IMG/VR virus record: IMGVR_UViG_3300031994_000010
Coordinates: 32,001-96,000 of that record
DNA length: 64,000 nt
Reading direction: 5' to 3' (one strand)
Source: a virus
Taxonomy: Duplodnaviria; Caudoviricetes
This document shows positions 1-64,000 of this stretch, piece by piece. The position numbers were made by a program, and so were the translations under genes. The first letter of the stretch is position 1, and each line of letters opens with the position of its first letter. Under the pieces are notes generated by a model. The model did not search any database and was not told the origin of the DNA. It saw only the letters and a program-made list of their open reading frames with translations.

Positions 1-41
1 TAGATTTGAACTCAATAATTAACCTTTAAATATTTAAAGTT
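1..41 (+). promoter_or_regulatory. Putative Bacteroidota-type promoter -7 box (TAGATTTG) and leader element TTAACCTTTAAA
   Basis: TAGATTTG at 1-8 matches TAnnTTTG. TTAACCTTTAAA at 19-30 lies 11 nt before ATG 42. Both elements recur upstream of nrdD. Confidence 0.4.
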
Positions 42-377
42 ATGAACATTAACATTAGAAATTATCAAAGCGAAATTCAAAAATTTCAAGAAGGTGGTGC
101 TATGCCTGCTGAGGCTGCACCAGAAGCAGCTCCTATGGAAGCTGCTCCAGCAGAAGAAGCTCCACAAGGTGGTGGAGACCCAGTAATGGAACTTGCTCAA
201 ATGGCAATGCAAGCACTCCAAGGTCAAGATTGTGAAGCAGCTATGGCTGTATGTGAAGGATTTGTCCAGTTAGTTCAAGAAATGGCTGGCGGAGGCGCAG
301 CAGGTGCTCCAGGTGCAGCTCCAGAAGGCGAACCAGTCTATAGACGTGGTGGTAAGCTTATCGGATACATGAACTAA
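42..377 (+). CDS. Small Ala/Glu/Gly-rich virion-associated protein (111 aa)
   Basis: Intact ORF ending TAA. KFQEGG and PVYRRGGKL motifs are shared with the downstream cargo-like genes. Followed by a terminator. Confidence 0.8.
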   Translation: MNINIRNYQSEIQKFQEGGAMPAEAAPEAAPMEAAPAEEAPQGGGDPVMELAQMAMQALQGQDCEAAMAVCEGFVQLVQEMAGGGAAGAPGAAPEGEPVYRRGGKLIGYMN

Positions 378-387
378 TTCAGATTAT

Positions 388-424
388 AGGGAGCATAGAA
401 ATTCTATGTTCCCTTTTTTATTTT
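388..424 (+). terminator. Rho-independent terminator
   Basis: Stem AGGGAGCATAG.../...CTATGTTCCCT followed by a T-rich tract just after the 42-377 stop. Confidence 0.8.
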
Positions 425-439
425 AAATAATATTTAACT

Positions 440-3400
440 ATGGCAGAACAAGTTATAACTACAGCGGGATAGCCCGCTACACCGGAACAGCCTGCTGTAT
501 TTATAGCAGGTAATAGAAAATTAGATAAAACTCAATTAGAAAATAGTTTAAGTAGATACTTTGATACCTTTGTTAATGCTTATTAGGGCTCTTGGGGAGA
601 AAAAAATACTCAAGAAGTAAGATAGGCATATTCTAATATGATGAATGCGATTCATGATGGAAAAGTATCTATGAATATTGATGGGTCATTACAGATAAGT
701 GATGGCTCAATAGTAAATTCGCCAAATAAAAAAGGATTTGATGCGAATGCAGCAGTTGCCTACTTTGTAAAAAAAGTATCTGATACAATTCCTGATTAGA
801 CTGTTCAAAAACCTAAAAGTAAAAAATACACAGGAAACACTTTTAGAGGAAATTTCATTAAAAGTTTAACTCCAGATGATCCAGCTAATTTAACAAATGA
901 ATGGTGGAATAATAACTGGATTAATTTAGACTAGGAAGTTACTGATGAATCTGGAAATAGAAGTAGGCCATACACAAATCGATTGAAAGTATTTTAGAAT
1001 TTCTTAGATAAAGAAATTGCTAATCTAGATAATTATAATGAAGCAGGAGAAGAGTATGGAGATATAGACACTGTTAAACAAAGAATGTTAGACTTAAAAG
1101 AACGGTTAGCTGATGGTGATATTTCTGCAGAAGATAATCTTGCTTTAACAAGACTAGGCTTTGAACCTAGTTTTTTCACAACTCTTGGAACCCCCAAAAC
1201 TGAGGAAGAAGTAGCTGCAGAAAAAGAAGCTGCAGAAAAAGCAAAAGCTGAAGAAGCAGCAGCTGCTGCTAAAGCAGAACAGGAAAGACGTTCTAATACA
1301 GGTGTTTTAAACGTTATAAATGGTTTAACTAATAAAGATTCAGCTACTAATCCATAGGAATATGCTAATTACTTAGCAACAACTTATGGTGTAGGAGAAG
1401 AAGGTTTTAGCAGAATTAACCAAACTATAGAAGGGCTTTTAAACAAAGCATATTAGGGTTCTTTATAGGGAGTAGTTGGATTAAATTAGTAGGAACGAAG
1501 ACAATTAGGAAATTTCATTCACTTTATAAGAACTAATAATCCTGCATATCAAAATACATAGTTAACTCAAGAAGAGTTGGCTGAATTACAAACACATAAA
1601 AACTTTACTGGAGGAAGTGTATTTAAACTTCCTTGGAAAACTCAGGATGGAAGAAGTATATATGCAGATAACGCTGGAAAAGTATACTTTTTAAAACCAT
1701 CTAATAATAAAGAATTAACTTCTTAGTTAAAAGGAACAGACGCTCAGTATAAAAAAGGATTTTTATCTGGTACTGAATAGGGCCAAGCAGTTGCTGCTTA
1801 GTTAAAACTTGATGCTGAATAGTAGCGACATATATTTGAAGATATGCAGCCAGAAGATTTATTAGAAATAACTGCAGCTGCCGATGATACTATAGCACTT
1901 ATAGCTTCTTTTGTACCTGTTTATGGTACAGCAATTGCTGCAGCAGCAAGTTTAAAAAGTTTAGGATTAAGTACTTTAGCAGATGTTAGTAAAAGTATCA
2001 GAGGAAAACAGAGTTGGGGAGATACTGGTACATAGTTACTTACTAATGCAGGTCTAGCAGCTTTAGGTCTCTTACCAGGAGGAAAAACAGCTAGTGTCGC
2101 AGCTAAACTAGGAAAATGGAGTAAGGTATTCTTACGTGCATTACCTTTCTATTAGGCAGCAGGAATCATAACTAATCCAGAACCTTATAAATAGGCTATT
2201 TCTAAAATGGTAACTAGTCCTTAGAATTTAAATGTTGAGGATTTAAATAATCTTAAATATCTTTCTAGTACATTAGCAGGTTCTGCAATGTCTGGAAGAC
2301 AAATTCATTAGTCTGCTAAATATGGTGGAGCAAGAGAAGTTAGTGTTAAAGTTAAAAAAGGAACTGGAGAAGCGGCTCAAGAATCTACCGTAAAAATGAC
2401 TTCTAAATAGGCTTAGGAAATTCATAAAGCTGGAGTAGAAAGAGGTAAAGCAGCTGCTGATTAGAAATTACAAGAAGTAGTAAAGAAACAATCTGGAGAA
2501 CAAGCTGCTAAAGACTTAGTTTTAAACGAGGGAAATTATGCTGAAAAACCAGGAGTGCTCTCAAGAAATTGGAATGCTAGTAAAAATAGAATAACCTCTT
2601 TTACTGATTTCTTCCTTGGAGCTAAAGAACCCAAATTAGGAACTCTTACAGGAAAATCTACTATAAAAGGAAACGAAACTCCTGGATAGGTTCTAAGAAC
2701 TGATTATGATGTATATGTTCGTGGAATGTCCCCAATAGGACGTCCATGGGGAACCAGAACCTCTTCTACACAAGAAGGTGCTGTTTAGGAAACTCCTAGA
2801 ACTGGTGGAGAAGATTCTGAAGCTGTTGCAGAAACCTCTGCAGCTGAAACTCCTAGAATAGGAGCAGAAACTCCTATAGCTACAGAGACTCCTGCAAATC
2901 CAGTTAAAAAACCTTATACCTCTCCTTTCACTAAGAATTATCCACTAGAAGCAAGTTGGGAAAATACATTTAAGCCAAGGAACTTTACTATGTCTATGAC
3001 TAGACATTATAATTTTGCTAAACAAGGACTTACTCCTGAGGAACTAGCTATTGCTGATAATATTAAAGCAAAATGGGCAACTGCTACCAATACGGAGAAA
3101 TAGAGATTTGCGTCACTTATGATGGCTGGAACCAATAAAGTAAAAGCTTAGTAGTTAGAAGCCTAGAGACAAAAAGCAGAAAGTGGCGGTGTAAAGTCTG
3201 ATCAATCAAAAAAGATTTTAGCTAAAGCAAAAAAACTAGAAGGAGGAGAACAACTATTCACTGAAGGAAAAGAAATTAGTAAACTGGAAACTCGTCCTTT
3301 CTATCCAAATATTGATGAAAATGCTGCAGCTAATCGTAATGGTCACGGAGGTTTATCTAGTTCTGATAGAATATACAGTACAGACTTAGGTTTACATGAC

Positions 3401-5431
3401 AAATCTGTCTATTTAGTTATGCATAATGGCAAATTTATGCTCTGGAGATATGATCGCGGATATATGACTTTAAAATTGGCCGAAGCCGAGGGTATAGAAA
3501 TGAACATTCCTGAGGCCATTAGAGCGGTATTAGAAAGTGCTCCACAGACAAATAGAAGAGGTGGAAAACTTCAACAACTTCTTGAATTAAAAAGAAGAGG
3601 AGGAGTAATCAAAGCTCAACAAGGTATACAAATAAATCCTGGAACTTCTTGGTATGGAGATATATTCTCTACTTATAAACAACATATATTAAATCAATTA
3701 AAAACATATGGACAATCATATGCTGCCTGGTTAAATAGTATGTAGGATTCTCATTCAGCTATGTATAAAAAAGCTGGTGATAACTTTTTAAATGTAGCTT
3801 ATAATGGAGATCCTGATTCAGTAAGGAGTTATTAGTAGGATTATCTAAGAGATACTGTAGATGAAGCAGATGGAAGACATCCTTTAGGCTACAATGTAGG
3901 TATCGCAAATGCTGCTAAGAAAGGACGTTATAAAAGACTTGGAACTGCTGGTACTGGTACAGACTGGTCAACTACTAGTTATCAACCTGATGGATTATAC
4001 AGTGGAGAAACTGATGATAGAAGAATTCTTGGTAGACAAGGAGATTTTAGCGACGAATAGTTAGCAGAACTTCAGACGGAATTAAAACCCCATGGTTTTC
4101 ATTTATATTTAGATCCTAGTAATAATTATTATAAATTAGGTAGATTTGGAGACAATGGAGAATTAATAAGTCTAGCAGGAGACTCTTTAAACAATTTAGC
4201 TGGGCCTTAGAATCCCAGTTCTTAGAATCCCACTGCTCCTACTGAAGGAGGTAATCCTCAACCACCTAGTTTAGCAACTCCTGGAATTAGTGGAAGTTAG
4301 GTAACAGGAGATAAATAGGCTTAGGGTGTTGATTTAGACAAGTATAGACTACAAGAAAATCTACCACAATTATTAAATACTAGTATGTCTATTGCTAGTA
4401 TGTTGGGTAATATAGGTACAACTAATAGTAATTATAAAACAGCTGTACAAGCTCTGCGTCAACTACGTTTGCTTGATCCAGCATAGAAATATCATCAAGT
4501 TATGGATGATTACGCTGGAAATTAGTTAGCTGCTAATCAAGCTGCTACAGTAAGGAACAGAGCTAATAAAGCAATCTCTTCTGATAGAGCATTTAATGAA
4601 GCTAGAGCATTAGAAGGTGAGAATAAAGCTCTGGATTTAGTGAGACAACAAGCTACTTAGGACTAGAAAATTAGATAGTAGCATGCTTTAACGGCTGAAC
4701 AGTATGGAAATGAAAATAGAGCAGCACGTATTGATGTTGGTAATAAGAATGGTTAGTTAATGTATGATTTAGCTCAAAAGTTAGGTAATGCTGAATAGTC
4801 TAAGCGTTTAGCTAACTGGACTTCTATTGATAACTTTATAAAAGAAAATATTTTCAAAGGTTAGCAAAAGCTCGATAAGAGAGAGGCTATATTAGAAAAT
4901 TGGAAAGCACAAAGACTTGGTGGAAGAAATGCTTGGATTAATAGAAAACTTCAATCTGATCCAGAATATCTACGAGCACTATCTGAGTATGAAAAAATTA
5001 GCAAAAATACCGATGCTACTGAAGAAGAAAAACTTGCAGCAGTTAAAAAAGTTAGACAACGAATAGCTGAAGTATAGTTAGAAGCAGGTAGAGGTTGGGA
5101 TTAGGAATATGCTAAATTATATGGACTACCTTATTATGAATATGATGACCCATTTGAATAGGCACTATCTATATACTAGAGATATAATAGTCCAGTAGCT
5201 AGTGTTACATCTCAACAAACTCCCACAGGAACTCCTGTACTTAGAAAAGGTGGAGTATTAGATGCTTAGGTAGAAGCTTTAAAAAGTATTAATTCTAGAG
5301 CTAATTCTTAGGACGTTACTGAACGTGAAAGACTAAGAGCTAGAAAAGCCGATGCAGATAGATTTATGAAATCTATTTGGAAAGCTATGGATATGTATAT
5401 ATAGCAAACTAAAAATCTAAATAAAAAATGA
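440..5431 (+). CDS. Large virion cargo/ejection-type protein, 1663 aa with TAG=Gln
   Basis: ATG 440. Track ORFs 1085, 1844 and 3419 are all in this frame; the stretch translated by hand (440-~2200) is interrupted only by TAG. Ends TGA 5429-5431 overlapping the next ATG (ATGA). Has a hydrophobic Gly/Ala-rich segment at ~1890-2170. Confidence 0.8.
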
Positions 5432-7344
5432 GAATTAAAATACGAAAATACTAGTAGGGTGGAGGTGTTATGGCCTCCATCTACTAGCCAGTCACTACAA
5501 CTTCTGGAGCTTCTGGAGTTAATACAGCTCAGTACGCTATAAATCTATTAAATTCTGGAACAACAGGAGGAGGAAGCTCCTCATCATCGTCTTCTTCTTC
5601 TGATAAGGGGAAAATTACTGAAAAAGATTTATATACTGGGTTATATAAAACTATAGCTGAACAAGGGTTGATTAGTGACTCACAATATATAATTAGTCAA
5701 TTATAGAATGATTTATTTAATGAAAGTTTAACAAATCCATTTGGAGATACTTCTGATTTAACTGGAAGATATATGAAAGCTTTATCTTATGTAAATATGG
5801 CAAAGTCTAATTAGAAGTTATATGACGAAGCATATAAATAGGCGGTGTCTAAGGACAGCCTGCACGAAACTGCCGTTACAACGGACGGTAAAGTTGTAGT
5901 AAAAGCTAGAGATGGACAAATTACTATGATTAGTCCAGAATAGTATAGAAAAAATCCAGGTAATTACACCCTAATGACTAATGGAAATCTATTAGCTGAA
6001 AGAATGAATAATCCCAAAATGGCTTTCTAGAATGGAGTATTTGGGGTTGTTCAAAATGGTACTTCTATAAAAGAAATTTCTCAAACTATAGATGCCTTTG
6101 TTAAAAACTTAGGTGAATAGGAAGGTTCCGATGAAAAATTAACTGATGATATTAGAATACAAGATGGTATTCATACTTTAAAATAGGCAGTAGCAAAACA
6201 AGGAGTTGAACCAGTTATATCAGCAATATAGAGTGGAAATTTATATAAAATAGGAATAACTTCAAAAAGCAACGTTGAAAATATACAACTTGCTATTGAA
6301 TCTATATATAATATTCTTCCAGAAAACCAAAAAACTTTATTAGAATTACGTGGAGGAAAAGCTGCTTTAGCTGGATTAATTTCTATTTAGACTAAAGAAT
6401 CCTTTAAATTCACTATAGACGAACAATCTAGTTCTGATAAAAAAGATGGAAAATCAGGAAAATCTGGAAGTGGTAAAGGAGAGGCTGAACTAAATTACGC
6501 TGAAATTCTTTATCATGGAGCTAATGAACCAGAACTAGTATAGTTTGGAATTAAAAATAGTGTAATTCAAGCCATGGGAAGACGTTCTCGTATTACAAAT
6601 TATCAAGGAGAGTCTTTAGGTAGTGATTTTTCTTACTCAGAACTATACAAGTCTTAGGTTGGTAGTGTGTTAAAATTTGATTAGGCAAGTTTTGGAGATG
6701 TACCAATTAATAAAGCTCTAAAAGACAGAATTATTATTGATAATGATGAAATTGTAGGGGTAGATTTACCTTATAAATAGCTTTAGGATGGACGAATTGT
6801 TCCAAACTTTGAACTTCTTACTAAAATAAGGGAACTTGACGATAAAATCCTTTAGCAAGGATTGTCTCCAAGTAATCCTTCAGATATATCCAAGATAAAT
6901 CAGATGTATAAGGATGCGGGTTTACCCATTAAATATGCTCTTAATGGTAGTGGATAGATTTAGTTAACAAAAAATTACAAAAGATTTGCAGCAGTTTAGG
7001 CTACTGCAGATGAAGAAGCTTTAATTGGAGGATACTCTGTATCTAACCCTACTTTAGAAGTAGTAGAGGATGAGAATGAATAGGAAGAATATATAAGGCG
7101 AGTACGTGAAATAACTAAAGATAAAGAGTTTAATCTAGATAAACGAGGATTATTTAGTTTTGGAGACAGGCATTTAGTTAGAGGTACTATTTTCATTCCA
7201 ATAGGAGGTAGTGCTATTGACGCTAGAATGGCTAGTAGTAGTGGTAAAGTCACTGGAGGAACTACTGATTATGATACTATTAGAGGTAGGGACTACGCTA
7301 GGCAAAATTATGTTGTACCAGAAGAAACTAATTTGACACCATAA
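5428..7344 (+). CDS. Virion cargo-type protein, 638 aa with TAG=Gln
   Basis: Starts MRIKIRKY(TAG)(TAG)GGGV. Only TAG interruptions in the part translated. Ends TAA 7342-7344 in a TAATG overlap with the next gene. Absent from the standard ORF track. Confidence 0.8.
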
Positions 7345-10300
7345 TGGAAAAACAAAATGATTACTTTATAAATTAGCTGTATAATCCTACATTTATGGCA
7401 GGAGACTTTCAGAATGTAGGATTAAATACAACTAATACCACAATATAGGATAAAGAAGTTTATAAAAAATTAGATGTAGTCTAGAATAATGATATGTTCT
7501 AGACTAATGGTAGCTTTGATGAAAATAAATTTAATGCATTTTATGAAAAAGCTTTATTAGGTTATAATGATTTATCTGGAAAAGATCATGCTGAAAGATT
7601 AGCTACTACTTATTCAGCATTTAGAACTGATTTATTCGCTACCTCTTCACAGAATAGAAGTACAGGGCCAGAAACTTTAATTACTAAAATAGCAAATCCT
7701 GAAGGAAATAGTTTAGGATTCGTAAGTAGAAATATAAAAGGAGTTCAAAGGCTTTCTGTTAGAGAAAATGCAGAAGCTCATTTATTTTATGATGGTGCTA
7801 CTAATACTTGGAAGGAGTCCCCAAATAACACAAAATTAGACAACTTTATAAATCCAAAAGTATTAGCTTAGTATGATGAAGATGTAGATATAAATGGTAA
7901 AGTTAGAGGATAGGCAGGATTTGACCCAAATAATATACAATATCATAAAGGGGATAAAAAAATAAATCCAATTACTGGAGAATACTATTATGAATCTTTA
8001 AATGGTCGTTCTATTTATGGAAGAGATGTTTTATCCGGTTGGGACACATTGACTGTGGATGGTTCTACTTTTAACTAGTATGATTTTTTTGATTCAGATG
8101 ATTTAAATAAAAAAACTAGAGGCTCTTTACTTAAAGCAGCAGTCAAAGTTGCTCCTGCTTTAATTTCAAATATATCTCCTTGGTATATTGGAGCGAGGTT
8201 AGCATTATCTTCTGCAGACTTAGTAGCTAAAATAGGAAAAATGCTTCCTGGAGTAAGTAGTGATAATAAAGTATTATCATATTTAGAAGGATTAAATGCA
8301 GCTTGGACCACTTCTACCTCAGATGATGCTTAGTAGCACGCTTGGAAATTAGAAAATATATTTAATCTTGGTGCCGATGTGTTTACTTAGCTAGCAGAAC
8401 AACGTTGGATATTTCAAAGAGCGGGGGCTATTAAAAATGGTAAGTTAGCTTATGATAAAAAAGCCCAAGAAAAATATGTAAAAGAACTTGAAAAGAAATG
8501 GTTTGACAATTTCTCTGGAAAAATAGAAAGTAGAGAAGACTTGTTTGATCTTCCGGCAATGGCTAAATTCGAAGCACAAGCAGCTTTAGAAAGAAAACTT
8601 AAATCCACTGAAAAACTAAGTGAGCAATTATCTAAATTATATATGACAGGAATAACTGTAGCAGATTCATTTAGTGAGGCTAAAGAGTCTGGATTAAGTG
8701 ATGCAGAAGCTGCAGTATTTACTTTAGTTTATGGTTTAGGAGAATATGGTATTCTTAGTACTAATTTAGGAGAACATATTCTTCCAGAATTACGTGCTAA
8801 TAAAATTAGATGGCAAAATATTGCAAAAACATTAGCAGGATTTAAAGAAGAAGCTAAAGGGGATAGTAGAAAGTTTTATCAAAAGATTGTAGATTTTGCT
8901 AAATAGACAGTTGTTGGTGATTATAACGATTCTAAAATTGCTAGAGCATTATCTACTGGAGGAACTAAGAAAGCTTTTGCATTTTCTATGGCTTCTAACG
9001 CTTTGGGAGAAGGTTTAGAAGAAGTATCAGAAGAAGCTTGGTTAGATTTAGCAAAAGGACTATACAATGCGGCTGCTGATATGCATATGACCTAGACTGG
9101 AGCTACCTTCCAAAATAATGGCGGTCTAGAAGAAATGTTGAATAGATATGCCATGAACTTTGTAGGAGGTTTAGTAGGTGGAGGTATAGCAGTTGGACTA
9201 CCAGGTTTTTAGTAGGGAATTAAAAACATGTTAGGAACCAACATGGATACTAAATAGGCATATCAAGAATTAGTTTCTCTTATAAGAAATGGTGAAATGG
9301 AGGATTTCTTAAAGACAATAAAAAAACTAGAATTAAACGACTCTACAAAATCCGCAACATAGTATGAAATATCGGACAATAAGATAATGTATAAGCCAGG
9401 AACTGAAACTGATAATCAAAATAAAGCCACTCATGATATCTTAGAACACGCTGTTAGAATGATAAATGATTTACTAACAGTAAATGGGGCAAATATATCT
9501 GATGATTCAATATTAAAAAATCTAACCTAGGACGCTCAAAAACTATTATAGTTTCACAGAGTATTAGGAAATGATGCAGTAGGTTCTTCTGTTTTAGCTT
9601 CCTATGTATAGGATTATAATACATTAGCCACTTAGATAGCTGATATAGCCCTTAAACTTGATGCATTGGAAAATCCAGCAGTTGACTAGGAAGGTAAAAA
9701 ATAGGCTATTACTGCACAAAACTAGTAGGAAATTACTACTCTCAAAAATAAATTAAATAAATTATTAGAATAGAGAGACTTATATATTAATGGAGGAATG
9801 ACCAAATATGCTCTCCCAGCAGCTATATTTGAGATGTCAGACTTCATATCCAGTCCATACTTATCTACTAATTTTAAACAATATATAGAGAAAGTTGAAG
9901 GAAAACCTTTGGAAGAGTTATCACCTGAAAGAGTTTTAGAACTTAAAGAACAATGGAAATGGTATAAAGAAACTTAGCTTTCTGATGATATAAGAACAGC
10001 TCACGGTTATTTTTAGGAAATTCAAAAAAGATTCTCTAAAAATTTAGAAGAATTTAATCAATTATATTCTAAAACATAGAATGCTTTAGGTAATTTAAGC
10101 ACAATTTTCTAGAGAACTGAAGAAGGAATACTGAATACTCCTGGATAGTTAGCAGAAGATATCTAGGCTAATGCTTAGAGTTATGAAGTTGATGCTATTA
10201 ATAGAAGAGTTTAGCCAAACTCTAAAATTAATGGAACTATTAAAACAGTTCGCTCTTTAGTTACAGCTTTACAAGAACTTAATCCTGAAGATGAATCTTT

Positions 10301-13300
10301 ATAGAAGATTTAGGAAAAGTTAAACTTTTTAAATCTTCCTCCAACTGCTAAAGAATTAAATGCTGATTAGCAATTAATAGTATTAAAGTTAGCTAAGATA
10401 TTGACTCCAGACTTAAATGCTATACAAGATTCAGTATTTAATGCTTTACGAGCTATATAGAATACTGATCCAGCAACTGTTTCTTAGGAAACTATTCTAT
10501 CTACATTAAAACAAATTAATCCTGAAATTAAAGAGCTTAATCAGGAAAACTTAGATTTATTTAATTAGGTAAAAGCCGCATTAGGAACTACTCCTTTACC
10601 TGCTGAACTTAGTAGTTTAGAATTAGAATAGTAGATGCAGTTATTAGAAATAGCTAAACAACTTAATCCTGAATTAACAGCAGTATCTGATGATTAGTTA
10701 AATACACTAAAAGATAGATATTTTAAAGAAGCTTTAATTGAAGCATTTGTAAAAAAGGATCCAGAAACTGATGATGTTAGTCTTAGAGAAGAAATTAAAT
10801 AGATAATTTAGGATATTCCTTATATGAATTAGGACCTAAAAGACTATTTAAAAACTGATTTACTTACTCAGTTGGAAATATATGTAGAACAAGAAAGTGA
10901 TTTGTTTGATACGGATGCTACAAATGAGGATTTAATTAATTTTATTAGGGTTATTGGTATGGAAATTGATAAACTTCCAACAACTCCTATAGAACAATTA
11001 GCTGATTAGTTTATGTTAGCTATTGGAGAAAATAGGTATAAATTATCTTAGTTAATCAAAGCATTATAGACTCAAATGAGAATTTCAGTTGGAAGTGATG
11101 CTATTGGAGAGTTTGGATATTCTGATGAAGTAGCAGACCAAATTGATAATGCTCTACAAATTTTATCACTTTTAGAAGCTCATGTACTAGCTTCTAGGTC
11201 CGATGGTAAAAATATTGGTAATATATTTGGATATAATGTAGTAGTTAACAAATTAATTCCAGAAATGAATTTAGCTACCATAGACAAAAATACTGCTAAT
11301 GTAATTATGTAGGATATAGCCAAACTAAAATCTAAATTACTTTATTATTAGGGTATTTTTAAGGTTAATTCTGGATAGAAACTTTCAGAACAATCTAAAA
11401 TTAATATAAAATTAAAAACAGCATTTGTCAAAAGATTAAAAGCTATAATATCTATTTTGCCGGACGACTGGGAAAAACAAGATGAAAATGGTGTACTTCT
11501 TTTAAGTAACCTAAAATCTATTTTAGAAAAATGCTCTACAATTAATGACATATTAAATAGTTCGGAATCAAATAGATTTTAGTTAAATCCAGAAAAAACA
11601 AAAACATTCGAAAAAGAATATTTAGAAATAAGTGATGCTATTTATGATTTATTTAATTAGAAGGATAATTTAAAGAGGATACAAGATGGAGAACTAGATT
11701 CTTTAATGGATTAGTTGGTATTATTACCTTCTACAACAGGAGATTCAACTACTTTTGATGGTACTAACGTAGATCTAAACTTAGAAACTATTGATGACAG
11801 AAGTTTTTTATGGATGTTAATTGCAAATGCTTCTGTTAAAACTTCTGATTTTTATGCGGAATACATAAAGAGTATTAGTGATAAATATGCTCCTATTCCT
11901 GGACAAGAATTAGCTATTAAAATGGGTTATTCTTTCCTATTAAATCGTCCGATGTTTTAGGCATTTGGAAAAGCTTACAATAAAAAATTCTTGAAAGAAT
12001 TAGAAACTATAGATTCCGATTAGTTAACGATTAAATATGGAAAAGGGGCAAATAAAGACGCAAAGCTGGATAGTGATTATGCTCTTTAGATGCTAAACAC
12101 TTTCTTAGTAGAAGGAATACCAGGAGCAGGTAAGAGTACTGGATATTATTCTATTTTAATAGATATGCTAAAATAGAATCATAAAGAGTTCTTAAGAAAT
12201 GTGTGGGTAGTTCATACTGATGCTACTAAAGCTGCTAAATTTGCAGAAAATATAGGATTAGAAGCAGCAAATGTTACAGCTCTTGATAAAAATTAGTATT
12301 TAAAAAAAATTTGTCCAGACTATTAGTAGCCAACAGTAAAAAATGGAGTAATATCTTTATCTATAAATGAACTGCAAACTGATCCAGAAACCAATTTAAA
12401 ACATTATAAAAATGAAACTCTTTCATAGGATTCTAATATCCCAACATTAATTATAATGGATGAGTCTACTAGATTCTCTTAGTAGGATTTCTTATTATCT
12501 GAAAAATATTAGCAAGAACATGGTGTAGCATCTTTAGCTACTGGTGATTATGATTAGTTAGGAGCATTTGGAAGTACTAAAATTGATGACAAAACTACAT
12601 TGGTATTTAAAACTGCTTCTGATAATTTTGTCCATAGTCCTAAACTTGGTACATCGATGCGTACAGATAATAAAATAAAGGATACTAATATTCAAATTCT
12701 TAGGTCACAAAGGCTTTCTACAGTTAACGCTTTAACTAATAAGGATACTCCTCAACCAGTTTTATTAAATTATTATGAATCAGATGAAGGTTTATGGGGA
12801 GAGAAAATAGTCCCAACAGCATCTGAGTAGGATGTAATTAAATTACTCAATACCTTAAAGGATGGTGAACAATTATTATATATATACTTTAATGAGGATT
12901 CTGATACATATAAAATAATTGATAAGTTATCTAAAGAAGAAGAATATAAAAATAAAATAGTTAAGAAATCTAGTTCTGATTCTTAGGGAGATGAAGCTAA
13001 ATATGCTATTATTGAGACTCTACCTATTGAACAAAATAAATAGAGAGACGATTATGAGTTTGTATATAGTTCCTTCTATACGGGTGTTACAAGATCCAGT
13101 TAGGGAACTTTAATAGTTAATACTGGTGATACTAGTATATTCTAGACAACTAAAGTAAAACAATTAACTAAAAGCCCATTATCTAAGCAAGCTATTCAAT
13201 AGTATGCAAATACTAGAAAAGAAATATTATAGAGTTTATTAACTGGAAATGAAAAACCGACTACTATAATTGGAAAAAAACCTGATACACCTAATCCTCC

Positions 13301-16142
13301 ACCAAATCCAGATGTAGATGACTAGGATACTCCTACTACAGATACTGGTTCTAGTACTACTGAAGATGAAGCTGATACCTTAAATAATAACAAGGTTATT
13401 ACAGTAGAAAATGGTGATGATACTTAGTATAATATGTTACTACATTCTATGCCTATTAGTGAAACAGGATTTGAGTAGGATAGTTCTGGATTAGTAGCAT
13501 CAGAATCTTCTAAAGATAGGATAGATAGTTTAAATGGTCTTATAAAACTTGGAAAATATAGGGAACCAGGTTTAATTGATTTATCTTTAGCTAGTGATGG
13601 AAAGCATCTAAATGATGAACATAATGCTTTGAAAATTTTAACATAGTTGACTCAATTATGTTTATATGAGAAAGATCCAGACAAAATTAAAGCTGGATTT
13701 TCCAAAATCTTGAATCTAAGAAGTGATGTAGATTTCGGTATTAATTTTGGATATATGTCTTGGGGAGAACGTTCCGATGATTTAAACTCCAAAGACCCAA
13801 AATATAAAAGATTCTTTAGGGGATTAAGAGAAAAGTTATATGGAGTATTTACTGGAACTAAATATAAGGATAAAGATATAGCCGCTCAGAGACATGGAAT
13901 TGTTGCAAACCTTTATATTAGAGAAAAACTAGCAAATGGAAAAACTAATAGAAGAATTGTAACTACATTGCCTTTATCTATATTTACTTCTCCTCTTACA
14001 ATGTTAGACACTAAAGGATTTGAGCGTTTTAAACTCTTATTTAACACTATGACCGGAGATTTAGGTCATAGAATGTAGAGTTTTAAAGACTTATTATCTG
14101 ACGAAACTGAATTTAATAATAGAATATCTAGATAGCCCGGAATTACTTAGGAAGAAATAAAGGTAGCTAAGGCTAATAGAGTAAAATTATTAAAACATTT
14201 CATACTTTATACATCTTGGCAAGATTAGATAGCTCTTTTCCCAGATGATTTTGTATTTGCACAATAGTTTTAGCCTTTAGGACCAAATATTACTACTAAA
14301 GATAAAGGTAACGAATATGAATAGCCTAGTGAAATGTTTGTTTGGAAAGGTGAATATATGAGTCTTAAAGACGTCGATCAAAGTATTCATCATATTTCTA
14401 AACACGTTTATTATACTACTGAGGATGTAGTTATTAATGGTAGAACGATAATTAAAGCAGGTCATGGGTTTGTTCTTTGTTCAGATGTTGAAGAAGCTGG
14501 TAATGAACGAGAATTATTAGAAAAATTTGTTGAAGAAGAATTAAAAGATGAGCCTGATGGTAAAATATCTTTACTTTATACTAGTTCTCCAGGAGTAAGT
14601 ATCGATGAATATTTATATAATTTCGCTTAGAGATATCTAAAAGGACAAGTAAACAAGGATTTTGGTAACTATTTAACTGATATTAAATTAGCTTCTGCTA
14701 TAACAAAAGATGACTCTGAATTTTCTAAACTTATGGAAACGAGTCTTAAAGTAGACCTTCCAGATGGAAAAACTATTGATGATTTGGATCCAAAAGACGA
14801 AGTTCGTTTAAAAATAGAAAGATGGAGTACTTTTAAAGCCGTAATGCGTAAAGTTGAAGCAGACTTAGAAGGTAAACCTTTTGAAGAACAAAAGAAACTT
14901 TTAAGTAGTAAAATGTCTGATGAATATTTAAGTATTCTTGACCCAGCTTTGAGAGGAAGATATAAGGATCCTAAACTTACTCTTAAATCCTTCATACAAC
15001 ATCAAATACTTTCTTATGCTTTAAAACCAAGAGTTTTTAGTAAACTACAAGATATAGTTGGTGAAGGACGTTTAATTGTTACTGAGGAGCTAAAGCCTAG
15101 ATTAGAAGCAATTACAAAAGATACTGCTGATATATTTAAAAATGGCATCTATGTTAATTTAACTGGTTTAGGTAGCGATAATAGTATTAATGTCTCTAAA
15201 AATGTAGCTGTTACCTTTGTTCCTGTTAGACATAATGATAAATATGAAATTGAAATAAATAGAGTATGGAAGCCAATTAGAATAAATGGTAAAATAGATA
15301 CTACAATGCACTATGGAGATGTTTCTAGTTTAATGGATTATATATTAGATGGGATTAATAAATTCGATGGATTAAATAAAAAACGTTATTTCGGTGATTG
15401 GGTAGAATCTTCTAAAACAGGAGAAAATGAAAGTACTTAGTTATTTGAAAATTCAAAAAATAAGTTTGATAACAATTCTTAGGATATATTAAGGGATTTA
15501 TGTAAAAATTATACTAAAGATCTTAAAGACGTTCTAAGCTCTAATGATGTTCAGACTCTGTGTAGTTTCTTAGCTAAACATAACTTTTATGTTAGTATTA
15601 ATACTGATAAAAAGATACATCTTAGAAAAGAAAATTCTGGAAGTTTTATCTAGGAATTTGTAACTGGTAAAGACAATAAAGGCGGAGTATTAGTATTTAA
15701 GAATAATAATGTATATTTGAGTACTCCTTCAGCATTAGTTGAACTATCCAAAGAAGATGCCTAGAATTATATTGATTCTGTAAAAAATTAGCAAATCAAG
15801 GATGTTTTATAGGAAATAATTAACGCTAAAGAGCCTGGCAATGAAGGAGGTGGTTCTACTGATGGGACTTTTGATGTTAACTCTAATACATTAGGGGATC
15901 AAGAATAGGTAGATGCTTTTATTGCTTATCTTAAAAGTTTAATTTTAAGTAATGGAAAGTCTGTATATTAGACATTAATGGATGATTATAACTGGATTGA
16001 AGTAGATTTTACTTTTGAAAATATTAAAAATAACGTAAAAGATGGCCTTAGTATAAACTTGGATGAGATTGCGTCAAAAGATAATTCCCTCAATGAAGAA
16101 TTTGACGACTTAAAGGACTGGGCACATAATAAATTATGTTAA
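7344..16142 (+). CDS. Giant RNAP-associated virion protein with SF1 helicase domain, 2932 aa with TAG=Gln
   Basis: Track ORFs 8541, 11076, 11715, 12600, 13647, 14334 and 14733 share one frame. Motifs: GIPGAGKS (12114), LIIMDE (12447), GDYDQL (12543), SQGDE (12981), YTGVTR (13077). Ends ...NKLC TAA. Confidence 0.85.
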
Positions 16143-16154
16143 ATATAAAATAAT

Positions 16155-19100
16155 ATGCAATATTGTAATATATCTTATAATTTACTTTCAGGGGTTTTTA
16201 CTTAGTGTAAAACTCCTGAAGGTAATTTTAACTTAGAACAATTTAAAGAGAAGATAAAAGACTTAAATAGTAATATAGATGATACTAACGGAATTTCTGA
16301 AGACAAATTTATACAAGTATATAAAGAAGTATTAGCTAGTAGAAATTTTAGGAATTTTATTCTTCCTCTTTTGACTCGAGATTAGAAAGAAACTTTAAAC
16401 AACTTAGAAAATATTAAAGCTTGGGCACATCCTAAAACTGAAGTAAGTGATCCAGTAAGTAATTTGGAATAGCCATCACTAGCTTCTGAAACTTCTTTAA
16501 CTAAAGTTTCTACTAAATGGTTAAACGCTGCTTGGGGATATAATACTCAAGCATTGGATGCTTTTTTAAGACAAACAAGGAGTGATTTCAACGACATTAT
16601 TTCTAAAAAAGGAGTAGATATAACAAATTAGACATCTTTAAATCTAGCTATACAAAACTTTTATAGAGAAAAATTATATTCTATAGCCAATTATTTATCC
16701 TGGGCAAGTAAAGATTTAAAAAAACCTGAATTAGAGGAAGATGCAGCTAGACTAAGATAGTTAACAGAAGGTTTATGGGGTTCCACATAGTAGACTAATT
16801 GGGTAAAAATAAAGGGAATATTAGATACACATTTTTCTACAATAAATGAAAATTTATTTAGGTATTATACTGGTAAGTATGTATCATCTAGAGAAATTCG
16901 ATTATAGAAGTAGATGAGGGCCTATGGTGACTATTTAATGATTTAGCCTACTAATTTTGACTCTTTGATTCGTACTTAGTTAAAAGGAATTAGAATAAAT
17001 CATAGTCCTGGCAAACTTACTTAGTTTGTAAACAAATACATATACGAAAAAACTAGTAGTATAAACACTTGGCAAGAAGAAGATTCTTATTCTATAGCCA
17101 GAGGGGTATCAGATTTATGCTAGGTTTCTGTTATGTCCTGGAAAATGTGGAGAAAACAAGGTAATACTTGGGTAGAGTCATCATTTGAGCATCCTGCAAA
17201 TATTGCATAGGTCTTTACTACTATGAGTAAAATTTATAAATTAGGAAGCTCTCCAAAGGCCAAAAATATTATAATAGACTCTTCATATTTAGGATATTTT
17301 AGGGATTGTGGATTTGACTTTGGTGAAAGTCTTGAAACTCAGAAAATAGATGGAACTGAATTTGTTATTCCAAGGTTAACCAATCTATTTAATAAATATT
17401 TTCAAGGAAAATCTTTAGCTGAAATTGTTTCTTCTATATAGTAGGATCCACTTAGGTTAACTCCAATGATTATGGCTTTATTAGCTCATCCAAAGTTAGG
17501 ATTTGAAACAACTTTTAAAAAGGATTATAAGGCCCCAAATGAATATGGATTTGATTCTAATGACCGAGCAATGGTTTATACCATATGGAAAAACATGTTT
17601 GATCCTAAAGAAAACTCCGTAAATAATCCTGTATTATACACATTTTTAATGTAGTCATTCCTTACACATGATATGAAATCTATGTATGGAATTAAATTTA
17701 AGGATGGAGAACCTAAAAAAGCTTATTATTCTTAGGGAAAAACTGAAAAGAGTCTTAATAATTTATAGTTAAGAATAAACGGATTATATCCTCCAACTTT
17801 AGAAAAGAAGTTTAAATATGCCGAAATAACTACAGACTTAGAACATAATTTAGTTACTATTAAAAGTGGGGATTTTTCTATCCAAATTAAAAATGGAAAA
17901 GTCTCAGTATTTCATAATCGTCAAGAAATAAAAAATAATGATAATGCTTCTTAGGTAAACTTACAAGAAGCATTAGATACATTAACTCCATTTTTCCAAG
18001 AAGCTTTGGCCTTAGACTTTAGTACTAATGTTGAACTTCCATTAATGGAAGCATATCTTGGAATATTAAATGGTTCTAAATATACTGCATTATCAAACTT
18101 AGCTAATATTACAGGTCAATTGATATATGCTTATGAGGTATCTAAACAATATATAGATGAAGATAATTCTTCTGATTTCCTGTCTAAAGTAAGAGAACAC
18201 TATGATAAAAAAGACAAAATAAATCTAGTTAATGGAATAACTGACTACTAGATAGATGTTTTTAAAAATATATTTGCATAGGTATATTTATTATCATTAG
18301 CTAATGATGCTCATAATAAAGTAGTAGGAGAAGCTATGGTTAAAGATGGTTTTGGTAATCCAATTAGTTCAGAAGTATTAACATCTTTAACTACTAAATA
18401 TCCACAATTTGTAGGAGAAAAATGTAGTGGTGATTCTATTATAAAGGATTTTTCTCTTCATAAAATCTTAAAAGAAATTTCTTTCTATAGAGATTATGTA
18501 GATGCTTCAGGTAATATAAAAGCTGCAACAGGAATGTCTGTAGAAGAATTGTTTTTATCTAACTTTCTTTATGGATTTTATTCTCCGAGTAATACATAGG
18601 AAGTAATGCTTGGAGTATTCTCTGATAAACCTAATTTAGGAAGAATTGAATTATACAAGGATCAAACTGTCGAAGTTAATGGTCAAAGTAAAAACTTAAG
18701 TTCCCTTACTATAGCAGAAATAAAAACACTGGCAACTAAAGAACTTGGAGAGTTTTATCTCAAAATGTACAATAATATGTAGAAATAGTTGAACATATTA
18801 AATAAATATTTGCCTGCAAATATACAATTTAATATGGATACAGACTATTCTGAAGTTAATGCTGCTGGATATACAAAATCTTAGCTGTTAGACTACATCC
18901 ATTAGGCTATTGTGGCTGCATAGAATAATGGAGAAGATATTCAAATCAATGATTTACTGTATTTTTATTGGGACAAGGATTAGGTACATGTACGTCCTAC
19001 TATAATTGCAGAATTATATAGAGCTGGATATATTTAGAACACAGAATTTTGGAATAGTAAATTAATAGGTTTAGAAACTGATTAGGACTTTTGGTTCAGA

Positions 19101-22100
19101 AAAGAAACAGAATTTGTAACAAGTTTGTTATAGGATTTACCTAGAGGAATTTCTTTAGTAGATTCAAATGGTGAACCTATGAATTCTGAATCTATGAGGT
19201 TATTATTAGAGAATAATCCAAGAATTGCATATAAAGATGGTAAACCCGATTTTAAAACTGGTTGGGCAACTAATAGAGCACTTATCTTAGGAAAATTTTT
19301 ATATGGGGATGAAGTACATATATTAACAACTAAGGAAGATTTAAAATCTTGGCCTGTATATAGAAATACTTTAGAATATATTAGAGATTTAGGATTAGAT
19401 ACTTCTGAATTTGATATTAATGATAGATTTAATTTAAAAAAATTCCTAAGCTTTGTAGCTGCTAATTATTAGTAGGCTGCAGAACATCATAAATATACAA
19501 GAGCTAAATCTTTAGCAACGAAGTTTTTAACTGAGTATTATAAAAACCATATTAAAACTTTAACTAAAAATCAAAAACAAGAAGTTGCTGATAATTATAG
19601 AAAATTTATCTTAGAAGGAATAGAATTAGGATATTACGATAGATAGTTAGAAGCAGAGGGATATACAAAAGACGATTTTGAGGGATTTGTTTAGGATAAA
19701 ATAACTAAGAGAATGGAAGCCTATGAAGAAGAGCCTGCTAAGATGATTAGTGCATATGCACATGCTGTTGCAGAGTCAACTCCGATGGAATCTATTCAAG
19801 ATATTAAAAAAGCTATTCAAAACAAACGTCCTTAGAATAAAAATAGTTTAGAAAATACCCTATTGACGAATCTTAAAGAAGAACTAGACAAAAAGGATAG
19901 TATTTTAACAGACTTAAAGTTTGAAGTAAATCCTGAGTTAGCTAAATATAATACTTTAGGTTATATGGCATCTGAAGAAGGATTAAATAGCCTTGTTGGA
20001 TCTCATGTTAATCATGAAGTTAAAGGTCCTTATAATCCTAATGTTGTAGAACTAAATTCAGCTGAAGTGTCTGCCTAGTCTAAACGTAATGTATCGTTAT
20101 CTTCTGCAAAAAACTAGTATTTAAGAACCGACCCACGAGGAGTTGGAAAAACCTGTAACTTAGCTATTATAGAAGATACTTATGGACATATATCAACTAT
20201 TAATGGTATTGAAGATAAAAAAGGTACAAAACCTCAGGATGGTGCAACATATGGAAACTACATATATAGAAAACAAGAATTATTTTCATTAGGCTCGCAA
20301 AGAGCTGGAATAGATAACTCAAAGCCTATTGGAAATGATCTTAATCCAGACACAGGAACTGGTACTATAGTAAAAACTGCCGTATTTGTTCTTACTAATC
20401 AACGAATCAGAACTTCTAAAAGGAATATAGATTTACATAGAAAAATGAACCATATTCCTTGGAAACATACTAAAGGATTTAACGGAGATTATCTACATGA
20501 TTATAACGGTAATGAGATTAACTATAATAAAGTCTTTATTTATAAACCTTCTACTGGAAAATACTATCACCGAACTAATTTTAGAATATTGACCGATGGA
20601 AAAACTTAGTTTGATGAATATGAAGTACCAAGCAACTTTTCAGAATTAATGAAAGCTGGTGCTAGTATGAATAACATTTTAACTAACAAGATAGAAAGAA
20701 CTACATCTAGACCTGTAAACACCAATTATGAGTTATGGGATTTATTTGGTGGTGCTTATTCTGCACATATTAATCCAGATACTCTTGAATTGGAATACGC
20801 AAATGATAATACTTCATTAGAAAATGTATATATAGCTAGTTATAATGTTGGAACAGTTCTTGGAAGTGGTTAGGTAATTACAGATGAAGATGTATATTTA
20901 CCAATTAGAGATTCTAAAATAGATTGGGTGGTTACCTAGGGTGCTATTAAACATGGTGCTACTAATGTTAACTATGGTGGTAGTAGAGCTATAGAAGATC
21001 CAAATTATAAATTAACTACTCAAAAAATGAGTACCGCTGATGTAGGTATGTAGCTTAATCCAGAACATATTGCAGATAAATCTACTTTAACTTTGATGAC
21101 TCAGGTTATAAATGCTCTTGGTTTAAGAGGTTATAGTAATATAGAAGCACATAAATGTTATAAAGCTCTGGAATCTTTAACTAATATATGTTTAAAAGAA
21201 GTTTTTGAAGGAATTGGTATTGATGTTGAAACTGGAAATTCTTAGGAATTTAAAGATGCTGTAGCTACAATAGTATTAAAATCTTTAGCTAATACTAGTC
21301 CAACTGGCGGGGATTTATTATCTGCAATAGTAGCATAGCTGGATATGAGCGGAAATGTGGAGCATGCTTATGATGTTATACGTTCTAAGTTACCAGTTAG
21401 TGATCCAGCTATAATGCATAAATTCATAAGCAATATTAATGCTACTATGACTAAAGCTGGAATTAGAATTCCTATGCAAGGTATTATGGATGTACTTGTT
21501 CCTTCAGATGGAATTTACAAAATACATGGAGGGAAAATTAGAAATATAGCTAATACTTCTAAATATCCTGGATAGGATTCCTTAATAACTTTAAACAAGG
21601 ATGAATTATCAGAAAAAGAATTTGAGTTATAGCAATTAAAAGTCCTTCAAGAGGAAGCAGATACACATCCTTTATAGTTACATGAAATAACTATAGGAGC
21701 TTCTTATTATATATAGATAACTAGTCCAGATGGAGAAGTGACTAAATCTTCTATATCAACTAAAATAGATGATAAATTTAGTTACTATAGGTTACGCGAT
21801 AAATTAAAAGACTATGTAGATGCTGGATTTAAATGTAATTTAATAGAAGATGTAATAAAAGGTAGAGAACTTTCGTCTTATGATGCACAATGGCGAGATA
21901 CTAAAGGGTTTAATTATAAACTTTGGGACTTAGAATCTACTTATTACTTAACTAATTTATTAAATGGTTAGGCATCTCAATATTATAATTAGGTATTACA
22001 AAATCCAAATATTTTATCAGAAGTTTTTCATGTAAACCCAACAGCTATAAATTTAGATTCTGAAAAAGAGTTTGTTAACAGTTTACAAAAAGCTTTAAGA

Positions 22101-25100
22101 GCTAATTTATAGAAGGATTTAAATAGTATAGGTAGTGGTAATAGTACTGGTGTAAGAGTTCTTAGAAATATTAATGACTCTTCTTCTGAAAAAGAATTCA
22201 TTACTATTTAGGTAGCAAAAAATAGTACAAAGGTAAAACCTTATGAATTAATTGCTTCTAAAACATATGCTACCACTTTTGGTTTACGAGTTGGTGATGA
22301 CATTTCAGAAATAGTAAATGATTCTAATTTCTTCTTAAAGAGATTACTAGAAAATAAGAAAGAAAATGTAGCTCCTACAGATTATGATTTAGCCTTACGG
22401 TCAGTTTCGGGCAAAAACTATTATATTAGATACAAATGTTAGTATTCTAATACTAATGGCTTAAGTAACTCTCCACTTAGACTAGACACAGAATGGGATG
22501 GAAATACATTGTATAGATTAGATTCAGATTCTGGAAAACGACTATATAAGATTCCATATCATTATGATGATAATCATAGAGTAGTTATGGATATTTAGGT
22601 ATATACTGATGTAAATGGTCATGAAATTATATACACTAATAGATTATCTGAGATACTGGATTTATTTTCTTATTCTTATATAGATTTTGGTTCTCCTACT
22701 GTAAATGATAAAAATGAATAGAAATTTTTAGAAATTTTAAAAGTTTTAGAAACAGTTGATAAGAATTCTGTTAAAAACTTAGTAGAAGCAATTAAAACTA
22801 GTTCTTAGGAATCTAATCTTCCAGCAGTTAATATAATAAAAGAACTTACTACTGCTAAAGAAAATGAATTAGCTAAGTTAAATGCAGCTATTTAGAATAA
22901 AGAAAAAATATCGTTCTTAGAATATTCTCCAGTTACTAGACAATTAATAGCTTCGGGAAATGAATTACATACTTCCTTCTTAGAATCTTGTCATTATCTA
23001 GTATCCAGAACCCCAGCATAGTCTCACCAATCCTTTATGCCTATGGTATTAATAGGTTTTGATGAATCTGGAGTAAACTCTGCTTATGTAAGTAGATATT
23101 AGTTATATTTATAGGGTTCTGACTTTGACGTAGATAAGGCTTCTTTATTAGGATATGTTTTTAATTCTGGTAAATTTGTTACTTGGAGTCCATTTATGAG
23201 CCTAGCTTATTAGGAAATATTTGATGCTTCTAAAGATTTACCTTTCCCTACAGGTAATAAAGTATAGGTTGGAGAAATAACTAGTGATATATATGATTCT
23301 ATAGATAAACCTATTAACATTAATGTATGGGAAGATGATTATGTCGAATTTGAAATCTCTGGACAAATAATTTCTATATAGAATTTGGGTGATAATAAAT
23401 ATTTAATAAATTCGCCTAACTATAATAAGTTGAATAAACTTGATAAATTCTTAATTAAAAAGGCTATATGGGATAAATTACCAGAAGGAGCAAATATTTA
23501 GACAACTATATCTGATTTCTAGATAGGATTTACTAAAAATTCTGAAACTGAGTTAGGTTTTACTTATACTAAGTAGGGAACTTATGATAATTTAAGTTCA
23601 TTTAATGAGTTTATAGATGCATATGCTGACCTATATACTAAAGAAGGCAGATTAAAGAAATCTCCAAATAATATTAGGCGATTAGCTCAACTATTTGACA
23701 TTCTTAATAATTTTGGAGTTATTCCACCTGCTGAAGATAATTCTTTATTAAGTTTTATTTAGAGAGATTTTGATGCACATAATACTTATTTTGAAAAGCA
23801 TTCTGATGCAAAAGATGCTGCAATAAACTATGTTAGTTCTGCTGCATTTAAAGTATCAGCTGACCCTGTAAATAATATTTAGGCATCTACTTCTGTGGAC
23901 TTCTAGACTGGAATAGTTAAAACTCTAGCAAATCAATCTAAGTTAGCAGAATAGTCTAGACATTTTGATACTGGAAATGAAATGTCTAAATTTAGGCTTA
24001 ATAAATTAACATTATCTGGTAAATCAGATACAGGTATTGAAGCTTCTGCACTTAAAGTATATGAAGCTGAATATTAGTATACTTGTCATGTTTTAAATTT
24101 TGGAACAACTTAGGAATAGCATGAGTTACTTTCCGATGCTAGACTGTTAGGAAAGTCTATGCCTTTAGTAGCAAATGCTTTTGCAAAGAATATAACAAAT
24201 ATTAAGGATAAAGATATTTATGATATACTTTAGGAAGTAGATTAGTCAGAAGATGCTGTTATTTGGTTAAGTGCATTTTTAAGTTTATCTACTGATAATG
24301 CAAAAGACCCCACTTTAACTAAGATTAATGCTGACCCAGAAATGATTGGCTTATATAATGCTGGATTTATTCTTGGATTACCTATTGAAACTCTAATTCG
24401 TACTATTAATTCTGATACTGGGCGTATTTTGGCTGAAGTCTAGAAAGGTAATATCTTAACTAACTTAGATGGCCAAAGTATGGTTACTGGTGCTCTTAAT
24501 TATCTACGAAGAGGACCTAACCTTTCCTATATATCTAGCATTACGTCTATTACTGATACTATTGATACTGCATTACAAAACGCAGGATTAAAGTCTGATA
24601 ATGAAAAAATAAATGGGCATAACTTAATATCTTATTTGTTAGGAGGACAACGAGATTTACCTGCTATTTATACAGCCAAAAATGTTATAAGTGCTTTAAG
24701 ACAAACAATCTACGGAGATTCTGAAGTTGATGTAATTAATATTAATTAGGCAATTAGAAATAGACTAAATAGTTAGAAACGTTCATTAAATAGACTGGAC
24801 AGATAGATAATAGGATTAGAGAAGGTTATTGAGGAGTTAAAAGCCAATAAGAAATCTACAAAACGTCTTGAAAATAAAATAACTAAGTTATCTGAGGATA
24901 AAGCTAAGTTATAGAATAGTATAGATTAGTTAGTAGATATAACTGAAAATTTAAGACTAACAGGTGATGTTGGAACTGGCTCTGGGGATGAATATGAATA
25001 TGCTAAAAAGTTATAGAAAGATATTGCAAAAGCAGAGCAGGCACATTCTAGAATAACTGGAACTACTGTTAAAGGAATTATTGATAACATGCATTCCTTT

Positions 25101-26882
25101 AATAGATTATTATCAGATTTAGAAATATATTTAAATTATTTAGAAACTATTGCCAATGAGCCTGGGATTGTTGGAGAAAATGGAAGAGAGTATAACCTTT
25201 TGGATGTTATAACATAGTTAAACTATAAAGCTCAAGAAATGTCTCTATTAAGACCTTTACTTGGATTAAACTAGCAACTTCCAAATTCTTAGGAAGACTT
25301 CTTAGCTTTTGTTAATAATTTTGGTGAAATCATTAATAGTAGAAAAAAATTACTTGGAGATTTTAGTGCTACTGAATTAGATAATTTTGAGTCTTTAAAT
25401 GAAAGTTTGGGTATTTCAGGATTAACTGTAGACTTACATTAGTTTATATGGAACCCAGAATATTAGAAAGCAGCAATTGCAGCATATGGAAGTATAAAAT
25501 ATCAAGTAAACGTCTTAGATTGTATTACTAAAGTTCCTCATTATTTTGGATATTTAAGAACAGCTGAAGCTGCTTATAGAATTAATAAAGCTTTAAGTAT
25601 CCAGTTTAGAGATCAAGATATTATTCTACAAAAAATAATAAGAGGAGATCTTAAGGTTTATAAAAAAGCCGATGTAGCTAAGAGATTAAAATTAGCTTCT
25701 GCTTATTTAGCTAGAAGATTAAACAACGGATTTTTACAAAGATAGAATTTAACAATATCTATAGGAGAAAAGAACATAACTTTGGGTACTCCTGAAGGTA
25801 ATGATGCTTTTATACAATGGATGGAAAATGAAGTAATCCCTTAGTTAAAAGATACTTTTAGAAATAATGAATTCTTAAAAACAATAACTCGGGCTGCTTA
25901 TCATAAAGCAGATAGTAGAAATACTATATATCCATATACAACTTTAGTAGATAGTATGTCTCAAAGTGAATCCGAAAAGAGTTAGTATTACGCTGTTTAG
26001 TAGGGATTAACTGAACTCACTACTTTTAAAAATTCAAAATTTGGAAACATACCATATGTAGATTTATTCTTCTATTATGATTTAATTTGTTATAATAGAC
26101 AACCTGGAAGGTCCAGTTTAACTCCTCTATTTAATAGTTTAGTTGCATCTAGAAGAAGTTCTACTGTAAACAAATATATAGAATACGTTTCTACTTTAGA
26201 CTAGAGTAAACTAAGCTTGTTAGGAGAATTAGATGAGTCTTTAATAGATGAAATTGAAAGATACATAGCTCCAAATGTTTCTATATATGAACTTAATAAA
26301 TCTAAAGAAAAATATTAGTTTGTAAAAGACCCAGCTACTAAAAAGAATTATTTAGTTAGAACATTGGAAAAGTAGAGAAAATCTTCTGGTGTTCCTGATG
26401 AAGCATTAGATTCATTGTATGATGATTTAGAAGCTGATTAGTATTTTAGTTTAGATGATTTATCCGAATTTTCAGTAGAATATTCCGAATATACTAGAAT
26501 GCTTTCTCTTAGGGAAAAAATTAATAATGAATTAAGAGAACAATTTGCTTTAATAGATACTGCCTTAAGTAGATTTAATCCATATTTGATAACTGATAAT
26601 TCTATCTTAGGATTTGGAGAAATGGGCTTAGATATCTAGGTAAATTCTAATAGTGTTAGTATTCAAGGTACAACTGTTACTTTAGATGAAAATGGAAAAT
26701 TAACTAATACTTCAGAATTGTTTGAAAAACTCCAAACTTTAGCTAAACTAAACGGTCATCAAATTAATAGTATAAATGATATAATAGTTTCAAAAGTAGA
26801 TGTAACTAATAAGACCAAAGTTATAGATGTAGAAGAGACAACTAATAATATAAATAATTGTATGCAAAAATGTGAGATATGA
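16155..26882 (+). CDS. Virion DNA-dependent RNA polymerase (crAss-type two-barrel), 3575 aa with TAG=Gln
   Basis: Ten track ORFs lie in one frame. Catalytic GSDFDVDK at 23115-23138, preceded by RTPAQ (23007); TDNAKDP at ~24290. Ends TGA 26880-26882. Confidence 0.9.
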
Positions 26883-27940
26883 TAGCTTGTGATATAAATA
26901 AACGTTCATTCAAATACCAGACATTGAAAAAAATGTCTGGTATTTCTGAATTTAATCTAGATAATACTATTACTTTATTTTAGAATAAATTTGGAAGAGA
27001 CCCAGAACTTGATGAATTACCAAGAGTAAATTCCGAACCTTATCTACGTGAAAAGCTTCCTATTAAGAACTATTCTTAGATGGAAGGAGTAAAAAATGAT
27101 GCTGTATTAGAATATACAAGTAGTGATACTATAGAATAGGCCAATATTACCTTAAATAACCAGTATAAAGATTTAGAAATAGAACTAACTCCATATTAGA
27201 CTTTTAGTGTAATAAATATTAAACATAGACCAACTACTACTTAGGATATAGTTGATCCAATCGACGTAGAAACTGATTTTTCTATAGAAAAAAGTAAAAT
27301 AGTTTTAACGAATCAGTTAAATAAATTACAAAAGTTATATGGTATAGATATAGTAGCTACTGATAGTGAAAAATTAAAAGAATTAGGTATACCTAATACT
27401 GATTTGGTTAAAGGAGTAATTCATAATGGAACTATTTATATTAATACTGATAATTCTACCATAGACACTCCAATTCATGAGTTAATGCATATATTTTTTG
27501 GAAGTATTAGATATACTAATCCTAACTTATTTTTTAGTCTAGTAAATTCCGTAGAACAATTACCAAGATATAATGAATTTGCATTATAGTTTCAGGGAAG
27601 AACTAGAGGGGATGTTAATGAAGAAATATTTGTTTAGGAATTTGCTAAATTTTTAACTGGCGCTCCAAGTTTATTTGATAAAGTTTCTGGGATTGACAAA
27701 ATTCTTTATGAAGTACTAAGAAATATTGATTCTTTAATTTCTGGAAATTATAGTGTTAAATCTATATAGAGTGGAATCTTTGATAAATCTGTACTTGAAT
27801 TATCTAAAATATTAGAATCACCAATAGTAAATAATTGTCAATATGGGTCTTTAACTCTAGATACTTTACATAGAGTATTAGCTAATTATAAAGAAGATTT
27901 AATTTCAAAGGGTAAACTAAAAGAAGAATGTTATGGCTAA
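26879..27940 (+). CDS. Zincin-like metallopeptidase domain protein, 353 aa with TAG=Gln
   Basis: ATGA overlap with the RNAP stop. GTIYIN...TPIHELMH (HExxH at 27476-27490) with downstream EEIF. Ends TAA 27938-27940. Confidence 0.85.
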
Positions 27941-30900
27941 TTGTAGATATGTATTAGGAAGTAAGGTGTTTAATTCAGAAATAGAATTAGATGATTACTT
28001 ATCTGCTATAAAAGATATACATAAAAAATACGGGGATGAAGTTTTTAGTCAAAGATGGAAACCTATTCAATTAGGCTATAGAGACAAACTTTATCATCAA
28101 AAAGATATATTAGAAGAAGAGGTAAAAGCAGGAAGAATTGTTATTGAAACTTCTAATTTAGAAGATAATGATTTAGATGGTATAGTAGGAAAGTTAGATC
28201 GTCGTGGAGTAAGTTAGTTAATGAAAGAACTAGTTTCTACTACTAATGCTTAGTTATTTCCCGAATTTAGAGCAGATGATTATTGGAGTAGAGTTAAACG
28301 TAGAATGGCCGCAGGTGATTTTAGTGACTTTAAAAATGACCAGAAAGATGATTTATGGGTTATTTTTGATGAAAAAGATGCTGAAGGCAATTATATAACT
28401 CATCCTATAACTTCTGAAGAAGAATTTGAACACGTCAGAGAGAAATTTACTAAAATGTGGGAACAACAAAGTATGATTGGTACTGTGGTTCATGATATTT
28501 TTAGTATTTATTATAGTGAATTTTCTTCTGGAGTTCAGAATAAAAGTTTAACAAAAAGTTAGAAACTAGAAAAAATAAAAGAAATTATTTCTAAATCAAA
28601 TAATTATAAAGATTTAGTATCTAAATATAATAACAATATATTATTAAATGATGCTTTTTTAGAAAATGTTTTAAAGAATTGTGATAAATTTAACGAACAT
28701 CTTAGAACTTCTAGGGATTTTGGGCCGAACGTAATGTGTATTCCAGAAGCAACTATAAAAGGTATTGCAGTTACGAATAATGATACTAAGACTGTAGTTG
28801 GTAGAATGGACTTATTGGTAATTGGAGACAAAGGACAAATTGATATTATTGATTTTAAATGTTCTCCAAGAGATTATTCAAAGTATGATTCAGCAAAAAC
28901 TCTTACTTTTGAATATTAGTTAGCTATATATAGAAGAATATTACAATAGCTTGGAATTAATTCTGGAGAAGGTATAAGATTATGGGTTTCTCCAATAAAA
29001 TTCTCTGGCTTTACTCTAGATGACTAGGATAGAGTGCAAGTTACTGGAGTTGAGTTACATGACCCAGTTATAAGGGAACTTCCTAACTCTAGGTCTACTA
29101 TTGATGATACTAGATACTAGACTGTAGAAAATAATCTTGATAAAGCTTTTAAATCTAACTATGTAGAAGATATATCAGCTGATGAGATATTATCAAAAGT
29201 TCAGACTTGGATTAAAAAAGTATTTCCACAATACGGAGAGTTTAAAGAAATTACTGACGAAGGAGTTCAAAAATATGCTAAGGATAAAGTAAAATAGGAT
29301 AAAACTACAGGAAAATGGGCATTTTACAGATATAAGAATCATTCTCCTGAGTTTGTATCAGATACAGAAGAACAAGTTATTGCACAAATTAAATAGGAAT
29401 GGATTTCTAATAGAGCCAGAAATATAGAAAAAACTAAGGAAATTAAACGAGATTTAAAAAGAGCTACTGAACAAAACTTAGGAAAGAGTGCAGAATTTAA
29501 CATAATATATAAGCAAAAAAACTAGAAAACTGCTAAAATACCAGATTGGGCTTAGCAATAGTTACAAAAATATGCCACTAATTTATATTAGATAGTTAAT
29601 ACCCCAGAAGCTTTTGATGCATTAGGAATAATATTAGTTAGAAATACTTTAACTCAACAAATAGATGTAATTAAATTATCTCCAACACATGATTTAGATG
29701 CTAAATTTAATTTTGGCAATGGTAGGAATACCTTATTAGGAAAGTGGTTATCTGATTAGGCAGTCAGAAGTAGACCTAATAATAGAATAATGGATGCTAC
29801 TAGAGGTAATGTGGAGCTTATGGAGACTATGTATGCACTAAATTGTATGCCAAGTCTTTTTGCAAATAATAATGCTCACCTTGGAGAAATTCAAGTATTA
29901 TCTTCCTATAATGAAGGCGGGGGTGCTTATAATGGCATTTTGGTTAATAACTTCAAAGAATTAATTAAGTTTTCTAATAGTAAAGAATCTCCAGAAGTAG
30001 ACCATTTTAGTGATGATACTATTAAAGTTGCCAATTTTCTTTAGCTCGCTACAGATAATTTAAAAAATATAATAACTAATTTTTCTACAGAGGGTAGATG
30101 GGATTTTGCACAAGAGTCTTATGACAACATAGTTAAAGCGGCTGGAAATAGAACTGAAACTATGGCAGAGTTAATGAAACTTAAGGATAAATTAGAAAAA
30201 TTTGCTGGAAATATCCTAGCAAATAATGTGCAAACTACTTTATATGATGAATATGCTTCCCCTGAAGTTAAATTATATGCTTAGGTAATGTTAGCTATAG
30301 GAGAATGTGGAGGATTAAATTATCAATAGCAATATAAAGACCATGCTAAATATTATGAAGGAAATATTATAAGAGCATTCTTATGGGATGGATTTAATGG
30401 AAATTTAGTAGATAATCCAGGAACTTTACGAAGTGAGACTCTAAACCAAGCCTCACACTTGATAGACATAGCTTATTAGAATATTAGAGATTAGTTATCT
30501 AATTATAGAGCAGAATTAGAAAAACCCCTTGATAAAGTTAAAAGTCTTCATTCTACTAACAGTCAAGAAGAATTATATAGAATATTTTATGATAAAAATG
30601 TAAAGGATGATTTAGTATTTAAAAATCCATTTACAGATACTACTCTAGATGATTCTCAAAGAGAATTGTTAAAAAAGGTTCTTTTAGATATTAATAAACG
30701 TAGAGACTCTTCCATAAACACAATGGAAGATTTAGAAGCAAAGATACTTACAGATTCTACCGTTTTATTAGTACCTTTAATTAAAAAGAGTGGTAAATCT
30801 GTTAGTAAATCTATTTCTGGATTTTTCTCTAATCTAAGAGAAACTTTAACTAATTTTAATCCAAAAAATTGGAAAGATTCTATTAAGGAATCTGTTGCAC

Positions 30901-32777
30901 AAATGACTGCCGACCCTGAAGAAAAACCAGAAACTATAGATAACATTTGGGAAATGCAAAATAGTATAGATGCTAGTAAAAATCCTAACAATAGAGAAGA
31001 AATAATAACTATGGGAGGAGGAATTGAAAACTTTGAAATAAACTTAGAAATGCTAGCATTAAAACATGAATATGCTTACATTTAGAAAAATGAAGTTAAT
31101 AAAGTTCTCCCTTTTATTAAAGCATTATCTATACATTTAGCTAATTAGGGTATTATATTGAATGATAACTTTGAAAATGATATAACCTATATTTAGAATT
31201 TTATAAAAGCCAAAGTCTAGAATAAAAGTCTACAAAATTTAGAATCTTTAGGAAAAGCCCAAGAATTAGCTCAAGACTTAATGAAGACTACCTCTATATT
31301 AGCTTTAGCATTTAATCCTAAATAGTTGTATTAGATTATTGACGGCCTGTGGAAAGATATTAGAATAGTATTCTAGAACTCACATATAGATGGAGATAAA
31401 GCTTTCTCCTTTAAAAATTTCAAAGATGCTTTCTTTTGGATATTACACGATGTTGCTAATTTTAATGGAGAATTTTCAGTAGGAGAAGGATTAAACTAGC
31501 TATACGGAATTAATGACATGGATATTAATTCATTACCATCAAGATATGCTAAAGATACCTATGGTACTGATAGATTACAAAAAGCTATGTTTAGGTTTGC
31601 TTCTAGACCAGACTACTATAATCGTCTTACTATATTTGGAGCTCAAATGAGAGGAGATGGATGTTTTGATGCTCACTCTATTAAAGATGGAAAATTAGTA
31701 TATGATTGGACTAAAGATAAACGATTTGATGTTTTTGCAGCTGCGAAGGGAGATATAAATAAAGCTACTGATAAAGAAAAATTTAATCAGTAGAAAGCAT
31801 TATATTATGCTATGGCTTAGGATTTTGTAAGAGAAGGTGCAGTTAATCCGGATGGAACTTTATTTGAGCTTGATATTAATCATCCTAACGCTTTACCGAA
31901 AGCCTACACAGTTAAATAGTCTGAAGCTATGAAGGCTCTTGGAGATAGAACTTATGGTTACTATGCTTCTGAAAAGAAGTCTCTTATTCAAAGTTTTACT
32001 CTTGGAGCAATATTCTTTTAGATGAACACATTCTGGTCTTCTAAGAAAAATCAGTATTTCTCTGGTAGGGGATACTCTCAGGAGGGTGAATATGTTTAGT
32101 ACGAGGAAACTGACCCTAATGACCCAACTAAGACAATTAAATGGTTCCAAAAATGGAATGAAGAAACTCAAGAAATGGAGTTTACTACTGAAAATACTGG
32201 ACTCCCATTAATGGTATGGAAAGGACGTCCCTAGGAAGGTATTATAATAACCCTTAACCATTTAATTGCTCATGTACTCCTAGGAACAGAAGGAGATATA
32301 GTATCTAGATATACAGAGTTTATGAATGTTGACGATCCTTACTTAAGAAGACTTTATCAAAACAATTTAAGACAACTTCTTGCTGATTTATTTGGTATAT
32401 TGTTTATTGGATTACTAGTTGCTCCAAGTTTAACAAATGCAGCTAATTCTTATGCTAAAGAACAAGGAGTAAAAACTTTTCCTAATGCTGCAATGGGATG
32501 GGCAGCTACTTTAGGAGCTTCAATGTTTGCTTAGTCTGCGGATGATTTTGTTTTCTATAAATCAGTATTTGGTAGAGGTGTTTAGTGGACCCCATTCTCT
32601 ATTTAGTCTGGATGGAGAGCACTTACTGGAATAGCTAAATGTGCTACAGGAGATACCGATTTGTACGATACTATAGCTAAAAACTTTGCAGCTACCCGTA
32701 ACTCTAAACCTATATTTAATTACATTAAACTCAATACTCTTGGAAGAGAGATTGGAGATAATGGTAAAGAAGAATGA
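27933..32777 (+). CDS. Large virion protein with PD-(D/E)xK (RecB-like) nuclease domain, 1614 aa with TAG=Gln
   Basis: Seven track ORFs in one frame. Motifs GTVVH...E...GRMDLL...IIDFK...YQLAIY. C-terminal hydrophobic helices. Ends TGA overlapping the holin ATG. Confidence 0.85.
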
Positions 32778-33055
32778 AAACATTTTTATTAAACTTAATT
32801 AAAAATAATACTGGTATAAGTTCTAAAAACTTCTTTTTAGTAGTAGTAACTATTATAGGATGTATTTTATTACTTGTACCAGCTATTATCCTATTAGTAG
32901 AGATATTTACAACACATACCATTACTACAGATTTAACAGGTTTGGCTACTTATATCGGTGCAGTAGCTAGCGTTTTAGCTTCAGCAGGAATAACTAAAAC
33001 CTGGTCAGAAAAATATGAAAAGATAGATTCTTCAGGAGATAATCCTTTGAGTTAA
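32774..33055 (+). CDS. Holin-like membrane protein
   Basis: 93 aa with two hydrophobic segments and a charged C-terminus, at the end of the late block. Confidence 0.6.
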   Translation: MKTFLLNLIKNNTGISSKNFFLVVVTIIGCILLLVPAIILLVEIFTTHTITTDLTGLATYIGAVASVLASAGITKTWSEKYEKIDSSGDNPLS

Positions 33056-33076
33056 TAATTTTAATTTTACGAATCT

Positions 33077-33457
33077 ATGATAGACCATTTATCACCTTAG
33101 CCACACGTATCTAATACAAGATTTAGATAGGCTATTAAAAAGTATTTTTATAAAGATATAGAACCTGAGTATACTCAACAAATTAAGGATTTAATTGTTG
33201 GAGATGCTTCAGAAACTTTAGATACTTTACAAGAACTTGCAGCAGCTCTTGATGATGATGCTGAATTTTATCAAACGGTAACTACTAAGTTTGATAATTT
33301 AACTTAGACAGTTACTGATAATGAATTAGTTACTGCTACTGCTTTAAATGATTTAAATACAAGAACTTCTACTATAGAAGAAAAAATACCTGAAATAGAT
33401 GAAGATATACAAGATATACAAGATAGTTTAGTAACAATAACCTTTAGACAGTGGTGA
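33077..33457 (+). CDS. Tail-fibre-related protein, 126 aa with TAG=Gln (3 TAG)
   Basis: Hand-translated. LIVGDASETLDTLQELAAALDDDAEF resembles the common phage fibre APxxLDTLxELAxAL motif. Ends TGA. Confidence 0.75.
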
Positions 33458-33458
33458 T

Positions 33459-33836
33459 ATGGGGATATATATAGGTGATAAGAGGTATGGTTTTTGTATT
33501 AGCAAAAGCAACCTTATTAAAACAGTTACACTTGACTCATCGCATGAGGAAGATAGTATAGGTAATGCAGTGTACTGGAGTACATTCCTTGAAATTCCTG
33601 TTGTTACGGATAAGACAGATAGGAATCTCTATCTTTGCGTTTTTGAGAACAATAATGCGGCCACAGCGAATTATAAGGTCGACTTCCTTCTTTATTACAT
33701 AAATGGGAATAACGGTGTTAGTTGTGCCTATATTAGAAACAACAGGAAAACTTACGGAAATAACATGGCAGATGCCATATCTCTTCATGCTTCTATAAAC
33801 ACGGTGATAAATGTCTATAAAATTCCATCAATTTAA
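33459..33836 (+). CDS. Hypothetical protein (tail cassette)
   Basis: Intact 125 aa ORF starting 1 nt after the previous stop. Confidence 0.65.
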   Translation: MGIYIGDKRYGFCISKSNLIKTVTLDSSHEEDSIGNAVYWSTFLEIPVVTDKTDRNLYLCVFENNNAATANYKVDFLLYYINGNNGVSCAYIRNNRKTYGNNMADAISLHASINTVINVYKIPSI

Positions 33837-33855
33837 TAAAGAAAGGATATAAGAT

Positions 33856-34350
33856 ATGCCTACAGATACTAATGTTAATAGCTTGGTTATCAACAAACTG
33901 ACAAAAGCTCAGTATGATGCCATACAAAATCCAAGTGAGACTGAACTTTACTTGGTAGAAGAAGATATAGATACTACACCTACAAGTGGTAGTAAGAATC
34001 CTGTCACAAGTGGAGGTGTATATAATGTATTGCAAGATAAAGAAAATAAAGTGGAGATTGTGGCAGCATCTGATACTACTCTTTCTGCACAAGTTGGGAA
34101 GTATTATAGGTTTGATGCAGAAGTAGGAACTTTAGCTGTTACTTTGCCTACGCCTACAGACACTACTCATCTTTCTAATGTTATTTTGTTTCTAACTACT
34201 GGAAGTACTCCTGCAATTACTTTTACATCAGCTAATGTACTTTACCAAGATGGTTATGAGATAGAAGCAGAAACTACTTATGAAATAAACTGTTTATTTA
34301 ATGGAGCTAATTGGGTGATTGCCGCAATGAAGATAGGAGGTGGAGTATGA
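33856..34350 (+). CDS. Tail fibre/appendage-related protein
   Basis: 164 aa. INKLTKAQYDAI...ELYLV N-terminal motif typical of phage fibre proteins; Thr-rich beta-type C-terminus. Confidence 0.65.
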   Translation: MPTDTNVNSLVINKLTKAQYDAIQNPSETELYLVEEDIDTTPTSGSKNPVTSGGVYNVLQDKENKVEIVAASDTTLSAQVGKYYRFDAEVGTLAVTLPTPTDTTHLSNVILFLTTGSTPAITFTSANVLYQDGYEIEAETTYEINCLFNGANWVIAAMKIGGGV

Positions 34351-35282
34351 TTGGAGTTAATAGGAGAAGGATGATGGGAGGTGGTGGTGACTTCGATTGG
34401 AGTAAACAATATCTCACCTTTGAGGCTGTTGAAAGCGGAACATTCAAAAACAGCCTTAATGTCGTGTATTATTCTCTCGACGGCGGTTCTACATGGATTT
34501 CTCTTGCTGCAAATACAGACACCCCGACTGTATTGGCAGGAGATATGATAATGTGGAAGGCAGAACTTACACCAACGCAAGATGACGGTGTTGGCACTTT
34601 TACAGGAAGCGGTGAGTTCAATGCAATGGGCAACCCAATGTCTTTGCATTATGGTGACAATTTCCGCAACTACACATCGTCAAAGACAAACGCTTATAGA
34701 AAGTTGTTCTATAATAGTAAGATTGTAAGTGCAGAGAATCTGAAGCTAATAGACATAAGTGTTGGTGCAAGATATTACCATAGTATGTTTTATGGGTGTT
34801 CTTCGCTTATTGCTGCTCCAGAAATTCCAGCAACCTCATGTGGTTTAGATGGATGCAATAGTATGTTTTACGGATGCACTTCACTCACAGTTGCTCCAGA
34901 GTTACATGTTACTACTACTGCCCGATATTGGGCGATGTATATGTTTTACGGATGTACAAATCTTATACAAGCACCAAGTGTACTTCCTGCTACAGATATA
35001 GGTGCTGGTGGCTATTATCATATGTTCCGCAACTGTTCAAGTCTTGAGGTTGCACCTGTAATTATGGCAACAAGCTCATCTGGGATGAGTGAAATGTTCA
35101 GAGGTTGCTCCAAGCTAAGATATATTAAAGCAATGTTTACAGAAACACCAAATGCAGATAACTGGGTAAATGGTGTTGCTTCTTCTGGTGTGTTTGCAAA
35201 GCGTTCAGACGCAACATGGGAAAATGCCTTTGGGGTAAACGCCATACCTACAGGGTGGACTGTTGAAACGTTTCAAGTATAA
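34347..35282 (+). CDS. Leucine-rich-repeat (BspA/DUF285-like) protein, candidate receptor-binding or surface protein
   Basis: Repeated MFYGCxSLxxAPxL units. The likely start is ATG 34347 (ATGA overlap) rather than the track start at 34311. Confidence 0.75.
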   Translation: MIGVNRRRMMGGGGDFDWSKQYLTFEAVESGTFKNSLNVVYYSLDGGSTWISLAANTDTPTVLAGDMIMWKAELTPTQDDGVGTFTGSGEFNAMGNPMSLHYGDNFRNYTSSKTNAYRKLFYNSKIVSAENLKLIDISVGARYYHSMFYGCSSLIAAPEIPATSCGLDGCNSMFYGCTSLTVAPELHVTTTARYWAMYMFYGCTNLIQAPSVLPATDIGAGGYYHMFRNCSSLEVAPVIMATSSSGMSEMFRGCSKLRYIKAMFTETPNADNWVNGVASSGVFAKRSDATWENAFGVNAIPTGWTVETFQV

Positions 35283-35287
35283 TTAAT

Positions 35288-35407
35288 ATGAAGAAGTATT
35301 ATAACGCGACCACAAAGGAGTGGTACACGGAAGGTTCTTCCATGACGAGGAAGATAGACAATGGGAACATTCTAAGTGTTGAACAATTAAATAAAATAAT
35401 TATATGA
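35288..35407 (+). pseudogene. Short 39-aa ORF, probable truncated remnant at a cassette junction
   Basis: MKKYYNATTKEWYTEGSSMTRKIDNG... The GC-richer 5' part shifts abruptly to AT-rich sequence near 35365. Stop overlaps the next ATG. Confidence 0.4.
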
Positions 35408-35805
35408 AATATTTAAAAAAATTTAATACACATGCTGAGTATGAATTAGCAACATTAGATTTACCAAATGTAAGTTATTGTGTAGATAACAATGAAGTGC
35501 ATTATAATTCTTCGTATATTGGTATGGCTAAAGTATCGGGAACTAATAAATTTATTCCTGTTTATAGAGGGTTACCTATTGGAGAAGGAAATAGTATATG
35601 TGTTTTCACACAATCTACGTCATTCGAAGATATAATTACAAATAATATACCATGGCAACCTGCAACATAGATGGCAAACTTAGTTAGTTCATCCTCATTT
35701 AAGTATCAAGATGGTACAACTATTACTAATATAATACCAAATAGTTCAGTACCATAGGACGCATTATCTAGATATACTAATGAACCTATATTTATAACAG
35801 CTTAA
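35404..35805 (+). CDS. Hypothetical protein, 133 aa with TAG=Gln (2 TAG)
   Basis: Track ORF stops at TAG 35668. Read-through continues to TAA 35803-35805, just before the terminator. Confidence 0.7.
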
Positions 35806-35816
35806 TGGAAAAAAAT

Positions 35817-35857
35817 AAGGGCTAGCCAAGGAGATTAACTCCCTGACTAGCCCTTTT
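35817..35857. terminator. Bidirectional terminator between the convergent arms
   Basis: Inverted repeat AAGGGCTAG.CAAGGAG / CTCCCTG.CTAGCCCTT with an A-tract on the left and a T-tract on the right. Confidence 0.85.
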
Positions 35858-36137
35858 ATAATTCTTTAAATTGTTGCTTTAGTTCTTCTAACTTATTATT
35901 CATAAGTTCTTTTACTTTATCTTCTATTTCTATAGGTAGTGCTTCTACATGATCCCTTATTTCAGGAATACACCCACTTACAGTGGTAATATTACTATTA
36001 TAATTAACTCGTTGAATACATTCCTTCCAACTTACACAAATTTTGGCATTTTTCCTATTTAAATCTTCAATACAGTTTTCTAGGTACGAAATTTGATTTA
36101 TCAGATTTTGTGCCTCTCGAAACTTACTCTCATCCAT
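35856..36137 (-). CDS. Hypothetical protein
   Basis: Track ORF; the likely start is MDESK at 36137. Confidence 0.65.
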   Translation of the reverse strand: MDESKFREAQNLINQISYLENCIEDLNRKNAKICVSWKECIQRVNYNSNITTVSGCIPEIRDHVEALPIEIEDKVKELMNNKLEELKQQFKEL

Positions 36138-36241
36138 AAAAATTTTAATTTTAAGACCTCTGACGTTCTTCAGAATCAATTTTCTAATAGGTTTCGATAA
36201 CTCACCTACTTGAGAATTTTTAGTTCAACCTAGAGAAGATT

Positions 36242-36352
36242 TCACTCTTCCATAAATTTTGAACAAGATTCACACATTCCATCAAAGTTTTCATATTCAT
36301 ATTCTGTGAGTTCTTTACCGCACTCTTCACAGTAGTGTTTCTTCTTTTTCAT
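36242..36352 (-). CDS. Small zinc-finger peptide (36 aa)
   Basis: MKKKKHYCEECG...MCESCSKFMEE with two CxxC motifs. Start overlaps the upstream stop. Confidence 0.6.
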   Translation of the reverse strand: MKKKKHYCEECGKELTEYEYENFDGMCESCSKFMEE

Positions 36353-36735
36353 CACTCTTTACTACGATTTGCTTCCAAAATGGGCAATCCTGCCTCAGTC
36401 GGGATATAAATAATACGATTATTAGTACTAGCATTTTGCTGACGCACCCATAGATATTGAATATAAGTGGGAGTCAGACTACCGTTTTCAATTTTAATGG
36501 CTTCAGCAGCTCCTTTAGCTCTTTCTACCTCTGCTTGTGCATTAAGTTTTTCACTTTCCAAGTTAGCTTGCGCCTCAGCTATTTTAATTCGTCTGTTTTG
36601 CTCAGCTTTAGCTAATTCTGCTTTACCAGACATTTCTTGTTGCCATACCTTATAATAAGGACATCCTACGAACACTCCTAAAAGTATAAGAACTGCACAA
36701 CAAAAACTTCCAAAATAATATCCAAATTTATTCAT
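36352..36735 (-). CDS. Membrane protein with SPFH/band-7-like coiled-coil C-terminus
   Basis: N-terminal TM helix followed by AE-rich helix and LTPTYIQYLW. Confidence 0.7.
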   Translation of the reverse strand: MNKFGYYFGSFCCAVLILLGVFVGCPYYKVWQQEMSGKAELAKAEQNRRIKIAEAQANLESEKLNAQAEVERAKGAAEAIKIENGSLTPTYIQYLWVRQQNASTNNRIIYIPTEAGLPILEANRSKE

Positions 36736-37115
36736 TACTCAAAATATTTATTAATTACTTTACCGTCTCTATAAACCTCATAAATATATCCATCTACCCA
36801 GTCCGCATACTCATCATCTGTGATGTCATCCCTATCTTCGAATTTGGGATCAAATTCGCCTGTAGTTATATTTTTCCAAGTATAACTAGCTTCCTTTGTC
36901 CCTTCCCAATATTTCCAACCAAGATCGTCTGCATCCATAGAACCACATTCAAATGCTCCATCAAATTCTGCATAAACAATTGATAGATGATCATAATATG
37001 GATCTTTTTTAAGATAGGTTTTAATTGCTTCTAAACTATCTGCTATTACACATGGAAAAGAAGTGGTGCCATAATCAGTATCAGTACTCACCAAAAGTGC
37101 CCAAATTTTAGTCAT
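36735..37115 (-). CDS. Hypothetical acidic protein
   Basis: Intact ORF coupled to its neighbours. Confidence 0.7.
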   Translation of the reverse strand: MTKIWALLVSTDTDYGTTSFPCVIADSLEAIKTYLKKDPYYDHLSIVYAEFDGAFECGSMDADDLGWKYWEGTKEASYTWKNITTGEFDPKFEDRDDITDDEYADWVDGYIYEVYRDGKVINKYFE

Positions 37116-37632
37116 AATATTTTTTAATTAAATCGATTACTATAGGAGAAACATAGTTACCTATATTCTCTCTACTTTTAACTTTCTCTCTTATAAGTGA
37201 AGATGATATAGAATTTTCTGGTCTATCTACTATTAAGAAGTTATAATCTTCTATTATTTTTCCACCATGCATCCAATTTGGAATATCTTTAATAGTATCT
37301 TCTCCACATAAAACAAATACTTCATCATTACAATATTTATTCTTTAAAGCGTGGAGAGTAGCATAACTATAATAAGGAGGAATGAGAAATTTTTCTATAT
37401 TATCAATTCCTATTTTAATCCATTGTTTAGGAAAAAATTCTTCTTGAAGCTGTGCTCTAATTATATAAATTCTTTTATTAAAATCAAGAACTTTCTCCTT
37501 TTTCCAAGGATTTTGCATTGTTGGAACAATAATCACTCTATCCATTTTAAAGTCATTTAAAGCAGTTTTCACCACCTCTAAATGGCCCTTATGAAATGGA
37601 TTAAATGAACCTAAATATAATGCAATTTTCAT
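37108..37632 (-). CDS. nadD: Nicotinate-nucleotide adenylyltransferase
   Basis: GSFNPFHKGH (HxGH), NPWK, GED...W and ISSSLIR motifs. Confidence 0.92.
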   Translation of the reverse strand: MKIALYLGSFNPFHKGHLEVVKTALNDFKMDRVIIVPTMQNPWKKEKVLDFNKRIYIIRAQLQEEFFPKQWIKIGIDNIEKFLIPPYYSYATLHALKNKYCNDEVFVLCGEDTIKDIPNWMHGGKIIEDYNFLIVDRPENSISSSLIREKVKSRENIGNYVSPIVIDLIKKYYD

Positions 37633-37761
37633 TTAAAAAAGATTTACTGGAAAACCTATAGAAGCAAGTTTTACCTTTTCTTCTAATTTTTTAATTTTTT
37701 CATCTTGTTCTTTTTGATGTTTCTCCAATTCTTCAATCCTTTTAAGAATTAATTGTTCCAT
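37633..37761 (-). CDS. Small coiled-coil protein (42 aa)
   Basis: Hand-translated MEQLILKRIEELEK...; abuts the nadD start. Confidence 0.5.
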   Translation of the reverse strand: MEQLILKRIEELEKHQKEQDEKIKKLEEKVKLASIGFPVNLF

Positions 37762-37767
37762 AAGTCA

Positions 37768-37947
37768 TCAGGAATTTAAAAAAATTTTATTTTCACAATC
37801 TGGACAAATTATACATTGACGAATTTCATCGTCTCCTAATAATGAAGGAACAATTTCTTCTTGAATATCCTCTTGTTCATATTGTAATTTAGCCATACAA
37901 TTAGGACAAGTAACTTTCTTTACTCCATGTTTTAATACTTTAATCAT
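37768..37947 (-). CDS. Small zinc-ribbon protein (59 aa)
   Basis: CPNC...CPDC; ATGA overlap with the nadE stop. Confidence 0.65.
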   Translation of the reverse strand: MIKVLKHGVKKVTCPNCMAKLQYEQEDIQEEIVPSLLGDDEIRQCIICPDCENKIFLNS

Positions 37948-38798
37948 AATCCTAATTCCTCTCTAGTTGGTTTAATTGGTAACTCTTTTCTTTTATAAAC
38001 AGTATTCTGGTGAAGTAACATTACTTTATCAACTCCTTGTTCGTTATAAGAATCAATAAGTCGAGTATATGCATCTCTAGCTTCTTTAGAACCAATAGCA
38101 TAAGAAGTGTAATATACTGTTTTTAACACATCATCAACTTGCTCATAGTTATCTAATCCAAACTGTTCACAATCTGAATTAGAAACACCATTACCATCTG
38201 TTGGAATTAACTTTATAGAAGCCAACAATGCTTGATATTTGTCAGATTGATTCTGTTCTTCTAATAAAAATTTAGCCAATTCGTATATTTCAGTCTTCCA
38301 AAGATAGTGTAAACCTAAGTTTATATCACAGGGACTATCACCGTGTATAGTATAAAAACCTAAATTCCACTCAGTGAAGTTATCATTATCAAGAACTACT
38401 CCTTTATGAAGTGATGCAAGATTATAAAGATACATCATTCTAAGACGAGCTTTAATATTTCCAGCTTGAATGTTATTTATAACACCCTCACACTCTTCAA
38501 ACTCATCTACAATAGAAAGATAAGTTTCATCTAAATATACAACTTTATAATTAGTACAAAAAGCCTTTCCTACTAAATCCGCAACATCACATTCAGACTG
38601 TTTATTAGTTCCTGTCGGTAAACTTCTACCTATTAAAGGAATATTAAGTTCTTTACATACCGGAGAAGCAATAGCACAGCTGACTGTGCTATCAATTCCT
38701 CCAGAAATGCCGACACAAATTGACTGTAAATGATTATTTCTTATATATTTGGATAACCATTTACGAGAATTTTCTACAAATATATTATAATTGATCAT
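37944..38798 (-). CDS. nadE: NH3-dependent NAD+ synthetase
   Basis: GISGGIDS PP-loop, GNIKARLRM, GFYTIHGD and KTEIYELA motifs. No glutaminase domain. Confidence 0.93.
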   Translation of the reverse strand: MINYNIFVENSRKWLSKYIRNNHLQSICVGISGGIDSTVSCAIASPVCKELNIPLIGRSLPTGTNKQSECDVADLVGKAFCTNYKVVYLDETYLSIVDEFEECEGVINNIQAGNIKARLRMMYLYNLASLHKGVVLDNDNFTEWNLGFYTIHGDSPCDINLGLHYLWKTEIYELAKFLLEEQNQSDKYQALLASIKLIPTDGNGVSNSDCEQFGLDNYEQVDDVLKTVYYTSYAIGSKEARDAYTRLIDSYNEQGVDKVMLLHQNTVYKRKELPIKPTREELGL

Positions 38799-38988
38799 CG
38801 TGAGTTGTAGTACTTGTTACTTTCCAATTATTTGGATTATAAGTAAACTTATCTGAGTAAATAATCTGTGGATAATAAGGATAAATATATGGCTGACATC
38901 CTTTAATATCTTTTAATAACTGAAGACTCTCCTCAAGAGTTAAATGTCCAGTTTTATAAGCATTTAAAATAATTTCTTCACTAGTCAT
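38785..38988 (-). CDS. Hypothetical protein
   Basis: 67 aa ORF overlapping both neighbours. Confidence 0.6.
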   Translation of the reverse strand: MTSEEIILNAYKTGHLTLEESLQLLKDIKGCQPYIYPYYPQIIYSDKFTYNPNNWKVTSTTTHDDQL

Positions 38989-39553
38989 AATTTTCTATTC
39001 TTCTAAAAATTTCATTTTCCGGGGAGTCGAAGTTTTCTACCCAAGTTCTAAAAAATACTTTACAATCTAAATCGGCATTAGCATAATCAAGAATTTCTAA
39101 TAAATTATTATCAATGCTATAATTACAATCATCAAATTTATCTATAAAAGCATAGAGTCTATTGCTAGATAAATATTTAATGTCTTCTTGCCAACCTCCC
39201 CAGTAAAGTTCTTCTATAGCTTTCCAATCCTTTTTTGATTTCGGACTAAAGGTTATTCCATCAATATTGGGTAATTTTTCAAGTTTTCTAAGATATAATA
39301 AACAAGCATATCCAGAAGTAAACACATAAATATTTTTAATATTTTCTCTACTTCTTAGAGCATTTACTATTTTATCAAGTTTTTCTCCAAGTAAAAATGG
39401 ATCTCCTCCAGTTAAACAAATTGTATTTACAGAAGAAAGCTCCTCCTCCGTAGGAAGAGGAACTTTTTCTATATCATAATTCTTATTACAACAAAGTGGA
39501 CAGTTATTTGTACACTTATTAGTAACAAATAGATGCATTGTATCTACTTTCAT
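38981..39553 (-). CDS. Radical SAM protein
   Basis: CTNNCPLC (CxxxCxxC) and LTGGDP motifs. Ends in TAG immediately followed by TGA. Confidence 0.85.
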   Translation of the reverse strand: MKVDTMHLFVTNKCTNNCPLCCNKNYDIEKVPLPTEEELSSVNTICLTGGDPFLLGEKLDKIVNALRSRENIKNIYVFTSGYACLLYLRKLEKLPNIDGITFSPKSKKDWKAIEELYWGGWQEDIKYLSSNRLYAFIDKFDDCNYSIDNNLLEILDYANADLDCKVFFRTWVENFDSPENEIFRRIENYD

Positions 39554-40713
39554 ATCCCTAATTGATATTTAGCAATCTCAAATTCTTTATCATCACCTAA
39601 ATGTTTTCCTAAATCATCAGAAATTTTAATACACTTTCTCCATTCCTGATTTTGGTTTATTTTACATTTAGATAGCTTCATAACAATATTAGAAGGTTTA
39701 AACCCACAGTCATTAGTAAGATTTGTACCAATGCCGGCGCTGACCCGAATCCTGCCTTTGAAGTAATTGGCAATATCAAGATACTTATTAAAATCAAGAG
39801 CATTGCTAAATACGATAGTTTTTGTCGTTGGGTCAATACCCAACTCTTGATACCGTTTAATAACCTCATTACCAATTTTATATTCATCACCAGAATCCTG
39901 TCTTACACCATCAAATAATTTTGCAAATTTTAAAGACATATTCTTAAGACCAACTTTAGAAGTATAAGTATCCATTAAGAATATTCCTAAATTTCCATCA
40001 TAAGTACGAACCCAATCTCTCATTCCGAGATAATTAGCTTCCTGATAACCCCAAATAGCCCCATGAAACATAATCCATTCATGCGGGAAGGTTCCAATAG
40101 GAGTCATATTATAGTGCATAGCAAAATATACATTAGAAGTACCAACACAATTAATTGGGCATCTATTATGTAACCGCTTTATTATACTCTCATGTACTGC
40201 TGATGAAAATCTTCTACGGGTTCCAAACTCAGAGAATTTTAATCCATTTTCTATTGCAATATTTATCTTTTTATCTAATTTAGAAAGCATTATTTGTTCA
40301 CTATAAACATTTCCTTTCCATTTATTAGTAAGTTCAGATACTATTGAAAGAATTGGAACTTCATATAAGGTTACCTTATAAAGAAAGTCAGTAACTTCGA
40401 TATGTAGATGACCATTATTGTCAATAGTAGCATATATTTTTAATGGCTCATACCTAAAATTTTCCAACCATTCCCAATAAACCTGAGGAATATAAGGAAT
40501 ATGTTCTACACACCAATAAAATTCATCAACTTTTAAATGTAATTGCATAAGTTTGTTTAACTCAAGATTTAAAGCAGTTAAAAACTCTTCGCTATAAACA
40601 GTATTATCTCTATCAGTAAAAGTAAAAGTTCCTACTGCTTCTGGATAGAGTTTCATATAAGCATATGATGTACTAAACTTATACAAATCGTTGTCTAAAA
40701 TTGAAAGTATCAT
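39550..40713 (-). CDS. pncB: Nicotinate phosphoribosyltransferase
   Basis: DNDLYK, EFGTRRRFS, GTSNV, GTFPHEW, DTY, GVRQDSGD and GIGTNLTND motifs. Confidence 0.93.
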   Translation of the reverse strand: MILSILDNDLYKFSTSYAYMKLYPEAVGTFTFTDRDNTVYSEEFLTALNLELNKLMQLHLKVDEFYWCVEHIPYIPQVYWEWLENFRYEPLKIYATIDNNGHLHIEVTDFLYKVTLYEVPILSIVSELTNKWKGNVYSEQIMLSKLDKKINIAIENGLKFSEFGTRRRFSSAVHESIIKRLHNRCPINCVGTSNVYFAMHYNMTPIGTFPHEWIMFHGAIWGYQEANYLGMRDWVRTYDGNLGIFLMDTYTSKVGLKNMSLKFAKLFDGVRQDSGDEYKIGNEVIKRYQELGIDPTTKTIVFSNALDFNKYLDIANYFKGRIRVSAGIGTNLTNDCGFKPSNIVMKLSKCKINQNQEWRKCIKISDDLGKHLGDDKEFEIAKYQLGI

Positions 40714-41198
40714 TTTAAATAATTATTAATAAGTTCTTTATGATTAAATGCCCATTCGTAAGAATTTATTTCCTTAGTAGATATCCATTTTATTTTAGAA
40801 ACTTCATCTAATTCAGAGTTTTCAAATGAAAGTACAATGTCCTCAATCCCTCTAATATAACTACAAAGTCTAAATGTAATATTTTGTCGTTTATCTGAAT
40901 TAGGATTAGAATTAACTGAAATTAAATCCCAATCATTTGGGTTAATCTCTACTCCAGTTTCTTCATACACCTCCCTAGTGGCTGCTTCTTCAATAGTTTC
41001 GTCGAAGTCTACATAACCACAGGGTAAACACCATTTATTAACAAACTCTGGATCTGGAGTTCCTTTACCTCGCTGTTCTACTAAAATGTATTCATTATTA
41101 TCTTTATCATATCCGAATACAAAAGTTACAACAGCAACAGAACGGGAAATCCAATATTCCCGTCCTGTTCTATTATCAATTATTGAAAAATTTTTCAT
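40710..41198 (-). CDS. Nudix hydrolase (possible ADP-ribose pyrophosphatase)
   Basis: Nudix box GYVDFDETIEEAATREVYEETG and C-terminal AFNH. Start taken at MKNF; the track start is 41219. Confidence 0.88.
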   Translation of the reverse strand: MKNFSIIDNRTGREYWISRSVAVVTFVFGYDKDNNEYILVEQRGKGTPDPEFVNKWCLPCGYVDFDETIEEAATREVYEETGVEINPNDWDLISVNSNPNSDKRQNITFRLCSYIRGIEDIVLSFENSELDEVSKIKWISTKEINSYEWAFNHKELINNYLK

Positions 41199-41781
41199 AT
41201 TTTGGAATATCGTTATCAATCATATATTTTCTTAAAGTACTTCCGCCATCTATAGATGCTGTTCCATCTACATAAACGGATAAATTATGCAATTTATGCC
41301 TTACCTTAACAAGTTGTTTTAAGGTTTCAAGAACACAAATGTCTCCAGCTAATCCACATACAACTACATCTTCTCTATTAGATAGAATATAACCTACATC
41401 ATCATTAGAGATGTTTAAAGAAACACAATCATAAAATTCTTCTTTTATACCATTAAATACAGCAAATTCTTCAACATAACGCTGAGTTCCTTTAACTATA
41501 TATTCTGCATATAGATTGTTTTTAGTAATTGCATCGCTAATTGGACTATAAATTCTAGCGCCATTAGTACTTGCAACACAATGTTCAGGAAATTGTCCAC
41601 CAAAGTCTTTAAAAGAACAATGATTTCCAGGATGCCAGTCTTGTGAAACTAAACAATTACCAACTTCTCCTGAATTAATGAGTTTTGCTATGTTATCAAG
41701 AGCTTTTGTACCCCCATTAACTGGAAGTTTACCTCCCTCAATAAAATCATATTGAGGATCTACAATAATTAATGTAATCAT
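41176..41781 (-). CDS. pncA: Nicotinamidase
   Basis: VDPQYDF, DWHPGNH, PEHC, KG and GLAGDICV isochorismatase-family catalytic and metal-binding residues. Confidence 0.92.
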   Translation of the reverse strand: MITLIIVDPQYDFIEGGKLPVNGGTKALDNIAKLINSGEVGNCLVSQDWHPGNHCSFKDFGGQFPEHCVASTNGARIYSPISDAITKNNLYAEYIVKGTQRYVEEFAVFNGIKEEFYDCVSLNISNDDVGYILSNREDVVVCGLAGDICVLETLKQLVKVRHKLHNLSVYVDGTASIDGGSTLRKYMIDNDIPKYEKFFNN

Positions 41782-42470
41782 ACTTCTAAATATAAAGGTT
41801 CAAATACTTTATTATATTGCTCATTTAATAATGACACACAAGCAGTCTGTGTCCCTGTATAATCTATCAGATTATGGTCACAAGTGTGAAGATGTCCAAA
41901 GAAATGGTATTTAGGATGTTTACTTTTTAATACTTCAGCTAATTCTGGATTACCAATATGAGAACCATCTGCCCACCACACTGATTCATCAAGAACTACA
42001 TCACTTCTACCATAAGCAGCATCATGAGTAATTAGAAAATCTAAATTATCCGGAATCTTCTCGAATTGTGTAAGTTCATACTCTGGGCTTTCCATAAATG
42101 CCCAATTTCCAAATATATGACAAAGTGGAGAGCCCCATATTGTATATATTTTACCAGATTCTTCATCTAAATATTCAGCACCTTCATTATAAAGAATAGT
42201 AATTCTAGTTCCAAGTAGAGCTTCTTTGACTTCTTTTTCTAATTTTTCCAAAATAAAATCGTGATTCCCTCCAACCATATATATTTGGTCAGCAGACTGA
42301 GACTGACACCAAGGTATAAAGAATTTCTTAAACCAACTAAATGACTGAGGAATATTTCTTTGCATACGAAGTGGAACAATATCTCCACATATAAATAAAA
42401 TATCCACAGGCTCTATGGATAAATTTTCAAATTGCCCATGGATATCACTCATTGCACAAATTTTAATCAT
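41778..42470 (-). CDS. Calcineurin-like metallophosphoesterase
   Basis: SDIHG, CGD, GNHD, TH and GHLH motifs. Confidence 0.88.
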
Positions 42471-42705
42471 AATCTACAGTATATTTAGGTAAATTTGTAA
42501 TATAACAACATTTTTTATATTTTTTACCACTACCGCAAGGACAAAGGTCATTCATTCCTATTTTAGGAGATATTCTTCTCCAAGGAGTAGTAGCTGCTTT
42601 TATAGCATGCTGTCCTTCTGGACTATCTATATATTTGTGAAGAGCTTCAGCTTGTTCTTGTTGAATTTCTTCTTCACTCTTTAAAGGGATTTTTGATATT
42701 TGCAT
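42463..42705 (-). CDS. SEC-C motif protein
   Basis: [20 protein letters not shown]. Confidence 0.85.
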
Positions 42706-43276
42706 AATCGATTCTCTTTAATATATCATTCCAACTAATTGGAGTGTAATGATTATTATCTACTCCTACATCATATTGATTTAACATTCCATATTGCATA
42801 AATCTATCAATATCTGGTCCTGAACTAAAGGGACCAGAATGAATATGTCCAAATAACTGGATAGATTTATCAGTTTTATATGTACCACTAAAACAAAGGA
42901 AAGGAAAATGATTTAAAAATACAGTAATATCATCTATATTAAGAGTAAGTTGTTGACAAGTATAGTCGAACAACTTATCACAGATAGATTGTTGAAGTTT
43001 TCTATCATGATTTCCTTTTATAAGAATGATATGACCATTTAATTGGGATACATATTTAATTAAATTAGTATTCCCTCCAAAAATTACATCTCCTAAATGA
43101 AATACTGTATCATCCTTTCCAACTACTGAGTTCCAGTTATCAATAAGTCCTTGATTCATTTCTTCTACTGAAGAAAATGGTCTTTTACAGTATTTAAGGA
43201 TGTTTTTATGGTCAAAATGCGAATCAGATGTGAAGAAAAGATGCTCAGCTTCTTCTTTAGTGTACTTTACTTTCAT
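42674..43276 (-). CDS. Calcineurin-like metallophosphoesterase
   Basis: TSDSHF, HLGD, GNHD, GHIH and DVGVD motifs. Confidence 0.88.
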
Positions 43277-43368
43277 TGTCTCTTTTTAATATCTTTTAAT
43301 AAATCTATTATAGTATCTAGTCTATTGACTACTTTAATCATAAATTGACGTTCTTCTATTGTTACCAT
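43273..43368 (-). CDS. Very small hypothetical protein (31 aa)
   Basis: Fills the gap with overlaps at both ends. Confidence 0.4.
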   Translation of the reverse strand: MVTIEERQFMIKVVNRLDTIIDLLKDIKKRQ

Positions 43369-43604
43369 GAATCTACATCGGTTAAGTCAATCCATTCATT
43401 AGTTTTCCAAATCTTAACTTTAAATCCAATTCCTAACCCTCCTGAAAAATAAAAACAATAGTCCATACTTCCATATTGTTCATAAAGTTTATCTACTTGT
43501 TTTTGTTGCTGTTCAGTGAGAGCAAACATGAGAGTAGGGGGAAATTTCATTATTACATGTTTGGTAGTATCTACCAATTTCCACTTAGTTAGCCACTTCC
43601 ACAT
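43362..43604 (-). CDS. Hypothetical protein
   Basis: Track ORF; start uncertain (43604 or 43634). Confidence 0.6.
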   Translation of the reverse strand: MWKWLTKWKLVDTTKHVIMKFPPTLMFALTEQQQKQVDKLYEQYGSMDYCFYFSGGLGIGFKVKIWKTNEWIDLTDVDSW

Positions 43605-44526
43605 TTTCCGTACATAATTCATTCCAAATTCCATATTTATCAGCTTCTTTTGCCATTAAACCTGTTAATTCTACCATATTAGGATGCGGAGCACCTGTTT
43701 TTCCAAAGTATCTCAAATCGAAGAAATGCCTCCAGTCTGACGCATATGCTGTATGAATTATTTCAGTAGCAGTACATAAAGGAAGAACTTCTCTTGCTTG
43801 TTGAGGCTGCCATCCCTTACTTATAAGATTCATATAATGATGTTCTGCAACATCTAAGGAATCTAACCATACGTTTAATTCTTCGGCCTGCTCTTTTGTA
43901 AAATAATCACCTGGTCTAACAGAAATCATAACTTCAAAATTTGGATCATTTTCTGGTTGTATTCTATAGTTTATTCCATCATACCAATAGGCATCACCTT
44001 CAGGTATGTTTAACCAACTAGGAATACAGAAAGTTACTTCTTTACCAAACTTATCCTTACTATAATTACAGTATCTAGTCGATTGCTCTGCGATACTATT
44101 TACGCGATGACGATTAAGTTCTCTAGTAACTCCAATAGATGTAACCACTCTAAAAGTATATCTCCTTTTGTGATATTCAGTTGGTTCACAGATATATTTT
44201 AAGTCTTTATCCCAATTATGTTCTTTGATAACACGTAAATTTGTAGTAATATATCTAAATCTTCTTATTTTAGAATACGGATTTAATAAATATTTGAAGA
44301 ATTTAAGTATATGCCACCATTTAATTATTAAATATACAGTACCATGCTCAAGCATAGCAAGATGATTTGACTTAATCATTCTATCAACAAATGGTTTAGC
44401 ACTATCTTCTGTTATTTTATCCGTAGATTTGTAGCAAGTCCTGCCTGCTAGCTCAATTTGTTTATAAACTCCTTCTAAGCCAGGCTGCTGTAGAAGGAGT
44501 TCTGCTTTTGGTTTAATTAGTTTCAT
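43585..44526 (-). CDS. thyX: Flavin-dependent thymidylate synthase
   Basis: RELNRHRVNSIAEQSTRY signature, H..MLEH and AREVLP. Confidence 0.92.
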   Translation of the reverse strand: MKLIKPKAELLLQQPGLEGVYKQIELAGRTCYKSTDKITEDSAKPFVDRMIKSNHLAMLEHGTVYLIIKWWHILKFFKYLLNPYSKIRRFRYITTNLRVIKEHNWDKDLKYICEPTEYHKRRYTFRVVTSIGVTRELNRHRVNSIAEQSTRYCNYSKDKFGKEVTFCIPSWLNIPEGDAYWYDGINYRIQPENDPNFEVMISVRPGDYFTKEQAEELNVWLDSLDVAEHHYMNLISKGWQPQQAREVLPLCTATEIIHTAYASDWRHFFDLRYFGKTGAPHPNMVELTGLMAKEADKYGIWNELCTENVEVAN

Positions 44527-44821
44527 CTTCTAACTTTATTTTTAATCCCCCTAATACAAAACTTCCACTGACTGTATATAGTTTATCAGTAGAAGATTTC
44601 CAAGTTATCAAAAAATTTAGTTCCCAACCATTGGTCTCCATAAAATCTTCTTCTTCCCAACCTCTTTCTTCTAAAACTTTTCTTAATAAAGAGTAAGGAA
44701 CAAAATCTCCAAAATTAAATCCAATTAGTTTATTATTTTCCAAATCTGCTATAACGTTCATTACACCACACCAAGTATAATGCTTTCCATTATGCAAATC
44801 TGTTTCTATAAATTTATTCAT
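44513..44821 (-). CDS. Hypothetical protein
   Basis: Track ORF; likely start MNKF. Confidence 0.65.
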   Translation of the reverse strand: MNKFIETDLHNGKHYTWCGVMNVIADLENNKLIGFNFGDFVPYSLLRKVLEERGWEEEDFMETNGWELNFLITWKSSTDKLYTVSGSFVLGGLKIKLEDETN

Positions 44822-45245
44822 GTATATTTTCTTTAACTGTTTCTGCAATAAGTTTACCGTCTGCTGTTGGATAAATTTCTTTAATAGATTTAATTACTTT
44901 ACCCATTTCTTTCTGAATAAATCCATTAGGATATAACCCATAAATAGTATTTTGAATATCTTCTTTAGAAATCTCTGGAGGAAGTAACTCTTTAAGATAT
45001 TTATTTTGTTCTCTATACATATCTGCTAACTCTTTTCTAGAATTAGCGTCATACATAGCTATTGATTCTTCTCTTTGAGAAATTAATTTTCTGATAATTT
45101 TTATTTCTGTAGCTTCATCAATAGTAGATGGAGCATTTTTACCTGTAGCAATTAAAAGTAACTCTGATTTGATTGCTCTATAAGCCTCTTTCTTAGCACC
45201 ATTCTTCTCTAGAATAGCTTCTTTAATCAACTTGTCTATATCCAT
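44814..45245 (-). CDS. GatB/YqeY domain protein
   Basis: RESIAMY...R.EL...LP and KEMGKVIK...ADGKLIAETVK pattern. Confidence 0.85.
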   Translation of the reverse strand: MDIDKLIKEAILEKNGAKKEAYRAIKSELLLIATGKNAPSTIDEATEIKIIRKLISQREESIAMYDANSRKELADMYREQNKYLKELLPPEISKEDIQNTIYGLYPNGFIQKEMGKVIKSIKEIYPTADGKLIAETVKENIHE

Positions 45246-45504
45246 CTCTAAACAAATTAAATATTTTTAATTTAGATTCATCATCTTCATAAATTACATT
45301 ATCAGTTTCTGTTATAAGCATTGGTTTAATACCATATGCCATGCCATCATCTTCAAAAGTCATAGGATAAGAATCAAGTAATTCTAAATTTTCTATTATA
45401 AATTCTCCAGGAGTATTTTCTATAAACCCTAGTTTATGAAGAATTTCTCGTAAAGTTAGCGCATTAATTGGCCAACCTTGAAAATCAATTCCTATTTGTT
45501 TCAT
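45223..45504 (-). CDS. Hypothetical protein
   Basis: Track ORF coupled to its neighbours. Confidence 0.65.
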   Translation of the reverse strand: MKQIGIDFQGWPINALTLREILHKLGFIENTPGEFIIENLELLDSYPMTFEDDGMAYGIKPMLITETDNVIYEDDESKLKIFNLFRDGYRQVD

Positions 45505-45680
45505 TTTTCTATAATTTCAATAGATTCAATATCTACTTGATCGGTAGTATCATAATCACTGTATTCTAAATTACCATAACCTGATTCTACTAATTCCTGT
45601 GCTTCTTCTTCAGAATCAGCTTCTACTGTGTAGCAGCAATTATACCAATACAATTCATGTGTTCTTACTCTGTACTTCAT
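45501..45680 (-). CDS. Small acidic hypothetical protein (59 aa)
   Basis: Hand-translated; VEADSEEEAQE motif; ATGA overlap. Confidence 0.6.
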   Translation of the reverse strand: MKYRVRTHELYWYNCCYTVEADSEEEAQELVESGYGNLEYSDYDTTDQVDIESIEIIEK

Positions 45681-45945
45681 AGTTTTCTTTAATATATTTT
45701 ATAAGAGAGTCTAAATCTTCTTTATTAAACTCTATATAATCAGGATCTTTATCTAAAGCAAGCCAGAGATAATTTAAAATAGCATTTTCAATAGATTCAT
45801 CTTTTATGTCATTAAGTGATAATTCATCAAGTAAATCATCAACATCTACTTCCCAAGTACCTTCTCCTTTTAAATACCAAATTGAATAAGTACGAAGAAA
45901 ATATTCCTGATTTTCCTTATATTTAAAATTTAACTCAAATATCAT
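45655..45945 (-). CDS. Hypothetical acidic protein
   Basis: Track ORF; start taken at the ATGA overlap. Confidence 0.65.
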   Translation of the reverse strand: MIFELNFKYKENQEYFLRTYSIWYLKGEGTWEVDVDDLLDELSLNDIKDESIENAILNYLWLALDKDPDYIEFNKEDLDSLIKYIKENYEVQSKNT

Positions 45946-46562
45946 AAACAATATAATAAAGTTGGATTATTTCTATGAACATCTATATCTGGATATTTCT
46001 CCTTAAATTGTTGAAGATTAAAAGGAATTGTTATTAAATGATAACCATTTTTAGTTGGTATATCTGCAATTATTTTAGTATCAAAGAATACGTTAATTGG
46101 GTCTATTTTAGGATCACATTTAAAGTCAATAAAGTCAGCAATAGCTCCCCAAGCAGGTTCTAAATTAGGATCATCAACATTATGGTCAATATCAACAACC
46201 CATCTAGGTTCTTCTCCTTTTATTTCTCCAGCACAAGTATTCCAAGATTTCCAAATTTTCTTAAAATCACCTTCATAAGCTCTTTGTGCAATATACTTAA
46301 TTTGAAGCATTGTAGTCTTCTTAATAGATTTCGGAGCAAGATTGATATATGCTCTTGCTCCAAATAATTTACACAAGTCTTTTATTTCTTGTTCAACATA
46401 ATCCAAACTTTCTAAACTACAAATAAAATATGATTTAAATGTTTTATTTGCAGCAGCAAGGTCTGGATGGTCTTTGCCTCTTCTTATGATTTGTAAATGA
46501 TAATAAATATCATCATTAGGAAATTTAAGAAGAGATTTTATTAGTTCAAAATTGTCAATCAT
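45942..46562 (-). CDS. Conserved phage protein with AEP/primase-polymerase-like motifs
   Basis: WVVDID and TKNGYHL resemble AEP motifs I and II; function not certain. Confidence 0.6.
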   Translation of the reverse strand: MIDNFELIKSLLKFPNDDIYYHLQIIRRGKDHPDLAAANKTFKSYFICSLESLDYVEQEIKDLCKLFGARAYINLAPKSIKKTTMLQIKYIAQRAYEGDFKKIWKSWNTCAGEIKGEEPRWVVDIDHNVDDPNLEPAWGAIADFIDFKCDPKIDPINVFFDTKIIADIPTKNGYHLITIPFNLQQFKEKYPDIDVHRNNPTLLYCL

Positions 46563-46768
46563 ACTAATTTAATAGTTGTTCCGTTCCAATAAAACTCATT
46601 TTCATTAACTTTAAAATTATGTAAATGATTTTCTAACATTTCAATAAAATCTTCTTCAAGGTCATTTTTAATTAACATAAGACATCCACCTATAGGTTTC
46701 TTTTGAATACATCTCCAGTTAATCATTAATTCTTTTAAATATTGAAGATAAACATTATCATCTATCAT
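46559..46768 (-). CDS. Hypothetical protein
   Basis: Track ORF. Confidence 0.6.
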   Translation of the reverse strand: MIDDNVYLQYLKELMINWRCIQKKPIGGCLMLIKNDLEEDFIEMLENHLHNFKVNENEFYWNGTTIKLV

Positions 46769-47084
46769 AATGTTCTTTTATTTTGCTATGTATAAATTCA
46801 AATAACCCTTCACTTATTTGATACTCTACAATACCTTCATCAGTATTTACAAAAGCAAAACAGTCTACATCATCTTCTTCGTATTCATGAAATACATTCT
46901 CTCTTATAAACTGGTCTAAGGCATTTTCAAGTTCTTCCTCAGTAGGATTATTTTCTTCTAGATAATCCCATAAATCATCCTCGTAAGTCCAGTCCCAAAG
47001 CTTATCATAAAATGCTTGTTCAGTAAGATTTAGAAATGGAATACATTGTTTACCTTCTATTATTACTAAATTATATTTATTCAT
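46758..47084 (-). CDS. Hypothetical acidic protein
   Basis: Track ORF. Confidence 0.65.
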   Translation of the reverse strand: MNKYNLVIIEGKQCIPFLNLTEQAFYDKLWDWTYEDDLWDYLEENNPTEEELENALDQFIRENVFHEYEEDDVDCFAFVNTDEGIVEYQISEGLFEFIHSKIKEHYDR

Positions 47085-47202
47085 AACTACATATTCTTAT
47101 AATACAATTACCCTGTACTTCATTTAATGCTTTATATAAATCATCATATAAATCTGAAAGTAAATCTGGATATTTTTCAATTCTTCTTACTTCTATTAGC
47201 AT
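47077..47202 (-). CDS. Small hypothetical protein (41 aa)
   Basis: Hand-translated gap-filling ORF with overlaps. Confidence 0.4.
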   Translation of the reverse strand: MLIEVRRIEKYPDLLSDLYDDLYKALNEVQGNCIIRICSYE

Positions 47203-47567
47203 ATTACACTATCCATTACTAAAGCAGTTACTACATCAAGATTCATCATTACTTGATAATAAACATCTATTTTTTGACATTCATTTAAATGTTTCTTCCA
47301 ATGTTCTTTCCAAGCTTCTATGTTATCTTCTTCTTTACCTCTTTCACTAGGAGAAGTAGTATACGGCCAAGGGCCTAAAACAATTTCGTATTCACATCTT
47401 GCCCACCATTGATACATTGATTCCTTCTTTACAAATTCTTTAAACTCATCAAATGTTTTTGGCTTATGTGCAGCTTTTTCATATTGAGAAACAAGATATG
47501 GAATTATATTGTAAGATTCAAATTTTTTACCATTAAAATCGTAAACAATTACATTAAAAATCTTCAT
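47196..47567 (-). CDS. Hypothetical phage protein
   Basis: Track ORF with YQWWARCEYEI. Confidence 0.7.
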   Translation of the reverse strand: MKIFNVIVYDFNGKKFESYNIIPYLVSQYEKAAHKPKTFDEFKEFVKKESMYQWWARCEYEIVLGPWPYTTSPSERGKEEDNIEAWKEHWKKHLNECQKIDVYYQVMMNLDVVTALVMDSVIC

Positions 47568-47856
47568 TTTGAGTTTTTACAGTTAATTGTCTAATTCTCT
47601 CTTTACAAATATGAATAATCTTTTCATAGTCAGAAACTCTAGAATCAGTTTCTTTTGTTCTAAGTACTCGTTTTACTATATCAGCATCCCAAGCATTTAG
47701 ATTATACTCTTGCCAAATCATCCAGGGTTGAATGAAATGTTTAGAATAATCAGAAGCTCCAATATTAAAGGAATGCTCTTCTTCTCCGAGCATTCCCAAT
47801 TCTTTAAGCTTTTGATATATATGCCAAGGAATTTGAACTTGTGGTTCTGGTTCCAT
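47554..47856 (-). CDS. DUF3310-like protein (T7 gp1.7 nucleotide-kinase-like)
   Basis: GASDY..HFIQPW...IVKRVLR...DYEK pattern. Confidence 0.55.
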   Translation of the reverse strand: MEPEPQVQIPWHIYQKLKELGMLGEEEHSFNIGASDYSKHFIQPWMIWQEYNLNAWDADIVKRVLRTKETDSRVSDYEKIIHICKERIRQLTVKTQNEDF

Positions 47857-48968
47857 TAAAATCCTATTTTCTTAACAGTCTTTTTACTAAAATCATTTTC
47901 TTCTTGATTATATATCTCAGCTAATGTTGCTTCCTTATTTATGAGCGGTAGATTTAAACTTTCACAGACCTTATTAGCTTTATCCTTTGGAAGTTTCTTA
48001 AATTCATACTTACCTTTTAATCTTCCTTTTCTAAGAAGAGCTGAATCAATTTGATTAATATCAGTATTAAAAGTACAAATAAACTTAAGTTTCAATCCGT
48101 CTCCTAATAAGCCATCAGTAAGATTTAAAATAGTACTCATAAAAGGATTAAAAGAACTATCTCTACTCTTTAATAGAGTTTCGCAATCCTCTAAGATAAG
48201 CACGCTATTAGCACATTCATCAGTAAGATAATCTACAAAAGCAGCAGAAGTTATATTATTTAGAATACTAGAATCTAATACAAAGAATTCAGTATTACAT
48301 TCCATAATTAACTTTCTGATTGCCATAGACTTACCACATCCAGGAGTTCCATATAAAAAGAAAGCTCCAGGGGTATCTGACTCGCAAAAATCTTTTAATT
48401 CTATCCAAGGGAAATCTTCCATATAATTTAATAAAGGAATCTTTAACTCAGACGGTAGATCAAAAGTAGTATGTCCAAAACCTCCTTGATAAGCGGTAAT
48501 ATAATTAAAACATTTATTTATAGGTTCTTCATATGCTACTAAATATTGACATAATCGTTCTGCAACAGAATCATCTTTACATAATAGATTAATTGCCATA
48601 TAATTAGTATTATTTACATACCCAGGTCTAGCTAAACAAAAATCTTTACCAAAGATAATAGTATCAACAGAATTTTCTACTAAACTAGTATACATCCATT
48701 CTATTTCATTATTATCTTTTAGATTCTGTATAAAAAGTCCATTATGTAATTTAAACGTAGAAATGTTCTTTTTATTTATTTCACTAAACTTAGGAAGCCT
48801 ACTATAAGAAGCTTTTTCACTGTCTTTACTTATATAAAGAGAGTATGTGGGATACAACTTTCCAAATACTTTGTATCCCATATTCTCTACAATTAAATTA
48901 GCATTAAAGTTTCCAGCATAAGCTTCTATAGCTTCTATGTAACATTTATTTATAAAATCATTACTCAT
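47856..48968 (-). CDS. AAA+ ATPase
   Basis: GTPGCGKS, LILEDCE, TFN and ALLRKGR (SRH) motifs. Confidence 0.88.
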   Translation of the reverse strand: MSNDFINKCYIEAIEAYAGNFNANLIVENMGYKVFGKLYPTYSLYISKDSEKASYSRLPKFSEINKKNISTFKLHNGLFIQNLKDNNEIEWMYTSLVENSVDTIIFGKDFCLARPGYVNNTNYMAINLLCKDDSVAERLCQYLVAYEEPINKCFNYITAYQGGFGHTTFDLPSELKIPLLNYMEDFPWIELKDFCESDTPGAFFLYGTPGCGKSMAIRKLIMECNTEFFVLDSSILNNITSAAFVDYLTDECANSVLILEDCETLLKSRDSSFNPFMSTILNLTDGLLGDGLKLKFICTFNTDINQIDSALLRKGRLKGKYEFKKLPKDKANKVCESLNLPLINKEATLAEIYNQEENDFSKKTVKKIGF

Positions 48969-51228
48969 GTATCCAATAGTCTCCTATAGTTATATCAGCA
49001 CTTAATAATAATCTAGTACAAAAAGGTTTGGCTCCTTGTTCCATACATTTTTGTAATACTTTAGCAGTTTCTTCAGCTATTTCTTCTGGACATTCCACAT
49101 TCCATTCATCATGTGCTTGCAAACACAACTTTACTTTGTTCTGTAAGTTATTCTTAAGAATATAATTAAAGAATAATATTCCTGCTAACTTAGAACACAT
49201 AGAACCTCTATTTTGAATTCTATAATTAATAGAAGCTTTTTCTAGTTCTGATTTTTGTCTATAATAATTTCTTACTCTAACACAAATATCAGAACTAGGA
49301 TCTAAGGCTTTCATAGCTCTATATTCTTCCCAGAATTCTCCATCTTTCATTTCTTCTTGAATTGCAGAAAGCTCATTCCAATTTTCAATAAAAGCTTTAT
49401 GCCCAGTAACAGGATTTTCTAAGATATATCCATCTCTCATAACAGCCATTCTACAATAATCCTGATAGTCTCTTACACCAGGAAAACCTTGCATATAGTT
49501 ATTATAAATGGTTTTAGCTTCCTCTGGAGAAAATCCATTATTTTGGACCAATGTGTTTGCATCACCACCATAATTAAAACAGAATTCGACTCCTTTAGCA
49601 GCTTGTCGTTCATCATGATATAATTTAGAAATATCTTCTATTTTAGTATCTCTAGGTATTTTATTTGGATATGCCATATAAGCTACTAGAGCATGCATAT
49701 CACAACATTCTCCAGGGTCATAAATATGAAGCATTGCTGGATCATTTGCTACAGATGCTAAAAGTCTAGATTCTTGTGATTGATAATCAAGACTGAGCCA
49801 TTTATTACCTTTCTCTGCAACAAAACAAGCTCTAGTAACAGCTTCTCTTGGAAGATTTTGAATATTTAACTTCTTAGAATCTTCAGATTTTCCTCCACTA
49901 CTAAGTCTTGCGGTAGCAGTTCCTAATTGATCATAATCAGGATGGATTCTTCCATCTGACATTATACCATCTAACCAATTTTGTCCATAAGTAGTACAAA
50001 CTTTTTCAGCTTTCTTATATGCTAAATAAGGTTTACTTATACTACTAACATCTTTTTGCGGTTTAATAATCTTAGCTGCGACACTCTTTTTAGGCATTTT
50101 AGTCTTCTTATCTACTGTATCAAGATTAAAACCTAGCAATTCAAATAGTGGAATTAATTGTGCTGAACTAGACCAATTAATAGCACATTGTGGGTCTGGA
50201 TTAAATCCAAAAAACAAATCTCCTTGTAACTCTCTATATATATAGGAATAAAACCTATTTCTCATAACATATCCAAATGGAACTTTATAGGTAGCAACAT
50301 TATATAAAATTCTTTCTCCGTCTTCATCGAATTCAGTTTCTGTCCTGCCAGAAATCATTTCTGAACCTTTTGGTAAATTTGGAGAAATATCTACATATTT
50401 GCCTTTATAGTTTTTTCCTACTCTTATATCTAGAGTTATATATTGTAGATTATTATTACTATGTTCAGACCAAAAGTTAAGTATCCAATCATTTAATTCT
50501 TTCAGATACTTTTCCATATTTTCTTGGTCGTTTTTCATTTTGGCTTTCCACTTGTCAACATCTAACTTAACTCCGCAAAACTTCATATAAGTTAGACATT
50601 TTACAAACTCATTTTCAAACCTAGCAGCTTTAAGAAGATCTTTCTCTTCTAATAGTTTGAGTTGAGCTTGATAAACTGGAATTTCATAAGCTACATCTCT
50701 CCCACTATATTGAATTACTTCAGGAGTTAATCCTACTTTAATAATTTGACCTCTAATTGTTTTATCAAGTTCTACGTTACAATATCTTTTAACAGCCGTT
50801 TTTAATGCCCAAGGAGTATAATCAGCACCAAGGTCATTGATACATTTAGCCAGTAATGACTTATAATCAATACCTAAATACATCAATTTTTCTTGTAACA
50901 TTAAATCAATAATCTTTCTTGGCCAAATATCATTATGATATAAGAATAATCCATCAAATAAATAATTCCAGAACAACAAAGTTTTAGTTTCTAATATTTC
51001 TTTTAATAAAGAAATTTGAACAGTAGTACAATCCCAGACTATTTGCCATTCTTCATTACCTAATTGAATAGTAAGAAGTTTTTTAGTTAACCAATCAAAT
51101 CCCTCAGTTTCAGTATCAGCGGCAAGTATATCTTCATTACTAAGCATTTTTAATGCTTTATCTACAGGTAATTCTTCATATAAATCACTTTCAAACAAAG
51201 ATTTTTGATTACTTACAAGATAAATCAT
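48961..51228 (-). CDS. polA: Family A DNA polymerase with 3'-5' exonuclease
   Basis: DTETEG exonuclease motif, TARLSS, NIQNLP, DYQSQESR (A), RQAAKGVEF..NYG (B) and HDE (C). Confidence 0.95.
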   Translation of the reverse strand: MIYLVSNQKSLFESDLYEELPVDKALKMLSNEDILAADTETEGFDWLTKKLLTIQLGNEEWQIVWDCTTVQISLLKEILETKTLLFWNYLFDGLFLYHNDIWPRKIIDLMLQEKLMYLGIDYKSLLAKCINDLGADYTPWALKTAVKRYCNVELDKTIRGQIIKVGLTPEVIQYSGRDVAYEIPVYQAQLKLLEEKDLLKAARFENEFVKCLTYMKFCGVKLDVDKWKAKMKNDQENMEKYLKELNDWILNFWSEHSNNNLQYITLDIRVGKNYKGKYVDISPNLPKGSEMISGRTETEFDEDGERILYNVATYKVPFGYVMRNRFYSYIYRELQGDLFFGFNPDPQCAINWSSSAQLIPLFELLGFNLDTVDKKTKMPKKSVAAKIIKPQKDVSSISKPYLAYKKAEKVCTTYGQNWLDGIMSDGRIHPDYDQLGTATARLSSGGKSEDSKKLNIQNLPREAVTRACFVAEKGNKWLSLDYQSQESRLLASVANDPAMLHIYDPGECCDMHALVAYMAYPNKIPRDTKIEDISKLYHDERQAAKGVEFCFNYGGDANTLVQNNGFSPEEAKTIYNNYMQGFPGVRDYQDYCRMAVMRDGYILENPVTGHKAFIENWNELSAIQEEMKDGEFWEEYRAMKALDPSSDICVRVRNYYRQKSELEKASINYRIQNRGSMCSKLAGILFFNYILKNNLQNKVKLCLQAHDEWNVECPEEIAEETAKVLQKCMEQGAKPFCTRLLLSADITIGDYWIHE

Positions 51229-51356
51229 TGATAATTACACTCTGGGTCGTAGGGGTCTACAGTACAATCTAAATCATTACAATAATTACGAATACTTCCG
51301 TCTTTTCTTTTCTCTTCTCGAAAATATCCACAATAATAACAATTACTACACCTCAT
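51225..51356 (-). CDS. Small Cys-rich protein (43 aa)
   Basis: MRCSNCYYC...C...C...C; ATGA overlap with polA. Confidence 0.5.
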   Translation of the reverse strand: MRCSNCYYCGYFREEKRKDGSIRNYCNDLDCTVDPYDPECNYQ

Positions 51357-51358
51357 AA

Positions 51359-52312
51359 TTAAAATTTTCCTTCGTTAGGTTGTAAAACAGTTAATCCTAA
51401 ATCTCTATACATTTTAACTACCTTTTGAGAATCTTCTAAAACAAAATCTACAAAGTACTTATCTTTAACTTCATTTTCATAGAGTATTCGTTTTATTTCT
51501 TCTCCTTTTGTATAGTTACCGAAAGGCCTCATTAATAACTTACTATATGGAATTTCATATTTATTTAACCAGGCTTCAGTTCCAGTTCTACAGGATTCAT
51601 CTCTACCAGTTATAATAATTACATTATTATTAAACTTATAGGGATTTGTTCCGTAGTTTGGATTAGCGTATTGTTTAACTAAATTAACAATAGGCATATT
51701 TGGAGTATCATTAATTAGTTGTTCATTAACTCCATTTCCCCAAAATTCTCTTTCTTGTGTATTAAAACATAAAGTAGCATCCATATCGACGATTATGCAA
51801 TGCGGTAAAGAAGAATCTTGTACAACTTGGTTAGACAACATATTTTGTATAGAGTTTTGAATGATGTAGGTTCTATATCTCTTCCATTGTTGTCTAATTA
51901 CTTTCTCTCCAATAGGATTTTCTCTTTTAGAATCTCGTTCAATACAGACTTCTACAGGAGTATCAAATAATTTATATTTAAGTTGATATAAGTTAACACT
52001 TTCACTGTCATCTGAAGAATTATTCTCTTTAATAAGTTTCTTATATTCTTCTTGATGCTTGGGATTAAGATTAGACATATTATCTATAACTATATCGTAA
52101 CCCATATACATAGCTTGAGCAAGAGCATAGTCAAACATATCTTTTACCAACTGTTCTCGTTTATCGGGAACCCAATATTTACCCAACATACATCTAATGT
52201 CATCGTAATTTAATCTTATACGATGCTCTGGATCTTCTTCTGCCCATTGTTTAGACCAATAGGTTTTACCGCTTCCACTAATCCCCAGTGCTAGTATTAT
52301 TTCTTTCATCAT
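51359..52312 (-). CDS. Polynucleotide 5'-kinase/3'-phosphatase (T4 PseT-like)
   Basis: GISGSGKT P-loop kinase domain followed by a HAD domain (DMDAT, TGR, LED). Confidence 0.9.
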   Translation of the reverse strand: MMKEIILALGISGSGKTYWSKQWAEEDPEHRIRLNYDDIRCMLGKYWVPDKREQLVKDMFDYALAQAMYMGYDIVIDNMSNLNPKHQEEYKKLIKENNSSDDSESVNLYQLKYKLFDTPVEVCIERDSKRENPIGEKVIRQQWKRYRTYIIQNSIQNMLSNQVVQDSSLPHCIIVDMDATLCFNTQEREFWGNGVNEQLINDTPNMPIVNLVKQYANPNYGTNPYKFNNNVIIITGRDESCRTGTEAWLNKYEIPYSKLLMRPFGNYTKGEEIKRILYENEVKDKYFVDFVLEDSQKVVKMYRDLGLTVLQPNEGKF

Positions 52313-52628
52313 AAATTATATCAGGTTCACATCCTTCTGGAAAATAATCTTTTAATTCTGTTTCTTCTATTTCTTCGATACTCACTGTACAATCTCCGTC
52401 CCAATTTTCTCTAGCCTCGTCCCAAGCTTCTTGTTCTTCTTCTTCAGAATCAAACTCTTCATCCTCAATGTAAAGAAGATGACTCCAATTAACCCATAAA
52501 TCTTCAATTATCTCATCATAAACACCTGAATCAATTAACGCTTGTTCAGGGTTTTCTTCTGAATAGGCACCATAATATTCTTCAGTTCCACAAAATGGGG
52601 AACTAGCAGTAATTAACCAACATTTCAT
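52278..52628 (-). CDS. Hypothetical highly acidic protein
   Basis: Track ORF. Ends TAG, with TAA four codons further on. Confidence 0.65.
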   Translation of the reverse strand: MKCWLITASSPFCGTEEYYGAYSEENPEQALIDSGVYDEIIEDLWVNWSHLLYIEDEEFDSEEEEQEAWDEARENWDGDCTVSIEEIEETELKDYFPEGCEPDIIYDERNNTSTGD

Positions 52629-52915
52629 TTTCCAAAGTCCTTAAAAACATTATTCAATTCTACATTAATAGGAGTATAAGAACTATATGAAACAGATTTG
52701 ACTACTTTAGACATTCTTTCAACATAATCTGAATCAATAATTTCTTTAGCTTTAGTTTTCTTATCTAATTTATATGGAATATAATAATTATTAAATTCGT
52801 GATTTATGAAAAGTTCTTTCAAAGTTCTCCATCCATACCAATGTTTAAGTTGTGGATAATACCAGTGATTACCGTTACCATCCACAACTTCTTTAATTCT
52901 ATATTTAGGATACAT
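52625..52915 (-). CDS. Hypothetical protein
   Basis: Track ORF. Confidence 0.65.
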   Translation of the reverse strand: MYPKYRIKEVVDGNGNHWYYPQLKHWYGWRTLKELFINHEFNNYYIPYKLDKKTKAKEIIDSDYVERMSKVVKSVSYSSYTPINVELNNVFKDFGK

Positions 52916-54287
52916 CTTCTATATTAATTTCACCATTATCAAGAGCTTTCTGTTCTTTATTTAAGAAATTAAAGCATTTTAGCTTAAAAGCATGAGCTAA
53001 GTTGTCCTCAATTCTAATAACAACACCTTCATGAGGCACATTGTTAGCACATTCAGGAGAACGTTCCTCCATATAGAAGTTTTTATCATTAGCAAGTCTT
53101 TCCAAGAAGTTTTCGTTCCAATGCTCTTCAGTATTTAGATCTGGATACAAATCCGAAGCATAACCATAATAGAGTTCAGTGACTGGCCTCAACCCATTCT
53201 TTTTACACCAATTCTGAACAGCTCTTGCAGAGAACTCTTGAACTACTCCATCAATATTAGTATAAGTTATTCTATAAATATAGATTTTATAATGGATTCC
53301 TTCAGTATAAGATTCTCCTTCCTTTATTGGCCTACATCCATAATCATATTCCTTTTGAATATATTTATTATCCGTAGTATAACCTACTATTTCATAGTAA
53401 AGAGATAATCCCTTTGTTATATATGGACGAAGATGTTTATCAGCAATTACTCTAAAGTCATCAGAACCATAATATCCATTATTTACCTTAGGATTGATAT
53501 ATTGATTCTTAATAACTTTTCTTGAAGCATATATATGATCATAGACTGGGAAAGTATACTTAGTAAGCCATTTAGCTATCTTTTCTTTCCAGGTTAGAGG
53601 CTTATTACATAAAATATAAGCGGATATAGCGCTCGTGCCGTGCCATTTGCTCGATATTTGAATTATATCATTAGGTTTGATAACAGTTGGATTCTTACGA
53701 AGCATTTCTGTCTCATAATGGAATCTAAATTGATTTTCTATAATTCTATCGAACTTTTTTAGATTCTTATCATATCTACTATGTCGATCATACAGATGTG
53801 AACCACCTTGTTGCCTTACAATATACTTCCTACATACCCAAAAAGATTTATTACCATCGGTAATTTCATCAAATTCAAGTCCATCTTCAGGTTCTGGTAA
53901 AGATTGATTAACAGAATCTACAACCCAATTATTAAAGTGTTCATAGGGAAGTAAAAATCCTTCAGATGGATAACCTTTTAACTTAATAGCCTTAACTCTA
54001 CCATTTTTACCGAAGAAACCAGGTTTAGCTGTAGCATCTTTATTTAATTCAGGTTTAGCATATAAATTAAGATACTCTAATAGCTCTGAGTGAATCTGAC
54101 TCATAGTTGGAAAATATACATAAAATCCTTCAGGTTCATTTATTCCTACGGATATAGAATATCCTCCAATATGTGCTACTTTCATTTTAGTAACTTCTGG
54201 GTTAGGATGCTTAGAAAATTCAGTAATATGAACTACCTTAGCTAAATAATTGATATTAGCTTTTTTACTTATATTAAGCTTTAACAT
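52905..54287 (-). CDS. RNA ligase (Rnl2-like nucleotidyltransferase with N-terminal extension)
   Basis: KWHGTS (motif I), YEIVG, EGVVIR and FKLK motifs. Confidence 0.82.
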   Translation of the reverse strand: MLKLNISKKANINYLAKVVHITEFSKHPNPEVTKMKVAHIGGYSISVGINEPEGFYVYFPTMSQIHSELLEYLNLYAKPELNKDATAKPGFFGKNGRVKAIKLKGYPSEGFLLPYEHFNNWVVDSVNQSLPEPEDGLEFDEITDGNKSFWVCRKYIVRQQGGSHLYDRHSRYDKNLKKFDRIIENQFRFHYETEMLRKNPTVIKPNDIIQISSKWHGTSAISAYILCNKPLTWKEKIAKWLTKYTFPVYDHIYASRKVIKNQYINPKVNNGYYGSDDFRVIADKHLRPYITKGLSLYYEIVGYTTDNKYIQKEYDYGCRPIKEGESYTEGIHYKIYIYRITYTNIDGVVQEFSARAVQNWCKKNGLRPVTELYYGYASDLYPDLNTEEHWNENFLERLANDKNFYMEERSPECANNVPHEGVVIRIEDNLAHAFKLKCFNFLNKEQKALDNGEINIEDVS

Positions 54288-54588
54288 AGTGTTTTAAATA
54301 TTTAATTAATTTATCATCTTTAGGAAAACACACCCATTTATGCCCCCAGGAATCAGTGTAAAAACTCCTTAATTCTCCTTTACTACTCCACATTTTTTTG
54401 TAAGCAGCTATAAGTTGTTCAGCAGTAATTCCTGGATTCTTTAGAATATTTTTTTCTAACCCAATAAAGTATTTATCTAAAAATGGTTGTTCTTCAGCAT
54501 CTTTAACTATTAGTCTTGCTTTAGACTCATCTTTAGGAATTAAATATAAGCTCCAAGTAGGAACTCTTATATGGGTTTTAAGTTTCAT
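54274..54588 (-). CDS. Hypothetical protein
   Basis: Track ORF. Confidence 0.65.
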   Translation of the reverse strand: MKLKTHIRVPTWSLYLIPKDESKARLIVKDAEEQPFLDKYFIGLEKNILKNPGITAEQLIAAYKKMWSSKGELRSFYTDSWGHKWVCFPKDDKLIKYLKHYVKA

Positions 54589-55441
54589 TATACAATATAT
54601 ATTCTAATTCTTTCTTTCTATCATTTTTTAGTTGATTTAAAGCATCTTTCTTTATTTGTCTTATTCTCTCAGGAGATATTCCAAATAATCTGCTAATTTC
54701 AACCATATCCATTTGTCTTACACCTATTCCATAATAAAGAATAAGAATATCATGTTCTCTATCTCTCATTTTATTGAGAATAAGCTGAATCTGCTGTTTA
54801 AATGAATCTTTTATTAAAGCATCATCAGTAGCTATAGAACCTTTATTAGGGATTATGTCTACCAATGTACCTGCTTCTTCATCATCTGAAAAAGGAGTAT
54901 CAAGAGAAACGGTGTATTTACCATATTCCATTAATTTACTTATTTTCTCTTCTGGTAGATCTATGATTTCTTCTAATTCCTTTGGAGTAGGAGTTCTTTC
55001 ATTTTCTTGTTCAAATTTTTTAATAGCTCTAAATACTTTAGATACATTACCTATTTGATTTAAAGGTAATCTTATAGTTCTAGAAGTAGAATATAGAGCT
55101 TTTAAAATGCTTTGTCTTATCCACCATACAGCATAACTAATAAACTTAAATCCTCTATCAACATCAAATTTAGTAGCTGCATGAATTAATCCTTCATTTC
55201 CAGCACTAATTAGTTCCTCTAAAGGTAATCCTTGATTTTGATATTGTTTAGCTACAGATATAACAAATCTGAGATTAGAAGAAACTAATTTATCTTGAGC
55301 AGATTTATCACCTAGTTTCATTCGATAGCCTAGATCCTTTTCTTCTTCTGGAGTTAATAAAGGAATTTTATTTACATCTTTTAGATATAACTTAATTGCA
55401 TCTCTATTAGTTATAGATGGTCGTATTTGAAACCTTTGCAT
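54578..55441 (-). CDS. Sigma70-family RNA polymerase sigma factor (Bacteroidota primary-sigma-like)
   Basis: NLRFVISVAKQY, GNEGL, KFISYAVWWIRQ, RLPLN, SLD and ERIRQI; 287 aa. Confidence 0.93.
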   Translation of the reverse strand: MQRFQIRPSITNRDAIKLYLKDVNKIPLLTPEEEKDLGYRMKLGDKSAQDKLVSSNLRFVISVAKQYQNQGLPLEELISAGNEGLIHAATKFDVDRGFKFISYAVWWIRQSILKALYSTSRTIRLPLNQIGNVSKVFRAIKKFEQENERTPTPKELEEIIDLPEEKISKLMEYGKYTVSLDTPFSDDEEAGTLVDIIPNKGSIATDDALIKDSFKQQIQLILNKMRDREHDILILYYGIGVRQMDMVEISRLFGISPERIRQIKKDALNQLKNDRKKELEYILYNET

Positions 55442-55443
55442 AA

Positions 55444-55635
55444 TTAAACGTATTCAGCATCCTTAAATTGAATATCACCATCTAATACAAAGAACCCTTG
55501 TTTATGTAAGGGTTCTAATTGCTTACTAATAGTGGCTTTATAAACATTAAGCCTCTCTTCTTCTTTTATATTATCGGGGACTTCTACCTTTCCCCGAATA
55601 ATTTTAGTAATTGGACAAGTATATTCTATTATCAT
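55444..55635 (-). CDS. Hypothetical protein
   Basis: Track ORF with ATGA overlap. Confidence 0.6.
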   Translation of the reverse strand: MIIEYTCPITKIIRGKVEVPDNIKEEERLNVYKATISKQLEPLHKQGFFVLDGDIQFKDAEYV

Positions 55636-56885
55636 TTAAATTCGTTAGCATCTCTAAAAGCAATCAATGCTGGCTGTAGTGGGACTCCTGTTACTTCATC
55701 TCCACCATTAGAATAATAGAAATATTTAATCGTTGCAAACTTTCCTTTATATTTAGAATTAAAGTTATCTACATATTCTTCTTTAGTAGCTCTATCTCCA
55801 ACAGGTTTAGCTTTAAAAGTATTACCATATGGAGTTTTACATATGAATACCATATCCTCAGTACCTCTTAATCCTAATTCATAAGATTCTACTAAGAATT
55901 CTGCATCCATGTAATTCTTTACTTTAATCATAGAATATGTACGAGACCCAAATCCATATACTGCATCAGGATCTCTTAACACTAATCCTTCCCAACCTTC
56001 TTCTACATAAGCATTATGTAAAGAATTAACTTCTTCTTCACCAATAACTATCTCTTGTGGAACTAGAAGCATTTGAAGCTCATTTTTATTCCACTCTACA
56101 TATGGATCAAAATCTCTTAATTGTAATTCTTTTTTAATGGCTAACATAATTTTATTCCTAACTTTAAAAGAAATATTAGGAACCATTATATCATACATAT
56201 AAAAACATAACTGGTCACAATCAACAGCATTCTTTTCCATACGACAGGCTCCACTTATTCTCTGAAGAGGCCATCCATGTTTATAAGCTTCTCCATCTAG
56301 TACAATTTTAGGATGTTTTTTAAAGAACTCTATAAATTTTTCATTTTGAATAAAGTGTTGCATTGAATAGTCATAATGTCCACCTCCTCTAGAGGCAGTT
56401 CTTATCATTCTTCCATCCCAATAGAAAGACATTCGACATCCGTCAATTTTTCTACTTGCAAACCAATAGTCTTTAGTAGCTATAACGTCAGATTTACACT
56501 GTTTTAATGGTTTAGCTAACATATGTTTAGCAAATCCATTAGCATCAGTTTTATATTCTGGAAGCATTTGGTTTAATTCTTCTAAAGCATAACTTTCTGG
56601 GTCACGCTCTATTTCTTTATAACCTTTATCTTTATACTCCTTACATATAGCATTAAATCTAAGTAGACATTGTGCATATGGATCTCTAGTTGAAAATCCT
56701 TTATCAATAATTAAAGGTGGTTGAATTACTCTTTTGCCTTTGTATTGATAAGAACACCTACTGATGGTGTAAGTGTTCTTATCGGTTTGTTCAAAATGAG
56801 TTTCTATACAACGAATTTTTCCATTAGAATCTCTATTTATAAAATAGCATTGATGTTTTTGTTGAGATTCAAATAAATCATTCAT
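55632..56885 (-). CDS. ATP-dependent DNA ligase
   Basis: KIDGCR, LDGE, YD, EGLVLR and KVK motifs with a C-terminal OB domain. Confidence 0.92.
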   Translation of the reverse strand: MNDLFESQQKHQCYFINRDSNGKIRCIETHFEQTDKNTYTISRCSYQYKGKRVIQPPLIIDKGFSTRDPYAQCLLRFNAICKEYKDKGYKEIERDPESYALEELNQMLPEYKTDANGFAKHMLAKPLKQCKSDVIATKDYWFASRKIDGCRMSFYWDGRMIRTASRGGGHYDYSMQHFIQNEKFIEFFKKHPKIVLDGEAYKHGWPLQRISGACRMEKNAVDCDQLCFYMYDIMVPNISFKVRNKIMLAIKKELQLRDFDPYVEWNKNELQMLLVPQEIVIGEEEVNSLHNAYVEEGWEGLVLRDPDAVYGFGSRTYSMIKVKNYMDAEFLVESYELGLRGTEDMVFICKTPYGNTFKAKPVGDRATKEEYVDNFNSKYKGKFATIKYFYYSNGGDEVTGVPLQPALIAFRDANEFK

Positions 56886-57184
56886 TTGAGGTGATTATTT
56901 TTAACCAAATATTCCCATAAATCTTTTAAGTCTTCAACATTATATTCTGTTTCTTCTGTATAGATAATTTTTGGAACACTCTCATAGAGCCACCAAAAGA
57001 TTAAATCTGCTCCATCTTCATCGAAACAAGAATATATATAGTTATCAAATAATTGATAAGTTATTTGAACTAAATCTATCTCAAATAAATCTCTAGAGTT
57101 AAGAATCTTTTGTAGCTCTTCTAATTTTTCGTCAAATTGATTCTTTAAATCAATTTGTTTCTTTAATTCTTCAAATGTAATCAT
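56882..57184 (-). CDS. Hypothetical protein
   Basis: Track ORF. Confidence 0.7.
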   Translation of the reverse strand: MITFEELKKQIDLKNQFDEKLEELQKILNSRDLFEIDLVQITYQLFDNYIYSCFDEDGADLIFWWLYESVPKIIYTEETEYNVEDLKDLWEYLVKNNHLK

Positions 57185-57912
57185 AATCCAGTATGTCCAA
57201 ATCCACCACTACCTCTCTCAGTCTCATCTAAATCATCTACTTCTTCAAAATCTGCTTGATATACTCTTGCAAATACTCCTTGAGCTATCTTATCTCCAGG
57301 ATTTATAGTAAATGATTTGTCACTAGTATTAAATAAGATAATTCCTATATCACCACGATAACTACTGTCCACAGTGCCAGGGGTATTAAGTACTGTAATG
57401 CCATTTTTCAATGCTAAGCCACTTCTAGGTCTAACTTGAAGTTCAAATCCCTTTGGAATTGACATATGTAATCCAGTTGGAATAAGTTTTCTTTCTCCAG
57501 GTTGTAAAGTGACTGCTTCTTTAAGATAGGCTCTTAAATCTGCTCCAGAACTTCCAGAGTCAGCATAAGTAGGAAGTCTACAAGTCCCTAAATTTTGTAC
57601 TTTTACATTAATTTTTTGTTGAAGATGGTTTTCAACTTGTTTTATTACTTCAGTATTCTCCATATTATTAAAAAAGTGCCAATTAATAAAACTATCTATA
57701 GGGCTTTCTAAATTGTCTGCATAAAAACATTTAACAACTGTTCCTTTGTATTTTACACATATAAAAGGAGTCTTTTTAGTACCAAATTCATTTAGTAACG
57801 CCCATCCTTTTTTATGTCCATCTGAAGTATGTAAATTATAGATTTCTAAAAACAAATCAGGAAACTGAGAAATATCAATTTCCTGATTTGTTACTATGTA
57901 GCAATCATACAT
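57181..57912 (-). CDS. dut: Trimeric dUTPase with ~95-aa N-terminal extra domain
   Basis: GADL, RSGLA, GTVDSSYRG, KIAQ and RGSGGFGHTG motifs. Confidence 0.92.
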   Translation of the reverse strand: MYDCYIVTNQEIDISQFPDLFLEIYNLHTSDGHKKGWALLNEFGTKKTPFICVKYKGTVVKCFYADNLESPIDSFINWHFFNNMENTEVIKQVENHLQQKINVKVQNLGTCRLPTYADSGSSGADLRAYLKEAVTLQPGERKLIPTGLHMSIPKGFELQVRPRSGLALKNGITVLNTPGTVDSSYRGDIGIILFNTSDKSFTINPGDKIAQGVFARVYQADFEEVDDLDETERGSGGFGHTGL

Positions 57913-58273
57913 TATAAATATTATAATTGTTTATACGATCAACAAGATCACAATCTTCTTTTTCAAATAGTCTAGCTATTGCTTCAGTTTCAGATAAACC
58001 ATTATCATCTATCCAAGCCTCTTTATCAATATAGTCTCTCCATTCTCTTTGACAGCTAAATAGTTCGTCCTCAAAAAATTCATTATTTGCTTCCTTTTGA
58101 ATCTCCCTTACATCTGAGGCATCACAGATGTAATATTTTTCGGCATTAATAATAATTAAATCATTATCAATATCTATATTTACAACTGATGAATCGTCAT
58201 AACGACTTCCTATAAAAGATAATACTATAGGTCTAATTTCTTCATCTATATTATTCAATCCGTTAATTTGCAT
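57905..58273 (-). CDS. Hypothetical acidic protein
   Basis: Track ORF. Confidence 0.65.
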   Translation of the reverse strand: MQINGLNNIDEEIRPIVLSFIGSRYDDSSVVNIDIDNDLIIINAEKYYICDASDVREIQKEANNEFFEDELFSCQREWRDYIDKEAWIDDNGLSETEAIARLFEKEDCDLVDRINNYNIYNV

Positions 58274-58983
58274 AATTCATTTTCATTTAACATAAAACAA
58301 CTTTTTCCACAATCTAACATAGCAAAATTATCTGTGATAATCTCTTTTTTACAATAAGTATGTCCAAATATTTGATAATAAGGACTTAAGTACTTATTTT
58401 TAGTTTCTCCATGCTCTCTAACGTCTGCCCATATAATAGAACCTGTTCGATTTAGTCCTCCACGAAGATAACCTACCCAAAAGATTAAAGCAGAATGATT
58501 TTCTGACTCAAATAACTTATTACAGATTTCATTTATTGACGTTGTATCAAATGTCTTGGACATATTATCAAAGAAATCATTTGTAAATCCTGCATGGGTA
58601 AACAATAGTTTTTCTTGTTTAATACTATCACAGAAATTAGGCATTTCGAAGCATAATTGAAATAAATCTTTATTATCTTCAAAAAGTTGATGTATTATAT
58701 TATGATTTTTGTAGTCATGTCTACACCACCACTTTTCAGATTTATAGATTTCTTCATTATAGTATGGCCAATCGTGATTCCCGAGGAGCAAGATAACTTT
58801 ATCAGGAAATTTCTTTTTAAATTCAATTATTTCCTTAAAGTTTTCTATATCATGTTCATCAGTAGATTCATCTGGATAATGATCTAAGTAATCTCCTAAG
58901 AAAATAGCTAAATCATAGTCCTCAGTATAAACCTTTTTCCAAAAATCACGACCATGAACGTCTGGAATTATCAGTATATTCAT
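58255..58983 (-). CDS. Calcineurin-like metallophosphoesterase
   Basis: PDVHG, LGDYLD, GNHD, THAG and GHT motifs. Confidence 0.88.
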   Translation of the reverse strand: MNILIIPDVHGRDFWKKVYTEDYDLAIFLGDYLDHYPDESTDEHDIENFKEIIEFKKKFPDKVILLLGNHDWPYYNEEIYKSEKWWCRHDYKNHNIIHQLFEDNKDLFQLCFEMPNFCDSIKQEKLLFTHAGFTNDFFDNMSKTFDTTSINEICNKLFESENHSALIFWVGYLRGGLNRTGSIIWADVREHGETKNKYLSPYYQIFGHTYCKKEIITDNFAMLDCGKSCFMLNENELCKLTD

Positions 58984-59186
58984 TTTTCAAAGGGTTTAAA
59001 GGTTTTTAAAAACTCATTTAGTTCATCTAGGGCTTCTTGTGGAGTATCATATCCATAATGGGCTCCTACAGAACAATATCCGCCATTAATATCCCAATAC
59101 CATTTAAACACTCCTTCTTCTTCTAAATCGGAGTAATTTATAGAAATATCATACTGATATTCTTTAACTGCTTGATTTAGGTCCAT
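58980..59186 (-). CDS. Hypothetical protein
   Basis: Track ORF. Confidence 0.6.
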   Translation of the reverse strand: MDLNQAVKEYQYDISINYSDLEEEGVFKWYWDINGGYCSVGAHYGYDTPQEALDELNEFLKTFKPFEK

Positions 59187-59616
59187 AGTTCTTAATCATT
59201 ACTTTAATTTGTTTATTAGGAGTATTAAAAATATCTTTTGGTTTTCCTTCATTATCCATAGTAATTCCTATATTACAAAGAAGCTGTCCAAATCTTAAAT
59301 CTGGATGTTTTTTATGAAGTTCTAATAATAGATAAAGTATTTCTTCAAAAGAATCATCTTCAAAATCTTGATAGTTAATTCTTCTGCAAAAATCTTTAAG
59401 TATAGTCTCCATTTCTTTGAAATTATCAATACTCCAACTTTCAGTTTTAATGTTTAAAAAGTTAGCACAGCCATTATCTCTAGTAGAAATTGTTAAAGAC
59501 TGAACATTATCAGGACCTTCTGTACAATCACCATTTTGCACATAAGTAATTGAAGTGTCTGAAAGAAGAACTTCATTATCGTTAGGCCATCCTTCAGTTA
59601 TTATTTTCATAAACAT
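59164..59616 (-). CDS. Hypothetical protein (C-terminal HPDLRFGQLL motif)
   Basis: Track ORF. Confidence 0.65.
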   Translation of the reverse strand: MFMKIITEGWPNDNEVLLSDTSITYVQNGDCTEGPDNVQSLTISTRDNGCANFLNIKTESWSIDNFKEMETILKDFCRRINYQDFEDDSFEEILYLLLELHKKHPDLRFGQLLCNIGITMDNEGKPKDIFNTPNKQIKVMIKNYGPKSSS

Positions 59617-59752
59617 GAATATAATTAGAATTTACCATATAACATATCTCATCATAATTAAATCCTTTTTCCTCTAAAAAAGATTCTACATCATCTATAT
59701 CTCTATATATAAAAACGTCTCCAGATGAATAATCAAGGACTGCTATATCCAT
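59594..59752 (-). CDS. Small hypothetical protein (52 aa)
   Basis: Hand-translated MDIAVLDYSSG... Confidence 0.5.
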   Translation of the reverse strand: MDIAVLDYSSGDVFIYRDIDDVESFLEEKGFNYDEICYMVNSNYIHVYENNN

Positions 59753-59754
59753 AA

Positions 59755-59886
59755 TTATATAGTTATAGAATTTTTAAGTAACATAATGTCTATAGAATTC
59801 ATTGGATCTAAGTTTATATTAAGAGCTTTATATTTCTGAAACACTTTATTCTTCTTTTGAAGATTTTTTACTATCTTTGAGGACAT
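59755..59886 (-). CDS. Small hypothetical protein (43 aa)
   Basis: Hand-translated gap-filling ORF. Confidence 0.35.
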   Translation of the reverse strand: MSSKIVKNLQKKNKVFQKYKALNINLDPMNSIDIMLLKNSITI

Positions 59887-60073
59887 CAATACAAGTAGCT
59901 ATTATAATTAATATTATTAATAATACAAATACTACAAGTGGAATCCATAAAGGTGATAAAACCCACCACCAAGACCAATCTATATAGTGGGTAAGTTTTA
60001 ATCCAATAAATAACACCGTTAATAAAGATAAAAATACTCCATCTATATTAACCCTACTAATTTCATAACTCAT
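59846..60073 (-). CDS. Small membrane protein
   Basis: LFIGLKLTHYIDWSWWWVLSPLWIP with two TM segments. Confidence 0.75.
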   Translation of the reverse strand: MSYEISRVNIDGVFLSLLTVLFIGLKLTHYIDWSWWWVLSPLWIPLVVFVLLIILIIIATCIDVLKDSKKSSKEE

Positions 60074-60558
60074 TTTTTTCTAAATTTATAAGTTATATCA
60101 AGCCATCCACTTACTAACCTATGAGAAGTTTCTTCTATAAACATATCCTTACTATAAAGTTTTTGGTTACTATTAGGATTATCCAATCCTCCTTTTTCTT
60201 CAACATAAGGACCTATTTTAATATAGTCAAATGCTTCTAAATCATGATGGGGAAATACTGATTGCCCAGAATACCATCCTACTTTTAAATTAGGATATTT
60301 AGCTTTAACTAATTCTGCTAAAACTACTATAGTATCTGGTTCAGCATCTCCTCCCATAAAACATATACAAGAAACTCCAGGATTGCTGTCTATTAATTTA
60401 CTTAACTCTTCAAAAGTTAATTCTGTACCAATGTCTTGCCATAATTCTTTAGAATGACATCCGGGACAATGTATTGGACAATTAGATAAATTTATAGCTA
60501 AAGTAATTTCATCTGGAATTTCTCGAAAAACTACTTCTGCATTAGTGTATTTAATCAT
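60070..60558 (-). CDS. nrdG: Anaerobic ribonucleotide reductase activase
   Basis: CPIHCPGCHS radical-SAM motif and KIGPY...NQ; close to nrdD. Confidence 0.9.
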   Translation of the reverse strand: MIKYTNAEVVFREIPDEITLAINLSNCPIHCPGCHSKELWQDIGTELTFEELSKLIDSNPGVSCICFMGGDAEPDTIVVLAELVKAKYPNLKVGWYSGQSVFPHHDLEAFDYIKIGPYVEEKGGLDNPNSNQKLYSKDMFIEETSHRLVSGWLDITYKFRKK

Positions 60559-60763
60559 TTTCAGGAACTACTTTATAATTGCTATATTCTTTAATATAAT
60601 CAACACACATTTTCAGAATTTGATCATCATCCCATGTAAGAGCTCTCATACATCCAACAATTCCAGTCATTACATCTTCAGTAGTAACGTCTGGATAATC
60701 TAATTTAAAAGTAACTGTAGTATTATAGTTACTCATAGACATTTCAAAATGTTCGTCTTTCAT
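60551..60763 (-). CDS. Hypothetical protein
   Basis: Track ORF. Confidence 0.6.
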   Translation of the reverse strand: MKDEHFEMSMSNYNTTVTFKLDYPDVTTEDVMTGIVGCMRALTWDDDQILKMCVDYIKEYSNYKVVPEND

Positions 60764-60954
60764 TTTCTTATATATAATTTACAACAACATTTATCTTTCT
60801 CCCTATAATCTGAACAAGGACAGTGAAGATCTTCACAAGGTTCAGTATGAACACAAGGACAAAGACCATCATTTCTTTCTAACATTTTAGTTATTCCTTT
60901 TACTACTTTTTCATTAGGATTGAGCTACCAACCTTCTTTAATAAAATATTCCAT
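60760..60954 (-). CDS. Ferredoxin-thioredoxin reductase catalytic-subunit-like protein, 64 aa, one in-frame TAG
   Basis: MEYFIKEGW(TAG)LNPN...LCPC...HCPC...CCCKLY. Start overlaps the nrdD stop and stop overlaps the next ATG. Confidence 0.75.
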
Positions 60955-63110
60955 CAGTTTACCTCCTTACTATATACTCTAGTTTTTTGTTCAATTTGTC
61001 TGCCTTCTGACCAGTTATTAATCTTAGTTAAATATCCAATTATGCGATCCCATAGTGCTATTTTTTTGGTTTCCCCACACTTCGGACATACTTTAAATGG
61101 TTGTTTAGCAATAAATCCACAAGATTCACATTCACAGTTTGGAATATTGAAAGTAAAATATTGGCATCCTATTTCTGCTGCATATTTAAGAAGTTTATTA
61201 TACTGTTCTTTAGAAAGATGTTCTGATAAGTTTATATGGGCGGCTGCGCCTCCGTCTAAATAGTCTCCAATATATTCAGATCCATGTAATTTTAACTTCT
61301 CTAATACTGAGATACTTTTATCATTGGGTTTAAAGATATAAGAGGCATATAAATTAGTATCTTCTGGAATCCAGTATCCGTCTTGTTTATCCCAATTATA
61401 GTTTTTAATAGCTAAGGATTCTGCAGGCACACACTCAGTATTAAATGTTACTTTATGACCAAAAGCTTTACCATTATGGATTAAATTAAGTTCTTTTATA
61501 ATACCAAATATAGCTTGACAATAATCTCTATATTCTTTATTATCATTACACTTTATTCCAAGGTATTCTGCAGACTGATTTAAACCATTAATTCCAATAG
61601 TAAGATACTGTTTATTTAAATTAATAAATCCTGCTTTATAAACTGGAAGAAGACCAGCATCATACATATCCCATAAGCATTCATTATAAGCTATATGGTA
61701 ACGATACACTCTTTCAAGTATTGTTTGTAAATAAAGTCTTAAACTATCATATTGATTGCCAACTGTTGGAACTCCTCCAATGGATTTACACCAATCCTGA
61801 ACAATTCTATTAAGATTTAAAGTAATTACAGACTTTGAGCCAGTTTCTACTCCCATATTACCATTAGTGAAGTTAAATTCTTTAGTGGTTACTTTATTTT
61901 TTAATCGACAGCATGAACTCAAGCTATCAGCAGTATCTGATATATAGGTAAAGAAACTATGTCCTTCAGCATACTCTTCTGCTACAAAGTCAGCCATATC
62001 TGAGTCTAAGAAGTGCCCATTTTGATAGATTAATGCTACTGACTCCACGGGAAAGGTAATTATAGTACGTAAACGTTCTTTATTAAACCATTTCATAAAG
62101 TATTTCTGTAACCAACATAAAGAATCCCATTTAGGTGTGGTCATATCTGGAAAAACAAAGTTACCAAACATGGCATCAAAGAAAGGTTTATCAAAATAAG
62201 AAAAGTTTACGAACGCAGCTTGCATTCCACGGGCAGCTGCTGGCTGATTAATAGAGTATATTACTTGTTGAAAGTATTGTTGTATCTGACTTCCTATAGT
62301 TTTATGTCGTACACAATTAGGAGTAGTTATTTCAATGTCAGATTTCTGATAATAGTTATCCCCCCATTCTTTTCTTGCAAAATAGTCAAAATAAAGTAAA
62401 AATTCTGAAGTTGCAACGGCTCCTGCAAATTGTCCTGCAATAGCAAATATAAGATTTACATACATTCCACAGAATGAATCTAAATTTTTTGGTTTTGCAG
62501 ATAGTCCTCCTAATTCTTTTATACCATTTTGTAAAAAAGGATACATACTTATACTACAACAATAAGGTGCTATAGCTCCCATAAAACTAGATTCATCATG
62601 TTTATAAATAATATGATGATTTAAATCACTTTCATATTGTTTAGAGTTAAAATCAGGATACAACTCCTTAAGTTTATCAGTAATCATTCCCCTATTTACC
62701 AATATATTTTCTTCTTTATGCCCTTCGGCATTAAGAATACCAATATTCTTTCCTGCTACATTAGAATTATCATCTATAGTTGCATTGGCAGTATTAGAGG
62801 ATTCTTTATATTTTCTTATAAAACTTTTCTTTGATTCAACAAGTTTTCGAGCTTGTTCATGTTTGTATCTATAAATAAGATAAGAATCAGCTACTTCATC
62901 ATATCCAAAATCACGTAATGTTTCAATTACTTCGTCTTGAATATCTTCAACTGTTATATCTTCCCAGATTTTTATAGAATCGATTATCTCTTCATATACA
63001 GTTTCATCTACTGAATATCCAACAGAATTAAAGGCAGCAGAAATCGCTGCCTTTATTTTCTCTGGATTAAACTCTTCTTTTTGTCCATTTCTTTTAACAA
63101 TTTCAATCAT
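60954..63110 (-). CDS. nrdD: Anaerobic ribonucleoside-triphosphate reductase (class III) with ATP cone
   Basis: N-terminal ATP cone, SCCRL, PAE, CxxC...CxxC and RIIGYL glycyl-radical loop. Confidence 0.95.
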   Translation of the reverse strand: MIEIVKRNGQKEEFNPEKIKAAISAAFNSVGYSVDETVYEEIIDSIKIWEDITVEDIQDEVIETLRDFGYDEVADSYLIYRYKHEQARKLVESKKSFIRKYKESSNTANATIDDNSNVAGKNIGILNAEGHKEENILVNRGMITDKLKELYPDFNSKQYESDLNHHIIYKHDESSFMGAIAPYCCSISMYPFLQNGIKELGGLSAKPKNLDSFCGMYVNLIFAIAGQFAGAVATSEFLLYFDYFARKEWGDNYYQKSDIEITTPNCVRHKTIGSQIQQYFQQVIYSINQPAAARGMQAAFVNFSYFDKPFFDAMFGNFVFPDMTTPKWDSLCWLQKYFMKWFNKERLRTIITFPVESVALIYQNGHFLDSDMADFVAEEYAEGHSFFTYISDTADSLSSCCRLKNKVTTKEFNFTNGNMGVETGSKSVITLNLNRIVQDWCKSIGGVPTVGNQYDSLRLYLQTILERVYRYHIAYNECLWDMYDAGLLPVYKAGFINLNKQYLTIGINGLNQSAEYLGIKCNDNKEYRDYCQAIFGIIKELNLIHNGKAFGHKVTFNTECVPAESLAIKNYNWDKQDGYWIPEDTNLYASYIFKPNDKSISVLEKLKLHGSEYIGDYLDGGAAAHINLSEHLSKEQYNKLLKYAAEIGCQYFTFNIPNCECESCGFIAKQPFKVCPKCGETKKIALWDRIIGYLTKINNWSEGRQIEQKTRVYSKEVN

Positions 63111-63172
63111 ATTTATTTATTTTTAAAGGTTAAAAGTAAACTTAATAATTATTTAGAGATAACCCAAATCTA
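63111..63172 (-). promoter_or_regulatory. Putative Bacteroidota-type promoter and leader of nrdD
   Basis: Minus strand reads TAGATTTG-N20-TAAGTTTA (TTTG...TAnnTTTG-like), then TTAACCTTTAAA 11 nt before the ATG. Confidence 0.45.
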
Positions 63173-63176
63173 ATTT

Positions 63177-63941
63177 TTAAAAGATAATGTCTTTAAGAAG
63201 TAAACATTTTTCTGCTTTATTCATAATATCCTTATCCTTATCATTAGATATAATATCAGTAAAAGCGTTATAAATGTTAAATAAGCTCGTATTCTCTCCT
63301 TGGTGTACATAATAATCAGACTCACTATTTACAAATAAAAGTTTATAAGCATCAATTGCAGTAGATACTGCAAGTTTCACTTTACCAAACCCATTACTAA
63401 AAGAATTGTCTAAACATCTTCTTACCCACATTCCCAGAGATTCATTAATATTTTGTTCACTTCTTTCAAAAGAAGTGTTATAAAGAGTATTTAACCATAC
63501 TTTTAGTTCAGATGCTTTATTAATTAAAGTATCTATAGGACTATAATTAAGTGCTGCTTCTGGATATATCTCTTGACATTCTAAGAAAGATGGGTTAAAT
63601 ACACAAAGATTACAACAAGCCATATTAACTCCACCTCTATAGAATTTAGCAATAGGCTTACGAACATCTAATCCCATTACCATACCTATTACCTCCTGAT
63701 GATTATCAATAATATAGTCGTCAGGAAGAATTCCCTGAATCCAAACTCTATTATAAGTTAAATCCTCAGTTCCTTCATTAGTAGTAATTTGATCTGGAGT
63801 TTCTACTTTTACAATAAACTTATCAGTTACTCTAGAAACTCTATCTAAAAATGGTTCTACATAAGCTCTAGTAGGAAAATACTCATTCTTTTTAATACGA
63901 GTAGCTTTTCCTTTAAGTAATTCATCAATCGTTATTTCCAT
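63177..63941 (-). CDS. Conserved phage protein (DUF932/DUF945-like)
   Basis: Start taken at MEITIDELL; ACCNL and SLFNIYNAFT motifs. Confidence 0.65.
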   Translation of the reverse strand: MEITIDELLKGKATRIKKNEYFPTRAYVEPFLDRVSRVTDKFIVKVETPDQITTNEGTEDLTYNRVWIQGILPDDYIIDNHQEVIGMVMGLDVRKPIAKFYRGGVNMACCNLCVFNPSFLECQEIYPEAALNYSPIDTLINKASELKVWLNTLYNTSFERSEQNINESLGMWVRRCLDNSFSNGFGKVKLAVSTAIDAYKLLFVNSESDYYVHQGENTSLFNIYNAFTDIISNDKDKDIMNKAEKCLLLKDIIF

Positions 63942-64000
63942 TATCGTCAAGCTCCTCTATAGTTGTAGGTTTAGGTTTTTTTTGAAGATTAGCATTATTA
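63925..64000 (-). CDS. 3' end of an upstream gene (partial)
   Basis: Open frame NNANLQKKPKPTTIEELDDNGNND ends in TGA and overlaps the next start. Confidence 0.5.
   Translation of the reverse strand, partial: NNANLQKKPKPTTIEELDDNGNND

Follow-up and report, generated by a model that had tools for sequence, protein, structure and literature searches.

A TAG-recoded crAss-like phage of 174 kb carries a compact accessory gene cassette that, by gene content, is predicted to encode every step of the deamidating conversion of nicotinamide to NAD+ (PncA, PncB, NadD, and NadE) together with a Nudix hydrolase of probable ADP-ribose type. We consider it fairly probable that such a cassette benefits the phage through the upkeep of NAD+, including upkeep against NADase defenses. 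The gene content and intact catalytic motifs anticipated in the original prediction were confirmed by ORF calling, profile searches, and motif reading, and its description of the four enzymes as a complete route agrees with the family assignments and motifs reported below.

The window, a stretch of 64,000 nucleotides, belongs to a record of 174,440 bp with an estimated completeness of 96%, from a lineage common in gut metagenomes of sheep, cattle, and goat in several studies. ORF calling identified a co-oriented, translationally coupled gene run on the minus strand at positions 37108-41781, in the order PncA, Nudix, PncB, a small radical SAM protein, a 67-aa ORF, NadE, a 59-aa zinc-ribbon protein, a 42-aa ORF, and NadD. 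Adjacent genes abut or overlap by 1-14 nt with two exceptions: the 59-aa and 42-aa ORFs are separated by 6 nt, and PncA and Nudix overlap by 23 nt. The cassette is located in the standard-code (early/replication) arm of the genome; the standard code suffices for all of its genes, and the late arm requires TAG to be read as sense. A strong terminator-like hairpin on the minus strand at 35817-35855, with a 17-bp stem containing nine G-C pairs and a following T run, closes the minus-strand, early gene array. The flanking gene encodes a 230-aa metallophosphoesterase (41778-42470, minus strand; Pfam Metallophos, 52.5 bits). This is a backbone gene and not cassette-specific, because it also lies beside YqeY in relatives that have no NAD genes (L025, L045, and L068).

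The five enzyme genes for PncA, Nudix, PncB, NadD, and NadE form a cluster in no fewer than 12 further phage contigs. The PncB proteins of these contigs are only 53-80% identical to that of the source phage, catalytic residues are preserved across such homologues, and the gene arrangement is far beyond chance. The Nudix gene accompanies PncB in nearly all relatives but shifts from a site ahead of PncB in close relatives to one behind NadD in distant ones, and this recurrence of the set with a moving Nudix gene points to selection for the presence of the set and not for a particular gene order. The same ThyX/Metallophos/Metallophos/YqeY backbone is found with the cassette in L001, L011, and L075 and without any NAD gene in the three relatives named above, and the NAD genes are therefore an accessory cassette. 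It is seen at a fixed backbone site and is present in one of 80 ThyX-anchored relatives.

An alternative is that the cassette is a general auxiliary metabolic module that provides a replicating large phage with more NAD(P), for example for a host NAD-dependent ligase or as NAD(P)H for ThyX, with no specific link to NADase defense. The setting is as expected of such a module: the cassette is surrounded by genes of nucleotide metabolism, namely ThyX (43585-44526), NrdD/NrdG, and dUTPase. Also in keeping with it, the cassette is confined to large-genome relatives of 117-212 kb and is missing from crAss-like contigs of ∼97 kb. Furthermore, strain L105, which has a PncB identical to that of the source phage, lacks NadE, showing that NadE is dispensable there; host enzymes can thus supply the missing step, and the cassette may do no more than increase flux. 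In Li et al. 2024 (PMC11662467), such clusters are likewise framed chiefly as a means of independent NAD+ synthesis. However, PncA and an ADP-ribose-type Nudix hydrolase would target the very two compounds that NAD+ glycohydrolysis releases, and none of the evident NAD consumers searched for (NAD-dependent ligase, Sir2, Macro domain, and others) is encoded in the 174-kb phage genome. In particular, the NAD+ is not meant for a phage NAD-dependent ligase, since the phage ligase is ATP-dependent and an NAD-dependent ligase is absent from the genome. On balance we regard the general auxiliary reading as possible but doubtful. It is compatible with a counter-defense role.

The Nudix ORF opens at TTG 41219 (40710-41219, 169 aa), but the start is most likely the ATG at 41198, which gives a protein of 162 aa (40710-41198, minus strand; Pfam NUDIX, 63.2 versus 21.1 bits). 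The protein contains an intact Nudix box (G-x5-E-x7-REVxEExGV), kept in 11 homologues, and no DNA-binding domain. With a profile of the family, the best solved structures were 2FML and 3GZ8 (NrtR Nudix domain), with 2QJT (NadM-Nudix) just behind. A Foldseek search with the AlphaFold model (pLDDT 91.6) again placed 2FML and 3GZ8 on top, the latter having been solved with bound ADP-ribose. A proline is found 16 residues downstream of the Nudix box, a position at which proline is a marker of ADP-ribose pyrophosphatases. As judged from sequence and predicted fold, the protein appears nearest to the ADP-ribose-binding NrtR and NadM-Nudix domains and is probably an ADP-ribose pyrophosphatase. The original assignment as an ADP-ribose enzyme is supported by these nearest neighbors and weakened by other Nudix types that are close in score (MutT, NudJ, and NUDT1).

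It is on the whole unlikely that the Nudix hydrolase instead has just a loose connection with the salvage enzymes and acts in NAD(H) trimming, removal of NAD caps from RNA, degradation of an ADP-ribose-derived immune signal, or nucleotide sanitizing. Such functions are suggested by the leading NCBIfam match, which is to MutT (35 bits, far short of the cut-off), by the presence of NudC, NUDT1, and NudJ among the sequence and fold matches, and by the variable place of the gene within the cassette. They fit less well with the near-constant association with PncB, the ADP-ribose-binding domains at the head of both the sequence and the fold matches, and the proline downstream of the Nudix box.

The PncA-type nicotinamidase (201 aa; 41176-41781, minus strand) scored 37.1 bits against Pfam Isochorismatase (cut-off 27). 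All seven of its matches among solved structures are nicotinamidases, one of them deposited under a generic name; they include 1ILW, 3R2J, 3PL1, 2WT9, and 2H0R, with 1ILW on top (E = 3e-17). The motifs VDPQYDF, DWHPGNH, EHCV, KGT, and GDICV were read in the sequence. The protein has the Asp-Lys-Cys triad and the DWHxxxH/H metal site, both kept in 10 of 15 phage homologues. PncB (387 aa; 39550-40713, minus strand) exceeded the cut-offs of both NF003704 (412.8 versus 379 bits) and TIGR01514 (383.3 versus 269.6 bits). Its closest solved structure is 2IM5 (E = 7e-102), presumably from a Bacteroidota species. PncB is the sole NAPRTase-family gene of the 174-kb genome and scores as nicotinate-specific.

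The NadD-type nicotinate-mononucleotide adenylyltransferase (174 aa; 37108-37632, minus strand) scored 63.1 bits against Pfam CTP_transf_like, and 17 of its 18 best structural matches are NadD enzymes, 1KAM being first. It has the motifs GSFNPFHKGH and ISSSLIR, of the HxGH and ISSTxxR types, which are kept in 12 homologues. As a counterpoint, both PncA (49 versus 174) and NadD (TIGR00482, 100.4 bits, slightly short of 112.45) fall under their NCBIfam equivalog cut-offs. NadE (284 aa; 37944-38798, minus strand) is of the NH3-dependent NAD+ synthetase type without a glutaminase domain, and scored 119.5 bits against Pfam NAD_synthase and 107.2 bits against TIGR00552 (cut-off 63.7). The P-loop SGGIDS is present, read as GISGGIDS, and the NadE motifs are kept in 13 homologues. 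The top structural matches are all NH3-dependent NadE enzymes, with 3FIU first. A Francisella-type order, in which NadE would serve as an NMN synthetase that converts NaMN to NMN, and NMN would then be adenylylated by the NadD-like enzyme so that NaAD is never made, is very improbable: 3FIU, which we take to be the Francisella tularensis NadE characterized as an NMN synthetase, does head the matches, and NadD is short and under its equivalog cut-off, but the lead of 3FIU over ordinary NadE structures is small (80 bits versus 68 for the next) and NadM and NadR types match the adenylyltransferase far less well than NadD enzymes do.

We infer as follows what each enzyme does and prefers as substrate, what the Nudix hydrolase acts on, and how the phage would benefit against host defenses. 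PncA would convert nicotinamide to nicotinate and NH3, PncB would form NaMN from nicotinate and host-made PRPP (with ATP), NadD would convert NaMN and ATP to NaAD, and NadE would produce NAD+ from NaAD, ATP, and NH3. The stand-alone Nudix hydrolase would most likely cleave ADP-ribose to AMP and ribose-5-phosphate, and the infected cell would in this way rebuild NAD+ from both products of NAD+ glycohydrolysis. The supply of PRPP to PncB would be left to the host; no PRPP synthetase (Pribosyltran_N domain) is encoded in the window, as originally stated, or in the whole 174-kb genome. The likeliest advantage would be that NAD+ is kept available throughout infection, and this advantage would extend to hosts in which SIR2-, TIR-, or similar NADase defenses drain NAD+. 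The phage NAD+ synthesis modules NARP2 and NARP3 overcome NADase defenses (10.1101/2024.02.11.579819; PMC13464706), and a role of the cassette against NAD-destroying defenses is plausible. Against this, the deamidating route costs PRPP and three ATP, needs host Prs, and is slower and dearer than NARP1; moreover, the Nudix hydrolase would oppose the pathway if it also cleaved NAD(H). That NadE reuses the ammonia released by PncA and that the deamidated intermediates evade NADases are speculation.

The cassette type is already known from phage sequences, and what is added here is the inclusion of PncA and Nudix and the accessory, fixed-site status. Li et al. 2024 (Microbiome; PMC11662467) described pncB-nadD-nadE Preiss-Handler clusters in gut "NAD-jumbo phages" such as Kuafu_71. 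They also noted pncA genes carried by gut jumbo phages and, on sequence evidence, proposed independent NAD+ synthesis and a counter to NAD+ depletion. The source phage is similarly an animal-gut phage with clustered pncB, nadD, and nadE genes, but it is crAss-like and TAG-recoded, its 174-kb genome is under the 200-kb threshold, and its cluster adds Nudix and PncA, so that the route begins at nicotinamide. The claim of a new third route is outdated by these clusters, together with the phage pncA, and by NARP3. The original prediction had allowed that the set might already be described, and this is largely the case in PMC11662467; the exact set of PncA-PncB-NadD-NadE plus Nudix was not found as such there.

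NARP2, composed of NadV/Nampt and an NMN adenylyltransferase-Nudix (Osterman et al., 10.1101/2024.02.11.579819; see also KVP40 NadV/NatV), defeats NAD-depleting defenses in experiments. Like NARP2, the source route would make NAD+ from nicotinamide and PRPP and is Nudix-associated. However, NARP2 is a two-enzyme, amidated route via NMN, whereas the source route uses a nicotinate-type PncB and needs PncA and NadE; no NadV was found in the 174-kb genome. NARP1 and NARP1-AP (10.64898/2026.01.28.702374) comprise Adps and Namat, to which the Macro phosphatase Adpp may be added, and as in the source cassette both NADase products, ADP-ribose and nicotinamide, are handled. NARP1 re-ligates ADP-ribose directly via ADPR-PP, whereas the source cassette would hydrolyze it, and the source genome contains no Prs-like Adps, no Macro domain, and, apart from PncB, no NAPRTase-family candidate for Namat. 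NARP3, published in 2026, consists of PnuC and NadR and overcomes Sir2-HerA (PMC13464706). It is likewise a phage module for NAD+ restoration but imports nicotinamide riboside, and the 174-kb source genome contains no PnuC.

The four enzyme families and the NrtR-like Nudix fold resemble bacterial PncA-PncB-NadD-NadE salvage with NrtR or an ADP-ribose pyrophosphatase. Bacterial genomes usually have these salvage genes dispersed, with nadD and nadE in housekeeping roles; in the phage all are packed into one cassette. We tentatively entertain, at rather less than even odds, the view that the cassette is a fourth phage NAD+ reconstitution system that recycles both NADase products. Nicotinamide would be recycled via PncA, PncB, NadD, and NadE, and ADP-ribose would be converted by Nudix to ribose-5-phosphate and by host Prs to PRPP, which would feed PncB. 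If this is true, crAss-like and other large gut phages that infect anaerobes, Bacteroidota among them, would be able to overcome NAD+ depletion of the SIR2/TIR type.

The remaining genes of the run are small. The radical SAM protein (190 aa; 38981-39553, minus strand) has a CxxxCxxC motif at residues 14-21 and a Pfam Radical_SAM score of 24.9, under the cut-off of 29.5. It matches phrog_31524, a family of unknown function, and its nearest Atlas clusters are small radical SAM families that are mostly viral. The gene ends in TAG with a TGA immediately after. None of the relatives examined has a radical SAM gene at the cassette position, although weak homologues lie ∼5 kb upstream in two of them. 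Because it occupies this position in the source genome only, the radical SAM gene, originally counted as a member of the run, falls outside the module and is a genome-specific accessory insertion. Neither the 67-aa ORF (38785-38988, minus strand) nor the 42-aa ORF (37633-37761, minus strand), a predicted coiled coil, matched anything in protein-family profile searches; weak homologues of the former follow PncB in five relatives. The 59-aa zinc-ribbon protein (37768-37947, minus strand; CxxC...CxxC) matches phrog_2834 (E = 5e-10) and is kept between NadE and NadD in nine close relatives.

The cassette on the minus strand (37108-41781) is a real, intact, conserved and accessory unit for nicotinamide-to-NAD+ salvage, carried by a crAss-like ruminant phage that is TAG-recoded and of sub-jumbo size. 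ORF calling placed it in an unbroken minus-strand gene chain running from 42470 to 36352, in which neighboring genes abut or overlap by 1-14 nt with two exceptions: 6 nt separate a 59-aa from a 42-aa ORF, and PncA and Nudix overlap by 23 nt. A strong terminator-like hairpin at 35855-35817 closes the chain. A promoter scan gave no excess over shuffled sequence (63 found, 57 expected).

PncB (39550-40713) scored 412.8 with NF003704 (cut-off 379) and 383.3 with TIGR01514 (cut-off 269.6), both curated NCBIfam models, and its alignment with 2IM5, a solved nicotinate phosphoribosyltransferase, runs over the full length (E 7e-102). The NH3-dependent NAD+ synthetase NadE (37944-38798) scored 107.2 with TIGR00552 (cut-off 63.7) and has an SGGIDS P-loop; it contains no glutaminase domain, and its closest solved relatives are all NH3-dependent NadE enzymes. 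PncA (41176-41781) has the isochorismatase fold, and all seven of its solved-structure matches were nicotinamidases. Its catalytic Asp (VDPQYDF), Lys (KGT) and Cys (GDICV) are present, as is the metal site (DWHPGNH...EHC). The NadD-type adenylyltransferase (37108-37632) carries the motifs GSFNPFHKGH and ISSSLIR; 17 of its 18 best solved-structure matches were NadD, and its TIGR00482 score of 100.4 is slightly below the cut-off of 112.45. The Nudix gene (40710-41219) encodes a perfect Nudix box (G-x5-E-x7-REVxEExGV), with the ATG at 41198 a more likely start than the TTG at 41219. The other products are a 190-aa radical SAM protein (CxxxCxxC) encoded between PncB and NadE, a 59-aa zinc ribbon (phrog_2834), and the 67-aa and 42-aa ORFs detected within the cassette span by ORF calling. 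Family scores, solved-structure matches and motifs read in the sequence together bear out the predicted run of genes with intact motifs, and we assign the pathway as nicotinamide-to-NAD+ salvage with high confidence.

The best matches to the Nudix family profile were the NrtR-like protein 2FML, the NrtR Nudix domain 3GZ8 and the NadM-Nudix protein 2QJT. The AlphaFold model of the Nudix protein was confident (pLDDT 91.6), and a Foldseek search with it again placed 2FML and 3GZ8 on top, the latter solved with bound ADP-ribose; a NadM-Nudix ADP-ribose pyrophosphatase ranked 11th. Unlike the NrtR regulators, the cassette protein retains the catalytic box. Our best guess at the reaction is hydrolysis of ADP-ribose, which would yield AMP and ribose-5-phosphate and make the enzyme a probable ADP-ribose hydrolase, but MutT, NudJ, NUDT1 and NudC scored only slightly lower, so that other substrates may apply.

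PncA enzymes convert nicotinamide to nicotinate and ammonia, PncB joins nicotinate to PRPP to give NaMN, NadD converts NaMN to NaAD, and NadE amidates NaAD to NAD+. The cassette would therefore encode a route from nicotinamide through nicotinate, NaMN and NaAD to NAD+. The original prediction had found no PRPP synthase in the window, and this absence extends to the whole genome, where no PRPP synthetase domain was detected by a search that was positive in 14 of 14 control genomes. PRPP must therefore come from the host.

A PncB-anchored scan of IMG/VR yielded 15 loci, to which GenBank MT835470, three ENA contigs and one MAG fragment were added. At least 12 distinct contigs encode PncA, PncB, NadE and NadD together with Nudix inside a few kb. 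The PncB proteins of these contigs range from 80% down to 54% identity to that of the window, and all five enzymes keep their catalytic motifs across the homologues. The Nudix gene lies ahead of PncB in close relatives and behind NadD in distant ones. The conserved feature is the gene set, not the gene order, and the five genes have been selected as a set. The radical SAM gene, which the original prediction had counted in the run, falls outside the conserved module: among the genomes compared, that of the window alone has it at this position, and weak homologues lie ∼5 kb away in two relatives. It was rejected as a pathway member on this ground, its family being virus-dominated small radical SAM proteins with no assigned function, and is treated as an unrelated insertion.

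A megablast search of the cluster against GenBank phages gave no match. "Acinetobacter phage MD-2021a," which has pncB, was discarded as a phage example because bacterial housekeeping genes surround its pncB. A scan of genome contigs returned a single match, a 5.1-kb contig (JAFZDT010000057.1) encoding PncA-PncB-NadE-NadD, with a PncB 63% identical to that of the window. It was assigned to an Erysipelotrichaceae MAG (water-buffalo rectum) but is probably a phage fragment binned in error, and the MAG was accordingly set aside as evidence of host. In the cultured jumbo phage Atu_ph07, PncB is grouped with a PncA-like gene and an annotated ADP-ribose pyrophosphatase, and a NadE is encoded elsewhere in the genome.

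A ThyX-anchored search recovered 80 relatives, for the most part crAss-like contigs of ∼90-100 kb, of which only one (L075, a 185-kb contig) has NAD genes within 10 kb of ThyX. The relatives L025, L045 and L068 share a backbone of ThyX, two metallophosphoesterases (200 and 230 aa) and YqeY; in L025 and L068, YqeY follows the second metallophosphoesterase almost directly, with no gene between. In L001, L011 and L075, PncA-PncB-NadE-NadD-Nudix is inserted exactly at this metallophosphoesterase/YqeY junction. The NAD cassette is accessory. The two metallophosphoesterases lie upstream of the insert and are present in relatives without NAD genes; they therefore belong to the backbone and were rejected as ADP-ribose or NAD cassette members. 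Between them in the window lies an ORF of 80 aa (42463-42705) that carries a SEC-C zinc-binding motif and is kept in several relatives.

Three ENA contigs (L105, L106 and L107) encode identical PncB proteins, and all have an IS1595-type transposase after nadD. In two of them (L106:8183-10369 and L107:8183-10367) a DUF723 endonuclease gene precedes nadE, and beside it the nadE start is duplicated over 25 codons; L105 has neither nadE nor the endonuclease gene. The cassette region is a mobile-gene hot spot. NadE can be lost, and a host enzyme presumably substitutes.

Three phage NAD+ restoring pathways have experimental proof, none of them deamidating. The original prediction described NARP1 and NARP2 as the literature does, which also describes NARP1-AP. 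The genome of the cassette differs from NARP1 in having no Adps-like Prs, from NARP2 in having no NadV and from NARP3 in having no PnuC; a Macro domain is likewise absent, and the cassette is therefore none of the three. The claim that it represents a third route did not hold, as NARP3 (PnuC and NadR) was published as the third pathway in August 2026 (PMC13464706) and clusters of this kind have been catalogued from sequence (PMC11662467). Li et al. (2024) report complete salvage or Preiss-Handler pathways in 174 of 668 animal-gut jumbo phages (PMC11662467), and section 3.6 of the survey by Iyer et al. (2022) covers NadV, NadM and NadR only (PMC9503650). The present cluster adds another example. 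Our literature search found no paper tying crAss-like phages to these enzymes.

NAD+ depletion is among the commonest bacterial anti-phage strategies. A counter-defense role for such clusters is a reasonable hypothesis that is already in the literature and is not original to this finding. That counter-defense may be the main selective benefit of the cassette is, judged from sequence, a tentative proposal with somewhat less than an even chance of being correct. PncA and, on its predicted substrate, Nudix would act on precisely what NADase effectors release; the patchy occurrence at a fixed site is a pattern frequent for counter-defense genes; and other phage modules for making NAD+ have been shown to overcome NADase defenses (10.1101/2024.02.11.579819; PMC13464706). 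However, the route is costly (PRPP and three ATP), one strain does without NadE, and the neighboring genes are those of ordinary nucleotide metabolism. The original prediction's further ideas, reuse of the PncA ammonia by NadE and escape of deamidated intermediates from NADases, are conjectural, and the sequence speaks neither for nor against them. Supply of NAD+ to a phage NAD-dependent ligase was rejected, as no such enzyme is encoded in the genome and the phage's own ligase uses ATP. The cassette is an abundant, compact and well conserved candidate for asking whether the nicotinate route also serves counter-defense, in a phage group whose defense and counter-defense biology is little studied. 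Cassette-free relatives, the NadE-less strain and the differing Nudix positions offer ready natural controls.

The window covers bases 32001-96000 of an IMG/VR virus record that is 174,440 bp long, with an estimated completeness of 96%. Among named phages, the nearest match to its family-A DNA polymerase comes from crAss-like Bacteroides phages (∼41% identity). The plus-strand late arm (window 1-33 kb) is open only under a code in which TAG is sense, giving giant ORFs of 1663, 638, 2932, 3575, 353 and 1614 aa, each of which contains 8-98 in-frame TAGs. Genes of the minus-strand arm read in the standard code, and only 2 of 37 (36-64 kb) stop at TAG. The radical SAM gene ends in TAG (38981-38983) with TGA directly after, so that read-through would add one residue. 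Standard ARAGORN placed 14 tRNAs at genome 116-125 kb, and no CUA anticodon is among them. Allowing introns and a relaxed threshold gave, amid many obvious false positives, one CTA-anticodon candidate with an 8-nt intron (genome 102537-102636, outside the window), a possible amber suppressor. The minus-strand arm also encodes ThyX, NrdD/NrdG, dUTPase, ATP-dependent DNA ligase, Pnkp and RNA ligase. The Pnkp-like polynucleotide kinase lies near the RNA ligase, with the ATP-dependent DNA ligase also in this region (51359-54287 and 55632-56885); kinase and RNA ligase are possibly a tRNA-repair pair.

Gut metagenomes of sheep, cattle and goats, sampled in several studies, hold near-identical DNA, and public metagenomes contain more than 120 PncB clusters at 75-99% identity, on contigs of up to ∼180 kb. 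Contigs assembled from RNA libraries of two studies match the cassette at 99-100% identity, with DNA carry-over possible. Run X13 covers the minus-strand arm and not the late arm, gaps in cover carrying no weight. Two RNA-library runs on a single sheep-gut sample yielded contigs in which position 36732 is joined to 40464 with seven other nucleotides between, leaving out most of the cassette; the join may reflect a deletion variant or a related phage.
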